NCBI GenBank assembly: GCA_009784555.1
Contig: WRBO01000007.1
Coordinates: 139 to 64,138 of the forward strand
From: Bacillota bacterium
Lineage (GTDB): Bacteria; Bacillota; Clostridia; Christensenellales; UBA1242
Direction: 5' to 3'
Length of the DNA stretch: 64,000 bases
Each line of letters opens with the position of its first letter. Positions within the stretch are counted from its first letter, which is position 1. The notes below the pieces were generated by a model. That model was not told the DNA's origin. It did no database searches and saw only the letters and a list, made by a program, of their open reading frames with translations. Shown piece by piece: positions 1 to 64,000 of this stretch. The position numbers and the translations under genes are program-made.

Positions 1-1614
1 CGTCGCATCGGTAATCACAACACCACCATGCGTCAACGTCAACGCATGCGATGTCCCCGTCTGCATAACATTCGGATGCATCGTCCAACCGGCCCCCGAA
101 CCTCCGCCGCCCCCGCCACCACCGGAACCGCCGCCATCACCAATATTGGCCCAAAGGGCAGGGATTTGCATGGCCCCAATCAAAATCAAAATAATAATCA
201 ACGACGCAACCGCATTAATCATATGTTTCTTGGCCTCACGCCGCTTATTCGGGTCACCCGCCTTTGCTAACTTAAACCCCAGCCATATTGCCAAAGGAAC
301 AATCAATGTCGCAACGACCAAAAAAATCCACGTAACAACCTGCATCAAATCCTCGGCAAACGTATTCGCTAACATCGGCCCAACTTGAAATAACTCTACA
401 CCATACGAAAAATTCATCGGCGCGGCCAACGACCGTCCCATCGCGTTATCCCATTGCACCATCTGAAAGAACACGTTACCTTCACCCAAAATCCCTGGGT
501 TGCCTGCGGTTCCGCGTTGTGGAACTGATGTTGACCATGGCCCCGTGGTGCCCGTCTCGTAAATCTGGGTACGCGAAACGTTGTTAACGCTACCTACCCA
601 CGTTTGCCCGCTAAAGTTATTGTTGACCTCACGCTCCCACAACCAACGGGTCCAAAAGATATGCATCCCGTTCGTCGGGTCACGACCCGCAATCGCGGCA
701 TCGGCCGCACGAACGTATCGGTTGTTTGGGAAATCATTGTCAACCGCGGTGTGCGCGCCCGTGCTGGCCCACGGGGAAGGGAACTGGTGCGCACGGGTCA
801 CCGCCCCGCGGATATTCGTGTCACGGGTAAACAGGTCGAAATTCGCTTTAACACGGTTAACAACAACGGCACCAACCGCAACCAACGGGTCTAATGCATC
901 ACCCGACCCGCGGCCATACTCACCGCGCGCCTCGGCCCATATCAAACGGGCCAACAAATGTCTGTCTTCCTCTGGCACATTTGTCAAACCACCATTGTTT
1001 CCAATTGTCGCGGGCGGGCCTACTGGGCCAACTGGCTCACCCCCTCCGGCTCCTGGCGGGGTGGTCTCTGGTACATGTTCATTTGTCACTATAATGTTCA
1101 TATTGGGAACACGCTGGCCGGGCACGCTGACGGACACCACGACAACACCTTGGGTTGCTCCCGCGGTGAACTCGCTGCCACTTATCGTCCCTGGCCCCGA
1201 TACAATCGTAAATGTGGCCTCGGTCATCAAAACACGGTTATGTGTTACCTGCAATGTTCTGCTTTGGCCGGCCTGCACGACATTGGGGTGCAGGGTCCAA
1301 CCGGCCCCCGAACCTCCGCCGCCCCCGCCACCACCTGAACCGCCACCATCACCGATATTGGCCCAAAGGGCAGGGATTTGCATGGCCCCAATCAAAATCA
1401 GAATAATAATCAACGACGCAATCGCATTAATCATATGCTTCTTGGCCTCACGCCGCTTATTCGGGTCACCTGCCTTTGCTAACTTAAACCCTAACCATAT
1501 CGCCAACGGAACAATCAACGTCGCAACAACCAAAAAAATCCAGGTAACGACCTGCATCAAATCCTCGGCAAAAGTATTTGCCAACATCGTCGCGAAATCT
1601 GGAAAGTTCCCCAT
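1..1614 (-). CDS. Modular membrane-anchored cell-wall hydrolase. Module = 2-TM pilin/Maff2-like hairpin, Gly-rich linker, Ig-like (Big_2-like) segment, SleB/CwlJ-type hydrolase. A second hairpin module follows in the same frame. The 3' end runs off the window.
   Basis: Own reverse-strand translation. ATG at 1614 is preceded by AAGGATGAGG. The frame stays open for 538 codons to position 1; the ORF is absent from the supplied track, probably because it has no in-window stop. Product: MGNFPDFATMLANTFAEDLMQVVTWIFLVVATLIVPLAIWLGFKLAKAGDPNKRREAKKHMINAIASLIIILILIGAMQIPALW (two TM helices, basic loop), then GGGSGGGGGGGSG, an Ig-like segment, then EEDRHLLARLIWAEARGEYG..AVGAVVVNRV..AHQFPSPW (SleB/CwlJ Hydrolase_2 signature). 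At codon ~414 MLANTFAEDLMQVVTW... begins again in frame. Confidence 0.8.
   Translation of the reverse strand, partial: MGNFPDFATMLANTFAEDLMQVVTWIFLVVATLIVPLAIWLGFKLAKAGDPNKRREAKKHMINAIASLIIILILIGAMQIPALWANIGDGGGSGGGGGGGGSGAGWTLHPNVVQAGQSRTLQVTHNRVLMTEATFTIVSGPGTISGSEFTAGATQGVVVVSVSVPGQRVPNMNIIVTNEHVPETTPPGAGGGEPVGPVGPPATIGNNGGLTNVPEEDRHLLARLIWAEARGEYGRGSGDALDPLVAVGAVVVNRVKANFDLFTRDTNIRGAVTRAHQFPSPWASTGAHTAVDNDFPNNRYVRAADAAIAGRDPTNGMHIFWTRWLWEREVNNNFSGQTWVGSVNNVSRTQIYETGTTGPWSTSVPQRGTAGNPGILGEGNVFFQMVQWDNAMGRSLAAPMNFSYGVELFQVGPMLANTFAEDLMQVVTWIFLVVATLIVPLAIWLGFKLAKAGDPNKRREAKKHMINAVASLIIILILIGAMQIPALWANIGDGGGSGGGGGGGGSGAGWTMHPNVMQTGTSHALTLTHGGVVITDAT
85..375. repeat. 291-bp direct repeat, copy 1 (encodes the second 2-TM hairpin plus Gly linker)
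   Basis: Aligned by eye with 1297..1587. The two copies are colinear without gaps and differ at roughly 15-20 positions. Confidence 0.9.
1297..1587. repeat. 291-bp direct repeat, copy 2 (encodes the first 2-TM hairpin plus Gly linker)
   Basis: Same as 85..375. Similarity drops sharply outside the hairpin/linker segment. Confidence 0.9.
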
Positions 1615-1687
1615 TAATTCCTCATCCTTAGTTTGTGTAGAGGCTATTTTAATTATATATATACTGGTGGTTCTGGGCAAACCATTT

Positions 1688-1935
1688 TTGTCAGTAACCC
1701 CCTTGCATAAAAATTCATCCATGCTACGATAAAGCACAGGGGAGGTCTAATGCGTCACAAAATAAAAGTTCGGGCCGAACAGGCTATGCCTGTTCGCGTT
1801 TGGCCCGAAAAGGAGCGGAGCCAAGTGTTAGATGAGCGTTTTGCCCCAATGGGGCAAAACCGAATCGGAACGCAGGCGGAGCGGAAAACCCCCCCCAAAG
1901 AAAAACACAAAAGTAAAAACCCCCCCCCAAGGCTA
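1688..1935 (+). repeat. Dispersed intergenic element, copy 1 (terminus TTGTCAGTAACCCCCTT ... twin poly-C module)
   Basis: Left terminus TTGTCAGTAACCCCCTT at 1688..1704. Internal hairpins include CGAACAGGC-TAT-GCCTGTTCG and TTTTGCCCCA-AT-GGGGCAAAA. C8 at 1889..1896 and C9 at 1920..1928 are separated by the A-rich spacer AAAGAAAAACACAAAAGTAAAAA. Both termini recur inverted at 23465..23794. Confidence 0.75.
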
Positions 1936-2044
1936 CGCCCTCGGGCCAAACGCTCGGCCTGCGTGCGCATTTGATGCCACAACGAGCCGAAAAGTATTGG
2001 ACAAGGGATTTAGGTCTATGATATAAGAGAATAAATGGGGGTAA

Positions 2045-2995
2045 ATGCACATGAAGACATCGTTGGTGTTGCCAATTTACAACGAACAAGAAATCCTGCA
2101 AGAGGTTCTGGCAAAATATAAAAGCGAGCTCGAAGAAATTGCCAAAGAAACCAATGGAACATATGAAATTATCGCGGTCAACGACGGTTGCACGGACACG
2201 TCCGTCGACATCCTAATGGCCGAGGCAAAGAAAAACCGCAGCCTCCGCATCATAAACTTCGACGACCGCTACGGGAAACAGGCCGCGGTCACCGCGGGAA
2301 TGGAAGCCGCAACGGGTGACGTGGTAATCCTCGCCGACATCGACCTTCTAAACCCCGTTGGCGTTATCACCAATCTGGTCCAGGAATACCAAAACGGCAG
2401 TAACATTGTCTACGCCTACCGCGAGGCAATCGGCCGCGAAAAAATGCGCCGTCGCGTGGGTGGGTTCTTTATACGGGGGGCCAGCCTCCTGTTCGACATC
2501 GACGGGGAATACACGGGCAAGGCAAACATCTCTCTGTTCTCCCGCCACGCCGCGGATGTTCTGGTCGCATTGCCAAACAAAAACAAATTCCTCCGCACAA
2601 TGGACCACTGGGTCGGATTTGAAATCAAAAAATTTGAATTTGCCAGTGAATACAGCAAAACTGAAATCACCCAAAAAGTCCGCAAAGCCCAAGCCAAAAA
2701 ACGTGCGGAAGGTTGCCCAACCATGCGCCGCGAAAAATCACGCGAACACACCCCGTCAAAAATCTACGGCGTCTGCGCGCTGATTATGACCCTGTTGTTT
2801 ATCGGCACATGGATTGCATTGGAGGTCTTTACCGACGGTCTTGGCGTAATATGGGCATTGGTATTCATCATCGCCATCGCTTGCGCATTACTCTCAACTG
2901 GCTTGTTCTTCCTCCGTGCGCTTATGGTGAAACGAATTGGCCTCATCTATTCCGAAGAAGACATGCTCTACATCATCGAAAGTGATGTGAACTAA
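2045..2995 (+). CDS. GT2 family glycosyltransferase, GtrB/CsbB-like polyprenol-phosphate glycosyltransferase
   Basis: LPIYNEQE, IIAVNDGCTDTS and LADIDL motifs (GT-A fold) plus two C-terminal TM helices. The ATG at 2051 has better spacing to the GGGGG SD. Confidence 0.85.
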   Translation: MHMKTSLVLPIYNEQEILQEVLAKYKSELEEIAKETNGTYEIIAVNDGCTDTSVDILMAEAKKNRSLRIINFDDRYGKQAAVTAGMEAATGDVVILADIDLLNPVGVITNLVQEYQNGSNIVYAYREAIGREKMRRRVGGFFIRGASLLFDIDGEYTGKANISLFSRHAADVLVALPNKNKFLRTMDHWVGFEIKKFEFASEYSKTEITQKVRKAQAKKRAEGCPTMRREKSREHTPSKIYGVCALIMTLLFIGTWIALEVFTDGLGVIWALVFIIAIACALLSTGLFFLRALMVKRIGLIYSEEDMLYIIESDVN

Positions 2996-3025
2996 ATCAA
3001 ACCATATGCTACAATTAAATAATAC

Positions 3026-3050
3026 AAAAGAGGCATGATAGCCTCTTTTG
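3026..3050 (+). terminator. Rho-independent terminator after the GT2 gene
   Basis: AGAGGC-ATGATA-GCCTCT stem-loop followed by TTTT. Confidence 0.7.
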
Positions 3051-3055
3051 CGTGA

Positions 3056-4087
<1,032 letters not shown>

Positions 4088-4120
4088 TGGTTCATTTGGC
4101 ATACCTACCACATATTGTAA

Positions 4121-4150
4121 AAAAGGGGGCTAATTTGCCCTCTTTTCGTT
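4121..4150 (+). terminator. Rho-independent terminator after gap
   Basis: AGGGGGC-TAATT-GCCCTCT hairpin followed by a T-rich run. Confidence 0.65.
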
Positions 4151-4179
4151 TGACGGTCTTGCCCCTTGGGTGATAGATT
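4150..4179 (+). promoter_or_regulatory. Sigma-A-type promoter for the 1507-aa gene (probable leaderless transcript)
   Basis: TTGACG at 4150..4155, an 18-nt spacer, and the extended -10 TGaTAGATT ending at 4179. The ATG at 4186 lies 6 nt downstream with no SD. Confidence 0.5.
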
Positions 4180-4185
4180 GGTACT

Positions 4186-7100
4186 ATGGATATATGGGGA
4201 ATGTCGGGGTTTATCAGGCGCGGTCTTGCCGCCGCGGCCGAAGCCATTGGAAACTTCTTTGCCGAGGTCTTCTTTGCTTTTGCCGACCGAATTGCAATTG
4301 TGTACTTCTCGCTTTGGACATGGCTTGCACGGTTCATGAACGTGATGGAGGACCTCTTCCGAATGTTGGCTGGTGTCGACCCACTCGAGGGTGATAACAG
4401 TCACCTTACGGGCGAAACGGTTGCCGCGGGCGAAACTAATATAGTCATGATGATATTAGGCAGTCAATTCGTACAAAACGTCTTTATCGCCCTCATGTCC
4501 GTCGCTATTGTTCTGTTGATATTCTTTACAATCCTGCAATTGGTACGAAACCAATACAAATCCAAAGACGGCGGCAACCCATATATGCAGGTCTTCAAGA
4601 TGTTCAAAGGGATGATTTTGTTCATATTCATTACCGCGGCCGTATTCGTCGGTCTTTTCCTGTCTGGTGTTGTCTTCAGGATGTTAGAAGAAGCCATATC
4701 ACCGGGCGACAGGCGGCATATGACGGCTCTCATGTTCAATGCGGCGGCATCCGATGCGAACCGATTACGAATGAATCCTCTCGATTATACGTGGATTGAC
4801 CAAAACGAACGACGGTTCAACGCCATAGTCGAACCAAGTATGAATGACGACCGTGCGCACTATCGACTAACTACCGAACAAATACTAATTGCCGACTCGG
4901 AAGAGGTATATCAATCATGGGTGCATGGTGATACCGACTTTCCATCTGGATTACGACGTTTCGAGGTTGTCTTGGAATACGAAATCCTTGACTCCACACG
5001 TTTCCAAGACAGGGTTTACTGGCGTTGGGACGAGTCCACACCTCCTGTGATGGTGATATATAACACCGTTTTTGCCGATATGACAATCCCAATGCGGCCT
5101 GCCGATGACTTTGTTAACAACACATCATGGGCACCTATAATGGAAACCAACAGGCAAAGGCAACCCCTAGAGTTCTTTACACAATCAACGGCTCGTCCAA
5201 TCATTGCGGGGGTAAATGCACTCTACAGTGTCAACGAAGACCCAGACGGCTGGGAGAGTGAAATCTTGGCTCGCCCACCGTATGTGGCAATGGTAAACAG
5301 TATCGAGCAATCATATCTCCAAATAACACAACTATTGGAAGACACATTCGGTGCCGCAGGGGGCAGGGAAGCTATAAGGGCATTCTTTGAATCCAACGTT
5401 GAATTCGGGGCCGTACGGACTCCTATCGATGAAAACCGTCTTGTGCCTCCACCTGCATCTACCGTGTTACCCCCTCCTGGTTATGGCCCGGGCCGTCACG
5501 CATGGATTGACATAACCCAATGGGACCATGTCCAGGGTGAAAGATGGCATTTCACATTCTGGTTCTTGGGCTTGGATGACGACGATGGGAACATAGACCC
5601 GGTTCAAAATTTACTTGATAATTGGGAAAATAACCACGCTCCTGTAATAACACTAACATTCGGGAACCAAGCTGTCCCTGTTGGAACCGTCGGCGGGTTT
5701 GCTCGCGGACATGGCGGCGACCCACAATGGGTATCTTTTACCACACGAATTCCAACTGCCAGACCTGCTGCGGGATTATCGTCTGACCAACTGGAACTTA
5801 TGGCTGAATGGATTGATATAAACATGACTCTAATGGACCCAATATTCTTTCTAGATTTCCTTGCAGCAGAAGGAGCAGATGTTGATACAGATGATTCAGC
5901 CCTACAACAACTGGGCGTCTTCCACTATACAAATGCCGCGGCCGTTGTCCATATGTACAACGTCTTTGAAATGAGCTTCATTCTCCTATGGCTCGGGATG
6001 TTCATCATCTTTGGTGTGTTCATGAACTTTGCATTCGGTCTGATACAACGTCTTGTTGAATTGACATTGCTATACATGTTGTCTCCATTAACTGTGGCAT
6101 TCTATCCATTTGACGACGGCCAATCATTCAAGAGCGCGTTTGCACAACCATTCTACAAAAAAGTTCTGTCCATGTACGGGGTGCTTCTATCTCTTAACAT
6201 ATTCTTCATTCTCTATCCAGTTATCTCCAGTATCCAATTCTTCCCCGAACAACCTGGGTTGGGTAACTGGCGAAATGCCTTGACAGGAATATTGGTGACA
6301 TTGGCGATGCTGACGATGTTGCCGAACATACGTAATCAAATCAACTCTATGCTCGGTGCCGACTCTATCTCTGAAAAGAAAATGGGCCAGGTATGGAAAG
6401 ATGCCGTCGGCGCAACAGTAGGCCAGGGTGGCGCAATGACCGCGGGCCTAACCAACAAACTGAACAAAGCGGGTGACCAAAGCCTGCTTGCAACCGCACG
6501 TGACGCGGGCAAAGGCGTCCACAGTGCCGCGCACAAAGGCGCGAAACAGGTCACGCGTATAGGTCGCATCATGGAAAAAACTCGCGACATGAAAAACAGT
6601 CTCGGCTACGGTAAAGACATGCGCGACCAGGCATTCCAATTGCACAAAGGCAAAGAGGGCGAAAGAGCCGCCGCGCACGAAAAGCGAATGTTGGCCGAAA
6701 AGATGAAGCAATGGGGTATCAAAGACTTCAAGGACAAAGGTACCGAGGACAAGGTCAAGGCTCAAATAGCGAAAAAAGCCGCGGCCATGGCCAAGGCGGA
6801 AACGCACTCTATGACCGATGCAGACATGCGTGCGGCAAAGCAAAAAGCTGGTGTAGGCAACCGAATGATGGCAAGTACCATGAACCAAATATTCAACCCT
6901 GCGTCATTCATGAACCGCGACCCTGAAAAGAGTATCCTTCACGCTATGAGCCACGAAGGCCGCATGCAAGAGAGCGAAAAGCAAGACAAGAAATGGGAAG
7001 CCCACATCAAAGGCAAAATGGCAACCAAGGTCGAGCAAATGAAGGAACGCCACATCACGAACCAACACGCGGACGAAATGCTGGAATTCCAACGCCTCAT

Positions 7101-8709
7101 GGAAGAGGGTACTGGTAAAAACTTGACTGGAAACGAATTGATGCAATTCGTAAAAGACAACCTCTCAAAGGGCCAAGGACATTTCGCTGACATCATGGAC
7201 AGCACGGGTATAGCCGCCGTTCTTGGTGATGCGGTCGGCCAATTCGCCCAAGAAGACCACAAAGAAATCGCACAAGCATTGAAACTGGGCAGCGAGGACG
7301 CAATTAAAAAAGCCCTCCAAAAAATCAACCCAAACATCGACCTGGATTTCGCCGATATAGCTAAACGAGCTGACACCGTCATGAAAAACCGACTATCGAA
7401 CGTCGATGGCATGAATTCATTCATTCATGAAAATATCGCAAAGGGCGACAGAGAAGCGTTCAAAGGCCTGCTGAATGCTGGTAATATGGAGGAAATCGAA
7501 AAGAAATTCGGCTCCCGTATTGCTGATGGTGTCCACATGACACTTGCCCAAGGCGGTATCGAAAACACCGACGACGTGATGGCCGCAAAGCGCGCAATAT
7601 TCAACATGGAAATGTTCGACCGCGCTGACAAGCAAGAGGGTCTCATGAAACGTCAGGTTCATGTCCTCGGCCTCGACCACGGCCAGGCGGGTCGCGACAA
7701 AGTCTTGGAATACATGGAAATGCTTGGCGCAACCAAATATGACCAAGTTGCAAAAGACCTCGGCGCAGGCGCAACTGACGACCAAATAAAAGCCGAAATG
7801 CGTAACAGGACAAAAAACCTGGAAAACTGGGAATCAAAGAATATCAGTGCCCGCAAGATTTGGGAAATCGACAACTCCGAAAAATTCATGGACAACGTCG
7901 GCGGCGGTCTGATTGTTGGCGCGGCAAAGGAAATCTTGGATGCATCTATGTTCCGAATGCGTGACATCGACCCATCATTAATCCAAGCCTTCGCAAAAGA
8001 CGAAAAGGCAACCGACCTGTTGGCAAAAGGCAATGTCGAACAACTGGCCCAAATGATGCGAAAAATCGCCCAATCTGGCGGTGACGATGACCAAGGCATG
8101 ACGGCACTGGCCGCGCACGTCAAAAACGACAACAAAATGCGTGATTCCCTGATGCGATACGCCCAGGTCTACGAGGCAATCGGTGACACTGGCGACATGC
8201 TACGTGGTGCAGGTATCGACGAAGCCAAGAACAGCATGTCCAAACTTATGGTCATCGGACACCAACAAATGCTTAAATCGGTGCTAGAGGCTGCGGTTGG
8301 CGGCTATGCTGGTGACGAAGACCACGCACGTCGTGAACGTACTCGCTTGGTGGCAAAGATTACCGCGGACATCGCTCGCGCCCGCTCCGACGGGTTCGAG
8401 GATGTCGCCCGCGCCCTGGAAGAGGGGCTCGCTCACCAAGGTGACGGTGGCGGTGATGTGGCAAAGATGAAAGAAGCGATGGGAAATGCAAAGAAAAAAG
8501 TTGACGCTCACATGCTAAATGTCACCGACCAATCATTGAAAATGGTGTACAACGGGATAACTGAATCCGCGCAAAGCCTTGCAGGTATTCTGGCTACCGA
8601 GATGCAATCGTCCGAACAGATTGACGTCTACAGAAAAGCTATGAAAGCTCTTGACAAAGGAACCAACCCAATCACACTCGGAAAGCTTGAAAAGCCAGAC
8701 GCAAAATAG
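4186..8709 (+). CDS. Giant polytopic membrane protein, VirB6/TrbL/ConG/TcpH-like by architecture, with a ~750-aa charged K/E/A/M/D-rich cytoplasmic tail
   Basis: About 3 N-terminal TM helices, a ~400-aa soluble insert, and about 4 more TM helices (FILLWLGMFIIFGVFMNFAFGL, LLYMLSPLTVAFY, MYGVLLSLNIFFILYPVI, ILVTLAMLTMLP). A long low-complexity, coiled-coil-like tail follows. The gene sits immediately upstream of the VirB4-like ATPase. Confidence 0.6.
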   Translation: MDIWGMSGFIRRGLAAAAEAIGNFFAEVFFAFADRIAIVYFSLWTWLARFMNVMEDLFRMLAGVDPLEGDNSHLTGETVAAGETNIVMMILGSQFVQNVFIALMSVAIVLLIFFTILQLVRNQYKSKDGGNPYMQVFKMFKGMILFIFITAAVFVGLFLSGVVFRMLEEAISPGDRRHMTALMFNAAASDANRLRMNPLDYTWIDQNERRFNAIVEPSMNDDRAHYRLTTEQILIADSEEVYQSWVHGDTDFPSGLRRFEVVLEYEILDSTRFQDRVYWRWDESTPPVMVIYNTVFADMTIPMRPADDFVNNTSWAPIMETNRQRQPLEFFTQSTARPIIAGVNALYSVNEDPDGWESEILARPPYVAMVNSIEQSYLQITQLLEDTFGAAGGREAIRAFFESNVEFGAVRTPIDENRLVPPPASTVLPPPGYGPGRHAWIDITQWDHVQGERWHFTFWFLGLDDDDGNIDPVQNLLDNWENNHAPVITLTFGNQAVPVGTVGGFARGHGGDPQWVSFTTRIPTARPAAGLSSDQLELMAEWIDINMTLMDPIFFLDFLAAEGADVDTDDSALQQLGVFHYTNAAAVVHMYNVFEMSFILLWLGMFIIFGVFMNFAFGLIQRLVELTLLYMLSPLTVAFYPFDDGQSFKSAFAQPFYKKVLSMYGVLLSLNIFFILYPVISSIQFFPEQPGLGNWRNALTGILVTLAMLTMLPNIRNQINSMLGADSISEKKMGQVWKDAVGATVGQGGAMTAGLTNKLNKAGDQSLLATARDAGKGVHSAAHKGAKQVTRIGRIMEKTRDMKNSLGYGKDMRDQAFQLHKGKEGERAAAHEKRMLAEKMKQWGIKDFKDKGTEDKVKAQIAKKAAAMAKAETHSMTDADMRAAKQKAGVGNRMMASTMNQIFNPASFMNRDPEKSILHAMSHEGRMQESEKQDKKWEAHIKGKMATKVEQMKERHITNQHADEMLEFQRLMEEGTGKNLTGNELMQFVKDNLSKGQGHFADIMDSTGIAAVLGDAVGQFAQEDHKEIAQALKLGSEDAIKKALQKINPNIDLDFADIAKRADTVMKNRLSNVDGMNSFIHENIAKGDREAFKGLLNAGNMEEIEKKFGSRIADGVHMTLAQGGIENTDDVMAAKRAIFNMEMFDRADKQEGLMKRQVHVLGLDHGQAGRDKVLEYMEMLGATKYDQVAKDLGAGATDDQIKAEMRNRTKNLENWESKNISARKIWEIDNSEKFMDNVGGGLIVGAAKEILDASMFRMRDIDPSLIQAFAKDEKATDLLAKGNVEQLAQMMRKIAQSGGDDDQGMTALAAHVKNDNKMRDSLMRYAQVYEAIGDTGDMLRGAGIDEAKNSMSKLMVIGHQQMLKSVLEAAVGGYAGDEDHARRERTRLVAKITADIARARSDGFEDVARALEEGLAHQGDGGGDVAKMKEAMGNAKKKVDAHMLNVTDQSLKMVYNGITESAQSLAGILATEMQSSEQIDVYRKAMKALDKGTNPITLGKLEKPDAK

Positions 8710-8730
8710 TAACAAAAAGGTTAGGATGAA

Positions 8731-11376
8731 ATGTCAGAAGAAGTAAGCGTCATACGATACATACCGCGCAAAACTCGGGTCAAGACCGAGTTTGCGCGCG
8801 GTATCACGGGGGGCGACCTGTTCTATGTTGCTATTGTCTTTGGTATACTCTTGCTCTTCGGTATGTCAAACCTGCCTGGTAACTGGCTCATTGTAATTGG
8901 GTTGTTAATTGTCTTCGGTTTGGGCTTTATCAAGGTTGACGAGGGTGTGCGTGTCTACGGAACCACATGGAGGTACTTCCGCTTCTTGGCCTACAGCAAA
9001 AAATACGCCAAAATCATCGGCAACGGCTGGCGGGATATACATGACTTGGTTCCATACAAAGGCATAATTGATGACAAGTTCATCGACTATGACGAATACT
9101 TTGGCATCGTCGTCGAAATTGAACCAATCGAGTTCGGGCTTTTGGACGAACAAAAGCAAAACATCGTTGTTAATACTTTTGCTAATGCAATTCGTCGAAT
9201 CGGGCCAAAACAAAATGCATCCTTGATACGTTTGGAACGAGGGATGGTCTTGGACAGATACGTCGAGTACGAAATCGACAAGTACGAGGAAACCGTCAAG
9301 GCCCTGGAACGCGGCAAAATGACCGAGGCCGAACTTGATGCGCGGGAAGTCATCTTCAACGACCGCGGAATTTTGCTGGAATACATGAACGAGGAAGAAA
9401 AAATATTCCGCAGCTGCTATTTCTTGGTCATCTACGACACCGATAAAAACATCTTGGGAAATATAGCCCAAGCGGTTTGCAACACATTGGGAGGCAGCAG
9501 TGTCAGTGTAGAGGCAAAGATTGTCACGGGCCGCGAACTCTATATCTTCTTGCGTGCAAACTATAACAAAGACTTTGACGAACGTGTCACAAAAGACATG
9601 CCTGACGACAAACTGTATAACTGGGTCATCCCGAACAAAGTTCAATTTGATATGACCAAGGCCCGTGTTAACGGCTTGCCACGCGCGACATTTACTGTGA
9701 CCGACTATCCGTTGGACGTGGCGAACGCGTGGGGCTATGGAATTTTCAATATGCCTGGCACGCGTACCGTCATGAATTTCCACCAAGTCGCCAAGGAAGA
9801 CTCTATCAAAATCATTGACAAGGCAATCTTGGAATTGAAAACAACAATGCAAGACAGCCACAAGTCCAGTTTCCACATAGAGCGCAGTACACAACTTGAA
9901 ACCGTGTCCAGTCTGCTGGTTCAATTAAAAAATAACAACGAACAAATGATGGACGTGAACATCCACTTCACACCCGACCAAGACATGGAAAAAGAGGTCA
10001 AAGCAAAACTCTCGGAAGAGGGCTTCAAATCAACCAAACTTATCGGCCGTCAAATCGATGGCTTCATCAGTACCAATATAAGTCGCCTCGAAACCTTTGA
10101 TGAATACCGCCGCGGTATCCCAACAACGACCCTGGCCGCATCATTCCCTTTCATCAGCGACATGTTACAAGACGAGCGAGGAATATGTATAGGAAGCAAC
10201 AGCAACCCTGTTTTCATCGACTTCTTCAAACGGAACAACGCACGTGTTAACAGTAACATGATGATAATCGGAAAATCTGGTTCTGGAAAATCCTTTGCAA
10301 CAAAGGTCATCTTGGCTCACCTGGCCGCCGATAACACCAAAATTTTCATTCTTGACCCGGAAAAAGAATACGTAAAAATCGGTCAAATGCTACACGGGAA
10401 CAGTATCGACGTCGGTAACGCGGGAAAGGGCCGTTTCAACCCATTCCATATTTACCCGGCCATGATGGACGAGGACGAGAACGGCTCGGAATTCGATGAC
10501 ACCTATGAATCGCACCTCCGATTCTTGGAATCTTTCTTCCGTATAGTTATGGAAGGTATCGCCGTCGACGCGCTCGAGGTTCTGAACGGTCTTGTTGCAC
10601 AACTTTACCGTATGAAAGGAATTAACAAAGACACCGACTTCACAAAACTTCAACCTGAAAACTTCCCAATATTCCAAGAATTGTTTGTCCTAGCGAAACA
10701 GGCCCTAGCCGCCGCCAGTGACGACTTCCTGAAAATTAACTTGCGGCGTATCGTCACATATCTGGAAAAGTTCGCCGAGGGTGGGCGATTCTCTGGCCTT
10801 TGGAACGGCCCCGCATCCATCAGTGCGGATGAAAACTTCTTCGTCTTTGACTTCCTCACATTACTCTCAAACCGTAACGCGATTGTTGCAAACGCCCAAA
10901 TGCTCTTGACCTTCAAATTCTTGGATGGGGAAATCATCAAAAACCGTGAATATAACCGAATTTATAACACCAAGCGCAAGATAATCATCGCGGTTGACGA
11001 GGCCCACGTCTTCATCGACGAACAACGTCCAATCGCCCTGGACTTCATGTTCAACATGGCGAAACGTATCCGAAAATACGACGGTATGCAAATAATCATC
11101 ACACAAAACGTCAAGGACTTTGTCGGGTCGCCGATTATCGCGAAAAAATCCGCCGCGATTATAAACGCCAGCCAATACAGTATGATTTTCTCCCTTGCGC
11201 CGAACGACATGACCGACCTTGTGACCCTTTACAAAAACGCTGGTGGTATCAACAAGACCGAGCAAGAGCAAATCGTGTCCAACGCTCGCGGTCAATGTTT
11301 CTTTATTACAAGTCCAGTCAACAGAACCCTAGTAAGTATAGAGGCCAGCGACGACCTGCGCAAAATGTTTGAATAA
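8731..11376 (+). CDS. VirB4/TraC/PrgJ-family T4SS ATPase with an N-terminal PrgI/VirB3-like 2-TM domain
   Basis: N-terminus IPRKTRVKTEFARGITGGDLFYVAIVFGILLLFG..LIVIGLLIVFGLGF (PrgI-like). Walker A IGKSGSGKSFATK. Walker B KIIIAVDEAHVFID. The size (881 aa) is typical of Gram-positive VirB4 proteins. Confidence 0.85.
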   Translation: MSEEVSVIRYIPRKTRVKTEFARGITGGDLFYVAIVFGILLLFGMSNLPGNWLIVIGLLIVFGLGFIKVDEGVRVYGTTWRYFRFLAYSKKYAKIIGNGWRDIHDLVPYKGIIDDKFIDYDEYFGIVVEIEPIEFGLLDEQKQNIVVNTFANAIRRIGPKQNASLIRLERGMVLDRYVEYEIDKYEETVKALERGKMTEAELDAREVIFNDRGILLEYMNEEEKIFRSCYFLVIYDTDKNILGNIAQAVCNTLGGSSVSVEAKIVTGRELYIFLRANYNKDFDERVTKDMPDDKLYNWVIPNKVQFDMTKARVNGLPRATFTVTDYPLDVANAWGYGIFNMPGTRTVMNFHQVAKEDSIKIIDKAILELKTTMQDSHKSSFHIERSTQLETVSSLLVQLKNNNEQMMDVNIHFTPDQDMEKEVKAKLSEEGFKSTKLIGRQIDGFISTNISRLETFDEYRRGIPTTTLAASFPFISDMLQDERGICIGSNSNPVFIDFFKRNNARVNSNMMIIGKSGSGKSFATKVILAHLAADNTKIFILDPEKEYVKIGQMLHGNSIDVGNAGKGRFNPFHIYPAMMDEDENGSEFDDTYESHLRFLESFFRIVMEGIAVDALEVLNGLVAQLYRMKGINKDTDFTKLQPENFPIFQELFVLAKQALAAASDDFLKINLRRIVTYLEKFAEGGRFSGLWNGPASISADENFFVFDFLTLLSNRNAIVANAQMLLTFKFLDGEIIKNREYNRIYNTKRKIIIAVDEAHVFIDEQRPIALDFMFNMAKRIRKYDGMQIIITQNVKDFVGSPIIAKKSAAIINASQYSMIFSLAPNDMTDLVTLYKNAGGINKTEQEQIVSNARGQCFFITSPVNRTLVSIEASDDLRKMFE

Positions 11377-11393
11377 CAAGGGGGAGACACGCC

Positions 11394-11792
11394 ATGATGA
11401 AATTTAACGCACTAATCCCAGAATTAAGTGTCACCGATTTCAAAAAGAGCCTACATTTTTACCTGGACATCGGATTTCGTATCCGATACGAACGCCCCGA
11501 ACGTGACTTCGCCTTCATCCAACTCGAAGGCAATCAAATAATGCTCGAAAAATATAACGGTAATTGGGAAACTGCAAAACCCGAATATCCTTTTGGCCGT
11601 GGCATGAACATAAGTATGTCCGTAAAATCCGTCGGCGCCATACACAAACGCGCCGCGGATTGTGGCTATCCCATATTCCGCGGCATCGAGGACTATGAAT
11701 ACCGAATGGACAACAAAATGCTCTACGGCAAAGAATTCCTAATCCTCGACCCCGACGGCTGGCTCCTACGCTTCACCGAAAGCTACGAATAA
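11394..11792 (+). CDS. VOC superfamily protein (glyoxalase/bleomycin-resistance-like)
   Basis: 132 aa with LSVTDFKKSLHFY..LGF near the N-terminus and LILDPDGWLLRF at the C-terminus, both typical of the VOC fold. Confidence 0.65.
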   Translation: MMKFNALIPELSVTDFKKSLHFYLDIGFRIRYERPERDFAFIQLEGNQIMLEKYNGNWETAKPEYPFGRGMNISMSVKSVGAIHKRAADCGYPIFRGIEDYEYRMDNKMLYGKEFLILDPDGWLLRFTESYE

Positions 11793-11802
11793 CAACAAAA
11801 AT

Positions 11803-11825
11803 AAAAAGCCCATTGGGGCTTTTTA
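11803..11825. terminator. Bidirectional terminator between convergent genes
   Basis: AAAAAGCCCC-ATTG-GGGCTTTTT. Confidence 0.8.
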
Positions 11826-11840
11826 ACTCTAAATAATACT

Positions 11841-12473
11841 TTACTGTCCAGCGGCTTCCATCTGGGCCTTGACCTTCATGACACGAACCAACTGTCCACG
11901 CTCGTTCTCGGCCAGCTTCAATCGAATAAAACGAATATTAACCTCAATCTGCGGCATCAAAATAAATTCCAACGCGTTAATTCGACGGCGAATCTTCATA
12001 ATTTCCAAAGCCAACATGTCACATGCCTTTTCAATCTCGGCCAACTGAAACAATTTTTTCATCAACTTGGTTAACGAACTAATGGATGCATCAAATGCGG
12101 CCGAGGTCTTCAAAATACTGTGACCCTCGGAATTTTGCTCTTCATCCAACTCTATTTTAGGAACGCGCAAGCCCATAATATTGTTAACGGATGGTGTGAC
12201 GGCAATTTTTGCGGTGGATGTGGATACGGCGGCCTCGATTTCTTGACTGGTCATCTGTGTTCTTGCCGTAATAAACATACGCAACGCGGCAACGATTTTA
12301 TCATCCAACTCCTCACGCAAGGCCTTGTTCTGGCGCGCAATCATCATGAAATGACGAATCATCTCATCCGATTTGTCCTTTAACAATTTGTGCCCGCGCT
12401 TGGCGGTTCGCATACGGCTTTTCTGCCGTTGCAACTCCATCCGCGTTGGGTTAATGTTTTGTACTGTCGCCAT
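11841..12473 (-). CDS. ntpD: V-type ATPase subunit D
   Basis: N-terminal NPTRMELQRQKSRMRTAKRGHKLLKDK motif; last gene of the operon. Confidence 0.93.
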   Translation of the reverse strand: MATVQNINPTRMELQRQKSRMRTAKRGHKLLKDKSDEMIRHFMMIARQNKALREELDDKIVAALRMFITARTQMTSQEIEAAVSTSTAKIAVTPSVNNIMGLRVPKIELDEEQNSEGHSILKTSAAFDASISSLTKLMKKLFQLAEIEKACDMLALEIMKIRRRINALEFILMPQIEVNIRFIRLKLAENERGQLVRVMKVKAQMEAAGQ

Positions 12474-12492
12474 CGCTTGCTCCTATATAAAT

Positions 12493-13869
12493 TTACGCTT
12501 TTTCTGGTGCATAGAACTGTTTGATGTGTGCTGGCTTAACACGACGCAATTCTTCCTTCGGAAGGATACGCAACAACTCCCAACCAACGTCCAATGTCTC
12601 GATAATGGTTCTGTTCGTGTAAAAGCCTTGGTTGATGAACTTGTTTTCAAACTCATCCGCAAATTTCGCATACAACTTGTCAACAGGCGACAACGCGCTC
12701 TCACCCAAAATCTGCGCCAGTTCCTTTGCATCCTTACCGCTCGCATAACACGCAAAGAGCTGGTTCAACACGCCGCTGTGGTCATCACGGGTCTTGCCCT
12801 CACCAATACCTTTGTCCTTCAAACGTGACAGAGACGGCAACACGTCAACTGGCGGTGTAAAACCCTTCTTGTTCAATTCACGCGAGAGAACAATCTGCCC
12901 CTCGGTAATATATCCGGTCAAGTCGGGAACAGGGTGCGTCTTGTCATCCTCTGGCATGGTCAAGATAGGAATTTGTGTAATCGTACCTTTCTTGCCCTTG
13001 ATACATCCCGCACGCTCGTACAGGGTAGCCAAGTCAGTATAAAGGTATCCCGGATATCCACGACGGCCTGGAACCTCTTTACGTGCGGCGGAAACCTCAC
13101 GCAGTGCCTCGGAATACAGGGTAATGTCGGTCATAATAACCAAAACATGCATGTCTAACTCGAACGCCAAATACTCGGCGGCCGACAAAGCCATACGCGG
13201 GGTAGCAATACGTTCAAGAGTTGGGTCAGATGCAAGGTTAATAAAAACAACAGAGTGGGCAAGTGCCCCAGTCTTTTCAAACTCACGAATGAAAAACTCG
13301 GCCTCGTCGTTTGTGATACCCATCGCGGCAAACACAACGGCGAACTTCTCACCATCACCAACGCTGGCTTGACGTGCAATCTGCGTTGCCAAATGCGCAT
13401 GCGGCAAACCCGACATACTGAAAATCGGCAACTTCTGTCCACGGACAAGGGTATTCAAACCATCAATCGTGGAAACGCCCGTTTGGATGAATTGCTTTGG
13501 GTAATCGCGCGCGGTTGGGTTAATCGGCGTACCGTTAATGTCTAAACGCTTTACTGGGATAATTGGCGCGCCGCCATCACGCGGACGGCCCATTCCATCA
13601 AAGAAACGACCAACCATATCTGGCGAAACACCCAATTCCAACCCACGGCCCAAAAACTTTGCCTTACTGCTGCTTATTTTCAACCCCTGCGCCGACGCAA
13701 AGAGCTGAACCAGGGCGGTATCGTCCTTGACCTCCAACACCTTTCCGTGCCGCAACTCGCCGGATTGTTGCTCGATTTCCACGAACTCGTTATATGTGAC
13801 CCCTTGGACACCCTCAACAAGCATAAGTGGCCCGACCACACTCTTAATCGTTTTATAGGATTTTTGCAT
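12493..13869 (-). CDS. ntpB: V-type ATPase subunit B
   Basis: 458 aa, conserved throughout ([22 protein letters not shown]). Confidence 0.96.
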
Positions 13870-13935
13870 TCTTCCTTACCTCCATAAAATTTTCTTTCTA
13901 GACCCAGCCAATTGCGGTCCAGGGCTCGGCCCTGG

Positions 13936-15756
13936 TTACAGCGCAAGTTTTTTGTTCAACTGTGACTCCAATTCTTCGATAATTCTCATGACCTCGGACT
14001 CTTCCGTGTTTGGGAACAATGCCATCTGGTCTTTGATTTTCTTAAACTGTGTGCTTGCGAATGACGCGCCGTTCATGATTTGCGCACGCGCCAAACGGTC
14101 GTAATCCAAGATAAGTTTCAATATACGCAACTGCTTTTTCATACTTGCGTAACTGTCAATGTCGCTGAACGCGTTTTGGTAAAGGAAATCCTCGCGCAGG
14201 TGCTTTGCGGTTTCCATCGTCAAACGGTCTGCATCTGAAAGGGAATCAACCCCGACCAAACGCACAATCTCTTCCAAGTTCGCATTTTCCTGCATAATTC
14301 GGATTGCGGTCGCACGCATGTCCAGGAAATCTGGCGAAATATTCTCCTCATACCATTTCCCCAGGTTATCGGCATAAAGGGAATAACTAATCAGCCAGTC
14401 AATAGCAGGGAAGTGACGTTTGTAGGCCAACGCGGCCGACAGACCCCAGAACACCTTAACAATACGCAACGTCCCCTGGGAAACTGGTTCACTCATATCA
14501 CCACCAGGAGGCGAAACCGCACCAATCGCGGTAACCGACCCTGTACGTGTCTCATCCGAACCCAATATTTTAACCATACCCGCACGCTCATAAAACTCGG
14601 CCAAACGACTGGCAAGGTACGCTGGGTAACCTTCCTCACCTGGCAATTCTTCCAAACGTCCGCTCATCTCACGCAATGCCTCGGCCCAACGTGATGTACT
14701 GTCCGCCATAACCGCAACGTTGTAACCCATGTCACGGAAATACTCGGCGATTGTGATACCCGTATATACGGATGCCTCACGTGCCGCAACAGGCATGTCG
14801 GATGTGTTTGCAATCAAAATTGTACGCTTCATCAATGGCATACCGTTACGAATGTCCAACAGGTGCGGAAACTCGTTCAACACGTCGGTCATCTCGTTCC
14901 CACGCTCGCCGCAACCGATATAAACAACAATTTCGGCGTCTGACCATTTTGCAATTTGGTGTTGAACAACGGTCTTACCCGAACCAAACGGCCCTGGAAT
15001 AGCCGCAACACCACCCTTGGCAATCGGGAAGAACGTGTCAATAACACGTTGCCCGGTCAACAATGGTTGGCTTGGCGACATCTTTGCAATATATGGACGA
15101 CCGTTACGCACTGGCCATTTTTGCAACATCTTAACTGGGGTCTTGCCAATCTCGGCAACTATATCTTCAACGGTAAAGTTACCGCTTTGAATCTTTGTAA
15201 TCTTACCCGAAACACCAAAAGGCACCAAAATACGGTGTTCGACAATTTCGTTTTCTTGGACAACACCAATCACATCGCCGGCAACAACTTCGTCACCAAC
15301 CTTACGGGTTGCCTTGAACTCCCATTTTTTCTCACGGTCAATGGCGGGAATATCCACCCCCCGTGAAATACGGTCACCGGTCAACGATTGGATAATGTCC
15401 AATGGACGTCCGATACCGTCATAAATTCCACCCATCATTCCGGGCCCCAGCTCAACCGACAACGGCATCCCGGTTGTAACGACCTCGTCACCAACACCGA
15501 TACCGCCTGTCTCTTCATAAACCTGGATACTTGCACGGTCACCACGCAACTCCAAAATCTCTCCAATCAAACCCTCTTTCGATACCCGAACAACGTCATA
15601 GAGCTTAACATTCGGCATACCCTCGGCCACAATCAACGGGCCCGAAACTTTGACAATACGACCTGTATCGCCTGTGTGCGTCTGCACCTTGTTGGACTTT
15701 GTGCCCTCTGGGTTGGCCAATACGACCGGCTTTTTTGTTTCTTTGTTTTCTGCCAT
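13936..15756 (-). CDS. ntpA: V-type ATPase catalytic subunit A
   Basis: Walker [10 protein letters not shown] and the non-homologous insert region typical of A subunits; 606 aa. Confidence 0.96.
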
Positions 15757-15771
15757 TTGTGCTTCCTCCTA

Positions 15772-16155
15772 TTATTTCAATGCGGCACTGCTACCTATCG
15801 CGCGCTCCATGTTTTTGATGATTTTCTGGATACTGTACCCGCCTTCTCCCTGGCCGTCTGGAATAGACAACACAATGGGATAGGGCCGTGAATCAAATTG
15901 GGCCAAGAACTCGGTAACTAACATCGCTTCCTTTTCGGTAACGAATATCATTCCGTATCCTGCACGGTCCAATTTGGTAATTGTTTTTTTAATTTCCTCG
16001 GCATCTGTTGCGTTAAACACATCAATCCCCAATGCACGAAAGGCAAGGACGGAATCCTTGTCACCCACGGCCGCGAAACGCATTTCTGTTGGGATTGCGT
16101 TGCTTGGCTTGTCATTCGCAAAGATAATTTCTTCGGTCGTCAATTCTGCACTCAT
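15772..16155 (-). CDS. ntpG: V-type ATPase subunit F (E. hirae NtpG equivalent)
   Basis: MRFAAVGDKDSVLAFRALGIDVF core. I prefer the ATG at 16155, which has an AGGGAGGGG SD 7 nt upstream, over the track start at 16263, which overlaps ntpC. Confidence 0.85.
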   Translation of the reverse strand: MSAELTTEEIIFANDKPSNAIPTEMRFAAVGDKDSVLAFRALGIDVFNATDAEEIKKTITKLDRAGYGMIFVTEKEAMLVTEFLAQFDSRPYPIVLSIPDGQGEGGYSIQKIIKNMERAIGSSAALK

Positions 16156-16213
16156 AAGAACCCCTCCCTTTGGTCGGGAACCTTGGACACTAATGTTTTT
16201 TTGTATACCATGG

Positions 16214-17218
16214 TCATAATACACCTCGCAATTCTTCGCGCAACTCATCCTTGGTTCGGCCAAACTTCTTGCCCATCAGGATGATTTTAACAATACGCAA
16301 CTCTTCCATCTTTTTGATAAACCATGCAAAGGTCATATTCAGCTTGAAACTGTCATCCGCATCAACCCGACCCATCTCAACCAAAAAAGCCCCCGCCAAG
16401 TTCTCAAAACGTGTCAAATCGGCATCATACAAACCATCACACAGGGCATCAATCAACTTGTCATAACCCAAACCCGCCAAGGCGGTGCGCAGGTAATTCG
16501 GGTCACGTTCAAAGATTGCCATCAATGCAACCTCCGACGCACGTCCGCCCTCAATAAACAATCCGTCTGGACGTCCGCCTTGCATCTTCACCTTTGCAAA
16601 TGTACGCATGTTCTGAATATCCAACGACGCAACAAAATAATTCGTAATCGCGCGGTTACGCATACGGCGCAATCGTGCAAACAAATCGGTAAACAGGGCA
16701 CGGTTAATCTCAACCTCAACCACTTGCGGGGTCGCGGCCTCCATCTTGTCCAATGCGGCCAAGGCAACCTGCAACGGCTCGGGCAGGGAATTGTACGAAC
16801 GCTTTGAAATCAATGAACGCAACAACTCCACACTAATACCCTCGAAATCCATCGGGTACAATGACTCGGCCAACGTCGCCTCACGGTCTTTGCTGCGGCC
16901 GTTTGCATTCTCAACTACTTGGTTATTGTATAACGCGGCGGCATTGTGGTAAAAAAACCGTGCCATAACGCAATACACCAATTCATCATTCTTGCACAAT
17001 TGCCGAAACTCTGACAATGTCCTCTCCAATTCGGAAAAGATAATTTTGTCGGTCGCCCACGGGGTCTCGGTCAAGATTTGTTCGTTGTAACCACATTCAA
17101 ACAAAATCTTTGCGGCATCCGCAACCGTATTTGCCGCAATCATGCGACGAATACGGTCGGGGTTCAGCATTCGGCCAGAGCGAACACTGATAATCGCGTT
17201 TGAATAAAGAATGCTCAC
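16214..17218 (-). CDS. ntpC: V-type ATPase subunit C (d-like)
   Basis: 334 aa; assigned from position and length within the operon. Confidence 0.85.
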   Translation of the reverse strand: MSILYSNAIISVRSGRMLNPDRIRRMIAANTVADAAKILFECGYNEQILTETPWATDKIIFSELERTLSEFRQLCKNDELVYCVMARFFYHNAAALYNNQVVENANGRSKDREATLAESLYPMDFEGISVELLRSLISKRSYNSLPEPLQVALAALDKMEAATPQVVEVEINRALFTDLFARLRRMRNRAITNYFVASLDIQNMRTFAKVKMQGGRPDGLFIEGGRASEVALMAIFERDPNYLRTALAGLGYDKLIDALCDGLYDADLTRFENLAGAFLVEMGRVDADDSFKLNMTFAWFIKKMEELRIVKIILMGKKFGRTKDELREELRGVL

Positions 17219-17231
17219 TCCAACCTCCTAC

Positions 17232-17792
17232 TTAAAATAGTATTTTCGAGATTTCCAACTCGATTTCGGTACGCAGTTCGACAAGAAGCTCATCCAACGT
17301 CAACGACAGGTCGTATGTTGCATTCTGCAAAATAACCCCGCCCTCGAAATCCGATGATACCTTTGTCTTCAAATTTTTCACGGGCAAACCCGCGATAAAT
17401 GTCGACGAGATGTTTTTCTCGTCTGCTTTTGAAATGACAACCGTGTCGCCCGAACGTCCATGCTTCTTCACCAAATTCGTTACCAACAACTGGGCGTCTT
17501 TTGCATTCATGCCCAACAACTGTTTACGAACATCGGCGAAAATGTCATCAATAACGGCTTGCTTGTTTGAAATACGCGCACGCATGGTCTGCGTCTTCGC
17601 AACAATTTCCGCTTGGCGTTCTTCATCACGCACCTTACGGCGCGCCCGCTCCATTGCGGATTCGGTTTCACGAACGATATCTGCCTCGGTACGGCGAACA
17701 CGCTCGGCCGCCGCCTTTTTTGCATCGGCCGTAATAACCGCCGCCTCGGCGTTGGCGTCATTCAAAATCTTTTCAACAATATAGTTTTCCAT
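17232..17792 (-). CDS. ntpE: V-type ATPase subunit E
   Basis: 186 aa with an Ala/Glu/Arg-rich N-terminal helix and a globular C-terminus. Confidence 0.85.
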   Translation of the reverse strand: MENYIVEKILNDANAEAAVITADAKKAAAERVRRTEADIVRETESAMERARRKVRDEERQAEIVAKTQTMRARISNKQAVIDDIFADVRKQLLGMNAKDAQLLVTNLVKKHGRSGDTVVISKADEKNISSTFIAGLPVKNLKTKVSSDFEGGVILQNATYDLSLTLDELLVELRTEIELEISKILF

Positions 17793-17821
17793 AGAAAACT
17801 CCTTTCACATGTGATATGAGG

Positions 17822-18361
17822 TTAGTAAGCAGCGGCAGCTGTCTCGGCAATGGTCGTGATTGTCTCAACGCTGAAAACGCTCAAGATAGAAACGATAAGC
17901 GCGAACAGAACGAACAACTCGATGAACACGGCCATAACCAACGCACGACCCGAAAGACTGTCATCCTTTCCAACCATTTGAACACCGGCCACACAAACCT
18001 TTGCTTGCATCAATGTTCCAAAGAAACCAACCAAGGCAATTGGCAATGCCGCCGCCAAGATTGTCAAACCACTGATTGCATCGTAACCATATTCACCTTC
18101 ACCCAACATGACCGCGTTCCCCATAATAAGGAAAGCAACAACGAAACCATAAAGGGTAGCCGACGAAGGGATAAGTTGCAAAATCATTGTCTTACCAAAC
18201 TTCTCTGGCTGTTCGGTGATAACACCTGCGGCACTACGCTGAACCCAGCTCATACCAATCGACGACGCGATACCTGGCAACGCAATCGCCAATGCCGCCC
18301 CCAACATAGCAAACACGTTACCCATTTGCCATGCCATTCCTACTACTTCTTCTCCGTACAT
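17822..18361 (-). CDS. ntpK: V-type ATPase proteolipid subunit K (duplicated 4-TM c subunit)
   Basis: 179 aa with four hydrophobic helices. The only membrane carboxylate is in helix 4 (AVFIELFVLFALIV). Confidence 0.9.
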   Translation of the reverse strand: MYGEEVVGMAWQMGNVFAMLGAALAIALPGIASSIGMSWVQRSAAGVITEQPEKFGKTMILQLIPSSATLYGFVVAFLIMGNAVMLGEGEYGYDAISGLTILAAALPIALVGFFGTLMQAKVCVAGVQMVGKDDSLSGRALVMAVFIELFVLFALIVSILSVFSVETITTIAETAAAAY

Positions 18362-18425
18362 TTTTTAATTCCTCCTTGTTTTATTGTATATAGAAACTGC
18401 GTACCTGCGCAGGACTTTCCGTGAG

Positions 18426-20390
18426 TCAGGCCACGGCGACCTGGTCCAAGTTGGACCGTATAGCGGTATAGCGGAGTGTTCCGCCCATCGGTGTGAACAA
18501 AGTTCCGTCACCGACGTAAAACTTTGAAAAGAACTCAATGAATTGCAAACGCGCGTTGTGAATGTATGCGGACAATATCGCCAATCCCATGTTGAACGCG
18601 TGGAACGCAACGGCAACGACAACACCGATAACGGCACCTATTGCATCACCGAAACCTGTAATGGCTTCTGGCATGAACATGCCACCCATCGTGTTCGCAA
18701 CGAACGCAATAACGGCACCAACCAACGCCAAACCGAACAAACGTGCATAAGACAGGATATCGGAAACATAATTAACAAATCCATAAATACCGCCAAACCC
18801 GCCAACAACCTTGCCCAAACCTTTTCTCTTGCGACCCGCTGTCAATGCAACGGCGGCAACACCTGTAATGGTCACAATCATGCCTGCGGTCTGCAATGCT
18901 GGAATTCCGTCATCACCGCCCAGGAACATTCCGCCAGCCAACATAATCGCACCGATGAAAAACACAATTCGGGTTCCCGCATCGCAAATGGCATCCATCG
19001 TGCGGCCCAAACGCATCAGGTTATAAAAATTCAAAACAATACCGAACAGAAGGTGAACGACCCCCAACGCCATAGCCAGTACCAACAACTGCATCGGTTC
19101 GCCAATCGGGTCAACAATGGTGTCGGACATGATTTGGAAACCAAAGAAACCATTCATAATCACACCCCAAAGGACAGCAGATATACCACCCATCAGGATA
19201 ACAAGGATAAGCTGACGCGCACCGCCCCCTGGCTTTTTCAGCGTCAAGAAAAGGGTAGTAGCAACAATCATAACCAAACCGTAACCAATGTCACCAATCA
19301 TCATACCGAAAAAGAAGAAATAGAAAATTGCAACAAATGGGTTCGGGTCAATATCGTGCTTGCCTGGCGCACCAAACATGCTTGTAACTGCTTGGTACGG
19401 CGCAACCACGCGGTTGTTCTGTATTTGTACTGGGGGCTTGTCCAATTCAACGGTACGGCCCCACTTAATTTTTGTCTTCGGATTAATCGCCAGGATTATT
19501 GCCTGGACCTTTTTTTTTTCACCGTCCAGAACCCAGCCGTTTAACACATAGTAATCCTTGGTTTTGATTGTGCCGGCCAGTATCCTCTCGGTGTCTATCT
19601 CGTTATCTAAATAATCGTGAAAAGATTTCAACAGGACGATTTCCTCAACCGTCAATGTTGCATCAACCTGCAACTTCTCCATCTCTTTTACCAACTCGGC
19701 GTTCTGTCCGGTCAAAAACTCAATCTGTCCCGCCGCTGTACGCTCGAAATTGAAACTGTATCGTGTAAATCCATAATTATGAATTGCGTCAATAACTGGG
19801 GTATCGTCCTTGTGACCGATTATAACAATACCAACTGCATCGCTGTCGGTTGGGAATTGGTTAATGACGAAATTCTCTAAATCGAAATCCTCGGTAAACT
19901 TTTCCAACTGTAATGTTGGAATAACACCCATCATGACGAAACTGCTCTTTGTATCGACCAATTCGCTGAACGGTGCATCCAAATTAATGAATGGACGCAA
20001 CTCGCGCATTGTCTCGGTGTTCTTCTTTGTTGTTGCCTTGATTTCGTGCGAACGGGTGGACAACTTCTCTAACCTCTCAACCAACGCAATAACTTCGTCA
20101 CGTCGGGATGCCAACGCTTGCAACTCCTCCATAGAAAGGTTCTCGCGGCGGCCATAAACGGCACGCAGGCTCTTGTCGGTTGTAACCGAACGTGCAAAAT
20201 CCAATACGGCGGAAACACGGGCCATCAGGGTAGCATGACCTTCAACCGCGCTGGCCTCCATGTCCTCAACTTTTCCCTTCTTAAAAGAACTTAATTCAAA
20301 GGCCTGGGTTTTTTTAAGCTCCTCGATTATCGTTCGCAATTCTTGCAAACTTCCGCGAACGCTCACCTTTCTGTTTGGTTTTAATGCCAT
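18426..20390 (-). CDS. ntpI: V-type ATPase subunit I (a-like stator/ion channel)
   Basis: 654 aa with a soluble N-terminal half and a polytopic C-terminal half containing the conserved LSYARLFGL arginine motif. Confidence 0.93.
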   Translation of the reverse strand: MALKPNRKVSVRGSLQELRTIIEELKKTQAFELSSFKKGKVEDMEASAVEGHATLMARVSAVLDFARSVTTDKSLRAVYGRRENLSMEELQALASRRDEVIALVERLEKLSTRSHEIKATTKKNTETMRELRPFINLDAPFSELVDTKSSFVMMGVIPTLQLEKFTEDFDLENFVINQFPTDSDAVGIVIIGHKDDTPVIDAIHNYGFTRYSFNFERTAAGQIEFLTGQNAELVKEMEKLQVDATLTVEEIVLLKSFHDYLDNEIDTERILAGTIKTKDYYVLNGWVLDGEKKKVQAIILAINPKTKIKWGRTVELDKPPVQIQNNRVVAPYQAVTSMFGAPGKHDIDPNPFVAIFYFFFFGMMIGDIGYGLVMIVATTLFLTLKKPGGGARQLILVILMGGISAVLWGVIMNGFFGFQIMSDTIVDPIGEPMQLLVLAMALGVVHLLFGIVLNFYNLMRLGRTMDAICDAGTRIVFFIGAIMLAGGMFLGGDDGIPALQTAGMIVTITGVAAVALTAGRKRKGLGKVVGGFGGIYGFVNYVSDILSYARLFGLALVGAVIAFVANTMGGMFMPEAITGFGDAIGAVIGVVVAVAFHAFNMGLAILSAYIHNARLQFIEFFSKFYVGDGTLFTPMGGTLRYTAIRSNLDQVAVA

Positions 20391-20434
20391 ACCCTTACCT
20401 CTCCCTTGTGGTCTTTTTCTAAACTATCCCAAAA

Positions 20435-20725
20435 TTACTTCACCCATTTTGACTTGAACTCTTTAATGACAAAATCTGTGGCCTTTGCCACTTTTGCCTT
20501 GTCCACGTCTTTTGATTCTACGCTTGCCTTTGGTGCCGATTTTACACCGACCTCCTCGGTAACACGCTGTTCGATTTCTTTGGTCGCTGTCGCACGAATA
20601 GATGCGATTTTGGTCGCCGCGTCCGCGTCAATAGTTGTTACGTCTTCACCTGCCTGCAATACAAGACCCTCTGCCTTGGCTTCTGCCTCTTTGATTGCCT
20701 TGATTGTTTCGATAATTCCGCTCAT
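20435..20725 (-). CDS. ntpF: Small V-ATPase peripheral-stalk subunit (G/H-like; E. hirae NtpF position)
   Basis: MSGIIETIKAIKEAEAKAEGLV... charged helix; first gene of the operon. GGAGG SD before the ATG at 20725 (the track starts at 20761). Confidence 0.6.
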   Translation of the reverse strand: MSGIIETIKAIKEAEAKAEGLVLQAGEDVTTIDADAATKIASIRATATKEIEQRVTEEVGVKSAPKASVESKDVDKAKVAKATDFVIKEFKSKWVK

Positions 20726-20759
20726 AATCCTCCAATACGCCCGTAACTTAAAACGGTAC

Positions 20760-20788
20760 AATATACACTAAATTCGACCACCTTGCAA
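20760..20788 (-). promoter_or_regulatory. Promoter of the V-ATPase operon
   Basis: On the minus strand: TTGCAA (20783..20788), 17-nt spacer, TATATT (20760..20765). Confidence 0.55.
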
Positions 20789-20800
20789 GTACTTTTTTTT

Positions 20801-20863
20801 CCATTAGTCCGTGAGCTATGCTCACATTTATGACACGTGGTCCGAGGCAGGCAAATCATGGTT
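20801..20863 (+). repeat. Hairpin repeat (module B), copy 1
   Basis: CCATTAGTCCGTGAGCTATGCTCACAT core (GTGAGC-TAT-GCTCAC hairpin), identical to 33421..33447 and about 85% identical to the reverse complement of 49947..49973. Confidence 0.8.
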
Positions 20864-20903
20864 GTAAATATTCGTATACACGATGACCTCCATTTCATAG
20901 ACA

Positions 20904-23462
20904 TTGTTTATGAAGGTATATAAAGGTCTGTGCGAGGATGAAGTTGTTACCAGCCGCAATTTGCACGGCCCCAATACCTTTGAACGCAAAAAACGCAAGT
21001 CGTTGATACGGCATTTTCTCTCTAACTTCGCCGACCCAATGCTGCGTATATTGTTAATCGCCCTGGGTATCCAGGTCGTCTTTGTCTTCAACAGCGGCCA
21101 ATGGATTGAAACATTCGGTATATCCATAGCAATACTGGTGGCGGTAACCGTCAGTACAATAAGCGAATACGGCAGTGAACAGGCCTTTGAAAAACTGGCG
21201 GCCCAGGCCTCTGCAATCGCCTGCCGCGTGCGGCGCGATTCCGTAACAATGGAACTGCCCACATCCGAATTGGTGGTTGGGGATATCGTACTATTGGGCA
21301 GTGGCGAAAAGGTTCCCGCCGACGGCCATATCATCGACGGCGCGCTAGAGGTCGACCAATCCCTATTAAACGGCGAGAGCAAAGAGGCCAAAAAGATAGC
21401 CGGCCGTGGCTCGGATAAACTGGACTATCTGGACTTGTCCTCTGTGTTCTCGGGCACCGTCGTAACGGGCGGCAATGCGGTAATGGCCGTCACCGCCGTC
21501 GGGCCGAAAACCGAATACGGCAAAATCGCGTCCGAGCTACAAGAATCCAACCCAACCAGTCCCCTCAAGGTCAAACTCGAGGGCCTGGCCCGCATGATTT
21601 CCGTCATCGGGTATATCGGCGCGGGCCTGGTGTTTGTTGCGTATTTTTTCAACCTCCTCCTTGTGCAAAACGGTTTTGACCTCGACTTGGCGGCCACCCA
21701 ACTGCGCGACTTTCCATTTATGTTTGAACACCTCCTGCGTTCGGCCACCCTAGTCGTGTCGGTTATCGTTATGGCGGTGCCCGAGGGCCTGCCCATGATG
21801 ATTACCGTCGTCCTGTCATCCAACATGAAACACATGTTGCGGGACAATGTCTTGGTGCGCAAATTGAATGGAATTGAAACGGCCGGCAGCATGAACATCC
21901 TCTTCACCGATAAAACGGGAACCTTGACCAATGGGCGATTAGAGGTCGTGGGTGTCGTAAACGGCGAGGGCATATTTACCGACATAACAAATTTCGACAA
22001 ACGCGGCAACCTTGCAAAACAACTGGGAACCGTGTTGCGATATAACACATCGGCCGAGGTCACGGGGGGACGGGCCCTGGGGGGGAACAGCACCGACCGC
22101 ATCCTGGCAACATTCGCCCAAACATTGAACTTTCCAAAGACCCTGAAAACCATCTCCCAGGTTCCGTTCAACAGCCGCGATAAATTCATGTCCACCAAAT
22201 TATCCGACGGTCGAACCCTGGTAAAGGGCGCGTGGGAGGTCATTTCCAAACGCGTAAATCCGTCTTCCTTTAATAAGGAAAGGCTTAACACCCAAATCCG
22301 CACCCTGTCCGAACGGGCATATCGCATAATCGCGGTGTCCATCGACGATGAATTCGTGGCTTTGGTTGCAATACGCGACATGGTTCGTCCCGAATCAATC
22401 ACCGCCGTGGCGCGTTTGAAATCGGCGGGAATCCAAACGGTGATGATAACGGGGGATGCGCGCGAAACGGCAACGGCCATAGCCAAGGAGGTCGGTATTC
22501 TCTCCACCGGGGCGGTGTTAACCAGTGACGAATTGGCCCGCCTGTCGGACGATGCCGTGCGGCAACTCCTACCTAATCTCTCGGTCGTGGCACGGGCCCT
22601 GCCCTCTGACAAGAGCCGCCTTGTCCGTATCGCCCAATCCCTTAACCTGGTGGTTGGGATGACGGGGGACGGTGTTAACGATGCCCCCGCCCTGAAAAAG
22701 GCCGACATAGGGTTCGCAATGGGCAGTGGGACCGAGGTCGCCAAGGAAGCGGGCGACATAGTAATCCTGGACGATAATATCGATTCAATATCGCGCGGGG
22801 TGTCGTATGGCCGAACGATATTCAAATCCATTCGCAAGTTTTTGATATTCAAACTGACAATTAACCTTTGTGCGATTGCTGTGTCGATTGTCGCCCCCCT
22901 GATAAATGTTGATACGCCAATTACGGTTATCCAAATGTTGTGGATAAACCTCGTAATGGATACATTGGCGGGGTTGGCGTTTGGTGGTGAACGTCCGCGG
23001 GAATCGTACATGCACGAACCGCCAAAGCGCAGGGACGAGAGCATCATTAACCGTTACATGTGGACACAAATTCTATTGACCAGTATCTTTACCGCCGCGA
23101 TGTCCATTTGGTTCCTGACGTCTGGGTTCATGCGCGACCTTTACGAATTGCGCGGGCCGATATACGCACGTTCTGCTTTCTTTGCGTTCTTTATGCTGAT
23201 GAACATCTTTAACGCGTTCAACGCGCGCACGCACGAATTGAATATATTCTCCCACATTCGCCGTAACCGCCCGTTCATTTGGATTATGGGCACCGTATCG
23301 ATTATCCAATTGGCAATGGTATACATGGGGGGCAGCATCTTTCGCACCATGCCGCTCGACTTCGCGCACTTGTTAATTGTTATCTTGCTCTCCCTCGCGG
23401 TGTGGCCATACGATATTCTGCGAAAACTCTTTGTTGGCACGAAAACCACCATATCCACGTAA
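20904..23462 (+). CDS. P-type (P2) cation-transporting ATPase, Ca2+-ATPase-like
   Basis: DKTGTLT phosphorylation site, PEGLP, TGD and GDGVNDAPALKKADIG motifs, and about 10 TM helices. The ATG at 20910 is an alternative to the TTG at 20904. Confidence 0.93.
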   Translation: MFMKVYKGLCEDEVVTSRNLHGPNTFERKKRKSLIRHFLSNFADPMLRILLIALGIQVVFVFNSGQWIETFGISIAILVAVTVSTISEYGSEQAFEKLAAQASAIACRVRRDSVTMELPTSELVVGDIVLLGSGEKVPADGHIIDGALEVDQSLLNGESKEAKKIAGRGSDKLDYLDLSSVFSGTVVTGGNAVMAVTAVGPKTEYGKIASELQESNPTSPLKVKLEGLARMISVIGYIGAGLVFVAYFFNLLLVQNGFDLDLAATQLRDFPFMFEHLLRSATLVVSVIVMAVPEGLPMMITVVLSSNMKHMLRDNVLVRKLNGIETAGSMNILFTDKTGTLTNGRLEVVGVVNGEGIFTDITNFDKRGNLAKQLGTVLRYNTSAEVTGGRALGGNSTDRILATFAQTLNFPKTLKTISQVPFNSRDKFMSTKLSDGRTLVKGAWEVISKRVNPSSFNKERLNTQIRTLSERAYRIIAVSIDDEFVALVAIRDMVRPESITAVARLKSAGIQTVMITGDARETATAIAKEVGILSTGAVLTSDELARLSDDAVRQLLPNLSVVARALPSDKSRLVRIAQSLNLVVGMTGDGVNDAPALKKADIGFAMGSGTEVAKEAGDIVILDDNIDSISRGVSYGRTIFKSIRKFLIFKLTINLCAIAVSIVAPLINVDTPITVIQMLWINLVMDTLAGLAFGGERPRESYMHEPPKRRDESIINRYMWTQILLTSIFTAAMSIWFLTSGFMRDLYELRGPIYARSAFFAFFMLMNIFNAFNARTHELNIFSHIRRNRPFIWIMGTVSIIQLAMVYMGGSIFRTMPLDFAHLLIVILLSLAVWPYDILRKLFVGTKTTIST

Positions 23463-23464
23463 AA

Positions 23465-23794
23465 TCCCTTGGGGGGGGGTTATTACTTTTGAAATTTCTG
23501 TTGGGGGGGGTTTTTCCAAGGAGCCGCGAGGTGTAATATTCAGTTGTCAAATTCAAATCACTGGGGGGTTTTCATCTTTTGAAATTTTTACTGGGGGGTT
23601 TTCGGTATTCCGAACACGGATGTTGGCGAGGCGCGCCAGGTAAGTCTTTCTGCACGTCGAGGACTCCCTCATATCTGGCGGATATAACACATCTGATTTA
23701 TCCGCAGACGAAAGAAAGAGCTTACCTAGGCAGCCGACGCCTTTGCAGTTTATGGTAACACGAGTTTTTTGTATGTAAAGGGGGTTACTGACAA
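23465..23794 (-). repeat. Dispersed intergenic element, copy 2 (inverted relative to 1688..1935), with an extra degenerate twin-tract unit and a nested hairpin body
   Basis: G9 at 23471..23479, G8 at 23503..23510, G6 at 23563..23568 and G6 at 23593..23598. Both spacers contain CTTTTGAAATTT. AAAGGGGGTTACTGACAA at 23777..23794 is the reverse complement of the 1688 terminus. An inverted repeat AGGTAAGTCTTTC / GAAAGA..GCTTACCT encloses a GCGGATA..TATCCGC hairpin. Confidence 0.75.
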
Positions 23795-23796
23795 TT

Positions 23797-24000
23797 TTAA
23801 TCAGCAAATCCCAATAAGTAATTTGCATCACATTCCAATGCAATCGCAATTTGTCTAATCATCTCTACGGGCGGTTCATGTCGGCCAGTTTCCCATTGTG
23901 AAAGGGTGTTTGCAGGAACATTTAATATTCCCGCGAACTGCTTTTGGGTCAGACCCTTGTCTTGCCTGGCGGCGCGTATTCGTTCACCAATTTTGAACAT
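23797..24000 (-). CDS. XRE/Cro-family HTH transcriptional regulator
   Basis: 67 aa; IRAARQDKGLTQKQFAGILNVPANTLSQWETG is a canonical HTH_3 motif. Confidence 0.9.
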   Translation of the reverse strand: MFKIGERIRAARQDKGLTQKQFAGILNVPANTLSQWETGRHEPPVEMIRQIAIALECDANYLLGFAD

Positions 24001-24033
24001 GATTTATATTTATCTCAAAATGAGAATTTCTGC

Positions 24034-24062
24034 TTGACTATTCTGGAAATCAGAATTATTTT
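24034..24062 (+). promoter_or_regulatory. Promoter with an operator palindrome in the spacer, driving the divergent small ORF (leaderless)
   Basis: TTGACT at 24034..24039. The 17-nt spacer is the palindrome ATTCTGGAAATCAGAAT. TATTTT at 24057..24062; the ATG lies 6 nt downstream with no SD. A related half-site AGAATTTCTG lies at 24023..24032. Confidence 0.55.
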
Positions 24063-24068
24063 TGTTGT

Positions 24069-24317
24069 ATGGACGAAATAAAACAATTCATAGAAGACAT
24101 GCATGAATTCGGGATGTACGCAAAAAAGGTCGATAAATTTGTAAAGTCACTTGACCTGGAAAAAGGTGCAGTCGAAATCGACATCGCGGCAATAGACCGC
24201 GCCGCCGAATACCTGTTTGGTTATATCGATTGCATGACGAAATATTCTATTGTTGTTCAACATGCGCCGCGGAAAATTCAACCTTGCGGGTGGTCATGTT
24301 CACACCCGCAACGATGA
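24069..24317 (+). CDS. Hypothetical small protein divergent from the XRE gene
   Basis: 82-aa ORF; the first ~60 aa look helical and acidic. The last 71 nt overlap the rnr 3' end on the opposite strand, so the true C-terminus is uncertain. Confidence 0.4.
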   Translation: MDEIKQFIEDMHEFGMYAKKVDKFVKSLDLEKGAVEIDIAAIDRAAEYLFGYIDCMTKYSIVVQHAPRKIQPCGWSCSHPQR

Positions 24318-26136
24318 CATTAATTTTATCACCCATTTTCCAAGTCCGTTTGCGCCCAACCATGGTCATTTGCTTTTCATTATACGAATAATTATCCTTT
24401 GGCATACTCTCGATACGAATTAACCCCTCGACCGTGTTCGGTAAATACACAAACACCCCAAAATCCTTTATCCCCGAAATCGTTCCCACAAATTCCTCGC
24501 CAATTTTGTCTCGCATGAATTCGGCACGTTTCAGGTTGTCTACCTCGCGCTCGGCCTCGGTCGCCGCAATCTCGCGCTTTGTACAATGGACGCTGGCTTC
24601 CTTGACAAAGCCGCGCAATTCATCCTGACGGTGCGTTGTAATTTTACGGGCCAAGAACATTTTGATAATTCGGTGAATTGCCAAATCGGGATATCGGCGA
24701 ATTGGCGACGTAAAGTGCGAATAAAACGCCGCCCCCAATCCAAAATGCCCGACGTTTTTTTCCGAATACTTGGCCTTTTGCATACTGCGCAATGCCAATT
24801 GACTGACAATAGGGCGCAATTCATCGGTCAACCCGTCCAACATATGTTGATACGATTGCCCGCGCGGATTCAATGGCTCTATCTTGTGGGTTACGGCAAA
24901 GGGCTTCAACGTTTCAACAAACATCGTTACCTTGGTCGGGTCGGGCTTTTCGTGAATACGGTAAATGAATGGTATGTCGATTTCGTTCATTTTACGCGCA
25001 ACCGTTTCGTTCGCCAAAATCATGAACGTTTCAATAATACGATGGGACATGTTATGCGGATACGCAACAACGTCGCGGATTTTCCCGGTATCGGGACAAA
25101 GGACGATTTTCGGCTCGGGCACGTCAAAAACGACCTCGCCCCGCGAACGCCGAATTTTTTCGACCGTTTTGGCCAATGTTGCCATTTCATTCAACAATCC
25201 CGCGTGTTTGTGTTTGCTCTGGGGGTTGTCCAAGATTTCTTGGACCTCGTCATATGAAAATCGTGTCTTGATGTTGATAACCGATTTTTGAACATTGTGG
25301 CCGATGATGTCGCCGTTTGGGTCAATCGTCATAAACACGGACAGGGTCAATCGGTCAACATTCGGATGTAATGAACACACATCATTAGACAACTCGGGCG
25401 GTAACATAGGCAAAACACGGTCGGGAAAGTATACGGATGTTCCGCGTTTATATGCCTCGGCATCCAACAGCGACCCCGGGCGCACATAATGCGTCACATC
25501 CGCGATATGAACACCCAATTCCCACATGCCATCGTCACGGCGTTCCAATGAAACCGCATCGTCCAAATCGCGTGCATCGGCGGGGTCAATTGTTATAACG
25601 GTGTCTTTGCGTAAATCCATCCGTCGTTCAATTGCCTCTTTCATGTCACGTTTGATAACTTCCCGTGCTTCGCGTTCGACATCGGCGGGGAATTCTTGAT
25701 ACAAATTGTGCGCCCGTATGATAGATGTTATGTCAACACCGACCTCGGATTCGTCGCCCAGGAACTCTATGACCTTTACCGTGTTTCCGCCGTCCGTCAT
25801 TCGTGTAACGACCTTTTGCCCCACGCGGTCGGATGGCACGCCGCCAACAACGCAAAAGTTTGTACCCAGTCGTTCATCATCGGGGATTATGAACGCCCCC
25901 GTTTTCGATTTCATCAATGTGCCGACGATGTTGTTAATGCGCCGCTCTATGACTTTTGTAATAATGCCCTCGGTGCGGCCGCGTTTGTTTTTCTCGCGCA
26001 CCTCCACCATGTCGTTGTGGATGGCTCCGTTCAAATCCTCGCGCGCGACAAAGATATCGTCATCACGGCCCTCAATTATGACAAAGCCAAAGCCTTGGGC
26101 CTTCATATGTATGGTACCGATATGCAATTTTTCCAT
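24247..26136 (-). CDS. rnr: Ribonuclease R
   Basis: N-terminal cold-shock-like GFGFV, an RNB catalytic domain (DPADARDLDDAVS), and a C-terminal S1 domain (GTISGIKDFGVFVYL). The start at MEKLHIG (26136) is preferred over 26172. Confidence 0.93.
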   Translation of the reverse strand: MEKLHIGTIHMKAQGFGFVIIEGRDDDIFVAREDLNGAIHNDMVEVREKNKRGRTEGIITKVIERRINNIVGTLMKSKTGAFIIPDDERLGTNFCVVGGVPSDRVGQKVVTRMTDGGNTVKVIEFLGDESEVGVDITSIIRAHNLYQEFPADVEREAREVIKRDMKEAIERRMDLRKDTVITIDPADARDLDDAVSLERRDDGMWELGVHIADVTHYVRPGSLLDAEAYKRGTSVYFPDRVLPMLPPELSNDVCSLHPNVDRLTLSVFMTIDPNGDIIGHNVQKSVINIKTRFSYDEVQEILDNPQSKHKHAGLLNEMATLAKTVEKIRRSRGEVVFDVPEPKIVLCPDTGKIRDVVAYPHNMSHRIIETFMILANETVARKMNEIDIPFIYRIHEKPDPTKVTMFVETLKPFAVTHKIEPLNPRGQSYQHMLDGLTDELRPIVSQLALRSMQKAKYSEKNVGHFGLGAAFYSHFTSPIRRYPDLAIHRIIKMFLARKITTHRQDELRGFVKEASVHCTKREIAATEAEREVDNLKRAEFMRDKIGEEFVGTISGIKDFGVFVYLPNTVEGLIRIESMPKDNYSYNEKQMTMVGRKRTWKMGDKINVIVAGVNMTTRKVEFSAAHVEQQ

Positions 26137-26180
26137 GACGTGAGTATAACCCGTGCGACGTACAGAGCACAAGGGAATAG

Positions 26181-26198
26181 TTGAACATTAATGTTCAA
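26181..26198. promoter_or_regulatory. Perfect 18-bp palindrome in the rnr/CBS divergent region (candidate operator)
   Basis: TTGAACATTAATGTTCAA equals its own reverse complement. Confidence 0.5.
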
Positions 26199-26278
26199 GG
26201 TTCTCGAACAAAGTGAGAGGTTCTTATAACACACATAAAACATTGTCGTGCAATCGAAGTTGGTGTATAATATGGAGT

Positions 26279-27001
26279 ATGACAGCAAACGGAAATGCCG
26301 CGCGGTTCATCGCCGCATATAACACAATAGACAGTGTGTTACGCACAATGTATAATTTCCGCACGAACATTACCTTTACCGATTTGATAAGACGTTGCAG
26401 CAGCCTGAACACCGTTATCCGCGTTTACGAAGACGACTTGGTTGAATTGGCACGATTACGCAATGCAATCATCCACAATAAATCGGAAACAATCATCGCC
26501 GAGCCAAACACCGACGTTACCGAAACATTGGAAAAAATTGCGCGGTTGATATCCACACCGCCGCTGGCTATTGAAATTATTCGCTCGGGGGCCGTGGACA
26601 TTGCGGATGGGTCGCTGATGTTAAAAGACTTGATTGTAGAATTATCGCGTATCAGGCACAGCAGTATTCCAATTTACAAAGGCAGTAACTTGTTAGGCGT
26701 TATTCGTTGGAGAAAGTTTGTAGAAGTCCTGGGTGGTCATGTGATTAGCCAGGGGGGGAGCATCGATGACTTTATCGGGAAAACAACGGTAGAGGAATTC
26801 TTGCGCTCCTTCCCATGTAATAACCATTATGTCGTTGCGGGCGAGGGAATTACGATAGAGCAGGTATTGGGCCTGTTTAACCAAAACCGCAAATTGGCAT
26901 GTATCATCATTACAAAGGACGGGACACCGTCGTTGCGCCCGACCGGAATTGTTACGGGCGGTGACGTAATGGATTTGATGAAAGTACTGGAAAACTATTA
27001 A
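26279..27001 (+). CDS. CBS-pair domain protein with an N-terminal helical domain of unknown function
   Basis: The C-terminal half has two CBS-like repeats (SIPIYKGSNLLGVI; ACIIITKDGTPSLRPTGIVTGGDVM). TTGTCG-17 nt-TATAAT (26243..26271) lies 7 nt upstream of the ATG at 26279. Confidence 0.7.
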   Translation: MTANGNAARFIAAYNTIDSVLRTMYNFRTNITFTDLIRRCSSLNTVIRVYEDDLVELARLRNAIIHNKSETIIAEPNTDVTETLEKIARLISTPPLAIEIIRSGAVDIADGSLMLKDLIVELSRIRHSSIPIYKGSNLLGVIRWRKFVEVLGGHVISQGGSIDDFIGKTTVEEFLRSFPCNNHYVVAGEGITIEQVLGLFNQNRKLACIIITKDGTPSLRPTGIVTGGDVMDLMKVLENY

Positions 27002-27021
27002 TACATCATAGGAGAAATAAC

Positions 27022-30000
27022 ATGGCTAAAGGATTTGATTTTGTGTCTAACGAACACAAATATTTGAAGATGTGGGATGATATGAACATCCTGCAAAAAA
27101 TGACCGACAAGAATGCGGGCGGGCCGCGGTTTCGTTTCCAAGACGGGCCGATTACCGCCAACGCGACAATGTGTATGCACCACGTTTGGGGTCGCACGTT
27201 AAAAGATGCCCAGTTAAAGTACAGAACCCTAAAGGGGCACAGCATGCATTACCAAAACGGTTTTGACGCACAGGGAATGTGGGTCGAGGTCGAGGTGGAA
27301 AAGTTATTAGGCTTGGGTTCCAAAAAGGAAATCGTGGAATACGGTTTGGATAAATTCACGGAAAAATGTATCGAGCGGGTTAAACACTTTGCCGATATGC
27401 AAACCCGTCAATCCATTCGGTTGGGGCAAATCATGGATTGGGATGACAGTCACTTTACAAACAGCGACGGTAACATCACCGCAATTTGGCACTTTTTGAA
27501 AGTATGTCACGAACGCGGATGGTTGAAAAAAAGTTATAAATCTATGCCGTGGTGTCCGCGTTGCGGAACATCGTTGTCCGAGCACGAGATGAGCGGTTCG
27601 TACAAGGAATTGTCACACCGTGCCGTGTTTGTGAAATACCCGATGGTAAACGGCGGCCAGAGTTTGCTGATATGGACGACAACGCCGTGGACGTTGACCG
27701 CGAATGTTGCGGTTGCCGTCAACCCAAACAACGATTATGTTGCGGCGCGCGTTAAATCGGACAAGAATTTGATAATCGTCGGGAAAGAGGCCGTAAAACG
27801 CCTCCAGGATGATTTGGTCGAAATCGTAGAGGAATTCAAGGGCAGCAAGTTGCTGGGGCAGGAATACCTGCGCCCCCTGGTTTTCAAAGGTCAGGATACA
27901 AAGGGCAAGGTCATCCCATGGGATGCGGTCGAGGCCGCCGAGGGTAGTGGTTTGGTACACATAGCCCCAGGTTGCGGTGCCGAGGACTTTGAACTGGGGA
28001 AATTACATAACCTGGAACCAATTATCCCTACCGACGAGGCAGGGGTTTTCGGCGAGGCATACGAATGGCTGAACGGTTTGGACACCGTGGCGGCCGAGGA
28101 TGTGATATTCAATAAACTGACCCAATTGGGCGTGATGTATTACACCCACAAATACAAACATAACTATCCGTTTTGTTGGCGTTGTAAAACCAACGTTATC
28201 TTTCGTTTGGTCGAGGGTTGGGACATCGCGACCGAGGCGGTCAAGCCCCAGATATTCAAGGCAATCGAAGAGGTAGAGTGGCAACCCGCATTCGCAAAGA
28301 AAATGATGGTTGATTGGATTACCCATATGGGCGATTGGAACATTTCGCGCAGGCGGTTTTATGGATTGCCATTGCCGTTTTATCCGTGTCAAAAGTGTGG
28401 ACACCTGCATGTAATCGGCAGCAAAGAAGAACTGTTTGAACGTGCAATCGACCCATACCTGATGCACGAAGATGTCATGCCGCATCTTCACCGTCCATAC
28501 ATCGACCAAGTGCGGATAGTTTGCGAAAAATGCGGCACAGGCGTTGACCGTGTTACGGATGTTGGCGATTGCTGGCTTGACGCCGGTATCATGCCGTTTT
28601 CAACAAAACAATATTTCACCGACAAAAAATGGTGGGCGGAAAATTTTCCAGCCGATTTGGTCACCGAGATGAAGGAACAAATCCGCCTTTGGTTTTATTC
28701 GATGTTGTTCATGTCGGTGGTGCTAGAGGGTCGTGCGCCATTCGCAAAGGTTTCATGTTACAGCACCATGTTGGACGAAGACGGTAAAAAGTTTTCAAAG
28801 ACCGGGCCAAAGAACATCCCGTTCGATACGGCCGCGGAAACATTCGGCGCGGATTCAATGCGTTATGTTTTCGCATCCGCCGCACCACAACACGACATGC
28901 GTTTCGGCCCGTCAATGATTGACGAGGCACGGCGCAAGCTGATGGCATTCCTGAACACCGTGACCTTTTACAATACATACGCCGACATTGACAAACCAAA
29001 TGTGTTGAAACACAAACCGACCGATTTGGACGTTACCGATGTTTGGTTGGTGGAAAAAACAAATGCCTTGGTCGCATTATGTGATACGGCATCGGCCGAC
29101 CATAAATTTTATTTGGCAATAGACGCGGTCGAGAAATTCGTCGACGACCTGTCTAATTTTTACATACGTACAAACCGCCGCAGATTTTGGAAAGGCGAGC
29201 GCGGCAATGACAAGGACAACGCGTATTGGGCCCTGTATAACGCCATACGCGCCGTTACCGTCATATTGGCACCGATTGTTCCGTTCTTTGCCGAACATGT
29301 GTGGCAAACGATGATGGTACCCGCGGGCGAATCGGCGGCATCCGTATTGTTGGCAAATTACCCAACGCAAACGAAATTGCCAAAGACAATCAAAGGCATT
29401 GTCCAAGGTGTCGAGTTTATCCAGAGCGTTACCACATTGGCGCATAAACTGCGCGCGCAACAGGGGTTAAAGGTAAAACAGCCATTGCGCACCATGTACG
29501 TAAAGGCCCCGCACACCGACGCGTTGAAATTGTTTGATGGATTCCTGCGCGATGAATTGAACGTCAAATCGGTCGAGATTGTCACCGACGAGGAAAAGTT
29601 CAACGTTCCATACCTGGTCGTTAACTTCAAAACGGCGGGGGCGAAACTGGGCGGTGATGTCCAGGAACTGCGCACCGCACTCTTGAACCTGTCTGATGCT
29701 GACATGGCCACGGCGGTTGCATCGTTTGCACGGGGAAAGGTTACCGTTGGACGGTTCGAAAACCTGGGTGCGGAATTGTTCGATAAAAAATTGAAATCCA
29801 AATCCGAATTCGTATCCGAAACCGAGGGCGATTTGACAGTGGTGTTGGATACGACCCTGGACGAACAATTGGTCGCCGAGGGCAAATTACGCGAATTGGT
29901 GCGGGGGATACAGGTCGCCCGTCAAGAAGCGAACCTGGACATAACCGCACGGATAAAATTGGGATTGTCGACCAAAGACAAGGCCATGGCAAAAATCATC

Positions 30001-30132
30001 GCGGATAATGTGGTGAAAATTTGTGAAGAGGTCTTGGCCACCGAATTGGTTGAACGGGTTGCGGGCGGTCACAAATCAAAGGCCGAAGTCGACGGAGCGG
30101 TCACAGAAATTAGTTTTCAAGTGGCGAAGTAA
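27022..30132 (+). CDS. ileS: Isoleucyl-tRNA synthetase (long, type-2-like)
   Basis: 1036 aa. Class-I HIGH-like region (MCMHHVWGRT), KFSKT (KMSKS motif), and a CP1 editing domain (TTTPWTL). Confidence 0.95.
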   Translation: MAKGFDFVSNEHKYLKMWDDMNILQKMTDKNAGGPRFRFQDGPITANATMCMHHVWGRTLKDAQLKYRTLKGHSMHYQNGFDAQGMWVEVEVEKLLGLGSKKEIVEYGLDKFTEKCIERVKHFADMQTRQSIRLGQIMDWDDSHFTNSDGNITAIWHFLKVCHERGWLKKSYKSMPWCPRCGTSLSEHEMSGSYKELSHRAVFVKYPMVNGGQSLLIWTTTPWTLTANVAVAVNPNNDYVAARVKSDKNLIIVGKEAVKRLQDDLVEIVEEFKGSKLLGQEYLRPLVFKGQDTKGKVIPWDAVEAAEGSGLVHIAPGCGAEDFELGKLHNLEPIIPTDEAGVFGEAYEWLNGLDTVAAEDVIFNKLTQLGVMYYTHKYKHNYPFCWRCKTNVIFRLVEGWDIATEAVKPQIFKAIEEVEWQPAFAKKMMVDWITHMGDWNISRRRFYGLPLPFYPCQKCGHLHVIGSKEELFERAIDPYLMHEDVMPHLHRPYIDQVRIVCEKCGTGVDRVTDVGDCWLDAGIMPFSTKQYFTDKKWWAENFPADLVTEMKEQIRLWFYSMLFMSVVLEGRAPFAKVSCYSTMLDEDGKKFSKTGPKNIPFDTAAETFGADSMRYVFASAAPQHDMRFGPSMIDEARRKLMAFLNTVTFYNTYADIDKPNVLKHKPTDLDVTDVWLVEKTNALVALCDTASADHKFYLAIDAVEKFVDDLSNFYIRTNRRRFWKGERGNDKDNAYWALYNAIRAVTVILAPIVPFFAEHVWQTMMVPAGESAASVLLANYPTQTKLPKTIKGIVQGVEFIQSVTTLAHKLRAQQGLKVKQPLRTMYVKAPHTDALKLFDGFLRDELNVKSVEIVTDEEKFNVPYLVVNFKTAGAKLGGDVQELRTALLNLSDADMATAVASFARGKVTVGRFENLGAELFDKKLKSKSEFVSETEGDLTVVLDTTLDEQLVAEGKLRELVRGIQVARQEANLDITARIKLGLSTKDKAMAKIIADNVVKICEEVLATELVERVAGGHKSKAEVDGAVTEISFQVAK

Positions 30133-30682
30133 TCCGCCGCCGCGCGCGTGTCCATCGCACGTAAAATATGATGATGGACGTCAGGGCAACGGTTTCGACA
30201 ATGATGGCCGTGATGTTCAAAAAGAACACGTAATTAATTCCCGTTATGATGATAAATGGAATTGTCGCAATTTTGATTGCATGTGCATTACCACGCCACA
30301 GGACAAATATCCGCACCAATGATACGCCGAATATTACCCATTCCAACCACCACGTGTTAAACATGTGCGCGGTAATAATCAACGGCACACATACGAAAAC
30401 CAGGACAATCAAACCTTGGCCCCATATAGGAATTTTTTTACCGCGGGTATCCAGATAAAGCAGAACTAGATTCCGCATAAGCATGCTGGCCCAAACCCCT
30501 GCCATCGCAAAGTTTTCAAGCAGCAATGTATTGGCAATCCAAAATACATTAGCCACGGCCATAAACATCAGGATTCGTCGCTTTGTCTTTTGTTGAAATA
30601 TAAGAAGGGCAATACAGAGTATCACCAGGCCCGCGACCTGACTTAATACCCATTGCCACATTGGAACGTTTATCTCGAACAT
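30110..30682 (-). CDS. Small polytopic inner-membrane protein (YgjV-like)
   Basis: 190 aa with about 6 TM helices. The family assignment is from memory of YgjV-like sequences only. Confidence 0.5.
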   Translation of the reverse strand: MFEINVPMWQWVLSQVAGLVILCIALLIFQQKTKRRILMFMAVANVFWIANTLLLENFAMAGVWASMLMRNLVLLYLDTRGKKIPIWGQGLIVLVFVCVPLIITAHMFNTWWLEWVIFGVSLVRIFVLWRGNAHAIKIATIPFIIITGINYVFFLNITAIIVETVALTSIIIFYVRWTRARRRITSPLEN

Positions 30683-30731
30683 GCATATAACTATACCCTA
30701 GATTTTTAAGTTGTGTTATAATTCCTATTAG

Positions 30732-31667
30732 ATGAAACAACCAAATTCATGGACCGAATATCAAATCATAGCCAGTGGCGGCGGGGAAAAGTTAGAGAAG
30801 TGGGGGGACATGTATCTCCTGCGGCCCGACCCCCAGGCCATATGGGCACCTGCTTTTGACTTGTCGGGGTTTCGGATGTTGCACGGTAAATACACACGTT
30901 CGGCCGCGGGTGGCGGCGCGTGGGAGTATTTCAAATCCGTCCCCGATGAATGGACGGTTTCGTATCGAAATTTGAAATTCATAATATCCCCGACCAATTT
31001 CAAACACACGGGATTATTCCCCGAACAGGCGGTTAATTGGGACCGTTGTGCCGAATTGATTGCGGGTGTGGGAAAGAGGCGAGGCAAGGATAGGGAAGAT
31101 AATTTTTCAAACCCAGCCGAGGGTGGGTCAAAGGTTTTGAACCTCTTTGGTTATTCGGGTGGGGCGACCGTCGCGGCCGCCGCCGCGGGGGCAAATGTCA
31201 CCCATGTTGATGCATCCCGCGGTATGACGGACGTGTGTCGGCGTAATGTCCAGCTGAATAAAATCCCCGACGACCGTGTACGGTATATTGTCGAGGATTG
31301 CGCCAAATTCGTTGCCCGCGAAATTCGTCGAGGCAAAACGTATGATGCCATTATTATGGACCCGCCTTCGTTCGGCCGTGGTGCCAATGGCGAGGTTTGG
31401 AAGATAGAAGCCCACCTGGACAACCTTGTCCAGCTGTGTTGCAAATTGCTGTCGGATAAACCGTTATTTTTCCTTATCAACAGCTATACAACGGGCCTGC
31501 AGCCCACCGTGATGATGAACGTGCTGTTGACCAATTTACGGCGCACGGGGTACGAGGGCAAAATTCGCGACATAGAGGCATATGAAATCGGCCTGCATAC
31601 CTTGGAAAATATTACATTGCCCGCGGGATGCAGTACAATGGCAACATTCAAGGACGGAGGGAAGTAA
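30732..31667 (+). CDS. Class I SAM-dependent methyltransferase (RlmI/RlmK-like rRNA m5C/m2G type)
   Basis: Motif I LNLFGYSGGATVAAAAAGA and motif IV IIMDPPSFG. Confidence 0.8.
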   Translation: MKQPNSWTEYQIIASGGGEKLEKWGDMYLLRPDPQAIWAPAFDLSGFRMLHGKYTRSAAGGGAWEYFKSVPDEWTVSYRNLKFIISPTNFKHTGLFPEQAVNWDRCAELIAGVGKRRGKDREDNFSNPAEGGSKVLNLFGYSGGATVAAAAAGANVTHVDASRGMTDVCRRNVQLNKIPDDRVRYIVEDCAKFVAREIRRGKTYDAIIMDPPSFGRGANGEVWKIEAHLDNLVQLCCKLLSDKPLFFLINSYTTGLQPTVMMNVLLTNLRRTGYEGKIRDIEAYEIGLHTLENITLPAGCSTMATFKDGGK

Positions 31668-31668
31668 A

Positions 31669-31986
31669 ATGGAAAAATGTTTATTTTGTGAATTAGGCAA
31701 GTTCGCGGTCGCCGAGAACGAGTTGGCATATATGATTTGGGATAAATTCCCCAAAACCCCTGGCCATGCGTTGATAATTCCAAAAGGGCACAGCCGAAAT
31801 TTCTTTGACGCAACGGCCGCCGAACATGCCGCGATGGCAGAGTTGTTACTTATCGCCAAACAAATGATTGATGAAAAACACAAGCCCGACGGATACAACA
31901 TTCAATCGAACATAGAGGTGGTTGCGGGCCAAGAGATTTTCCACACGCACCTGCATTTAATACCACGTTACAAAAAGGGGAATTAA
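31669..31986 (+). CDS. HIT family (histidine triad) hydrolase
   Basis: HTHLHLIPR triad and a CLFC zinc-ribbon-like N-terminus. Start at MEKCLFC. Confidence 0.9.
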   Translation: MEKCLFCELGKFAVAENELAYMIWDKFPKTPGHALIIPKGHSRNFFDATAAEHAAMAELLLIAKQMIDEKHKPDGYNIQSNIEVVAGQEIFHTHLHLIPRYKKGN

Positions 31987-31987
31987 T

Positions 31988-32707
31988 ATGGACAACCTTT
32001 CAATAATTCACGAAGACAACCACATCATCGTGGTGATAAAGCCGATGGGCGTGCCCAGTCAAGAGGACGCCAGCGGTGACCCCGACATGCTGACAATTAT
32101 CAAACAATACCGCAAAACGAACGAGGGCAAAGAAGGCTCGGCGTACGTCGGCCTGGTTCATCGCCTTGACCGTGTTACTGGTGGCGTTATGGTGTTCGCC
32201 AAAACGTCCAAAGCAGCGGCACGGCTATCGGCCCAATTGCAGGATGGCGGGTTTGCAAAGAAATACCTGGCGGTCTTGTCGGGTGTGCCGCGGGAACGTG
32301 TGGGGACGTTGGAACACTATCTTCTGAAGAATGAAAGATTGAACAAAGTCGACGTGGTTGGTGCGGCGGTCAGCGGTGCCAAACGCGCAGAGTTAAACTA
32401 TCGCGTGCGCACGATTGCGGCCGACAACACGTTGGTGGAAATTGATTTGATAACGGGGCGCAGCCACCAGGCACGCGTGCAAATGGCCACAATGGGCACG
32501 CCAATTTACGGCGACAACAAATACGGTAAAAATGAACGGGGCGGATTGGCGTTGTGGGCGCATGAATTACAATTCACACATCCAACAACCACCGACCGTA
32601 TGCGGTTCGTTGTAAACCCACCCGAGGACGGGGTTTGGGCGCAATTCGATTTCGCGCGCAAGAGCCACAAGACCAAAGACACACCACCAACAGAGGAGCA
32701 AATTTGA
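31988..32707 (+). CDS. RluA-family pseudouridine synthase (no S4 domain)
   Basis: HRLDRVTGGVMVFAK catalytic Asp motif. Confidence 0.9.
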   Translation: MDNLSIIHEDNHIIVVIKPMGVPSQEDASGDPDMLTIIKQYRKTNEGKEGSAYVGLVHRLDRVTGGVMVFAKTSKAAARLSAQLQDGGFAKKYLAVLSGVPRERVGTLEHYLLKNERLNKVDVVGAAVSGAKRAELNYRVRTIAADNTLVEIDLITGRSHQARVQMATMGTPIYGDNKYGKNERGGLALWAHELQFTHPTTTDRMRFVVNPPEDGVWAQFDFARKSHKTKDTPPTEEQI

Positions 32708-33414
32708 GAACCAAGATTTACGCAATATCCGACCTGCATCTGTCATTTTCCACCGACAAACCAATGGATTTGTTCGGCGGACATTGGACGGGGTACGAGG
32801 AAAAAATAAAAAAGGATTGGAATCGGCATGTCGGCCCCGACGACATAGGAATTATTGCGGGGGACATAAGTTGGGCCATGAAGATGAGCGACACCGATGC
32901 GGATTTCGATTACTTGCGGTCGTTGAACGGCACCAAGATAATCATTCGCGGCAACCATGATTATTGGTGGGATTCCATATCGCGGGTGCGCGCAAAATTG
33001 GGCGAGGGTATTCACGCATTACAAAATGACGCAATAAAAATCGACAACATAGTTTTCGCGGGAACACGCGGATGGAAGAGTCCCGAACGCACAACCAAGC
33101 AATCGGCCGAAGACAAAAAAATTTATGACAGGGAAGTCATCCGTTTGGAACTGGCCCTCTCGGACGCCGCCAAAAAGCGGCAAGAGGGCGACAAGTTGGT
33201 CGCAATCACCCATTACCCGCCGTTCAACGCACTGCGTGATGACAGTCACTTTACAGAATTAATGGAAAAATACAATGTCGACATTTGTATATACGGCCAC
33301 CTGCACGATAAACGCGGCGGCCGCAAAGAACTGGAAATAACAAAAGGAGGCGTACGATACCTCCTCACCAGTTGCGATTTGCTTGATTTCAATGTTGCTG
33401 TTGTAGAACTCTAA
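32704..33414 (+). CDS. Calcineurin-like metallophosphoesterase
   Basis: Motifs ISDLHL, GDISW, GNHDYWW and YGHLH. The TTG start at 32704 has a GAGGAG SD and overlaps the rluA-like stop. Confidence 0.85.
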   Translation: MRTKIYAISDLHLSFSTDKPMDLFGGHWTGYEEKIKKDWNRHVGPDDIGIIAGDISWAMKMSDTDADFDYLRSLNGTKIIIRGNHDYWWDSISRVRAKLGEGIHALQNDAIKIDNIVFAGTRGWKSPERTTKQSAEDKKIYDREVIRLELALSDAAKKRQEGDKLVAITHYPPFNALRDDSHFTELMEKYNVDICIYGHLHDKRGGRKELEITKGGVRYLLTSCDLLDFNVAVVEL

Positions 33415-33420
33415 AAATTT

Positions 33421-33516
33421 CCATTAGTCCGTGAGCTATGCTCACATGCATAAGAACCCCTACGGGAACCTTGTGCTTCGCGATAACACGTCACGAACAA
33501 GCTAAATCATGGTCGG
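33421..33516 (+). repeat. Hairpin repeat (module B), copy 2, between convergent genes
   Basis: CCATTAGTCCGTGAGCTATGCTCACAT followed by ATAAGAACCCCTACGGGAACCTTGTGCTTCGCGATAACACGT, which matches the reverse complement of 49903..49946. The ending AAATCATGGTCGG is shared with copy 1. Confidence 0.8.
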
Positions 33517-33517
33517 A

Positions 33518-34993
33518 TTAAAAATTCTCCACTGGCTTCTTAACCGTGTTGCGCTTTGCGCGGGTTTTTTGGTCTTTGGCCAAAATGTTGGTGTTGAAAC
33601 GGCCTTTTGCCAAATCAATTTCCAACGCGTCGCCCGTTTGAATATTTGCAAAGGCCCCGTTTTCGTGTGTTGCTGGCCGACACATGGACACGACCAAGAC
33701 ATCGCTTGGCTCGGCGTATCCGTCCGTTACGATTGCGATTTCGCCCGATTTACCCATACCCGCAATTGTCATTGCAACCGCCGAAACGTTCGCCCCGATT
33801 GCGTTGTGGATTACGACGACACCCTCGCTGACATGGCCGCTGGCGACTGCTTGGTCGGCGTCCTCTAGGCTGCTGTATGCCCATGCCTTGCCGCGGAATT
33901 GTAACGGCATGTTTTGTGCCCATATGTACGCGCCATCCTCGCACGCCGTTCCCTTTACAAATATCAATGGCGATACGGATGCGACGGCCTCTAACTCTGG
34001 CTTTTTGACTTTTGCCAATTTTCGTTCCAAGGTTGACCCCGTCATAACCAACGTGTCGCGGTCAATTATTTTAGGCAGGGCCGAGAGCTCTTTCATAATT
34101 ACCCATTCGCCGCCGATTGCCATAACACCCTCGACCGTTTGCGATTCGCGGGGCAACAATACGGGCACGCGTTTGGCCATTTCGCCGTAAACATCAAACC
34201 CCAGTTTATTGCCGTTTGCAATAACGATTTGGGCAATGTGAACCAGGGCATTGTACGATGCACCAACCGCCAAGGCAAACGCGCATGCATTTTGAAATGA
34301 TTGTTTTGTAAAGAATTTTTTTGCACCGACGAAATCCGCCGCGTTTTTAACGATTTGTTCACCTGCGCGGTAGCATGTTTGCGCGAATCCGCCACTGCCT
34401 TCGCGTCGGATGCTCTTTGCCACGCCCATAACCTTCAGGGTTAAAAAAAACGATGTCGCACTGTTTAACTGGTTGTCTAATCCCGTGTAATTCGACCGCC
34501 GCACGATTTCATCGTTAACGTCATCGGGGTCCAGGTTCGCCAACACACGGCCGTTCAACTCCATCGCGTGTGTGTCGAATTCCATGTTCATACCGTTCGG
34601 CATAACGATAACGGGGATGTTGCATTTAACACAACCAATGAGGAGGCCCGCAACGGTAATCTCGCATTCGCCGACGATGATAACGCCGTCGACCATGTTG
34701 GTTTTAATAATTGCCTCGGCATTGCGTGATGCGATGCGTTTGAAATCTTCGGCGAATTTTGCGCGCATTGGGTTGACCTTTGACATGAATCCGTACACGG
34801 GCACCGAATGCACCCAACCAACACCGCCCGCCGCACGAATACCCGACAATACGTGGTCAACCGCACCCGCCGACGCGCCCGCATCAATTATTGCGATGTT
34901 TGAAACCTCGCCATTCGTCGCCATTTGGCCTGTGTTGAATTGTGCGATTTGGCCGGCCAATTTCGCCCCAGGTACCAGTGTATTAAAATTCAT
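33518..34993 (-). CDS. IlvD/Edd-family dehydratase paralog with degenerate active-site motifs
   Basis: Colinear with dihydroxy-acid dehydratase (AAGGVG; NIPVIVMPNG; GASYNALVHI; AIVTDG; IQTGDALEIDL). Several catalytic motifs are replaced; see findings. Confidence 0.7.
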   Translation of the reverse strand: MNFNTLVPGAKLAGQIAQFNTGQMATNGEVSNIAIIDAGASAGAVDHVLSGIRAAGGVGWVHSVPVYGFMSKVNPMRAKFAEDFKRIASRNAEAIIKTNMVDGVIIVGECEITVAGLLIGCVKCNIPVIVMPNGMNMEFDTHAMELNGRVLANLDPDDVNDEIVRRSNYTGLDNQLNSATSFFLTLKVMGVAKSIRREGSGGFAQTCYRAGEQIVKNAADFVGAKKFFTKQSFQNACAFALAVGASYNALVHIAQIVIANGNKLGFDVYGEMAKRVPVLLPRESQTVEGVMAIGGEWVIMKELSALPKIIDRDTLVMTGSTLERKLAKVKKPELEAVASVSPLIFVKGTACEDGAYIWAQNMPLQFRGKAWAYSSLEDADQAVASGHVSEGVVVIHNAIGANVSAVAMTIAGMGKSGEIAIVTDGYAEPSDVLVVSMCRPATHENGAFANIQTGDALEIDLAKGRFNTNILAKDQKTRAKRNTVKKPVENF

Positions 34994-35051
34994 TCCAAAA
35001 CCTCCGTCTGTTCACCCTTTAAGTATCGTAATTTTATCGGTATAAGTCAAG

Positions 35052-35345
35052 AAAAAAGGCCCCTATAAGGGAGCCTTACTGTGTCGACCCCGGGTTCGAG
35101 GCTGGTACAATCGACGGGTTTTTGCACACACAGCTCGCGCAAAATTTGTCTGTGGCACACGCCTCGTCCGCTTAATGCTGCTTTGTTCCCAACCTGACAT
35201 GGTTCACGGATTCAACATTGCACAGGGTCTTGCGGTCAACACCGCGATGTACAAGACCCGCCGCTATACTTCACCCCTCAACCCGGGTATTCGGCCCGCC
35301 TTAGCGTGACGGCTACAAGGGCTCGCTACACCCCCACCTAGTCAA
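35052..35345 (-). ncRNA. ffs: Signal recognition particle RNA, large Bacillus/Clostridium type
   Basis: On the minus strand, CCATGTCAGGTTGGGAACAAAGCAGCATTAAGCGGA is the conserved helix-8 motif: a GGAA tetraloop closed by UUG/CAA, plus AGCAGC. An Alu-like 5' domain (GGGGGTGTAGCGAGCCC) is present. Promoter TTGCAA (35374..35379), 16 nt, TGaTATAAT (-10 at 35352..35357). Terminator AAGGCTCC..GGGGCCTT plus a T run at 35052..35077. Ends are approximate. Confidence 0.8.
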
Positions 35346-35400
35346 CAGGTAATTATATCACATATCACACGGTTTGCAAATAGAGAATTTTGTAAATCAG

Positions 35401-37890
35401 TTACGCCGCATTGGACATATCTGGGCCCGCGTTCGTTGGGTCGGGCTTTGTCTTTTCCTTGTTATAAATTTGTTCCATGCGTTCGCGCGTTCCGACATTT
35501 GATGCAAAGGATTTGTCTACGCCATTTTTCTCTAGGTACGCTTCAAACTCGGCCAGCAACTCTGGCGTGTATTCCAATTTCTCACCGCTTGGCAAATCTT
35601 TTCTTTTGTCCCACATAAAGCCATCAACCAAACTCTCGCGGGAGCTGTTATATGACCTGCCGTGATTTTTATACATCTCTTCACTTGGCTCGTCACCATA
35701 ACCAATCCAGCTATTTACATTGCCAAAGTTCCTGCTCATTTGGTCGGTGCCCGCAACCAATTCTGGGTGTTCCTTTTTGATTTGTTCCAATACGTCGATA
35801 TATGCCTCGGCGTTTTCGTGACTGGTATATATCAGGAAGTTATCATTACGGTTATCGGTATTTGTATAAAACTTGAAATATGGCGCGCGCGTAGACTTGT
35901 TCTCGCCGCCCATTGTTTTGTTGATAAATTTTTGTATAAACTCAACCGTGTTCTCGGATTTCAGGTTTAGGTACAAACGCGCCTCGATATCCTCTTGTTT
36001 TCCGCCCGCCAATTTATTTCCGAACACATGGATAAAGTCACCTTTGCCTTTTTCCAATGTTTCCATGTCGCGCCCCGATTGACACGAAACGGGGTGAAAC
36101 CCATTCATCTCGCCCTTTTCCTTTGCGAACACATCATGCGCGCCCCGTTTTGTAACTTCTTCTGGGGTCATTTTGGGATTGTCCAAGATTTCTTGAAACT
36201 TCTGTCGTTGGTCGGGTTCGACATCTGGGTTTGTTGCCCATTGCTTTACCTGGTCATACCATGTTTCGTATATTTTTTGTTGCAACATCTCCAGGCTCTT
36301 TCCGCCCTTTGGGTCACTCTCGCGCAGACGTACACTTCCGTCATTATGTGCGCCGTTGTTGTAACTGTCGTATCCGCCGCGGTCAATACTGTCTTTCAAG
36401 ATATCTTCCAAACTCGGTGCCTTGACGGTGTGCTTGCCAATTCGCATGTCACCTGGCTCTTGTTCTTTGTCGGGTTCGGGAAAGGCAACCAATTGTCCCT
36501 TTTTCCTGTCTTGCACGTCCTCTGGTTTCGGTTCGGGCTTTGGTTCTGGTTTAATCTCTGGCTCGACTTTTTGTTCGGGTTGCTTTTCGGGTTGCTTTTC
36601 GGGTTGAGGCTGTTGTTGACCTGGGCCTGGCATCTGGGGCCCCATTGGGCCGTATTGTTGGAACATTCCCCATTGCTGCATCATGCCCATGGACATTTGT
36701 TGCTGCATTTGCATCTGCATGGCCTGCATCATGAACATGGCGTTCGGCGCGGCAACGGGCATCATAGGTGGCGGCATCATCATTTGTTGTTGCATCATGC
36801 CCATACCCATGCCTTGTTGCATCATCATTGGCGGTGCCATCGGCGGTGGCATCATTTGACCCATCATTTGTTGCTGTTGCATCATTGGGGCCATCATCAT
36901 CTGTTGTTGCATCATTGGCGCGAACATTGGGCCCATGCCCATACCCATTTGCATCTGTTGCATCATCTGCATTTGCATGGCCTGTTGCATCATAAATGCA
37001 CCCGCACCCGCGTTGTACATCGGCATACCCATTTGTTGTTGCATCATCATGTTCATTTGCATTTGTTGGTACATCGCAAACTGTTGCATCATTTGCATCT
37101 GTTGATATTGCATCATTATTTGTGGGTTCATCCACGGTGGCATAGGCGGGGTAGGCGGAACTGGCGGAACCTGTCCGTCTGGGCCTGGTGCTGGTTGTGG
37201 CTCAGGCTTCTTGTCTGGCTCTGGTTTTGCCTCTGCCTCGGGCTCTGCTACGGGCTTTGGTTCCGGTTTCTTATTCGGCTCTGGTTTTTTCTCGGGTGCT
37301 GGCTTTTTAACGGGCTTTGGTGTCGGTTCCTTATCTTTTTCCTTTTGCGGTTGTTCAATTATCATCAATGCGGTGCCTGCGGCATCTGGTTCCTTGTCTT
37401 TATCTTTGTCGTTATCCAGGTCTGTCGAAACCAACAAATCCTCGACCGACAACTCGGGCTCCTCCGATTGCTTTTTCTTCCAAAACATCAACCTTTCTTT
37501 CAATGGTACTTTTGGCTTTTTCTCCTTTGGCTCGCCTGGGTCAAATTCTTCTTCGTAATCTTCGTCAAATCCACCTGGAACCAACAACTTCTCTTGCAAC
37601 TTCTTGAACAATCCTTTGTTCGGGGCGGTCTGTGGCATGTAATTTCCTTCGTCATCCATCATTGCCTCGCCATCACGGTCAAGTGGACTGCCATGTTCGT
37701 CATAACCATAAACACCTTGCAATCCGTACAACTCCCGTAACTCTTCCTGGTTATATCCGCGAACCGCTCGGCGGGCCTTTGTGTACCATGGCGCATCTTC
37801 ATTAAGAAGATCTCTGGCTTCTGCCGCGGTCAGATGCGTGCGCTCTTCCGTCATTTCAACACCGTCATCTCTTTTGTTGTTTTCGTCCAT
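35401..37890 (-). CDS. Low-complexity protein: acidic N-terminal region, KPEP repeats, Met/Gln-rich core, and a globular C-terminal domain of unknown function
   Basis: 829 aa with no signal peptide or TM helix. Residues ~251-420 contain 63 Met and 44 Gln by my count of the supplied translation. The gene starts 14 bp downstream of spoIVB. The C-terminal domain has RLYLNLK...YFKFYTN..RNDNFLIYTS, which reminds me of HopA1-family proteins (unverified). Confidence 0.85.
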   Translation of the reverse strand: MDENNKRDDGVEMTEERTHLTAAEARDLLNEDAPWYTKARRAVRGYNQEELRELYGLQGVYGYDEHGSPLDRDGEAMMDDEGNYMPQTAPNKGLFKKLQEKLLVPGGFDEDYEEEFDPGEPKEKKPKVPLKERLMFWKKKQSEEPELSVEDLLVSTDLDNDKDKDKEPDAAGTALMIIEQPQKEKDKEPTPKPVKKPAPEKKPEPNKKPEPKPVAEPEAEAKPEPDKKPEPQPAPGPDGQVPPVPPTPPMPPWMNPQIMMQYQQMQMMQQFAMYQQMQMNMMMQQQMGMPMYNAGAGAFMMQQAMQMQMMQQMQMGMGMGPMFAPMMQQQMMMAPMMQQQQMMGQMMPPPMAPPMMMQQGMGMGMMQQQMMMPPPMMPVAAPNAMFMMQAMQMQMQQQMSMGMMQQWGMFQQYGPMGPQMPGPGQQQPQPEKQPEKQPEQKVEPEIKPEPKPEPKPEDVQDRKKGQLVAFPEPDKEQEPGDMRIGKHTVKAPSLEDILKDSIDRGGYDSYNNGAHNDGSVRLRESDPKGGKSLEMLQQKIYETWYDQVKQWATNPDVEPDQRQKFQEILDNPKMTPEEVTKRGAHDVFAKEKGEMNGFHPVSCQSGRDMETLEKGKGDFIHVFGNKLAGGKQEDIEARLYLNLKSENTVEFIQKFINKTMGGENKSTRAPYFKFYTNTDNRNDNFLIYTSHENAEAYIDVLEQIKKEHPELVAGTDQMSRNFGNVNSWIGYGDEPSEEMYKNHGRSYNSSRESLVDGFMWDKRKDLPSGEKLEYTPELLAEFEAYLEKNGVDKSFASNVGTRERMEQIYNKEKTKPDPTNAGPDMSNAA

Positions 37891-37904
37891 AGTTCAATGT
37901 TACC

Positions 37905-39005
37905 TCATGGCAATATAAAATCCAAATAAATTCCATAGCCTTTTGTCACGTCTTCCAATGTAACGTGGGTCAGGGCCCCTACAATCTTCCCATCTTGGAT
38001 GATGGGGCTGCCACTCATCCCGTGAATAATTCCACCCGTTGCATCCAGTAATCTTTGGTCGGTAATACGAACAATCATGCTCTTTTGCGATGCCTTGCGC
38101 TGGAACCTTGTCTTTATTATTTCAATATCAAAATCCTGGGGCCCCAATTCGTCAATAGTTGTGCGCAATGTTGCGCGCCCTGGCTTTGTGAAAAACCGAC
38201 TGCCTACACCCATTTCGTCCGTATCGCGCAAGAACCCGCTCTGGGCATACAGGCATCCAAACACACCCGCCATGTTGCTGCTACTTATCTCTCCTTGTGC
38301 GCCATACTCGCGTTTGATGACACTGCGGAATTTGCCAACCGTTCCTGACTCGCTGCGTTCTATCCCAATAATATTAGACGTGTGAATCGTCCCACCGCGC
38401 ACGTCAAAAGACGCACCCGTTTCAAAGTCATTTAACCGATGGCCCAATGTCGCAAAGTTCTTGTTTTCGGGGTTTATATATGTAACCGTTCCGATACCCG
38501 TGGACTCGCTCTTTAACAATAACCCCAACGGCTCCGTCACGGGAATCTTTACCCGTTTGGTGTTTCCATTCCGCATAATTTGGAACTCTATGTTGTCGGT
38601 TGCATTGTTAACTAACTTCTCCCATTCCGCGATGGAATCAACCAATATAACGTCACCCATGCGCAAATCCTTGCTGTGGTCGCGTGTAACAATCAACCCA
38701 TCCACATCGGCAAAAAACCCAACCAAATGCCCACCCGCATAAACACGGTCAAAGGGCAACAACTCTACACGCATTCGTCGCACAGGGATAACGCCAAAGA
38801 GCTTTAATGTAATATACCGCTCGTCATCCTCGTCCACCATCGCGGTGTAATTTGGTTGTATTGTGAAAACACCATGCTTGGTCGATTGTTTGAATTCGTC
38901 CGACGTCATTCGGATGTCCGTCGGATACTGGGTTTCCATATAATAATAAAACCCCGCACCAACAACCACAACCATCAAAAACGCAAAGACCAGAAACTTT
39001 CTCAT
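37905..39005 (-). CDS. spoIVB: SpoIVB peptidase (S55 sporulation signalling serine protease)
   Basis: N-terminal TM helix, a PDZ-like region, GIGTVTYINPENKNFATLGH, and the catalytic IIHGMSGSPII. The start at MRKFLVF (39005) avoids overlap with the upstream gene. Confidence 0.9.
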   Translation of the reverse strand: MRKFLVFAFLMVVVVGAGFYYYMETQYPTDIRMTSDEFKQSTKHGVFTIQPNYTAMVDEDDERYITLKLFGVIPVRRMRVELLPFDRVYAGGHLVGFFADVDGLIVTRDHSKDLRMGDVILVDSIAEWEKLVNNATDNIEFQIMRNGNTKRVKIPVTEPLGLLLKSESTGIGTVTYINPENKNFATLGHRLNDFETGASFDVRGGTIHTSNIIGIERSESGTVGKFRSVIKREYGAQGEISSSNMAGVFGCLYAQSGFLRDTDEMGVGSRFFTKPGRATLRTTIDELGPQDFDIEIIKTRFQRKASQKSMIVRITDQRLLDATGGIIHGMSGSPIIQDGKIVGALTHVTLEDVTKGYGIYLDFILP

Positions 39006-39019
39006 CCCATTATCTTGTG

Positions 39020-39655
39020 TTACAAAACAAATACCATACGCGACAGGACAAGGAAATAAAGCAACCATTCAATCACGGCAACACAAAACAAAATAACGGC
39101 AAAAGTTGTCAGGGGACGGCGAACCTCACGCCATCCCAATCCGCACCGCAATCCAAACATTCGACATGCCTTTCCACGGCGCAGGGCAAACAACACCGCC
39201 GCCGCAAAAATAATCAACAGGGTAATCAAAACAATCAAATAAACAAAAAACAAAACCGCCGCATGTGCAAACCCAAATCGGTCAATTACCCAAAACAAAT
39301 TAATGACAACCCAAAACCCCCGAAAGGCCAAATACGGAAACACCAATAACACCGTCCATTTGGACAACGAAAACAACATCACCAAAACAAACGCAAACGC
39401 AAAATCGGCAAAGCGCGAAACAATAAACGCAAATATCCCGCGGTTGGGCGATGCGGCGTTGATGATGTTCCCATCCAATAAATTTTGCGTAATTCGGAAA
39501 TGTTCCAACAACGGGTCGAATATAACCAACGCCCCCAACACCAACCCCGCAATGGCCGATAATGCCAACAATACAATAACAAAACGATTCTCGCGCCAGG
39601 CCGATTTCCACCCATCGCGAAAATTGTAATTTAATCTCCGAAAATGTCGTCGCAT
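39020..39655 (-). CDS. Polytopic membrane protein, SpoIIM-like by size, topology and context
   Basis: About 212 aa from MRRHFRR, with about 5 TM helices, directly upstream of spoIVB. The track start at 39772 would overlap the divergent dac gene. Confidence 0.5.
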   Translation of the reverse strand: MRRHFRRLNYNFRDGWKSAWRENRFVIVLLALSAIAGLVLGALVIFDPLLEHFRITQNLLDGNIINAASPNRGIFAFIVSRFADFAFAFVLVMLFSLSKWTVLLVFPYLAFRGFWVVINLFWVIDRFGFAHAAVLFFVYLIVLITLLIIFAAAVLFALRRGKACRMFGLRCGLGWREVRRPLTTFAVILFCVAVIEWLLYFLVLSRMVFVL

Positions 39656-39685
39656 AATTATTAATATTCGGGGAACAGTAAAAGC

Positions 39686-40882
39686 ATGAAAAGACTTTTT
39701 GGATTGGCAATAGCATTCATCGCGGGCGCATCCCTGGCATTCGTCCCCCCATGCCCGGAATGTAACGGCCACGAGGTATCAGGCCCAACGGAACAGCAAC
39801 AACAGGGTGGCCCAGCCGTCACCAGCAAAGCTGCGTTCCTAATGGAGGCAAACAGCGGCCGTGTAATAATGGAACACGCCGCGGACAACAAACTGCCTAT
39901 TGCATCCATGGTGAAAATAACAACCTTGGCCGTTATATATGATGCATTGGCAAACGGCGAGATTGCAATCGACCAAATGGTGCCCGTATCCGAAACGGCG
40001 CACGGCATGGGCGGGTCCCAAGCCTTCCTTGACGCGGGCTCTGAATATCCCGTCGACGAACTTATCAAATCAATCATCGTGGCATCCGCCAACGACAGCT
40101 GTGTTGCTATGGCCGAATTGATTGCGGGTTCGGAAACCGAATTTGTAAACCGTATGAACGCACTGGCAACGAAACTGGGCATGACAAACACGAACTATGT
40201 TAACGCAACCGGCCTGCCCGCCGTTGGTGCACATTCAACCGCACGTGACGTCGCAACAATATACACCTATATGATGCAGAGCGAATTTTACGGCCGCCAC
40301 GAAAAGACATGGATGTACGACCTGACACACCCGGGCGGACGTGTAACGGGATTAACCAACACAAATCGTCATGTTCGATTCTTTGACGGAATTACGGGCG
40401 GAAAAACCGGTTTCACGGCCGAGGCGGGGCATTGCCTGGCCGTATCCGCAACACGTGGCATGGTACGTCCCGTTGCCGTTGTGATTGGCTCGCCCGATTC
40501 AAAAACACGTTTCGATGAAACGGGCGCACTTATGAACCACGTATTCGGCGCATATACCAACGAATTGGTTGTATCACGCGAAACTGTCCTGGCGACCGCA
40601 CGTGTGCGCGGTGCGTATAACGACACCGTTGACCTGTTTGCCGAACGTGACTTCTATGACTTGGTTCGCCGTGGTGAGCGGGTCAAACCAACAACGGTGG
40701 TCGAGGTCAACGAAAATATCCGCGCGCCATTCGGGGCAACTGACTCGCTGGGAACCGTGTCGGTCACACGTGACGGCCGTGCCGTTGCCGAATTGGATTT
40801 GGTCGCACGCATCGATGTCGAAAAAATGAACATGTGGGACAGTGTCCGCAAGGTTGTATCAAAGTATAAAATTGCCGCATAA
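39686..40882 (+). CDS. D-alanyl-D-alanine carboxypeptidase (PBP5/DacB/DacF type, S11)
   Basis: SMVK (SxxK), SANDS (SxN) and KTGFT (KTG) motifs plus an N-terminal signal peptide. Confidence 0.92.
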   Translation: MKRLFGLAIAFIAGASLAFVPPCPECNGHEVSGPTEQQQQGGPAVTSKAAFLMEANSGRVIMEHAADNKLPIASMVKITTLAVIYDALANGEIAIDQMVPVSETAHGMGGSQAFLDAGSEYPVDELIKSIIVASANDSCVAMAELIAGSETEFVNRMNALATKLGMTNTNYVNATGLPAVGAHSTARDVATIYTYMMQSEFYGRHEKTWMYDLTHPGGRVTGLTNTNRHVRFFDGITGGKTGFTAEAGHCLAVSATRGMVRPVAVVIGSPDSKTRFDETGALMNHVFGAYTNELVVSRETVLATARVRGAYNDTVDLFAERDFYDLVRRGERVKPTTVVEVNENIRAPFGATDSLGTVSVTRDGRAVAELDLVARIDVEKMNMWDSVRKVVSKYKIAA

Positions 40883-40983
40883 AGGGTATTACATACCCTT
40901 TGTTGGCATCGCTCACTCGGTCATGTGCGTAAACGCCCGCGACCCTCGTTTGCTTGCCAATAGATTAACAAGGAGCGAATTTT

Positions 40984-41286
40984 ATGTTTGTATTTCACAA
41001 GAGTGACGTCCTGCCCGAACAACCCCGAACCCCTGCTGCTGCCCCCCGCGTAATGCGCCCATCCATGGATATCCCCGTGCCGCAAAACACACCAACTGGT
41101 CATATTATCGAGGAACACCACCAACACGAAAACTGTCCCCAACGGCGTGTGCGCCGTCACCGCGGTCACGAGGAACGTAATCAATTCATCCCCGAAAAGG
41201 CCCACACCCCAACCCCTGTGACTCCGCCCCCACACAACCAACAGCCAAGCCACACCCAACCACCGCACCACCAAAATGTTGGGTAA
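40984..41286 (+). CDS. Hypothetical His/Pro/Gln-rich disordered small protein
   Basis: AAGGAG SD 8 nt upstream of the start; 100 aa containing HHQHE, RRHRGHEE and PPPHNQQPSHTQPPHHQ. Confidence 0.5.
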   Translation: MFVFHKSDVLPEQPRTPAAAPRVMRPSMDIPVPQNTPTGHIIEEHHQHENCPQRRVRRHRGHEERNQFIPEKAHTPTPVTPPPHNQQPSHTQPPHHQNVG

Positions 41287-41319
41287 TTAAAATTTCATTC
41301 TTTGTGATATATTTTAATC

Positions 41320-41979
41320 ATGATTTTCAGTATCTTCTCCGCATACAACGGGTGGGCAATATTGCTCGCCCTTTTGGCATTTGTTCTGGCTATACTGGTT
41401 GCCCTCGTCCTGCACGAATGGGCGCACGCATGGGCCGCATTCAAATCGGGCGACCCAACGGCGAAACTGATGGGTCGGATGAGCCTAAACCCACGTGCCC
41501 ACGTCGAACCAATGGGCCTTATGATGTTTATGATTGTCGGTATCGGTTGGGCCAAACCTGTCCCCGTCAACCCATTCAATTACCGCAACTTCAAACGGGG
41601 CAATTTCTTTGTGTCGGTCGCGGGGGTCACGGTCAACTTTATACTGGGATTCCTGTTCTCGCTCGGCTATTTCTTGGTATACACCTATGCAAACATGGAC
41701 ATCGGAATATGGTTCTTCTTGGGTACGTTCTTTATGTTCGGAACATTTATAAACATCGCCCTTATGATTTTCAACTTGCTACCTGTACCACCTCTGGACG
41801 GTTACAACATGTTGGTATCCATAACAAAGCCCAACAACCGCTATATGCAATGGGCGCGCAACAACGCAATGGTGCTGCTTTTGACAATCTTGGTCATCTC
41901 GATGCTGACTGGCGGCATCATGCATTTACGTGATGGCATAATTGGTTTGTTCAATATGCTTTGGGGTGCTATATTCTAA
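41320..41979 (+). CDS. Site-2 protease family (M50) membrane metalloprotease
   Basis: HEWAHAW (HExxH) and the NLLPVPPLDG motif. Confidence 0.88.
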   Translation: MIFSIFSAYNGWAILLALLAFVLAILVALVLHEWAHAWAAFKSGDPTAKLMGRMSLNPRAHVEPMGLMMFMIVGIGWAKPVPVNPFNYRNFKRGNFFVSVAGVTVNFILGFLFSLGYFLVYTYANMDIGIWFFLGTFFMFGTFINIALMIFNLLPVPPLDGYNMLVSITKPNNRYMQWARNNAMVLLLTILVISMLTGGIMHLRDGIIGLFNMLWGAIF

Positions 41980-41991
41980 TTGTAGGAAATC

Positions 41992-42783
41992 ATGAGCATA
42001 CATCGGGCGGGAACGGAATACAGGGTAAAGCTAGAGGACTTCGAGGGGCCTCTTGATTTACTCTTGCACGTTATCCGCGATGCGAAACTTGATATCAAAA
42101 CCGTACCCCTGGCATCCGTTACAAAACAATACCTCGCGTTCCTGGACGAACTGGGAACACTTGACTTGAACTTGGCCAGTGAATTTATCGAGGTCGGCGC
42201 AACCCTCATCGAAATCAAATCACGGCAAATATTACCAAAGCCAAAGGTAGAGGAAGAGGAAACCGCCGAAGAAATCGAAGAACGCCTGCGCGCGCGACTA
42301 GAGGAATACAAACTACTAAAAGAAGCCAGTGACAAATTAAAACAGGTCGAAAACGTCAACAGGTTTTACAAAGACCCCGAACCGATCCGCGAAATCATCA
42401 AATACAAATTTGACAACCTCGACCTCTCCATGCTGGTCGAGGCCTTCTCGCGTGTCATGCACCGCGTTGAAAAATCGGCCGCACCACCGCCGCAACGCGC
42501 TATGCGATTGGACCGCTTCACCGTCGCCGACAAAATGAAATCCATCCGCGACGAATTGAAACATTGGAAAAAATTCAATTTCTTCAAACTGTTCGGCGAC
42601 GACTATTCGCGCGGCGAAGTTATAAATACATTCCTGGCGGTGCTTGAACTATTAAAAAATGGCGAGATTCGCGCCGTCCAGGAACAAAAATTCGCCGACA
42701 TAGAAATAACAAGGGTAGAAGGGGCAATCGCGCCCGAGGAGGACAAACTTGAGTACACAATTATCGACGGAATCGAAGACTAG
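41992..42783 (+). CDS. scpA: Segregation and condensation protein A
   Basis: LEDFEGPLDLLLHVI N-terminal signature. Confidence 0.92.
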   Translation: MSIHRAGTEYRVKLEDFEGPLDLLLHVIRDAKLDIKTVPLASVTKQYLAFLDELGTLDLNLASEFIEVGATLIEIKSRQILPKPKVEEEETAEEIEERLRARLEEYKLLKEASDKLKQVENVNRFYKDPEPIREIIKYKFDNLDLSMLVEAFSRVMHRVEKSAAPPPQRAMRLDRFTVADKMKSIRDELKHWKKFNFFKLFGDDYSRGEVINTFLAVLELLKNGEIRAVQEQKFADIEITRVEGAIAPEEDKLEYTIIDGIED

Positions 42784-43324
42784 GGAACATATCGAGGCGG
42801 TACTGTTCCTATCCGGTGACGGTGTCGCAACCGAATATCTGGCCGAAAAGTTTAATGTGGAAGTAAAAGAGGTCGAAGCCCACCTCTCCGAACTGCAAAA
42901 AAAATACAGTGGCGAGAGCGGCATCCACCTAATCAAATATCGCAAAAACTGGCAATTCTCGACAAACCCGCAATACGCGGACAGGGTGGCCGAGGTTCTT
43001 AATCCAATACGCGAACGGAATCTGTCGCGCGCGGTATTGGAAACCTTGGCTATCGTTGCATATAAACAACCAATAACGCGCGCGGAAATAGAGGACGTTC
43101 GCGGTTCCGACCCCGAATACGCGGTGCAAATTCTTATCCAAAACAATATGATAGAGGTCGCGGGGCGCAAAGACACGGTCGGCAAACCCCTCCTGTTCGC
43201 AACCACCGACGACTTCCTGAAACGCTTTGATTTGGAATCAATCGACCACCTGCCCAGTTACGAGGAACTGTTGGAAAAAATACGTGTCATCCAAACGGGC
43301 GACATGGACATTTTCGACAGATAA
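42749..43324 (+). CDS. scpB: Segregation and condensation protein B
   Basis: IEAVLFLSGDGV and ITRAEIEDVRG motifs. TTG start with a GAGGAGGA SD; overlaps the scpA 3' end. Confidence 0.9.
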   Translation: MSTQLSTESKTREHIEAVLFLSGDGVATEYLAEKFNVEVKEVEAHLSELQKKYSGESGIHLIKYRKNWQFSTNPQYADRVAEVLNPIRERNLSRAVLETLAIVAYKQPITRAEIEDVRGSDPEYAVQILIQNNMIEVAGRKDTVGKPLLFATTDDFLKRFDLESIDHLPSYEELLEKIRVIQTGDMDIFDR

Positions 43325-43375
43325 TAACAATCGCTATAGACAACACACACAACAATTCATATAATGGAGATAATC

Positions 43376-45772
43376 ATGGAAAAATATATCTATCAAATGG
43401 ACGAATGTCCAAAATCTTCCAAACATTTACTAGGCAGCAAAGGTAACAACTGTGCCGAAATGATTAAATTGGGAATCCCCGTGCCGCATGGTTTCATCAT
43501 CACAACCCGCGCCCATGCACACTACATGGAAACAGGGAAATTAAGCACAGAACTTAAAAAACAAATCCGCGAACAAATGGATGTGTTTGAAAAACGGGTC
43601 GGCAAAAAATTCGGTTGCGAAACTGCACCCCTCCTCGTATCCGTCCGCTCTGGTTCCGCCGTATCCATGCCGGGTATGATGGACACAATCCTGAATATCG
43701 GCATCACCCCTGGCGTGGAAAAAACCTTGGCCCGCCTGACCAACAACACTGAATTCGCGCGGGACGTCCACAAACGTTTCAAGGTGATGTACAAAAAAAC
43801 CGTAGGCACAACCGCCCCCGCCGAACCGTTTGACCAACTCCTGGGCGCGGTAGAAGCCGTGTTCAAATCATGGAACTGTCCGCGTGCACATACATACCGC
43901 TCGCTACACAACATACCCGAAGACCTGGGCACCGCCGTCACCGTCCAAATGATGGTGTTTGGAAACTTGGGAACCCGCAGCGGTACTGGCGTCGTCTTCA
44001 CCCGTAACCCATCAACGGGGGAACGGGAACTCTACGGCGAATACCTAAACTGTGCCCAAGGCGAGGACATCGTCGCTGGCACCCGCACCCCCGTACCCGT
44101 ATCCGAACTGAAAAAAATCGACAGCCACTCGTACGAATGTCTGGAACGAATTGCGCGCGAATTGGAACGCAATTACAAAGACATGCAAGACATCGAATTT
44201 ACGATAGAAGACGGCACCCTCTACATACTACAAACACGCAAGGGCCAACGTACCGCCTTTGCGGGTCTTAAAATCGCGGTCGACCTGGTCAACGACGGCA
44301 AACTAACAATCGAAGACGCCCTCCTGACCATCGACGCAAACATGCTGGGATGCCTGTTTCACCCAACATTCAAACGGGAGAGCTTGGCCACCGCAACTCC
44401 ATTGACCGCTGGGCTCGCCGCATCTCCTGGTGCCGCCTGTGGCCGTATCGCCCTAACATCACGTGTGGCAAAGGAATCCAAACACAAAACCATCCTCGTC
44501 CGCGAAGAAACCTGTGCGGATGATATAGAGGGTATGCACGCATCCGTCGGTATCCTAACCGCACGCGGGGGAATGACCTCCCACGCCGCCGTTGTCGCAC
44601 GCGGCATGGGCAAGCCCTGTGTTGCGGGATGCGCCACCGTATCGATAAACGACGCGGATAAAACATGTACAATCAACGGCCAGGTATTCGCGGAGGGTGA
44701 CGTAATCTCTCTCGATGGAACAACTGGTTTGGTTTACTGTGACGAAATTGAAACGCAACGGGCTCAACTTCCCGACGAATTTACAACGGTCATGAAATGG
44801 GCCGACGGTGTCCGCCGTATGCGCGTTCGTGCAAACGCCGACACACCCGAAGACGCGGCAAAATCCGTCGAACTGGGGGCCGAGGGCATCGGCCTCGTCC
44901 GCACCGAACACATGTTCTTTGACCCCGCACGCCTTGTCATCATGCGCGAAATGATTACCGCCCAAACCCGCACGGCACGTGTCGCGGCCCTTGACAAACT
45001 CCTGCCTATGCAACGCGCCGACTTTGTCGGCATATTCCGCGCAATGGACGGCCGCCCCGTAACCGTGCGCTTGGTCGACCCGCCCCTGCATGAATTTGCA
45101 CCCGACATCGAACACCTGCGCGAATTTAACCCAATGCTGGGCCACCGCGGCGTGCGCTTGCTTGTAACCTATCCCGAAATCGCCGCCATGCAAACACGCG
45201 CGGTAATAGAGGCCGCTATCGAAACGGGCGCAACCCCCGAAATAATGATACCCCTCGTCGTCGGGGCAAAGGAATTCAACCATGTCCGCGCAATGGTTCG
45301 CGAAACGGCCGACGCCGTAATAAAACAAAAGCGGGCCAAGACCAAATACCAAATCGGTACAATGATTGAAACCCCACGGGCATGTTTGTGCAGTGGCGAG
45401 ATTGCCAAACAGGCCGAGTTCTTCAGCTTCGGCACAAACGACCTAACACAAATGACATTCGGTTTTTCCCGCGATGACTCTGGTTCATTCCTCCCCGAAT
45501 ACTGTGAAAAGAAAATAATCGAAACCGACCCATTCGTGCGCCTGGATACCTCTGGCCTCGGCGAACTCCTGAAAATGTCCGTCACCCGCGGCCGCCAAAC
45601 CCGCCCCGACCTCAAAATAGGCATCTGCGGCGAACACGGGGGAGAGGTCTCCTCAATCAACTTCTTCAACGAAATCGGCCTCGACTACGTCTCCTGCTCA
45701 CCCTTCCGCATCCCAACCGCCCGCCTCGCGGCGGCCCAGGCCCACATCAACCACCGCAACAAATGCTGTTAA
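43376..45772 (+). CDS. ppdK: Pyruvate, phosphate dikinase
   Basis: Phospho-His motif GGMTSHAAVVARG and C-terminal PEP-utilizer motifs (FFSFGTNDLTQ, ICGEHGG). The ATG at 43376 has a GGAG SD; the track starts at 43364. Confidence 0.93.
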   Translation: MEKYIYQMDECPKSSKHLLGSKGNNCAEMIKLGIPVPHGFIITTRAHAHYMETGKLSTELKKQIREQMDVFEKRVGKKFGCETAPLLVSVRSGSAVSMPGMMDTILNIGITPGVEKTLARLTNNTEFARDVHKRFKVMYKKTVGTTAPAEPFDQLLGAVEAVFKSWNCPRAHTYRSLHNIPEDLGTAVTVQMMVFGNLGTRSGTGVVFTRNPSTGERELYGEYLNCAQGEDIVAGTRTPVPVSELKKIDSHSYECLERIARELERNYKDMQDIEFTIEDGTLYILQTRKGQRTAFAGLKIAVDLVNDGKLTIEDALLTIDANMLGCLFHPTFKRESLATATPLTAGLAASPGAACGRIALTSRVAKESKHKTILVREETCADDIEGMHASVGILTARGGMTSHAAVVARGMGKPCVAGCATVSINDADKTCTINGQVFAEGDVISLDGTTGLVYCDEIETQRAQLPDEFTTVMKWADGVRRMRVRANADTPEDAAKSVELGAEGIGLVRTEHMFFDPARLVIMREMITAQTRTARVAALDKLLPMQRADFVGIFRAMDGRPVTVRLVDPPLHEFAPDIEHLREFNPMLGHRGVRLLVTYPEIAAMQTRAVIEAAIETGATPEIMIPLVVGAKEFNHVRAMVRETADAVIKQKRAKTKYQIGTMIETPRACLCSGEIAKQAEFFSFGTNDLTQMTFGFSRDDSGSFLPEYCEKKIIETDPFVRLDTSGLGELLKMSVTRGRQTRPDLKIGICGEHGGEVSSINFFNEIGLDYVSCSPFRIPTARLAAAQAHINHRNKCC

Positions 45773-45806
45773 CAACTCAAAGCTTTTCAATGATTCTGCA
45801 GATATA

Positions 45807-46799
45807 TTAATGTACGCTTCGGTATGTTCCTTTAGATATTTCTATTTCTAGTTTTTCTGGTGGGATTCCGTGCTTGATGCAAAGTTGCATTATGTCTTCT
45901 CGTTTTAAAAAAGCACTTGGGCCTATAACTATCTTTCTGATAAACCCTTTATCTATCAACTTGGAAAAATCAAACTCCTTGTAGTAAACGACCCTATCAT
46001 TTTTTGACTCTACTACTATCTCTGGACTTTCATCAAAGTCGTAATCGAATTTGTCGTTCATTCCGCGAATTTTCCAACTCCCTTTATCGTCTTTAGTGTA
46101 ATAAGTGGTCTTGCTGTATTTTTTATTCACAATCAAGCGCCACTCTTTTTCTTCTTTGAAGAAATCGTTCTTATAAAAAATGAATTCAGTCATTGCTGTA
46201 TGTAGAAAAGACCAGATAAACATTTGAGCTAAGCGCTCAATTGTAGGGCTACCGTCGTCATCTTTATATTTTTCCATAGAGCTTTTAATATGGTCTAGAC
46301 AATTATTTAACCATTTGGTAATTTCACTACTTGCAATTTTTTCTTCTGCATTTATATACGTAATACTGTTTAATTTATAAGGTTTGAAATCAAAACATGG
46401 GTCACATTCTTTCTCTAGTAAGTTAAAATCAAAACCAATAGCCACTCCGCGTCCATCGTTTCCGTATGCTCTCCATTGGCTTAATAAATCATCTTCTTCG
46501 GAAAAACAGGCACAGAATATTACGCCATCTTCTGGTCGTTCGGACATATAGCTAAAAGCCTTTTTAGCTATTGTCTCAAAGTTCAGGGTTTTTCCACTTT
46601 TGCCTTTTATTGTAAAAGGATTTTCTTTGTATAGTTTGACTAATTCTGTAAGAACATTTGGATAGGCCCACCTAACCTCCATGAAGTCATTGAAGGAATT
46701 ATGGTCGCTTAGCCTTATCTTTTTCTTCTCTAGGATTTTTTCAAAAACTTCAAGTGAACGATATTGATAAATTATTTTGCTATCTTCTGTCTGTCGCAC
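45807..46799 (-). CDS. DUF2971-family protein on a low-GC single-gene island
   Basis: LLSQWRAYGNDGRGVAIGF resembles the DUF2971 core. GTG start with an AAAGGAGA SD. Sampled 60-nt lines give 22-40% GC, against more than 55% in the flanking ppdK. Confidence 0.6.
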   Translation of the reverse strand: MRQTEDSKIIYQYRSLEVFEKILEKKKIRLSDHNSFNDFMEVRWAYPNVLTELVKLYKENPFTIKGKSGKTLNFETIAKKAFSYMSERPEDGVIFCACFSEEDDLLSQWRAYGNDGRGVAIGFDFNLLEKECDPCFDFKPYKLNSITYINAEEKIASSEITKWLNNCLDHIKSSMEKYKDDDGSPTIERLAQMFIWSFLHTAMTEFIFYKNDFFKEEKEWRLIVNKKYSKTTYYTKDDKGSWKIRGMNDKFDYDFDESPEIVVESKNDRVVYYKEFDFSKLIDKGFIRKIVIGPSAFLKREDIMQLCIKHGIPPEKLEIEISKGTYRSVH

Positions 46800-46877
46800 A
46801 AAATTTCTCCTTTAGTGATTATATCATAAATTAAATCTTAACCGCACCAAAACCCTAGGTCAGTCATATAAATCCCC

Positions 46878-47897
46878 ATGGCAACAATAGTACTCGACGC
46901 TGGTCACGGCGGACATGACCCTGGGGCGACACTGGGCACACGACGGGAATCGGACGACGCACTGCGTATGGTCTTGGCGGTGGGGCGCATCCTTGAAAAC
47001 TGCGGCCACCGCGTAGTCTACACACGGCGGACGGACGTGTTTATCCCGCTGTCCGAACGCGCCCGTATTTCAAACAACGCGGGCGCAAATATCTTCGTAT
47101 CCATCCACAGAAACGGCAGCACCAATTCGGCGGCCGAGGGCACCGACAACTTTGTCCGTGTCGCGGCCACACAACGCGAGGTCGACTTTGCAACCCGCGT
47201 CCTTAACCGTGTCCTGGCACTAAACGTGTTTCGTAACCGCGGCATCCAACGCGCGAACTTCACCGTCCTTACACAAACCAATGCACCCGCACAATTGCTG
47301 GAACTCGGCTTTATAACCAACCCCCTCGACAACGCACGCTTCGATGCAAATTTCGACAGGATTGCCACGGCCGTGGCAACGGGCATCATGGACAACGTCG
47401 GCCCATGTCGCGGAACACCAACAACGCCGCCGCCCGTAGTAACACCACCACCCGTAACCCCGCCGCCCCCACCCCCAACAACGGACGACAGGGCGGTCAT
47501 CCGACAAATCCAAACCCGCCTTAACCAACAATTTGGTCAACATCTGGCGGTCGACGGAATCGCGGGGCCACTAACTCGCCGCGCCCTCACACGCGCCCTG
47601 CAAATGGTACTAAACACGGAATTCGCCTGCCGCCCCCTCCTCGCCGTCGACGGCATCTTCGGCCCCCTAACACGCGGCTGTGTTCCTCTGGTGCGTGCGG
47701 GGATGCGCGGCAACATCGTCTGGGTACTGCAATCGGCCATGTTCATCCACGGCTTCCGCACAAACCCCGACGGCATCTTCGGCCCGCTGACAAATCAAAC
47801 GGTACGCAACTTTCAATCATCACGCGGCCTTGGCATCGACGGCATAGCCGGCCCAATCACATTTACCGAACTGTTTCGCTCTCCGCCTTTTCCATAA
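46878..47897 (+). CDS. N-acetylmuramoyl-L-alanine amidase (Amidase_3) with two C-terminal peptidoglycan-binding repeats
   Basis: LDAGHGGHDPGA and SIHRNG motifs, a Pro-rich linker, and two VDGIxGPLT PG_binding_1-like repeats. Confidence 0.9.
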   Translation: MATIVLDAGHGGHDPGATLGTRRESDDALRMVLAVGRILENCGHRVVYTRRTDVFIPLSERARISNNAGANIFVSIHRNGSTNSAAEGTDNFVRVAATQREVDFATRVLNRVLALNVFRNRGIQRANFTVLTQTNAPAQLLELGFITNPLDNARFDANFDRIATAVATGIMDNVGPCRGTPTTPPPVVTPPPVTPPPPPPTTDDRAVIRQIQTRLNQQFGQHLAVDGIAGPLTRRALTRALQMVLNTEFACRPLLAVDGIFGPLTRGCVPLVRAGMRGNIVWVLQSAMFIHGFRTNPDGIFGPLTNQTVRNFQSSRGLGIDGIAGPITFTELFRSPPFP

Positions 47898-48672
47898 CGG
47901 GCAACTCCCGCCGCATTAATTCCTTCACCCCTATATCCTGATGCAAATACCTGCGACCCTCTGGCGTAACACGCCCAAAATGAATCGCACGCGCGGGGCA
48001 CAACTGCATACACGCCTGACAATGGTCACACTTCTTCGGCATAACTTTCGGCTTTCTCTCGACCATATCAATGGCAAGTGGGGGACAGACCCGATAACAA
48101 ACACCGCACCCATTGCACGCATCGGTAAACTTATACCGCCGTGCAAAGACCCGTGACGCCCTGCGAAAGACAAACCGAACAAACGCCGACTCTGGACGGA
48201 ACGGGAACCTCCTGTTCCGTTTTCCATCGCGTATATTCTTGGCAACCGCATACGTCTTCTCACGTTGCCTCTCACAAATAACTTTTAACCTCTCCTCGGG
48301 CGGCAGCCTAAACATATGCACATAATTCTCAACCGCCTTGATGCCCCAACTATAACGCACACGTCCGCCACGCCGTCTAACCATGCGTATGGCCTCGGCT
48401 ATCGCGCCACCATGCTTTGACCCAATGGTGGACAACACTATTATGTCTGTCTCGCGACTAAACCGACTGGCCCGCAAAAACCTCTTAACCAACATGGGCA
48501 ATCCATACCCATAAACGGGAAAGATAATTATACACATCTCGCCCTCAACCTGCGGTGCACTCTCAACTAACTCCGCCGTAATATGCACAATCGCGGCCCC
48601 AAACTCCTCGGCCAAAATCTTCGCACTGGCCAAACTATTCCCCGTACCACTATAACAAAAAATCTTCCTCAC
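47863..48672 (-). CDS. EFR1-family ferredoxin (flavodoxin-like domain plus 2x[4Fe-4S])
   Basis: IFCYSGTGNS N-terminus; CNGCGVCYRVCP and CDHCQACMQLCP cluster motifs. Confidence 0.8.
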   Translation of the reverse strand: MRKIFCYSGTGNSLASAKILAEEFGAAIVHITAELVESAPQVEGEMCIIIFPVYGYGLPMLVKRFLRASRFSRETDIIVLSTIGSKHGGAIAEAIRMVRRRGGRVRYSWGIKAVENYVHMFRLPPEERLKVICERQREKTYAVAKNIRDGKRNRRFPFRPESAFVRFVFRRASRVFARRYKFTDACNGCGVCYRVCPPLAIDMVERKPKVMPKKCDHCQACMQLCPARAIHFGRVTPEGRRYLHQDIGVKELMRRELPVMEKAESETVR

Positions 48673-49613
48673 CCGTTCGCCCCCTCCGCAACCATATCAA
48701 TCAAACTCTCGCGCAATGGCCGCGGGTCAAAACCCAACTCACTCCGCGCCTTCTCATTGGAAAAATTGTTGGCGGCCCCCAGGGCATGCAACGAATACCG
48801 ACTATACGACGGCTCCTGCTTTTTAATCCTCGCTCCAATGGCCACAAATGGCAACCCCGCCCGCACGGTCCAAAGCGGCAACTTCATCTTCACCCGCTTG
48901 CCAACCCCCAACTCATGCAACATGTCCAAGACATCTTTGATGGGGTAATACGACCCCGACAATATATAACTCTCTCCGCGCCTCCCAACTTCCGCGACTC
49001 GGATAATCCCCGCCGCAACATCACGCACATCAACAAAATCAAAGCCACCGCTTGTAACGGCTGGAATGCGCCCCTCTTGATAATCCGCAATCAATTGCGT
49101 CAAATACGTGCCCGATAAATCACCCGGCCCCGCAATCGCGGATGGATGAACAATCACGGCATCCAAGCTATCGGTAAACACCGCATCAACGACCAACTGA
49201 CTGGCCCTCGCCATGGACTTTGCATAATGCCCGACAACCTTCTTCGGATTAAACTCCTCAACCTCCGCAATGACTCCGCGCCGCGGCACCTCTGGGATGG
49301 CATGAACCGAACTAACATACACCAATCGCGCCCGATGCTTTACACAGGCCGCAATAACCGCTCGGGTACCCTCGACGTTCACCTCCTGCATCTTCGCAAC
49401 CCGCTCTTTGTCATTTCCCAAATACACAACCGATTCCGCATGAACAACTACATACTCAACCTTCTTGCTACCATGCACCGCAAACAACTTGGCCAAATCA
49501 TCGCCATTCAAACCGCCTGACACAACCACCGTTTCCTTGCGCGACTTCAACGCCCGCACAACATTACTCCCAACAAACCCGTCCCCGCCAATAACAACAT
49601 AAACCTTTTTCAT
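48669..49613 (-). CDS. NAD-dependent epimerase/dehydratase (SDR-e)
   Basis: VIGGDGFVGSNV Rossmann motif directly after MKKVYV, and YAKSMARA (YxxxK). The longer track start at 49673 lacks support. Confidence 0.85.
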   Translation of the reverse strand: MKKVYVVIGGDGFVGSNVVRALKSRKETVVVSGGLNGDDLAKLFAVHGSKKVEYVVVHAESVVYLGNDKERVAKMQEVNVEGTRAVIAACVKHRARLVYVSSVHAIPEVPRRGVIAEVEEFNPKKVVGHYAKSMARASQLVVDAVFTDSLDAVIVHPSAIAGPGDLSGTYLTQLIADYQEGRIPAVTSGGFDFVDVRDVAAGIIRVAEVGRRGESYILSGSYYPIKDVLDMLHELGVGKRVKMKLPLWTVRAGLPFVAIGARIKKQEPSYSRYSLHALGAANNFSNEKARSELGFDPRPLRESLIDMVAEGANG

Positions 49614-49892
49614 AATGTAAGCCATAATACCACAAAATCTGTCAGTCCACCCCTTGACCCCCAAAATTCCCATGTTACCCTAAACTACAAAGGAGGGTAG
49701 TATACATCTAAATGAAGAAAAGCAAACCTCTATACTTTAGTGCGCAAGGGGGTTTGGGGGCACTCGCTTTGCCCCCAATCGTTTTTGGTTCTTTTGGCGA
49801 CCCAAAAGAACAACCGCCTGTTAAGGCAAGGCTAGTTTTCCCTGCAAGGAGGCCCCCATATTTGTGGACGGTTACGCTCATAGTTTCATCAA

Positions 49893-50022
49893 ACCACGGA
49901 CCACGTGTTATCGCGAAGCACAAGGTTCCCGAAGGGGTTCTTATAAATGTGAACATAGTTCACGGATTAATGGAAACCCCCCCCAACAGAAAAATAAAAA
50001 GTAAAAACCCCCCCCAGGCCTA
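49893..50022. repeat. Composite repeat locus: module B (inverted) abutting the twin poly-C module
   Basis: 49903..49973 is the reverse complement of module B. C8 at 49977..49984 and C8 at 50008..50015 are separated by AACAGAAAAATAAAAAGTAAAAA, then AGGCCTACGGCTTCGGG (compare 1929..1945). Confidence 0.8.
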
Positions 50023-50049
50023 CGGCTTCGGGTCATCGGAAAAAACCAG

Positions 50050-50078
50050 TTGACAAATGATAATCATTCTCATATAAT
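50050..50078 (+). promoter_or_regulatory. Consensus sigma-A promoter with an embedded Fur box (7-1-7)
   Basis: TTGACA at 50050..50055, 17-nt spacer, TATAAT at 50073..50078. TGATAATCATTCTCA at 50058..50072 matches the B. subtilis-type Fur box TGATAATnATTATCA at 14 of 15 positions. Confidence 0.75.
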
Positions 50079-50114
50079 ACAAAATATCAACAAGTTAAAA
50101 GGAGCAAAGGTAAG

Positions 50115-50486
50115 TTGAAACGGAACACGGTACAACGACAAATCATCCTCGATGCAATAACCCAACTCGGCAATCATCCAACGGCCGAGATGGTCTATTC
50201 CCATGTCGTAAAGCGTCACCCAAGCATAGGCCGTGCTACGGTCTACCGCAACCTGTCCACCGCGGCCTCCGATGGCGAAATCCTCTCTGTCGGTGTCTTG
50301 GACGGGGCAATGCGCTTTGACCACAACAATCACGCACATTCCCACTTTGTGTGTGACGGCTGTGCGCGGATTATCGATGTGCCCGTCCCGTGCCTCAACG
50401 AACACTTTGCATCTCTAACCGACATTGATATAACTCGGGCGGAACTCACTCTGCGCGGCCTTTGCAAAAACTGCCGCACCGCATGA
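50115..50486 (+). CDS. fur: Fur-family metalloregulator (Fur/Zur/PerR not resolved)
   Basis: TVQRQIILDAI..HPTAEMVY..ATVYRNL winged helix, CDGC...CKNC structural zinc site, and a TTG start with an AAAGGAG SD. Confidence 0.88.
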   Translation: MKRNTVQRQIILDAITQLGNHPTAEMVYSHVVKRHPSIGRATVYRNLSTAASDGEILSVGVLDGAMRFDHNNHAHSHFVCDGCARIIDVPVPCLNEHFASLTDIDITRAELTLRGLCKNCRTA

Positions 50487-50524
50487 CACCCACCCAAAAA
50501 GAAAAAAAAGGAGAAACAACAATC

Positions 50525-51019
50525 ATGGCAAAAAACAAAGCACGCTCAATAATGACGGTGGACTTCCAATACGCTCACCGTTTCATGAACTGGGAACGCG
50601 AGGCAAAACACCTCCACGGACACAGTGGCCTCTTAACGATAGAGCTCGAGGACACCGTAGACGAAAAAACCGGATTCGCATTCCCATGTAAAGAGGCCCA
50701 AAAAATCGCCTGGGCCGAGGCCGTGGACAACTTCCACCACGCGACATTGTTCCAAGAGGGCGACCCGCTCCTCGAGACAGTTCTCGCAACATACAAGGCA
50801 AACGGCATCGTCAACGACCCAAAACACTGTGTGCCCCTGAAAAAACTGGACCACCCACTGGTATGGTCGTACCCTGAATACCGCATCGTCGTAACCAAAA
50901 AGGTCTCGACCTGTGAAAATATGTGTGAAATCTTCCACGCATTGTTAAAGGACAAAATGCCAATCAAAAAAATCACATTCCGCTCATCGGCAATGAACGC
51001 AGCAACAATGGAATTCTAA
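50525..51019 (+). CDS. 6-pyruvoyl-tetrahydropterin synthase / QueD-fold family protein
   Basis: FQYAHRF...HLHGHSG matches the PTPS-fold zinc-binding His motif. AAAGGAG SD before the ATG at 50525. The catalytic Cys position is not evident. Confidence 0.6.
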   Translation: MAKNKARSIMTVDFQYAHRFMNWEREAKHLHGHSGLLTIELEDTVDEKTGFAFPCKEAQKIAWAEAVDNFHHATLFQEGDPLLETVLATYKANGIVNDPKHCVPLKKLDHPLVWSYPEYRIVVTKKVSTCENMCEIFHALLKDKMPIKKITFRSSAMNAATMEF

Positions 51020-51122
51020 ACTCTCAACCGCTTGCGATTACAAACCAAAGATGATAAAATATGGGTGTCACGGGAAACCGCGGCACCCATTTGGGGCTAT
51101 ATCGAAAGGTATACCTCACTTC

Positions 51123-51198
51123 GGGGCTATGGCGCAGTTGGTAGCGCGTTTGAATGGCATTCAAAAGGCCACCGGTTCGAATCCGGTTAGCTCCACCA
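51123..51198 (+). tRNA. tRNA-Ala (GGC), CCA encoded
   Basis: Folded by hand: acceptor GGGGCTA/TAGCTCC with the G3:U70 identity pair, anticodon loop ATGGCAT, T-loop TTCGAAT. Confidence 0.93.
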
Positions 51199-51276
51199 CA
51201 ACACAAATGAAACACTTCTTGACAATGACAAGAGACAGGAGTACCATACTCCCATTCAAAATCAAGGAGGTGTTTT

Positions 51277-52554
51277 ATGGATGAATTCGCAACAAGCAAA
51301 CTAACACATCTGGCATTGGAATCCGTCGACAAACGCGTCCTTCGGCAGGCCAATATCGACTTCCTGCAAACCCTTTCACGGGAACAACTAATCGCCGAAC
51401 TCGTCGAAAAAGCCCAAATCGAAGATTACCTAGAGGACAGGCTAAACCTCGCAACCGAAAAACTAAATGACGAACGTCACAATCCTACCAGCGGCTTGCC
51501 AACAAGAAGAATGCTAAATAAATTCCTGGAAAACGGCCCAGGCCAAGGCAGCATCTCCCTAGTCCAAATCGATATAAACAACCTGAAACCTGTCAACGAT
51601 ATGTACAAACACGTTGCGGGGGACATGCTAATCAAATCTCTCGCCGACTCTATCGTCCTGACCGAATTGGTTCGCGACGGCCTGGTCACTCTAAACGACA
51701 ACCTTGAAATAACCGCAATGGCGGCACCGATGGACGAATTGCGACAACGCGCAATCGCGGGCTCGTTGCTTTTTCACCCCAGTGGCGATGAATTTGTGGT
51801 CGCCAACAAATACCCACCAAGGGACAGTCGGACCAGTCAATCCGACTACATCCGCGAAATCAAAGACCACGAGTACGAACTCCTGCATCTCTGCCAAAAA
51901 CTCTTTGAACGCGACTGGGAACGGGTATCTGCCGAACACGGCTACCAAACCCCACCCGCCAGCTTCTCTTTCGGCGTCTGCAACACGGCCGAACGCATCG
52001 TCGCGGGAAAGGACATGCAAACGGTACTAAACGTCGCCGACTCGCGCTCACTCATTCACAAAGGCTGGTCAAAACTGCGCACGAATAACCCTGTCCCAAC
52101 ATCACGGACGGAACGGGCCGCCATGCGCGCGGATTACGCGGGATGGGGATTCGGCGAACTGGAACGAATGGACGACTTTGGCCAATTCACCCAATACATG
52201 GAATCGGTCGAAATCGAGAGCGAGAAAATACGAAACGCTCACGGCGACATCAACGAATCCGACACCATCTATGATTTCATAGACAAGAACAGAATAGTCA
52301 GCGACCGCCCATACTTCAAATTCGCATCCGCTGACGAAATTGCCAAAATCATATACAACCTTGGCGAAGATGAAACACCCGCCGTGGCTATCGAAGCCTA
52401 TCTCGACAGTGAACCTCGTAAAAGCCTCTCACGTGCGGACGCCGACATGTTGGAATCGAACGGTATCAAGGTAGGGGATAAATACGTCTCACACTATGAA
52501 CACTATCGCTCTAACAAACTCAACCTGGACGAGAGCGCTAACTCAATCGGGTAA
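51277..52554 (+). CDS. GGDEF-domain protein (SGDEF variant) with an N-terminal coiled coil and a C-terminal extension
   Basis: SGLPTRRML, IDINNLKPVNDMYKHVAGDMLIK, HPSGDEFVV, SFSFGV and VADSRSLIHKG are colinear with the diguanylate-cyclase palm domain. AAGGAGG SD. Confidence 0.75.
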   Translation: MDEFATSKLTHLALESVDKRVLRQANIDFLQTLSREQLIAELVEKAQIEDYLEDRLNLATEKLNDERHNPTSGLPTRRMLNKFLENGPGQGSISLVQIDINNLKPVNDMYKHVAGDMLIKSLADSIVLTELVRDGLVTLNDNLEITAMAAPMDELRQRAIAGSLLFHPSGDEFVVANKYPPRDSRTSQSDYIREIKDHEYELLHLCQKLFERDWERVSAEHGYQTPPASFSFGVCNTAERIVAGKDMQTVLNVADSRSLIHKGWSKLRTNNPVPTSRTERAAMRADYAGWGFGELERMDDFGQFTQYMESVEIESEKIRNAHGDINESDTIYDFIDKNRIVSDRPYFKFASADEIAKIIYNLGEDETPAVAIEAYLDSEPRKSLSRADADMLESNGIKVGDKYVSHYEHYRSNKLNLDESANSIG

Positions 52555-53264
52555 TGGTCGCTGTAAAAATGTTCATACAATATATCCGCCGAGGCAATTC
52601 TATCCCTCAATCGCCCATCAACAAAAATATAATCAAACCTGTAATTCCATCCCTTGCGCCCTGTCTTGCTTCGATACGAATCCCACGTATACGCCTGGAC
52701 ATCTGGATTCATCACCCGAAAGGTATCCACAAATCCGCTGCCAACAACCCCATCCAACACCTTTCGCTCCTCTGGCAAAAATCCTGTGGTATTATGACAA
52801 ATCTTCGGATGGCTTAAATCCTTCTCCGTATGCGCAATGTTCATATCTCCCGCAACGATAACTGGCTTGTCCAAACTTGCGACCGTCTTCCACAACACGT
52901 CCAAAAACTCCATCTTAACATCTAATCTTTTACCGCCATGCGGAACGTAACAATTAACAACGTAAAACTCCGCATACTCCGCAATTATAACCCGCCCCTC
53001 ATCGCCCAGGAACCCAAAATCAAACCTAACGCTAATTGGTTGCGAACGGGTCACCAGGGCAGTCCCACTATATCCCGCCTTCTGCGCTGGATTTACAAAG
53101 ACATGAAACTCACTCTCCAACGACCTCAAAACTTCCATCGCCTGTTCCGCATTGGCCTTAATCTCCTGCAAACAAATGATATCCCCGCTCATCCGCAAAA
53201 AATCCACAACACCACGCCTCGCCGCGGCTCTTATACCATTCACGTTAAAGCTAACTACTTTCAT
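52503..53264 (-). CDS. xth: Exodeoxyribonuclease III
   Basis: MKVVSFNVNGIR N-terminus, CLQEIK, and the C-terminal SDHYPIEL. Confidence 0.93.
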   Translation of the reverse strand: MKVVSFNVNGIRAAARRGVVDFLRMSGDIICLQEIKANAEQAMEVLRSLESEFHVFVNPAQKAGYSGTALVTRSQPISVRFDFGFLGDEGRVIIAEYAEFYVVNCYVPHGGKRLDVKMEFLDVLWKTVASLDKPVIVAGDMNIAHTEKDLSHPKICHNTTGFLPEERKVLDGVVGSGFVDTFRVMNPDVQAYTWDSYRSKTGRKGWNYRFDYIFVDGRLRDRIASADILYEHFYSDHYPIELALSSRLSLLER

Positions 53265-53269
53265 CAACA

Positions 53270-54193
53270 CTAATCCTCAAAATTCGTCACATCTACCTCG
53301 ATCTTACTCTTACGTGGTGCCGCCTTCAACTCCAATACATGGCACCACTCCGATTCATTCGGCACCCACTCAAACTCAACCCTCATCCTGCGCCGTGCGG
53401 CTTTGCGGCCGTTCTTGCTGCTATATTTCCACATGGTCGTCAACATAACATCATCCCGCCCATCAACCGCTATCGTCAATCGGTCGGTACTCGACCAACT
53501 GCTGACACGCCCATTAACGTAACTTGTATGACGACCCGCTTCCTCAACATTCATAACGCTACCTGTTCCTGTAATTCTGTTCGGGTGCCGCGCAACACGC
53601 TTTACCGCACGCCGTTCGCGTCCCGCCTTTATCATCACATACAATATTCCCAATGCCGACCCGCCCAGGAATATCCCTATCGACGTCAAAAAATACGGGT
53701 CGGGCCACAACGACATATCATTCACTTCTAAATAATCAAATCGCGTAATCCATATCGCGGGGATAAGGATAAACAAATTCAAAATGATAATAAAAAATGC
53801 CCATGCCCAAAACTTCTGGAACACCGACTTCTGCATCCACTCCAATTCTTTTACCATCATTGCCTTGACTTCGGCCTTTTGCTCCTCGCCGCGCATCGCT
53901 TCCTTATGCTTACGCGGAGCCATCACTTCAACATAAAAATAAACAAAGCCAAACAACCCCGACATCCCCATCCCAACCCATGAAACCGCCGTAACCAAAC
54001 GATGGAAATACACATTCCCTGGTTCCACAAAAATTGTCACACTCAACACAAGGGCCAAATACGCCAAAAACAACGCCCCAAAAATCTTAACTCCGCGCAT
54101 CATCCCTGGGTTTTTCCAATACCCATTCTGCAGGAAATCGCTATACATCTCCGCCTCAATGCGCTCAATCTGTTCCTTCGACAATTTTCCCAT
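53270..54193 (-). CDS. Hypothetical 4-TM membrane protein with a soluble C-terminal domain
   Basis: 307 aa with four hydrophobic helices; no recognisable motif. Confidence 0.6.
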   Translation of the reverse strand: MGKLSKEQIERIEAEMYSDFLQNGYWKNPGMMRGVKIFGALFLAYLALVLSVTIFVEPGNVYFHRLVTAVSWVGMGMSGLFGFVYFYVEVMAPRKHKEAMRGEEQKAEVKAMMVKELEWMQKSVFQKFWAWAFFIIILNLFILIPAIWITRFDYLEVNDMSLWPDPYFLTSIGIFLGGSALGILYVMIKAGRERRAVKRVARHPNRITGTGSVMNVEEAGRHTSYVNGRVSSWSSTDRLTIAVDGRDDVMLTTMWKYSSKNGRKAARRRMRVEFEWVPNESEWCHVLELKAAPRKSKIEVDVTNFED

Positions 54194-54198
54194 CGTGC

Positions 54199-54570
54199 TT
54201 AATTAAAATCTCCATAATACTCAATCAACTCAACAATCTTGTCGCCCTCAAACTTGAAAAAAGACGTCGTAAAAAACGGCTTGCCACCCACGGACGCGGT
54301 TATCATCGAAACCCAATTCCCATCCGCCAATTCATCTATCCGCTCAATAACATATCCGCTATCCAAAATATCCTTGTACTGCAAACAACTCGCCGCCATT
54401 TCTTCAATCGCCACATCCATCATGCCATCGGCTGGCCTAAACTTGTAAACCGCCCCCACCGCAAAATGCTGCAAAATCTTATTCGCATCTTGCCCAACCA
54501 CACCCGCATACATATCTTCCCAATATCTCTCAATTATTTTCTTCATATAATCCAAGTATAACTGCTCCAA
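54199..54570 (-). CDS. NTF2/SnoaL-like small protein
   Basis: 123 aa. The size and the ...FFKFEGDKIVELIEYYG C-terminus are typical of the SnoaL-like fold. Confidence 0.5.
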   Translation of the reverse strand: MEQLYLDYMKKIIERYWEDMYAGVVGQDANKILQHFAVGAVYKFRPADGMMDVAIEEMAASCLQYKDILDSGYVIERIDELADGNWVSMITASVGGKPFFTTSFFKFEGDKIVELIEYYGDFN

Positions 54571-54845
54571 ACAAAATCACACAACTTTTATTTGACTAAA
54601 AACCTCAAGAGTTGATAAAGTATATTGCTGATGGCAAAAGTCTGTTAGACCACAAGGTTTGCAGTTGCTGTCCCCACTATGCGAAATCATGGTGTCAGCA
54701 GGGATAAAACTTTTACACAGTACTTCCGAAAATATTGTTTGAAAACAATGTTTTCGCTTGTGCTGTTTAGAAGTTACAGTTGCGGTAACTCTGGCAGAAC
54801 AAGACAGAGTTATTTTTATTTCGCAACTTAAAAGGAGTGCAGACA

Positions 54846-55022
54846 ATGAAAAAAAACAGTAACGTCACGAAAACGAAGTCAAGGACAAAAACAAAATTAA
54901 AACCGAAAACACAAAGTAGATGGGCAAAAAAACGACAAGAATACAAAGACTTGCGTGATGCAGCAGATGCCGCAAACAATATGTGCTTTGGTTGTTACAG
55001 TAAAGAAACAGGTTGGTATTAA
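54846..55022 (+). CDS. Small Lys-rich basic protein with a Cys/aromatic C-terminus
   Basis: AAGGAG SD 9 nt upstream. Product: MKKNSNVTKTKSRTKTKLKPKTQSRWAKKRQEYKDLRDAADAANNMCFGCYSKETGWY. Located in the AT-rich islet. Confidence 0.45.
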   Translation: MKKNSNVTKTKSRTKTKLKPKTQSRWAKKRQEYKDLRDAADAANNMCFGCYSKETGWY

Positions 55023-55024
55023 AA

Positions 55025-55423
55025 ATGAAAAGAAATATTGATCTGTTAAGGGATTTGTTAATTTATCTGGAAGAACACTATGTTGCAGGAGAATCTTTGA
55101 CAATTACTGAAGATATTTGTGGATACGATTTAGCTACAGTAAGCGAGCATTTTAGTATGCTAAATGAGGAAGGTTTTATTCGCAATATACAGGTGTGGTA
55201 TGGAAGTGGTGTCGTTTCTGGTATGGACGTGGAGAATCTCACGAGTAAGGGTTTCGATTTTTTGGACTATATTAGGGACGAGGGAACTTGGAAGGGTTAC
55301 AAAAAAGAAATGGAAAAGAGAAAAGTTGTTAAAACCCCATCGGCAATTTTTAGTTTTGTCAAAGGTCTTGTAGAAATAGTGGGTACTGGTGTAGGTGCTT
55401 ATAAAAAAGCCAAAGATAATTAA
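55025..55423 (+). CDS. DUF2513-like protein (winged-helix-like, phage/island associated)
   Basis: MKRNIDLLRDLLIYLEEH resembles the characteristic DUF2513 N-terminus. A sampled line in this gene gives about 35% GC. Confidence 0.55.
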   Translation: MKRNIDLLRDLLIYLEEHYVAGESLTITEDICGYDLATVSEHFSMLNEEGFIRNIQVWYGSGVVSGMDVENLTSKGFDFLDYIRDEGTWKGYKKEMEKRKVVKTPSAIFSFVKGLVEIVGTGVGAYKKAKDN

Positions 55424-55435
55424 TTTCTGAAAAAT

Positions 55436-55493
55436 CAAAAAACCGCACTGAAATCAAACATACAAATTTGATTTTGCGACAGTGCGGTTTTTC
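55436..55493. terminator. Long bidirectional stem-loop between the DUF2513 gene and tRNA-Ser
   Basis: AACCGCACTG (55441..55450) pairs with CAGTGCGGTT (55480..55489). The stem is flanked by an A run and a T run and contains an inner AAATCAAA..TTTGATTT hairpin. Confidence 0.7.
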
Positions 55494-55505
55494 GATAAAT
55501 TGTGC

Positions 55506-55595
55506 TGGCGGAGGAGGAGGGATTCGAACCCCCGTGCCCGTGAAGGCTACCGGTTTTCAAGACCGGGCGAGTATGACCACTTTCGCTACTCCTCC
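55506..55595 (-). tRNA. tRNA-Ser (UGA), class II long variable arm, CCA encoded
   Basis: Minus strand: GGAGGAGTAGCGAAAGTGGTCATACTCGCCCGGTCTTGAAAACCGGTAGCCTTCACGGGCACGGGGGTTCGAATCCCTCCTCCTCCGCCA. The anticodon loop is CTTGAAA. Confidence 0.92.
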
Positions 55596-55672
55596 GAGTG
55601 AAACGAGGAAGGATAGTGAAAAGTTGAAATAAGTTAACCTTAATGTCCAAGGCTCTGGCGAAGCCAGGTTCT

Positions 55673-55697
55673 TATGACCACTTTCGCTACTCCTCCG
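55673..55697 (-). pseudogene. 25-nt duplicate of the 5' end of tRNA-Ser (fragment)
   Basis: TATGACCACTTTCGCTACTCCTCCG is identical to 55572..55596, exactly 101 bp away. No anticodon or T arm follows it. Confidence 0.8.
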
Positions 55698-55781
55698 CGT
55701 AATGTGATAGTATACACAACTTTCCCCAGACATTCAAGTAAATAGTTTGACTATTCTGCAAATGTTGGCTACCATCAAATT

Positions 55782-56501
55782 ATGAAACAAAATATGAAAA
55801 AGTATTTGGCGGAAATGTTGGGCACGGCCGTCCTGGTCGCCATGGCGGTGGGAACCGCGGTCTGGAGCGAAAGCCTCGTCGCCGCGGCACTCGCATTCGG
55901 TCTGGTCATCGTCGCAATGGCCTACACAATAGGGCCAATCAGCGGGGCACACATCAACCCGGCGGTGTCGCTCGCCATGTTCATTCAAAAGAAACTCTCG
56001 GCGCGGGACTTCGGCGCGTATGTGGTGGCCCAGGTCGTCGGCGCGGTAATCGGTGCACTCTTCATCTTCTCGATAATTTCATTGGCTGGCGGAGACGCTA
56101 CCCTCAATACAATGGGCGCAAACCAATACGAAGACCTCGCTGACACAACTGGCTCGGCCATCGCAATCGCCCTAATCGTCGAAATCGTCCTGACATTCGT
56201 GTTCGTATTTACAATCCTGGGCGTCATCTCGAAAACTGGTAACAAAATGGGCGCTGGCCTGGTCATCGGTCTCACCCTAACCCTCGTCCACCTCATCGGA
56301 ATTAATCTAACAGGGACCAGTGTCAACCCGGCACGAAGCCTAGGCCCGGCACTTTTCGCAGGGACCGAGGCCTTTCGCCAAGTCTGGCTCTTCATCCTCG
56401 CACCATTGGTGGGTGCGGTGCTTGCGGCAATGGCGGCACGCTACTTCTTTGAAAACGCCCCCGAGACATCTGAAACATCCGAAACGACAACCGCGGAGTA
56501 A
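55782..56501 (+). CDS. MIP-family channel (aquaporin/glycerol facilitator)
   Basis: Two NPA boxes (HINPAVS, SVNPARS) and six TM helices. Confidence 0.93.
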   Translation: MKQNMKKYLAEMLGTAVLVAMAVGTAVWSESLVAAALAFGLVIVAMAYTIGPISGAHINPAVSLAMFIQKKLSARDFGAYVVAQVVGAVIGALFIFSIISLAGGDATLNTMGANQYEDLADTTGSAIAIALIVEIVLTFVFVFTILGVISKTGNKMGAGLVIGLTLTLVHLIGINLTGTSVNPARSLGPALFAGTEAFRQVWLFILAPLVGAVLAAMAARYFFENAPETSETSETTTAE

Positions 56502-56504
56502 AAA

Positions 56505-57485
56505 ATGGAACAAACCCAAACGCCCGATGATGCGGCAAAAAAACAACGTGAAGACGCAATTCTTCACACCCTTCACCAATTTGTTATGCCGCAAATCGGC
56601 GGCATAGACGTTCGCGAAGGCCCGCCGTTCCTCAAAAAAATCATGGACTACATGATGCGGCCCAACAGCCAAGACGTAAACACCGAATCATTCAAAAACG
56701 AGGCAGGGATAAACCACCTCTCGGACGACAACCTGATGGAACTGTTTGACAAAATGAAACAGGGCCTAGGCACAGACAGCCGCAACCTCGACCAATATAA
56801 ACAACACCTCGAAATCGACCAAAACCTCAACGTTCCGTCTACGCTAATCCTCGACAAACTGGGAAAGGCCCACGAACACTTCAAAGGCGAGGTCGAAAAG
56901 CGCAAAGAAATGGCCGCCGCCGCGGGTGCTATGGTCAAGGCTGGCGCAACAAAAGTCGCAAAGGCTGGGGCCTCTGCCCTCAAATTCGGAACCCACATGG
57001 CTGGCCGCTTCTTTGGCCAAAACCAAAATCAATCACAAACCCAAACCATGCAACAACGTACGGCAACGGCACCAATCCTCGACACCGAACAAACCCAAAC
57101 GGAACTCGAACAACAAACCCCCGACCTCGAAATCGAACAAACAAACGAACAACAACTCGACCAACCCGAACTAACGATTGACGCTGAAACTGAAATTACT
57201 GCCGAATTGGAAAATGAAATGGAAACCCCCGCCGCGGAAATCGAACGCGAGGAGCTCGCCACCGAAATCCCCGACAACGTGATTGATGCACGCGACATGT
57301 TCGCACAACGGGGAACTCCCGCCGCCGAACGCAAAACCGACGACCTCGCCGCCCTTGGCGGGTCACCAATGTTGGCCGCCATCCGTAACGCGACCCGCTC
57401 CCACGAAATGGAAGGGGAAATGACCCCAATCACACCGCAAAACCAATTCGCCCGCACCAACGACGACCTGCAACGAATTGCCTAA
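56505..57485 (+). CDS. Hypothetical acidic Gln/Glu/Thr-rich protein, translationally coupled to the MIP channel gene
   Basis: 326 aa. The start lies 3 nt after the aquaporin stop and has a GGAG SD. No recognisable motif. Confidence 0.6.
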   Translation: MEQTQTPDDAAKKQREDAILHTLHQFVMPQIGGIDVREGPPFLKKIMDYMMRPNSQDVNTESFKNEAGINHLSDDNLMELFDKMKQGLGTDSRNLDQYKQHLEIDQNLNVPSTLILDKLGKAHEHFKGEVEKRKEMAAAAGAMVKAGATKVAKAGASALKFGTHMAGRFFGQNQNQSQTQTMQQRTATAPILDTEQTQTELEQQTPDLEIEQTNEQQLDQPELTIDAETEITAELENEMETPAAEIEREELATEIPDNVIDARDMFAQRGTPAAERKTDDLAALGGSPMLAAIRNATRSHEMEGEMTPITPQNQFARTNDDLQRIA

Positions 57486-57563
57486 ACTCAAACAATCCAC
57501 GGCATAAATCCCCAAATTTTGTTGACACTATCGCCATGTTTTGATAAACTAATTTGTTCCCAT

Positions 57564-57638
57564 TCCCCGATAGCTCAGCGGTAGAGCGTCCGGCTGTTAA
57601 CCGGCAGGTCACAGGTTCAAATCCTGTTCGGGGAGCCA
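57564..57638 (+). tRNA. tRNA-Asn (GUU), CCA encoded
   Basis: Acceptor TCCCCGA/TCGGGGA, anticodon loop CTGTTAA, T-loop TTCAAAT. Confidence 0.92.
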
Positions 57639-57640
57639 AA

Positions 57641-57664
57641 AAACCACCCCCACGGGTGGTTTTT
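57641..57664 (+). terminator. Terminator after tRNA-Asn
   Basis: CCACCC-CCAC-GGGTGG followed by TTTTT. Confidence 0.8.
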
Positions 57665-57682
57665 ATTTGCACAAAAATTCTC

Positions 57683-60600
57683 CTACCCCCGAACCGTCCG
57701 CACATTATTTGCACGTCGTTGACGCCCAATAATGAAAAACAACGAAACCATAGCAATAACCAACAGCGATATAATCGAAAGAATAATAATCTCATTCAAC
57801 CACCACGTAGACATAGAGGTAAAATTCAACGGTGGAGGAGGCTCGACCGAAAACAACGTTCCCATGGACAAACTCGAATTAACAAAAGCCGAGCCATCGG
57901 CGGCAATCGCCCGAACCGATATAATGTGTATCCCTGGAATTACCCCCAAATACTCTAACTCAAAATGATTTGTTGCCGATGTCGCAATCTGAACACCATT
58001 CAGGTATATCGCATATGAATTTGCGTTATTTACCGCATTCCATGTCGCAACTGCGCCTCCGCCAACACGGCGCAACGACTGCGGCGTGCAAAGACGCTCT
58101 TTTCCAATTGGCGGCGGCTCGGTTGGGGGTGGCGGCTCTGGAAGGTCCGCGGGCGCAACCTCTGTCATTACACCGCCAACAACAAACCGTGTCTCCAAAC
58201 TCAACACCGAATCCATGAACCAATCACCGCCAATGGCCATTATGCGTATGCGGTATGTCCCTGGCGCAAAAAACGACAGGTCAATAAAGTTATAAAGAAT
58301 AGACGTCCACGGCGCATCATTAATCATAATTTGATACCCCGAACCATCGGCAACCGACTCCCACATCAGGAACCCTTCGCCAACAATATTCAACGATGTC
58401 GGTGCGGCCAATCGCATCGGCTGCGGTCCTGGCCATGGGTCACCCACGCGCCATCCCGCTGGCGGGGCATACGGGAACCCACTCGGCCACTCGTCACCCG
58501 TATTCCACGCTGGTGGACGTGACGGCATCAACCCTGGCACCGTCGGCCATGGCTCTATCGTCGGCTGATTTGGGTCAACAAAATTGGGGTCTAACGGCGG
58601 CCACACGGCATACAACCGTGTCGTGGACGTAACTCGCAATGTCTCGGTGGGCGCAATTCTAACGGCACCCGCCGCGGCCTCGGTCGCATTGTGCGCCCAT
58701 CCGCGCAACGTAAACCCCTGTTGTGGGGCGGGCACACGTAATGCCAAATCAATAATCCCAACCGCCGAACGGAACTCCTCCATAACGGTAGGCATGTTAA
58801 TCCCCAACGCGCCGTTCGTTCGTATGATGATTACTTGTGCTGGGGTGTATCGCTCCCACACGCCGTACAGCGTTGTGTCTGTCGTAAACGCGGCGGTCGG
58901 TGTCGTCTGCAACGGAACCTCTACCGTACCGCGCAATGCGGCCTCGGCTGACCGGGCCCATCCAACATGCGTGGCCCCCAACGGCAATGTTCGTCGTGCC
59001 AACGCCGTCCCAAATGCATTCGGCCGTGTCAGGGAAATCTCTGGGGCATCCAACGTGGTCGCCAATACGCCGTCACCAATCTGTAACGTCAGGGTAATCG
59101 GCGCAAAGAAACGGTAAACGGCAAACAACTCGGTCGCCGCACTCGCGATTGTGACGGTCGTCCCAACGGCATGGGCTACAACACCCTCGTTCGCCAATGA
59201 CTGGCTGGTCGCCCATCCAACAAACTCAACATTCGACGGTAACAACGACTGCGACGGCGAAGGCAGGGCCTGGCTACCAACAACAACTGGGCCACTTGGC
59301 GCATTGGCACTGTGTGAACTCAACTCGACGTCGAACATCTCACTCGCCATATGCAACCGCAAATTCCCAAACGCACCCGTCGCAAAATGAAAAGTAGCCA
59401 TATTTGGTGTACCTGGTGCGGCCGTCCATTCTGCGACACGCGGGTCATTTATTTGGTGATTACCTGCACGCATAACGTCAATTAACGGCTGACCCAAACT
59501 GGTCGCACCGTTTGGCGCAACCTGGCCGACATTCGACCTGTTTTGAATGAAACGATTCAACGGGGTAAAGGCCGCAAAATCCGCACGCACGCCAAACGCC
59601 CTGTCAACATTCAATATCCAATTTGTAACATTACCGGCATATCCCGCCATGGAAAAGAACATCAAATTGCGCCATCCATGTATCTGGTTCATACGCACAT
59701 TTGTCGGCGAATTTGCAACCGACAATTCACCTACATTAAATACATTGTGTAAATTAATAATCGGGTTGCTCGTCCCCCAATCCGTACCCGCACGACGCAT
59801 CATAACAATATCGCCAACAATGCCGCCCAATCCGCCGACACCCGACAACTGCCCAACGCCAATACTGCCCATGTTGTACGCATTGAATATCGTGCTTGAA
59901 ACGATATGCTCACCACTATGACTCAAATAATTTGGGTTTCCCATACGCCCAACAACACCGCCGACACTGTGTACACCTGGTACCGTGATGTTGCCGTGGT
60001 TTGCAATGTTGAACATCTCGGATACTGGCTCGGCCGCGGTACGCAACGACACCCCAACAACCCCACCTACAAATGTCGAAAAGTTAGACGTGTTAACTAC
60101 CATGTGCGCCATGTTCAAAATGTTCGATACTGTACTATTCTCGGCAAATCCAATGACCGAACCAATACGAACTTCACCCGTGTCTTTTCCTTGCCATGTG
60201 TCGATGGTGGTTTCTGTTATGGTAATGTTACTAATGCATGCATTACACACACGTCCAAACAATCCGAAATCACGTGATGTATTTCCAATAACTGATTGTG
60301 CGCGCATTGTGCGGGGCATCGTGATACGGCGGCTACCTCCGTCAAAATTCCCCATGAACGGACGACTCGGCCCGCCAATCGGAACCCATATTCTTGATGA
60401 CAAATTTATGTCCTCAACAACGCGGAAATACACTCCTTCAAATGTACGGCCACTGGTCACAACTCCTAAATCACCATTAACTAAAAACGCTAAACGCGCT
60501 AAATCGTGTGCTGATGTAATTGCTAATGGATTGGCCGCCGTCCCTACGGTCGACATGGTTTCATCATCATTGTTAACTCCGCGGAATCCGCCGTCTGTAT

Positions 60601-60895
60601 ATGTCGAACCCCAAGGGGCAAAATTCATATCCGCACTCTGCCACGTCGGCGGCTGTGTTCCACCTGCAATTAATGTCGGCCCGTCGTTTCCCCATATCAT
60701 GACGCCAACCAACGCAACGTTCAATACGAACATAAAGGCCAACATCATTCCACGGCGGCGTCGGCGGCGAATTGCACGTCGTTGACGCTCGTGGTAACTC
60801 TTGCACTTCTCGCGCGGTAAAACGGGCGCGGGCGCAAGGCCACTTGGGACTTCGTTGTCAAAGGCGGCGATAAATCCATCTTCGGTACGTTCCAT
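57683..60895 (-). CDS. Large surface protein with GLUG-like repeats, three Listeria-Bacteroides (InlB B-repeat-like) repeats, two Fn3/Ig-like modules, and TM anchors at both ends
   Basis: 1070 aa. RRRRRRG plus a TM helix near residue 50. VGGVVGV, VGGVVGRM and GGLGGIVGD motifs. Three copies of xGWAxxxxxA....T....LYAVW. C-terminal TM helix IIILSIISLLVIAMVSLFFII followed by RQRR. AAGGGGA SD. Confidence 0.75.
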   Translation of the reverse strand: MERTEDGFIAAFDNEVPSGLAPAPVLPREKCKSYHERQRRAIRRRRRRGMMLAFMFVLNVALVGVMIWGNDGPTLIAGGTQPPTWQSADMNFAPWGSTYTDGGFRGVNNDDETMSTVGTAANPLAITSAHDLARLAFLVNGDLGVVTSGRTFEGVYFRVVEDINLSSRIWVPIGGPSRPFMGNFDGGSRRITMPRTMRAQSVIGNTSRDFGLFGRVCNACISNITITETTIDTWQGKDTGEVRIGSVIGFAENSTVSNILNMAHMVVNTSNFSTFVGGVVGVSLRTAAEPVSEMFNIANHGNITVPGVHSVGGVVGRMGNPNYLSHSGEHIVSSTIFNAYNMGSIGVGQLSGVGGLGGIVGDIVMMRRAGTDWGTSNPIINLHNVFNVGELSVANSPTNVRMNQIHGWRNLMFFSMAGYAGNVTNWILNVDRAFGVRADFAAFTPLNRFIQNRSNVGQVAPNGATSLGQPLIDVMRAGNHQINDPRVAEWTAAPGTPNMATFHFATGAFGNLRLHMASEMFDVELSSHSANAPSGPVVVGSQALPSPSQSLLPSNVEFVGWATSQSLANEGVVAHAVGTTVTIASAATELFAVYRFFAPITLTLQIGDGVLATTLDAPEISLTRPNAFGTALARRTLPLGATHVGWARSAEAALRGTVEVPLQTTPTAAFTTDTTLYGVWERYTPAQVIIIRTNGALGINMPTVMEEFRSAVGIIDLALRVPAPQQGFTLRGWAHNATEAAAGAVRIAPTETLRVTSTTRLYAVWPPLDPNFVDPNQPTIEPWPTVPGLMPSRPPAWNTGDEWPSGFPYAPPAGWRVGDPWPGPQPMRLAAPTSLNIVGEGFLMWESVADGSGYQIMINDAPWTSILYNFIDLSFFAPGTYRIRIMAIGGDWFMDSVLSLETRFVVGGVMTEVAPADLPEPPPPTEPPPIGKERLCTPQSLRRVGGGAVATWNAVNNANSYAIYLNGVQIATSATNHFELEYLGVIPGIHIISVRAIAADGSAFVNSSLSMGTLFSVEPPPPLNFTSMSTWWLNEIIILSIISLLVIAMVSLFFIIGRQRRANNVRTVRG

Positions 60896-61034
60896 ATACT
60901 GGTTCCCCTTTACAATATATTATATAAGGCAGGATGTGCAAAAGCAAAGGATTTTTGCATAACGGCTATGCCAAAAAATGATTTGACGGAATCAATGTTT
61001 GACCATTATGCCCCCGCGGTGGTATATATAGTGT

Positions 61035-61880
61035 ATGATTCCAAACGAACTTAAAAAAGTTTTCGATTACGTAGGCAAAAGTCCATGGCCGGACAACGTC
61101 CCCGACGACGTGGTCTTTGAATGTGGTAAACGTGCGGCCGCCGATATGATGCAATCGGGCGACTATTATTCGGACAAATTGATATATCGTCTGGCGGGGC
61201 AGAGTGGCTCGGGCAAAACAACCCAACTCCTCCCAACCATAATGAAATTTGAACAACTCCGCGCCCGCAACCCAATTACAATCGCGGTGCGCAACTTCCC
61301 AATATATCACCCCGACTACGATAAAATCGTGGCACAATTTCCTGCGGGAGAGGTTCGCGAAAAAACCAACGGCTTCGCACTAAAATGCCTGGCCGTGGCC
61401 GTCCGCGAAATTCTATCGCGGGGACTATTAACCGTCCTCGACGTAACAATCCTCGACCCGATATTCGAGGAATTCATAAACGGCCAAATCGTGGAAAACG
61501 GCTACACGGCCCAATACCACATACTGGCGGTATCTCGTGCTCAATCGGATATCTTCATCGAAAAACGTCGCCGCGCGGCTGGCGGGGCTGAATCTGGCAA
61601 AATCGTTTACGCAAAAACGGGGGACTACTTCTACGATATCCTACCACGGGGAATTGAATACCTCGCCTCGGTCGACCGCGTGTCAAACGCACTGGTATGG
61701 TCGGCATACGACACAACCCCACTATATACGGGGCACTTCCGCGGCGTGAACGAGGCACTTACAAACGGTCGCCGTATAACCCGCATCCCGGTATTGTCCG
61801 AGGACGAAATGCGCCAAGCAAAACTTGCCTTCATGCACCTCTACTTCTATAAAATTCCTGTTCCCGACCCGCTCGCTTAA
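61035..61880 (+). CDS. Zeta-toxin-family P-loop kinase
   Basis: Walker A GQSGSGKTT and the downstream RNFPIYHPDYDKI, as in zeta/PezT-type UNAG kinases. Confidence 0.65.
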   Translation: MIPNELKKVFDYVGKSPWPDNVPDDVVFECGKRAAADMMQSGDYYSDKLIYRLAGQSGSGKTTQLLPTIMKFEQLRARNPITIAVRNFPIYHPDYDKIVAQFPAGEVREKTNGFALKCLAVAVREILSRGLLTVLDVTILDPIFEEFINGQIVENGYTAQYHILAVSRAQSDIFIEKRRRAAGGAESGKIVYAKTGDYFYDILPRGIEYLASVDRVSNALVWSAYDTTPLYTGHFRGVNEALTNGRRITRIPVLSEDEMRQAKLAFMHLYFYKIPVPDPLA

Positions 61881-62701
61881 AACTTCGGCAACTCTACATC
61901 CTTGTGGCATCGCGCCATATATTTAATGTAATCAATTTCAACATACCGCCACAACTCGACCAAATACCCCAAATCGTCACGGTCTACCTTTTTACCTGTG
62001 CGCGCTTCAAACTCATCAACCATAGGCCGATAAAAATCACTCGGTAACCGTCCAATAATCCGCGCCAAATCATGTATGTCGGATGAATACGCAACAAAGG
62101 CATAATCCAACACGGCCTTCAATCTCCCGCGCTTGTCCAAAATAATGTTCCCTGGGTTCAAATCCCCATGACATGGACACCGCACGGCCTCCATCTGTCG
62201 CAACCTATCCATCTTTGAAAAATCATAATCCCCATTATCGGTGGACTCGGCCAATCGGCACAAAAAATCACTGGCCATCTGGCTCTCAACACCATCTAAA
62301 TTGATGCTCTGAACATCCGCAATATAATCCGCCAAATCAACGGCCAACCGTTGCTTCTGTCGGTCGGTCATCGTGGGATACGCCTCCTGCAACACAACCC
62401 CTGGAATCATACGGTGCTTGCTAAAAATCCTGCCTTTATCACGATGTATGGTCTGCCGTGCCGTCACGACCTTAACCTTACCGCGCACAAATCTATTAAA
62501 GGCAACTTCCTTCGACAAACAATCAACCCAAAAATCATTCCGCGGAAAACGAAAGATATACCGTGTGTCCGCGCCCGTCGTCGCGATAAAGACATAATTC
62601 GTCCATCCGGTGGGTATCTTCTGCACCTCAACTACATTCGCCAAATTCTCGCGTATGATTGCATCAAAATCATCTTCAATCGTAAAATATGCTCTTTCCA
62701 T
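61877..62701 (-). CDS. Aminoglycoside/choline-kinase-type phosphotransferase (APH family)
   Basis: Catalytic loop CHGDLNPGNIILD and the downstream VLDYAFV (DFG-equivalent). Confidence 0.85.
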   Translation of the reverse strand: MERAYFTIEDDFDAIIRENLANVVEVQKIPTGWTNYVFIATTGADTRYIFRFPRNDFWVDCLSKEVAFNRFVRGKVKVVTARQTIHRDKGRIFSKHRMIPGVVLQEAYPTMTDRQKQRLAVDLADYIADVQSINLDGVESQMASDFLCRLAESTDNGDYDFSKMDRLRQMEAVRCPCHGDLNPGNIILDKRGRLKAVLDYAFVAYSSDIHDLARIIGRLPSDFYRPMVDEFEARTGKKVDRDDLGYLVELWRYVEIDYIKYMARCHKDVELPKF

Positions 62702-62792
62702 AATATAGGAATATTATACTTACTCGCCCGTCATTCGTAAAGAGTTTATTGCGACTGTTGCATGCATTACATCGGGTGTGCTAAATTGAACC

Positions 62793-64000
62793 ATGTCATA
62801 CAAAATGTCACAAACGGATAACCGAAACTTTCAATGGTTTGAATCAAATCGGACGGTAAACTCCCTCACGGGGATGCGGGTCGACGGCGGAAATATTCGT
62901 GGCGTCTTCCCATGCGCGGTCGACTTCAAATACCCAATATCCTGTTTCGTCGGGGCCAACGGTTCCGGCAAATCCACATTACTGGCACTGGCCGCCTGTG
63001 CATTCCACGGCGTGCCTGGCTTCATCCCATTGGGTCGCAACAACTGGCACTACACGTTCAAAGACTTCTTTATCTTCACACGAAACGAAAGTGGCCTCGC
63101 CAGCATAGAAATGACAAACACAATACGGGAATCCACCGCCGACAAAAAAAGGGCATACCGAAAAAAGCCCAGCGGCAAATGGCAAGACTACAGCCGCCGC
63201 GCACCAAAACGTGTCGTCTTCTTCGGTATCAACCGAATTGTCCCCGCCTCCGAAAACTCAATATCACGCCATCGCCGCGATAACATGCAAACAATAACAA
63301 TTGACCCAACTATCAAAACCAAACTACTGGAATACCTACAAACCATCTTCCAAAAGGTATATACCGACATCACCTTCGCCGAGAGCTTCACGGCAACCAA
63401 AAAATCCTTCCTATTCTCGGTCAAACGGGACACCACCGATTACTCTGGATTCAACATGGGTGCGGGCGAATCATCCGTCATGTATATGCTATACCAAATG
63501 TTAACGGCTGGTAACGGGGCCATGATGGTCATCGACGAAATCGAACTCGGACTGCACCAACTGGCCCAACGAAAATTCATCGACGTGCTAAAGGAAATAT
63601 GCCGCGAAAAACAAATCCAAATCATCTGCTCAACACACTCGGAAATCATCCTAAACGCACTACCACCTGCCGCACGCTTTCTGGTCGAGAGCGACGGGCA
63701 AACCACAAAATTCCTAACCGACATAACCCCCGCATTCGCATTCGGTAAACTGGCAGGGCAAAACAGCGGCGAGCTAAAAATCTTCGTCGAAGACGACGTT
63801 GCAAAAACAATTGTGGAAAACATCCTTACTGCCCAAACACGGCGGCGGGTCAACATCTTCGACATTGGCTCTCACACAACCGTCGTCAACCAAATGGCGG
63901 CAAATCTACGCCAAGGTGACGAAAACATCCTCGTCTTTCTCGACGGCGACCAAAACGCCTCTGTCACAACACATATAAACAATGCACTTAACGAAACAAC
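62793..64000 (+). CDS. ABC/AAA_21-type ATPase fused to a Toprim/DUF4435-like domain (OLD-family, GajA-like or fused PARIS-like). The 3' end runs off the window.
   Basis: Own translation; absent from the track because there is no in-window stop. MSYKMSQTDN...FVGANGSGKSTLL (Walker A), SGFNMGAGESSV (signature-like), AMMVIDEIELGLH (Walker B), CSTHS (H-loop), then KIFVEDDVAKTIVENIL ... ILVFLDGDQN (Toprim-like E ... DxD). Confidence 0.7.
   Translation, partial: MSYKMSQTDNRNFQWFESNRTVNSLTGMRVDGGNIRGVFPCAVDFKYPISCFVGANGSGKSTLLALAACAFHGVPGFIPLGRNNWHYTFKDFFIFTRNESGLASIEMTNTIRESTADKKRAYRKKPSGKWQDYSRRAPKRVVFFGINRIVPASENSISRHRRDNMQTITIDPTIKTKLLEYLQTIFQKVYTDITFAESFTATKKSFLFSVKRDTTDYSGFNMGAGESSVMYMLYQMLTAGNGAMMVIDEIELGLHQLAQRKFIDVLKEICREKQIQIICSTHSEIILNALPPAARFLVESDGQTTKFLTDITPAFAFGKLAGQNSGELKIFVEDDVAKTIVENILTAQTRRRVNIFDIGSHTTVVNQMAANLRQGDENILVFLDGDQNASVTTHINNALNET

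Follow-up and report, generated by a model that had tools for sequence, protein, structure and literature searches.

What could require a wall hydrolase to be carried on a pilin-like membrane hairpin, and why should such a unit be repeated within one open frame? The question is raised by the first 1,614 nucleotides of the 64,000-nucleotide stretch of DNA analysed here (the window), which would form the start of a paralogous gene array of probably six or more members, of which at least two fall in the window. We lean towards an answer in which the modules are membrane-tethered hydrolases on hairpins of the T4SS-pilin family (PF18895), serve a chromosomal, relaxase-less T4SS and have in part become fused in frame.

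An earlier note had described a reverse-strand frame that runs uninterrupted from position 1614 to position 1, and this description holds. Translation of the minus strand from the ATG at 1614 to window base 1 gives 538 codons with zero stops, and the chance of such an open frame, estimated from the window's own minus-strand stop frequency, is roughly 1e-8. The 291-bp repeat, claimed at about 94% identity, is likewise recovered (93.8%; Table 1). Its copies have a longest exact common run of 46 nt, and their similarity falls off steeply beyond about 61..381. The translation contains every peptide quoted earlier (TLHPNVVQAGQSRTLQVTH, TMHPNVMQTGTSHALTLTH and, as the basic loop, AKAGDPNKRREAKKHM). 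A plus-strand ORF at 581..1732 (383 aa) was set aside as a probable shadow ORF antisense to the Gly/Pro-rich frame, judging from its translation, and Rfam has no family near the locus.

Each module is laid out as a two-helix hairpin, a Gly linker, an Ig-like domain and a SleB-type Hydrolase_2 domain. One hairpin alone matches PF18895 (T4SS_pilin) at 43.2 bits, compared with a cut-off of 26.6, and the entire ORF does so at 69.4 bits in two stretches. The ORF also matches NF045849 (Mbov_0395 pilin-like conjugal transfer protein) at 74.8 bits, where the cut-off is 40. These scores over curated cut-offs bear out the proposal of a pilin-like hairpin. Furthermore, all 30 relatives tested combine a PF18895 match with the loop motif A-x-[DE]-x-x-K-R-x-x-A-K, which argues against a generic signal-anchor. 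The two hairpins differ by one amino acid, and an AlphaFold model of hairpin plus Ig-like domain, built from a 62-sequence alignment, places helices at residues 7–47 and 51–87 (pLDDT 82–86). The distribution of charge agrees with the suggested out-in-out topology. Small stand-alone PF18895 pilins measure about 70–120 aa, whereas here some 330 residues follow each hairpin and two modules lie within one ORF. The 25 families that a set of 30 hairpins matched most often do not include PF04956 (TrbC/VirB2), and the sole link to PF04956 is indirect, through multi-hairpin relatives that match both PF18895 and PF04956. A search of PDB sequences with the hairpin profile returned no solved VirB2 or TraA pilin. 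In PHROGs, the hairpin matches no holin family and has only a weak match (E = 0.0025) to a family whose function is unknown; a holin-endolysin cassette was rejected.

The Ig-like middle domain that the same note proposed is confirmed by the model, in which residues 106–177 form an all-beta fold at pLDDT 90–96. Its best Foldseek matches are of Big_2 type (lambda gpV Ig (2l04), intimin, Rib, Big_2-CBM56 and LigA), with probabilities of 0.99–1.00 and E-values of only 3e-3 to 3e-2. An Ig-like profile matches 2l04 at E = 0.048, and Pfam gives no family for the six Ig segments at E up to 10. The hydrolase assignment also stands: PF07486 (Hydrolase_2) scores 41.2 bits over a cut-off of 27, the AEARGE, AVGAVVVNRV and DPT motifs are kept in an alignment with SleB 4f55, and the domain matches the endolysin family phrog_14642. 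We take the Glu of the SleB-type motif region to be catalytic. The SleB equivalog TIGR02869 scores 36.7 bits compared with its cut-off of 236.5, and only residues 212–329 match. An AlphaFold model of the whole module from a four-sequence alignment was unusable (pLDDT 38.5); the usable model covers the hairpin and Ig-like domain, so the hydrolase fold is assigned from profiles.

Table 1 Features of the array and of the neighbouring T4SS genes in the window.
Feature	Position	Strand	Evidence or remark
Single ORF	1..1614	-	Module 1 complete (aa 1-399), junction, module 2 start (aa 400-538); translation without stop
Ig-like domain 2, start (window edge cuts off the rest)	1..87	-	Translation; rest in P0001
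Repeat copy B, hairpin + linker	85..375		273/291 bases identical to 1297..1587
Gly-rich linker 2	88..147	-	Translation
Hairpin 2 (aa 423-489)	148..348	-	Second PF18895/NF045849 stretch, 424-483
Fused junction	376..432	-	No stop, no Shine-Dalgarno; comparison with L001 junctions
SleB/CwlJ-type cell-wall hydrolase domain (aa 208-335)	610..993	-	PF07486, 4f55 alignment, phrog_14642
Ig-like (Big_2-type fold) domain 1 (aa 106-180)	1075..1299	-	AlphaFold + Foldseek
Repeat copy A	1297..1587		Partner of 85..375
Gly-rich linker 1 (aa 86-105, NIGDGGGSGGGGGGGGSGAG)	1300..1359	-	Translation; pLDDT < 50 at residues 90-102
Hairpin 1 (aa 19-85): TM helix, basic loop KAGDPNKRREAKKHM, TM helix ending QIPALWA	1360..1560	-	PF18895, NF045849, AlphaFold
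Shine-Dalgarno of module 1, AAGGATGAGGA	1619..1629	-	Read from sequence; serves ATG 1614
Promoter-like TTGCCC-17-TATAAT, upstream of module 1	1652..1680	-	Consensus scan, 10/12 matches; pattern match only
VirB6-like polytopic membrane protein, 1507 aa, likely T4SS partner	4186..8709	+	NF045848 94.3 bits (cut-off 90), NF045889 70.1 (cut-off 70)
VirB4-type T4SS ATPase, 881 aa	8731..11376	+	NF045975 VirB4_plasma 577 bits (cut-off 590); PF19044, PF01935

The array extends beyond the window. Its database copy, P0001, lies on a 64,836-nt contig and reaches 584 aa, 46 residues past the window edge. This end coincides with the expected end of the Ig-like segment of module 2, so the ORF looks cut by the contig end. 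A second contig, L001, holds four more modules and seems to be the continuation, which would bring the total to six or more; the leftward extension that had been suggested as a check ends at the boundary of the window's contig. L001 begins and ends with the same 94 nt, which match the protein end of P0001, and the P0001 continuation of Ig-like domain 2 has the same protein sequence as L001 module 6. Since the window's contig stops among the repeats and L001 forms a closed loop in the assembly graph, the order and number of modules are uncertain. The C-termini of the L001 modules comprise M23, a second SleB-like domain and one domain without assignment, and a 790-aa ORF at 843–3215 of L001 (T4SS_pilin-M23-T4SS_pilin) constitutes a second in-frame fusion of two modules.

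The near-identity of the repeat had been attributed to gene conversion or recent duplication. However, 15 of the 18 mismatches fall at third codon positions (dN/dS 0.02), which reveals purifying selection on the protein, and a hairpin dS of 0.32 between the window copies is not recent. An account by recent conversion only was rejected, as hairpin dS spans 0.3–0.6 across modules. Some homogenization is nevertheless implied, since the adjoining Ig region has a dS of at least 1.1, well over that of the hairpin. Thus, the third-position mismatches and the contrast in dS indicate strong purifying selection plus older homogenization. The dN/dS values are 0.015–0.13 for the hairpin versus 0.14–0.43 for the Ig region. 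Among five of the six modules, the 61 hairpin residues show 0–2 differences, and module 3 differs at 9–10 positions. Such extreme constraint marks the hairpin as a putative interaction surface.

The host is a Clostridia-type gut bacterium. It forms spores and encodes SpoIVB and PBP5. A candidate partner for the hairpin is encoded close by: the array lies 2.6 kb from the genes for the VirB6-like and VirB4 proteins and is divergently oriented, with GT2 and GAPDH, unrelated genes, in between. Among the scanned ORFs of the 64-kb window, whose content is housekeeping, there is no relaxase, VirD4 or integrase. Of the components that accompany VirB1-like hydrolases on conjugative elements, the anchor, the hydrolase and a nearby VirB4 are present, and the relaxase and coupling protein are absent. 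Homologues of the VirB4 number more than 460 in MAGs named as Clostridia or Christensenellales. Around VirB4 in four related genomes, gene calling gave no pilin-family gene to a distance of 10 kb; in a fifth (L006) the contig ends 6.6 kb upstream of VirB4. None of the small ORFs that follow VirB4 in the relatives is pilin-like. We infer the T4SS link of the array from family membership and this one adjacency.

Both the hairpin–hydrolase fusion and its repetition, of which the earlier note was aware of no other case, recur in public protein data. About 240 related clusters emerged from an exhaustive hairpin search of protein data; in many of them the hairpin is fused to M23, NlpC/P60, CHAP or Amidase_3, and some related single ORFs bear 5–11 hairpins. 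PF18895 is matched by 35 of 40 long single-hairpin relatives, and hydrolase matches among these 40 comprise 15 M23, 5 NlpC/P60, 3 CHAP, 2 Amidase_3 and 1 Hydrolase_2. Stand-alone members of the hairpin family (86–110 aa) have the loop motif in common with the module hairpins. In relatives, the hairpin–hydrolase genes are set among division and housekeeping genes: one adjoins FtsQ/FtsA-like genes (L014), and another lies between frr-uppS and cdsA (L016). In L016, a gene for TraX (F-pilin acetylase family), two stand-alone pilin genes and a hairpin–M23 gene occur within 4 kb. Our literature search found no published description of hairpin–hydrolase fusions or multi-hairpin ORFs. Exact-product look-ups of the neighbouring GT2 gene and of P0001 gave no match, nor did an exact 52-mer scan of GTDB genomes or a tblastn search of plasmids. 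A hairpin-profile scan of genomes yielded no more than two loci, both spurious (one a RREAKKH peptide of Treponema, the other from Solirubrobacteraceae), and a metagenome scan returned only L001 again and one distant relative, L003.

Several known systems share parts of this arrangement. The VirB2-like arrays of the Patescibacteria Southlakia epibionticum and Nanosynbacter lyticus TM7x are likewise tandem PF18895 paralogues in monoderm cells, with a chromosomal monoderm-type VirB4/VirB6 T4SS and no relaxase nearby, but their pilins are short, stand-alone and only 25% identical on average (PMC12102498, PMC12857230). In contrast, the window and L001 hairpins are near-identical rather than divergent (90–100%, with module 3 the one exception among the six at about 85%), and the array carries Ig and hydrolase ectodomains of about 330 residues, includes some in-frame fusions and resides in a Clostridia-type Bacillota host. 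Bartonella and Anaplasma also have amplified, tandem VirB2 paralogues beside a T4SS (cited in PMC12102498); there the exposed pilin itself varies, whereas in the window array the pilin part stays constant and the variation lies in the appended domains. The NCBIfam models of the Mycoplasma ICE trio Mbov_0395, Mbov_0396 and Mbov_0397 (VirB4) match the window proteins at 74.8, 70.1 and 577 bits, the last just below the equivalog cut-off of 590. However, Mbov_0395-type proteins have about 80 residues and no ectodomain, mycoplasmas are wall-less, and the window consists of housekeeping DNA of the chromosome rather than an ICE.

The enzyme portion has its own counterparts. Spore cortex-lytic enzymes of the SleB/CwlJ type (PF07486; 4f55) align in the motifs of the catalytic domain, and the host likewise sporulates, but the window hydrolase lacks the N-terminal peptidoglycan-binding domain of SleB and has a pilin hairpin and an Ig spacer as its tether. 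PrgK (pCF10), TraG (pIP501), CwlT (ICEBs1) and TcpG (pCW3) presumably each have a single-pass anchor. Monoderm T4SS hydrolases known so far are anchored in the membrane at the N-terminus, and these four likewise join such an anchor to one or more peptidoglycan hydrolases (PMC4027160). M23/LytM, CHAP and NlpC/P60 enzymes are also found among Gram-positive VirB1-like hydrolases, which are encoded with VirB4 and VirB6-like genes. Those hydrolases differ in being single-copy and located on conjugative elements with a relaxase and coupling protein, whereas the 64-kb window contains neither a relaxase nor VirD4, and its arrayed genes use a pilin-family hairpin as the anchor and a SleB-type domain.

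In the reading that we favour, each gene would encode a peptidoglycan hydrolase tethered by a PF18895 hairpin, with a short acidic N-tail and the C-end probably outside and the conserved basic loop inside. The Gly linker and the Ig-like spacer, of modelled fold, would carry the enzyme into the wall. Because the modules and their relatives bear different enzymes (SleB-type, M23, NlpC/P60, CHAP, Amidase_3), the set could cut several peptidoglycan bonds. The hairpin is near-invariant and so would have to fit a common partner, probably the chromosomal VirB6-like/VirB4 machine, where it might act as a docking site or within a pilin lattice. In that case the modules would provide VirB1-like wall opening for a domesticated, relaxase-less monoderm T4SS. 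Modules 1 and 2 would have merged by loss of the stop and Shine-Dalgarno at a once-overlapping, translationally coupled junction, and the fusion, if translated, would be a single protein that spans the membrane with four helices and exposes both enzyme arms on the outside.

The reality of this fusion can be judged from the junctions. AGGAGG precedes the ATG of every separate module and is absent from both fused junctions. Two separate junctions have GGAGGGTTTATGAAT in common, with a start codon that overlaps the upstream stop. The fused junctions share TCGTTGGCC / TCCGTTGGCC, then ATTTTT, a motif that by reading the separate junctions lack and that MAFFT alignment does not put in register. We take this motif as a sign of common origin, in which case the open fusion outlasted the divergence of the junctions, and the absence of a Shine-Dalgarno from both makes the fusion look real, not accidental. 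Of the alternative first proposed, in which adjacent paralogues lost the intervening stop and module 2 starts internally, the stop loss is the likely origin of the fusion, whereas the accompanying loss of the Shine-Dalgarno argues against separate initiation. We therefore consider it unlikely that the single frame is an assembly or consensus artefact or a recent accident, with a separate product from ATG 417 or 375 or a silent module 2. That account would fit the contig end in the repeat, the 94-nt overlap of the L001 ends and the exact runs between copies, and the array may contain a chimeric assembly join. It would also fit the correspondence of ATG 417 (MNFSYGVELFQVGP) to the start codon (MNTF/MNFS) of separate modules, by which this ATG is the probable ancestral start, and the gene call of P0002, which begins at the MLANT methionine. 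ATG 417 and ATG 375 are in frame (residues M400 and M414) and could still be usable as internal starts. Yet ATG 417 sits inside a predicted 8-bp stem (432..414), the junction (376–480) is unique sequence outside the repeat, the diverged second fused junction in L001 is also open, and the module 2 hairpin is under purifying selection (0–1 amino-acid changes versus 11–15 synonymous changes).

What the modules do invites other readings. They could be ordinary membrane-anchored autolysins with a pilin-derived two-pass anchor, acting independently of any T4SS in growth, division or spore wall remodelling, although we regard this as rather unlikely. The division and housekeeping genes around the relatives in L014 and L016 are consistent with such a role, as are the spore-forming host, SleB-type domains being typical of spore cortex lysis, and the relatives' VirB4 loci without a called pilin-family gene in the examined 10-kb flanks. 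A mere anchor, however, would need neither 61 near-invariant residues in five of the six modules at a dN/dS of 0.02 nor a loop motif in common with stand-alone pilins, and the adjacency to VirB6/VirB4 in the window and the TraX homologue beside pilin genes in L016 also point elsewhere. Another scenario, which we judge improbable, is a processed precursor. C-terminal trimming is established for TrbC-type pilins, and hairpin helix 2 could serve as an internal signal peptide, with a basic n-region (KRREAKKHM), a 17-residue hydrophobic core and a c-region (QIPALWA, followed by N) cut by signal peptidase after A85 and A489. Cleavage would release the linker, Ig-like domain and hydrolase into the wall, leave a mature pilin of about 85 residues and fix the pilin:enzyme ratio per ORF. 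The segment QIPALWANIGDGGG, conserved in five of the six modules, seems by eye to fit the -3/-1 rule, and the remnant would be about as long as the stand-alone members of the family. Module 3 (QIPGIFFDPP) and relatives such as P0125 and P0131 nevertheless have no Ala-X-Ala-like site, and enzyme 1 of the fused protein would stay on hairpin 2 unless a second cut exists.

The tethered, T4SS-serving array that we favour could be extended to a reading that we find quite doubtful, in which this Gram-positive spore former makes the pilins of a domesticated T4SS as hydrolase-bearing fusion or polyprotein precursors that form a wall-drilling conduit. The hairpins would co-assemble, or be cleaved between QIPALWA and N, to build a pilin-based conduit, and the graded set of hydrolases would be displayed or released to drill the cell's own wall or that of a neighbour, with one ORF fixing the pilin:enzyme ratio.

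Opening of the thick wall by monoderm systems is, to our knowledge, known only for single anchored hydrolases. Here, PF18895 hairpins adjoin VirB6/VirB4 on a Clostridia-type chromosome and are physically joined to a toolbox of wall hydrolases. If the T4SS link is true, this arrangement suggests a direct coupling of pilin insertion or assembly to local wall lysis, and a widespread, chromosomally fixed system of gut Clostridia would join the short list of non-conjugative monoderm T4SSs. Reviews describe Gram-positive T4SSs as without VirB2-type pilins, with Patescibacteria as the one exception (PMC12857230, PMC4027160); if the conduit reading is true, such pilins would be at work in Bacillota, where they are called absent. 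Should the T4SS link fail, the locus would still illustrate how domains are shuffled on a conserved anchor and how genes fuse at a junction with translational coupling.

A single minus-strand frame, traced by translation, runs for 538 codons without a stop from the ATG at 1614 to window base 1; given how often stop codons occur in the window itself, an open run of this length would arise by chance with a probability of about 1e-8. The earlier note had described one open frame through both modules, and all of the peptides quoted there are found in the translation. The 291-bp repeat, put there at about 94% identity, has 273 of 291 bases identical (93.8%) between 85..375 and 1297..1587. Because similarity collapses beyond about 61..381, the repeat spans exactly the hairpin and Gly linker ('MLANT' to 'GAGW'). 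An ORF antisense to module 1 (Table) appears merely to shadow the coding strand and not to be a gene.

Profile searches bear out the pilin-like and hydrolase assignments of the module. The family PF18895 (T4SS_pilin; T4SS, type IV secretion system) matches the ORF twice with 69.4 bits (single hairpin 43.2, cut-off 26.6), and NF045849 ('Mbov_0395 family pilin-like conjugal transfer protein') matches with 74.8 (cut-off 40). PF07486 (Hydrolase_2) matches residues 208–335 with 41.2 (cut-off 27), and the AEARGE, AVGAVVVNRV and DPT motifs are kept when these residues are aligned to the SleB catalytic domain 4f55. Identity with the SleB equivalog is ruled out (TIGR02869, 36.7 against a cut-off of 236.5). 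PF04956 (TrbC/VirB2) is not among the families listed for the hairpins, and a search of PDB sequences with the hairpin profile detects no solved pilin, so homology to VirB2 proper rests on family curation and indirect cross-hits.

An AlphaFold model of the hairpin and Ig-like domain, built from a 62-sequence alignment (overall pLDDT 79), contains helices at 7–47 and 51–87 (pLDDT 82–86), a disordered Gly linker and a beta domain at residues 106–177 (pLDDT 90–96). The best PDB matches of the beta domain are Ig-like (lambda gpV C terminus 2l04, intimin, Rib, Big_2-CBM56 and LigA), and 2l04 also tops a sequence-profile search with this domain; none of the Pfam Ig models matches it. With an acidic N-tail, a basic loop (KAGDPNKRREAKKHM) and the Gly linker after helix 2, the out-in-out hairpin suggested earlier would fit the positive-inside rule.

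Leftward extension adds modules to the array. P0001, the database copy of the window ORF (584 aa, on a 64,836-nt contig), stops where the second Ig domain ends, and L001, a 5,131-nt contig from JGI 3300010162, starts with the same peptide that ends P0001. The window and L001 modules thus appear to form a family of at least six. Positions 1–94 of L001 are identical to 5038–5131, and at the protein level both agree with the end of the window's contig. This indicates a probable repeat node, or a loop in the assembly graph that passes through the repeat family, and makes module number and exact order uncertain. A related NCBI MAG contig (GCA_009784375.1, WRBV01000005.1) ends 180 nt upstream of its orthologue of GT2, the gene divergent from module 1; this end falls at the array's position in the window, suggesting that its assembly was interrupted by the same repeat as well.

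Features of the window and of related contigs (window positions unless a contig is named)
Feature	Position	Strand	Basis or remark
Shine-Dalgarno AAGGATGAGGA	before ATG 1614	minus	read from sequence
Promoter-like TTGCCC-17-TATAAT	1680..1652	minus	pattern match
8-bp stem TCGTTGGC-CGC-GCCGATGA, then T-run	414-432		encloses ATG 417
383-aa ORF	581-1732	plus	translation Pro/Gly-rich
Divergent intergenic region, module 1 to GT2 gene	1700-2044		430 nt
Poly-G tracts	1920-1928; 1889-1896	minus	9 G; 8 G
Perfect palindromes	1838-1860; 1776-1796
VirB6-like protein	within 4186-11376		NF045848/NF045889; 1507 aa, long charged C-terminal half
VirB4	within 4186-11376		NF045975, 577 bits
DUF2971 protein beside Amidase_3 with PG_binding_1 domains; zeta-toxin family gene	45807-47897 and 61035-61880
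L001 gene 1	stop at 862		remainder of SleB-like module
L001 gene 2			790-aa ORF; hairpin-Ig-M23, then in frame hairpin-Gly-Ig-unassigned domain
L001 gene 3 (P0002)			hairpin-Gly-Ig; C-terminal domain without Pfam match, M23-like motifs by eye
L001 gene 4			beginning of further module
L006, end of related MAG contig	1-181
L014, hairpin-NlpC/P60 locus	1918-4717
L015, hairpin-Amidase_3 locus	215-1622
L016, four-gene insert	6862-11479

Three types of junction between modules can be told apart: overlapping, gapped and fused. At the two overlapping junctions, which have GGAGGGTTTATGAAT in common, a Shine-Dalgarno sequence lies within the 'RRVYE' C terminus of the upstream gene and the next ATG overlaps the stop by 14–20 nt, an arrangement that reads as a translationally coupled pair. 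The one gapped junction has a 22-nt gap with AAGGAGG inside. The fused junctions (window modules 1 to 2 and L001 modules 3 to 4) have neither stop codon nor Shine-Dalgarno sequence. Compared by eye, they share TCGTTGGCC / TCCGTTGGCC followed by ATTTTT, a motif that is missing from the separate junctions and that MAFFT does not place in register; we take it as a sign of common origin.

Mismatches in the repeat fall mostly at third codon positions (15 of 18). For the hairpin core (61 codons), window copies 1 and 2 differ with dS 0.32, dN 0.007 and dN/dS 0.02, and all six modules give dS 0.3–0.8, dN up to 0.08 and dN/dS 0.015–0.13. Values for the adjacent Ig domain are dS 1.1 to saturated, dN 0.18–0.59 and dN/dS 0.14–0.43, in agreement with the earlier description of diverged Ig-like segments beside near-identical hairpins. 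The low hairpin dN/dS and third-position mismatches identify purifying selection on the protein as the chief reason why the hairpins have stayed so similar. Hairpin dS is several-fold below Ig dS, which implies past homogenisation or cassette exchange; the gene conversion or recent duplication that the earlier note proposed is thus borne out only in part, since a hairpin dS of 0.32 is not recent. Mosaicism is also seen, in that window module 2 and L001 module 6 have almost the same Ig sequence (dS 0.1 over 30 codons), yet a hairpin dS of 0.35 and different leaders.

An exhaustive phmmer search with a 93-residue hairpin query (E up to 1e-3) matched 241 representative clusters. The closest relatives (40–56% identity) have an N-terminal hairpin followed by 250–560 residues; PF18895 matches 35 of 40 such proteins, and their enzyme domains comprise 15 M23, 5 NlpC/P60, 3 CHAP, 2 Amidase_3, 1 Hydrolase_2 and 1 C39-like. 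Many of the other matches carry two hairpins in about 200 aa, and a few single ORFs (560–1150 aa) carry 5–11 hairpins in series (P0124, P0126, P0128, P0130, P0155, P0198 and P0249). Some multi-hairpin ORFs also match PF04956, among them P0124 (1,147 aa, 11 PF18895 stretches). The first reading knew of no hairpin–hydrolase fusion or repeated unit; these relatives establish, in sequence space, both serial hairpins in one polypeptide and hairpins bearing wall hydrolases.

Neighbouring genes suggest that anchored hydrolases cluster in relatives. The L014 hairpin–NlpC/P60 gene lies directly 3' of FtsQ/DivIB-like and FtsA-like genes (assigned by eye, without Pfam match), and the L015 hairpin–Amidase_3 gene is followed by a gene with a TM helix and an apparent lytic-transglycosylase (SLT) motif. 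On L016, a 268-kb Firmicutes MAG contig from the same sample as L001 (JGI 3300010162), an rpsB-tsf-frr-uppS-cdsA cluster contains four related genes: a TraX homologue (F-pilin acetylase family), two stand-alone pilin-like genes (110 and 145 aa) and a hairpin–M23 gene (MCL2569956.1).

The window is chromosomal housekeeping DNA (GAPDH, V/A-ATPase operon, IleRS, RNase R, PPDK, SpoIVB, PBP5 and large SRP RNA) of a spore-forming Clostridia-type bacterium. Its VirB4 has more than 460 homologues (48–71% identity), and those named are Firmicutes, Christensenellaceae, Christensenellales or Clostridia MAGs. VirB6 and VirB4 are adjacent in four of four closer relatives (about 70% VirB4 identity), with different neighbours each time, and in a distant relative (48% identity) VirB4 adjoins ftsA-ftsZ without VirB6. 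In the window the VirB6-like/VirB4 pair lies 2.6 kb from the array, and no relaxase, coupling protein or integrase is found among the ORFs scanned in the 64-kb stretch. The window pair looks like a domesticated chromosomal T4SS. The intergenic region upstream of module 1, in which Rfam finds no match, may be phase-variable or regulatory, and the DUF2971/Amidase_3 and zeta-toxin loci may be mobile or defence-related islands.

Among the closest known systems are the VirB2-like arrays of Patescibacteria, which are divergent and stand-alone (PMC12102498), the VirB1-like hydrolases of Gram-positive conjugative T4SSs, which are N-terminally membrane-anchored (PMC4027160), and the Mycoplasma ICE 0395/0396/0397 trio. 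According to reviews, Gram-positive T4SSs lack VirB2 homologues, with Patescibacteria as the exception (PMC12857230, PMC4027160). Our literature searches found no description of pilin-hairpin–hydrolase fusions.

That the fused frame is an artefact, or that its second part is translated separately from ATG 417 or 375, is doubtful. ATG 417 (MNFSY...) corresponds to the MNTF/MNFS start codons with which separate modules begin and is now in frame, and the stem around it arises from about 9 bases that unfused junctions lack. The frame is open twice, in diverged copies that both lack a ribosome-binding site, which favours a genuine fusion that has been kept over an error or fresh accident. That the modules are plain autolysins on a pilin-derived anchor seems unlikely, if a little less so. 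Cleavage by signal peptidase at QIPALWA|N, which would free the enzymes and leave mature pilins, is about as doubtful as an artefact and is compatible with the explanation that we prefer.

That explanation, which we consider somewhat probable, goes beyond the observed domain identities, array, fusion in sequence, selection pattern, recurrence and neighbouring T4SS genes. The hairpin would insert so that its two ends face outwards, and the enzyme would be carried out into the wall by the linker and Ig spacer. The frozen hairpin would be the surface that fits the T4SS, either docked to VirB6/VirB4 or packed among pilins, and the modules would then serve this system as its VirB1-like set for opening the wall. 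Translation of the fused ORF would give a four-helix protein whose two enzymes are both external.

Follow-up and report, generated by a model that had tools for sequence, protein, structure and literature searches.

HEC-04 (Hma-embedded candidate 04; Payne et al.) is a single-gene defence system in which one polypeptide of 490 aa combines an ABC ATPase with a C-terminal Toprim domain. The protein of E. coli MOD1-EC5853 defends E. coli against coliphages, T4 and T5 among them, is toxic upon induction, and loses its defence activity in the mutants K62A and E319A/D375A/D377A (bioRxiv 10.1101/2024.01.29.577857). IbfA of IncI1 plasmids (R64, pUA1135) has been described as a HEC-04 homologue; with IbfA present, a P22-like phage shows a lower EOP and a smaller burst (PMC12111858). 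OLD nucleases (P2 Old, Ts OLD and Vc OLD, as well as the Class 2 C-terminal regions) share with these proteins an ABC head and a Toprim domain with a Glu/DxD metal site. By definition, Class 1 OLD proteins measure 500-600 aa, are encoded by one gene that has no helicase gene directly behind it, and carry the ATPase at the N-terminus and the Toprim domain at the C-terminus (PMC12392090, PMC7049728). The Toprim domains of OLD proteins are known to employ two-metal catalysis, metal A being held by a Glu and the DxD, and metal B by an acidic residue at the Glu+4 position together with an S/T-x-E following strand 4 (PMC7049728). PARIS (AriA/AriB; Class 4 OLD) and Gabija (GajA/GajB; GajA belonging to Class 2 OLD) likewise base their anti-phage immunity on a Toprim effector and a related ABC ATPase head, but are two-gene systems that comprise DUF4435 or a UvrD-like helicase.

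Here, we analysed a 64,000-nucleotide stretch of a Bacillota genome (the window; C7:139-64138), at the right end of which lies a gene for an ATPase-Toprim protein. Judged by its sequence and predicted structure, the gene represents a divergent addition to HEC-04/IbfA, a known single-gene OLD-like defence family. With a probability of roughly 80%, it encodes an intact and apparently functional member of 526 aa, that is, a single-protein anti-phage system composed of an ABC-type ATPase head, an OLD-like Toprim nuclease and a helical bundle.

A complete gene that overruns the window

The frame opens on the plus strand with an ATG at 62793 and is still open at the end of the window, 402 codons later (62793..64000). 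A first-pass annotation of the window had described the gene as edge-truncated. This holds for the window, which cuts the gene at codon 402, but not for the contig, which runs 698 bp further, to 64836. Extension to the right completed the gene at 526 aa: the remaining 373 bp reach to C7:64511 (window position 64373; L002:2512), where the stop is found, and the contig ends 325 bp past it. The host genome assembly amounts to 1.12 Mb in 29 contigs and is 88% complete.

Inspecting an alignment of 44 homologues revealed Y3, D9 and F16 to be invariant, and the start at 62793 is therefore supported. Considering these N-terminal residues, the public gene call of 499 aa, which begins at M28, is probably too short at its N-terminus. 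For practical annotation, we suggest the label 'HEC-04/IbfA-like ATPase-Toprim defence nuclease', with the start at 62793 and not at M28. The GC content of the gene (0.498 vs 0.488 for the genome) does not mark it as foreign.

Upstream, the gene is separated by a divergent intergenic spacer of 91 bp (62702..62792) from an APH-type kinase gene on the minus strand (start at 62701), which in turn is convergent with a zeta-toxin-like kinase gene. We presume the spacer to be the promoter region. A consensus scan returned one sigma-70-like site within it, on the minus strand and hence for the APH-type kinase gene, and none on the plus strand; sites in the promoter and terminator scan were no more numerous than in shuffled sequence. 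An Rfam search of the gene and its downstream tail gave no matches.

Conserved motifs of the ATPase head and the Toprim region

The ABC-type ATPase head spans approximately residues 24-310 (62862..63722, plus strand), as delineated by Pfam (AAA_15, 1.8e-16; AAA_21, 4.7e-16), an AlphaFold2 model, Foldseek and invariant alignment columns. Its Walker A motif or P-loop, GANGSGKST (G54-T62; 62952..62978), contains K60, the counterpart of K62 in the tested HEC-04 protein. Between approximately residues 86 and 200, still within the head, the family alignment revealed a family-specific conserved insert with the elements DFF, KKPSGKW and GINRIVP. This is followed by NMGAGE (N221-E226; 63453..63470), an ABC signature-like motif in which N221, M222, G223, G225 and E226 are invariant among the 44 homologues, and whose aligned counterparts are SAGE in the IbfA-like protein and GAGE in HEC-04. 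Walker B and the D-loop are represented by MMVIDEIELGLH (M244-H255, with D248, E249 and H255; 63522..63557), which aligns to the equivalent motifs of Ts OLD (6p74) and AriA. The head also contains an H-loop, STHS (S280-S283; 63630..63641), with an invariant H282.

The C-terminal Toprim and helical region comprises residues 322-526, of which the window holds the beginning (63756..64000), residues 403 and onwards lying outside. Its first Toprim strand leads into KIFVEDD (63777..63797) with a predicted catalytic acidic pair, E333 and D334, both invariant, the former being the counterpart of E319 in the tested HEC-04. The third strand leads into the DxD motif, LVFLDGD (63930..63950), in which D384, G385 and D386 are invariant. 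Four further positions, E327, G359, E434 and H478, are likewise invariant among the 44 full-length homologues. All motifs quoted in the first-pass annotation (GANGSGKST, MMVIDEIELGLH, STHS, FVEDD and LVFLDGD) could thus be located, and their residues are invariant across the alignment and therefore not a product of chance. Together with the open frame from 62793 to 64000, this bears out the existence of an ATPase-Toprim gene at this position.

Assignment to the HEC-04/IbfA family

Searching the PADLOC models, a step proposed along with the first-pass annotation, identified a family that the latter had not named. HEC-04 (PDLC04149) ranked at the top of 126 matches for the protein, with an E value of 1.2e-61 and an alignment of residues 33-522 to positions 33-489 of the 494-position profile, covering 93% of both protein and profile. 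HEC-04 was also the best PADLOC match of all 44 aligned homologues. We compared the protein directly with the tested HEC-04 (WP_081360980.1), the sequence of which was taken from Table S2 of bioRxiv 10.1101/2024.01.29.577857. Pairwise BLAST returned 29% identity over 324 residues (E 5e-35). The residues required for defence in HEC-04, K62, E319, D375 and D377, are retained as K60, E333, D384 and D386; since the pairwise alignment stops at residue 345, the equivalence of D375/D377 and D384/D386 derives from the shared motif (IIDGD in HEC-04, FLDGD here) and from the family alignment. An LPGxxPE motif following strand 4 is present in both proteins.

IbfA was represented by an IbfA-like protein of IncI plasmids, WP_001579759.1 (518 aa), which adjoins a ProQ/FinO gene. 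Its identity to the present protein amounts to 27% across residues 47-496 (E 1e-30); it has the same architecture, aligns at the VEDD, DGD and PE motifs, and itself matches PADLOC HEC-04 best (9e-42), although its match ends at residue 387. The protein also differs from both relatives. HEC-04 is shorter than the present protein (490 vs 526 aa), is only 29% identical to it and lies embedded in Hma in E. coli, whereas the present host has a small genome and the gene no accompanying Hma system. IbfA is plasmid-borne, unlike the chromosomal gene described here, and lacks the conserved N-terminal helix (MxYxxSQxD...F) found in the clade of the 526-aa protein. This clade, with proteins of ~510-530 aa and 182 clusters at E ≤ 1e-30, is distinct from HEC-04.

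Pfam recognised the ATPase part alone. Within the C-terminal 193 aa, no Toprim, OLD-Toprim or DUF4435 model matched at E ≤ 10, and therefore the Toprim assignment relies on the predicted structure, on motif conservation and on two PADLOC profiles. The single Pfam match in this segment was Tla3_C at 0.06, a chance-level value. A search of NCBIfam retrieved nothing close to any cut-off. The latter bears on a housekeeping function as well: a RecF-, RecN- or SMC-like ATPase (of which the RecF/RecN-like type had been named in the first-pass annotation as one finding that would speak against a defence gene) was rejected, as the RecF model TIGR00611 scored 21 bits against a cut-off of 172 and the gene was absent from 40 relatives, with no conserved housekeeping context.

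Predicted fold and metal site compared with OLD nucleases

AlphaFold2, supplied with the 44-sequence alignment, returned a model of the whole protein with a pLDDT of 91 and a pTM of 0.86. Its C-terminal part follows the Toprim order, with a strand (328-332), a helix, a strand (353-357), a helix, a strand (379-383), the DGD, helices and a further strand (424-426), after which comes the helical bundle. E333/D334 of FVEDD are placed at the end of the predicted strand 328-332, and D384-G385-D386 directly after the predicted strand 379-383. Among PDB structures, Foldseek ranked the Class 1 OLD protein of Thermus scotoductus (6p74) first for the whole model (E 1.8e-11, 574 columns), followed by PtuA, Rad50 and SMC heads. 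When residues 310-526 were modelled separately (pLDDT 94.9), the C-terminal region of Xanthomonas OLD (6njw) was the one match at E ≤ 0.001 (E 2.2e-4, probability 1.0, TM 0.49/0.51); that of Burkholderia OLD (6nk8) was also recovered with a probability of 1.0 and TM of 0.47-0.50, and no further structure matched with confidence. The comparison of HEC-04 with 6NK8 made in the HEC-04 preprint (bioRxiv 10.1101/2024.01.29.577857) agrees with this match. OLD structures are hence the best fold neighbours of both the whole protein and its C-terminal region, in line with the proposal of the first-pass annotation that an ABC-type ATPase is fused here to a Toprim nuclease of the OLD-like anti-phage group, a proposal to which the PADLOC HEC-04 match and the alignment to HEC-04 also lend support.

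Transferring the OLD scheme to the protein, the triad of metal A is present by sequence (E333, D384, D386), and E434, invariant and located after strand 4, is a plausible ligand of metal B. The Glu+4 position, in contrast to its acidic counterpart in OLD, is occupied by A337 (Ala or Gly in the family), and the second metal site is therefore uncertain; the invariant D334 may substitute for the acidic residue. The protein further differs from OLD in that its ABC signature is kept, whereas that of Class 1 OLD is degenerate (PMC7049728), and in that no residue obviously takes the place of the OLD Lys/Arg; instead, the helical region contains an invariant His (H478).

These similarities raise the question of whether the protein might be a classical Class 1 OLD nuclease, in one clade with P2 Old, Ts OLD of Thermus and Vc OLD of Vibrio, and not a member of a separate HEC-04/IbfA lineage. 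The two share a single-gene organisation, and the size and architecture of the protein are those of Class 1 OLD (526 aa vs 500-600 aa, with no helicase gene directly downstream within 325 bp). Moreover, comparisons by fold and by sequence profile (8.8e-12) both place Ts OLD 6p74 first among PDB entries. However, searches of the PDB by sequence and profile matched the ATPase region only, leaving the Toprim region without a detectable sequence-level relation to OLD, and an hhalign comparison of the family profile with P2 Old was confined to columns 233-319, from Walker B to the H-loop of the ATPase. PADLOC Old was not among the 20 family matches of the protein at E ≤ 1e-10, as opposed to 1e-214 for the phage P2 Old control, which did not have HEC-04 among its top 25 matches and matched many GajA models through its Toprim domain. 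In addition, the C-terminal region looks like that of the Class 2 type, having a helical bundle that is missing from Ts OLD. We therefore consider a classical OLD, one of the candidates put forward in the first-pass annotation, to be unlikely; if 'Class 1' is taken to denote architecture alone, the distinction from HEC-04/IbfA is a matter of naming.

Neighbouring genes and other ATPase-Toprim systems

The first-pass annotation had placed possible partner genes beyond the window, which our data do not support. In the 325 bp between the stop and the end of the contig, no plus-strand ORF starts and runs on. This tail is a composite of dispersed structured repeats with 60 matches in the genome, which probably account for the assembly break at this site. 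To put the neighbourhood into a wider context, we surveyed 80 loci from species genomes of more than 10 phyla, calling and clustering three ORFs on each side of the homologue. Among the 390 neighbour ORFs obtained from 77 loci, the largest homology cluster was confined to 3 loci, and in 38 of 70 loci the downstream gene was encoded on the other strand. Given the lack of a recurring neighbour and the opposite-strand downstream genes, the HEC-04/IbfA family is concluded to be a single-gene system.

This has consequences for Gabija, in which case the protein would be GajA and the GajB helicase gene would lie past the contig end. An ATPase-Toprim protein encoded 325 bp from the end of a contig fits that picture. 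Yet GajA profiles matched residues 221-307 only (best GajA model, 1e-10), the sequence following the stop is dispersed repeat and not the beginning of a gene, and neither a helicase nor any other conserved neighbour emerged from the 77 homologous loci. The UvrD-like helicase sought downstream was also not found elsewhere in a suitable position: the UvrD-type genes of the genome are frames of 708-1086 aa, none of them within 5 kb of a contig end. The GajA candidate was consequently dismissed, its likelihood being close to nil.

Equally, the protein might be a single-chain PARIS, an AriA-AriB fusion whose Toprim part would be a tRNA nuclease released or activated upon triggering by anti-restriction proteins. 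AriA models indeed match the ATPase (E 3.5e-18), and AriA structures are the second-best PDB sequence matches. These matches, however, span only the part from Walker B to the H-loop, and the AriA, PtuA, GajA and other PADLOC models were all confined to the ATPase part. The segment labelled Toprim/DUF4435 in the first-pass annotation gave no match to PF14491 (DUF4435, the AriB domain) in its C-terminal 193 aa at E ≤ 10, nor did a six-frame search of the genome. The 50 best fold neighbours of the C-terminal region included no AriB structure, and the AriAB fusion model was not among the 20 PADLOC matches at E ≤ 1e-10. We regard a fused PARIS system as highly improbable.

Thirdly, the protein might be a type I-B retron effector (Class 3 OLD), split off from its reverse transcriptase (RT) and ncRNA by the assembly break. 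The second-best PADLOC model, ATPase-Toprim_I-B (9e-28, extending through the DxD motif), and the presence of two RT genes in the genome would be compatible with this idea. Against it, the upstream neighbour is the divergent APH kinase gene and not an RT, and no RT recurs beside the 77 homologues. The two RTs of the genome are of other types: that on C15 is a full-length UG26-class RT (4.8e-155) and that on C4 a generic RT, the RT_I-B model scoring far lower on both. A retron origin has, in our estimation, a negligible probability. With no DUF4435, no UvrD-type gene close to a contig end and RTs that are not of retron I-B, the Gabija, PARIS and retron effector readings of the gene were therefore rejected, and assignment to HEC-04/IbfA is retained in what follows.

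Distribution in relatives, plasmids and phages

The gene was found in none of 40 related genomes (4 congeneric, 20 from its family and 16 from its order), and the adjoining kinase pair, in the same convergent arrangement, in only one other relative. The segment carrying the gene is therefore accessory, as anticipated by the first-pass annotation, which had considered the region a mosaic. A DNA-level synteny search against the four same-genus genomes recovered tRNA-Asn only, because these genomes are too diverged, and gave no information on the borders of the island. We regard the gene as a horizontally acquired accessory gene in a small (~1.1 Mb) genome.

At a larger scale, a full HMMER pass over 1.84 billion cluster representatives returned 1055 clusters at E ≤ 1e-10, of which 182 reached E ≤ 1e-30. 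The closest cluster representative in this search was 42% identical; the nearest protein found overall had an identity of 52% by local alignment and 54% in the MAFFT alignment. Members of the family occur in more than 10 phyla, and also on conjugative plasmids and in an ICE. A tblastn search of 50,697 phage records, in contrast, yielded 5 partial, weak matches, and the family is therefore not typically phage-borne.

The association with mobile elements could mean that the family mainly serves these elements, in plasmid or ICE competition, exclusion or maintenance, with phage defence as a side effect. Homologues are carried by 887 plasmids, 715 of which are conjugative, and one resides inside a T4SS/ICE conjugative-element cluster of Oscillibacter valericigenes; the authors of the IbfA study, too, suggest roles besides defence (PMC12111858). 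Set against this are the direct anti-phage phenotypes of two members, HEC-04 and IbfA, as well as the many homologues that are chromosomal and flanked by ordinary metabolic genes. No conjugation genes were detected near the copy in the window. A primary role in the service of mobile elements thus strikes us as very unlikely.

Proposed mode of action of a HEC-04/IbfA-type protein

We propose that the protein works alone, without a partner gene. The ATPase head would bind ATP and, like other ABC ATPases, probably pair with a second head. It may act as the sensor or switch of infection, an assumption compatible with the experimental requirement for the Walker A lysine in HEC-04. In response to a phage cue, the head, on binding ATP, would license the Toprim active site, predicted to consist of E333/D334, D384-x-D386 and E434 together with divalent metal ions, the matching E/DxD triad being required in HEC-04. 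The Toprim domain would then cut nucleic acid, with nicking or degradation of DNA being the most likely outcome if OLD nucleases are taken as a guide. As a result, phage replication would be arrested at a cost to the infected cell, comparable to the toxicity of HEC-04 on induction and to IbfA, which acts like an abortive-infection factor.

One could also imagine the clade of ~510-530 aa to form a branch of single-chain ABC-Toprim immunity with a different mechanism: its trigger could be peculiar to the clade, and its substrate could be, for instance, tRNA (as in PARIS) and not phage DNA. Features characteristic of the clade are the conserved N-terminal helix, the KKPSGKW/GINRIVP insert, and, after the Toprim domain, a helical bundle that contains an invariant His; the Pfam domains on record for the listed homologues are ATPase families only. 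We consider such a mechanistic separation doubtful.

Assuming membership in HEC-04/IbfA, the gene is a credible but ordinary defence gene that opens no new question. It adds a divergent, intact gene of this type to the accessory set of a genome of ~1.1 Mb that also encodes a UG26-class defence-associated reverse transcriptase, which suggests that reduced genomes, too, retain horizontally acquired anti-phage genes. Distant members such as the 526-aa protein constitute useful comparison points for mechanistic work on HEC-04 and IbfA. Within its clade, the protein encoded in the window has diverged further, as it has Ile at position 480 of the helical region, where the family has a near-invariant Glu.

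Start and C-terminal motif of the ATPase-Toprim protein

The public gene call for P0001, the complete 526-aa HEC-04/IbfA-type ATPase-Toprim protein, comprises 499 aa and begins at M28. As the 27 codons preceding M28 (window positions 62793–62873) hold the family-invariant residues Y3, D9 and F16 and correspond to a confident N-terminal helix in the predicted model, conservation and modeling together place the true start of the gene at 62793 rather than at M28. In the helical region following the Toprim core, past the window, P0001 carries the motif D-P-H-N-I-F (residues 477–480; L002:2360–2371 in the locus sequence extended beyond the window edge) where the family has G-K-H-N-E-F: the invariant His is retained, whereas the near-invariant Glu is lost. 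Among family members elsewhere, two HEC-04-like genes lie ~8 kb apart on a Patescibacteria MAG contig (JASDUA010000002.1; loci L087/L088).

A modular dispersed repeat follows the ATPase-Toprim gene

Directly after this gene, just past the window edge, lies a modular dispersed repeat of 325 bp (L002:2513–2837, that is, C7:64512–64836), which returned 60 blastn matches across the 1.12-Mb genome and probably caused the C7 contig break. Copies of its end modules occur within the window at ~1882–1953, 23472–23516, 49650–49689, 49833–49855 and 49974–50016. The central ~140-nt module is present in 14 near-full-length copies, all of them intergenic, and its consensus folds into a long hairpin (−53 kcal/mol) with compensatory double changes at 11 of 42 pairs (e.g., GC:7 UA:4 CG:3) and one G-U-rich pair, the latter favoring one strand. 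The repeat had no match in Rfam; a structured RNA and a REP/MITE-like element are both possible identities for it. Two inverted pairs of the ~140-nt module, each confined to a single intergenic region with ~260–445 bp separating the copies (C9:35832–35983(−) with 36427–36581(+); C10:43180–43334(−) with 43599–43754(+)), suggest composite or mobile units.

Neighboring kinases and further genes

Upstream of the ATPase-Toprim gene, a zeta-toxin-like kinase gene (61035–61880, plus strand; Pfam Zeta_toxin, 5e-13) converges on an APH-type kinase gene (61877–62701, minus strand; Pfam APH, 8e-20), their 3′ ends overlapping by 4 nt. This convergent arrangement recurs in only one of 25 relatives (G010:C44:385–2000; 43% and 37% identity), and the pair looks like a mobile two-gene module. 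A 1070-aa putative surface protein, without a Pfam match at E ≤ 0.001, is encoded next to tRNA-Asn (57683–60895, minus strand). Elsewhere in the genome, contig C15 harbors a full-length UG26-class defense-associated reverse transcriptase (C15:19849–21045, equivalent to L104:2350–3546, minus strand; PADLOC RT_UG26, E = 4.8e-155), and a second, generic reverse transcriptase is found at C4:16545–17669.
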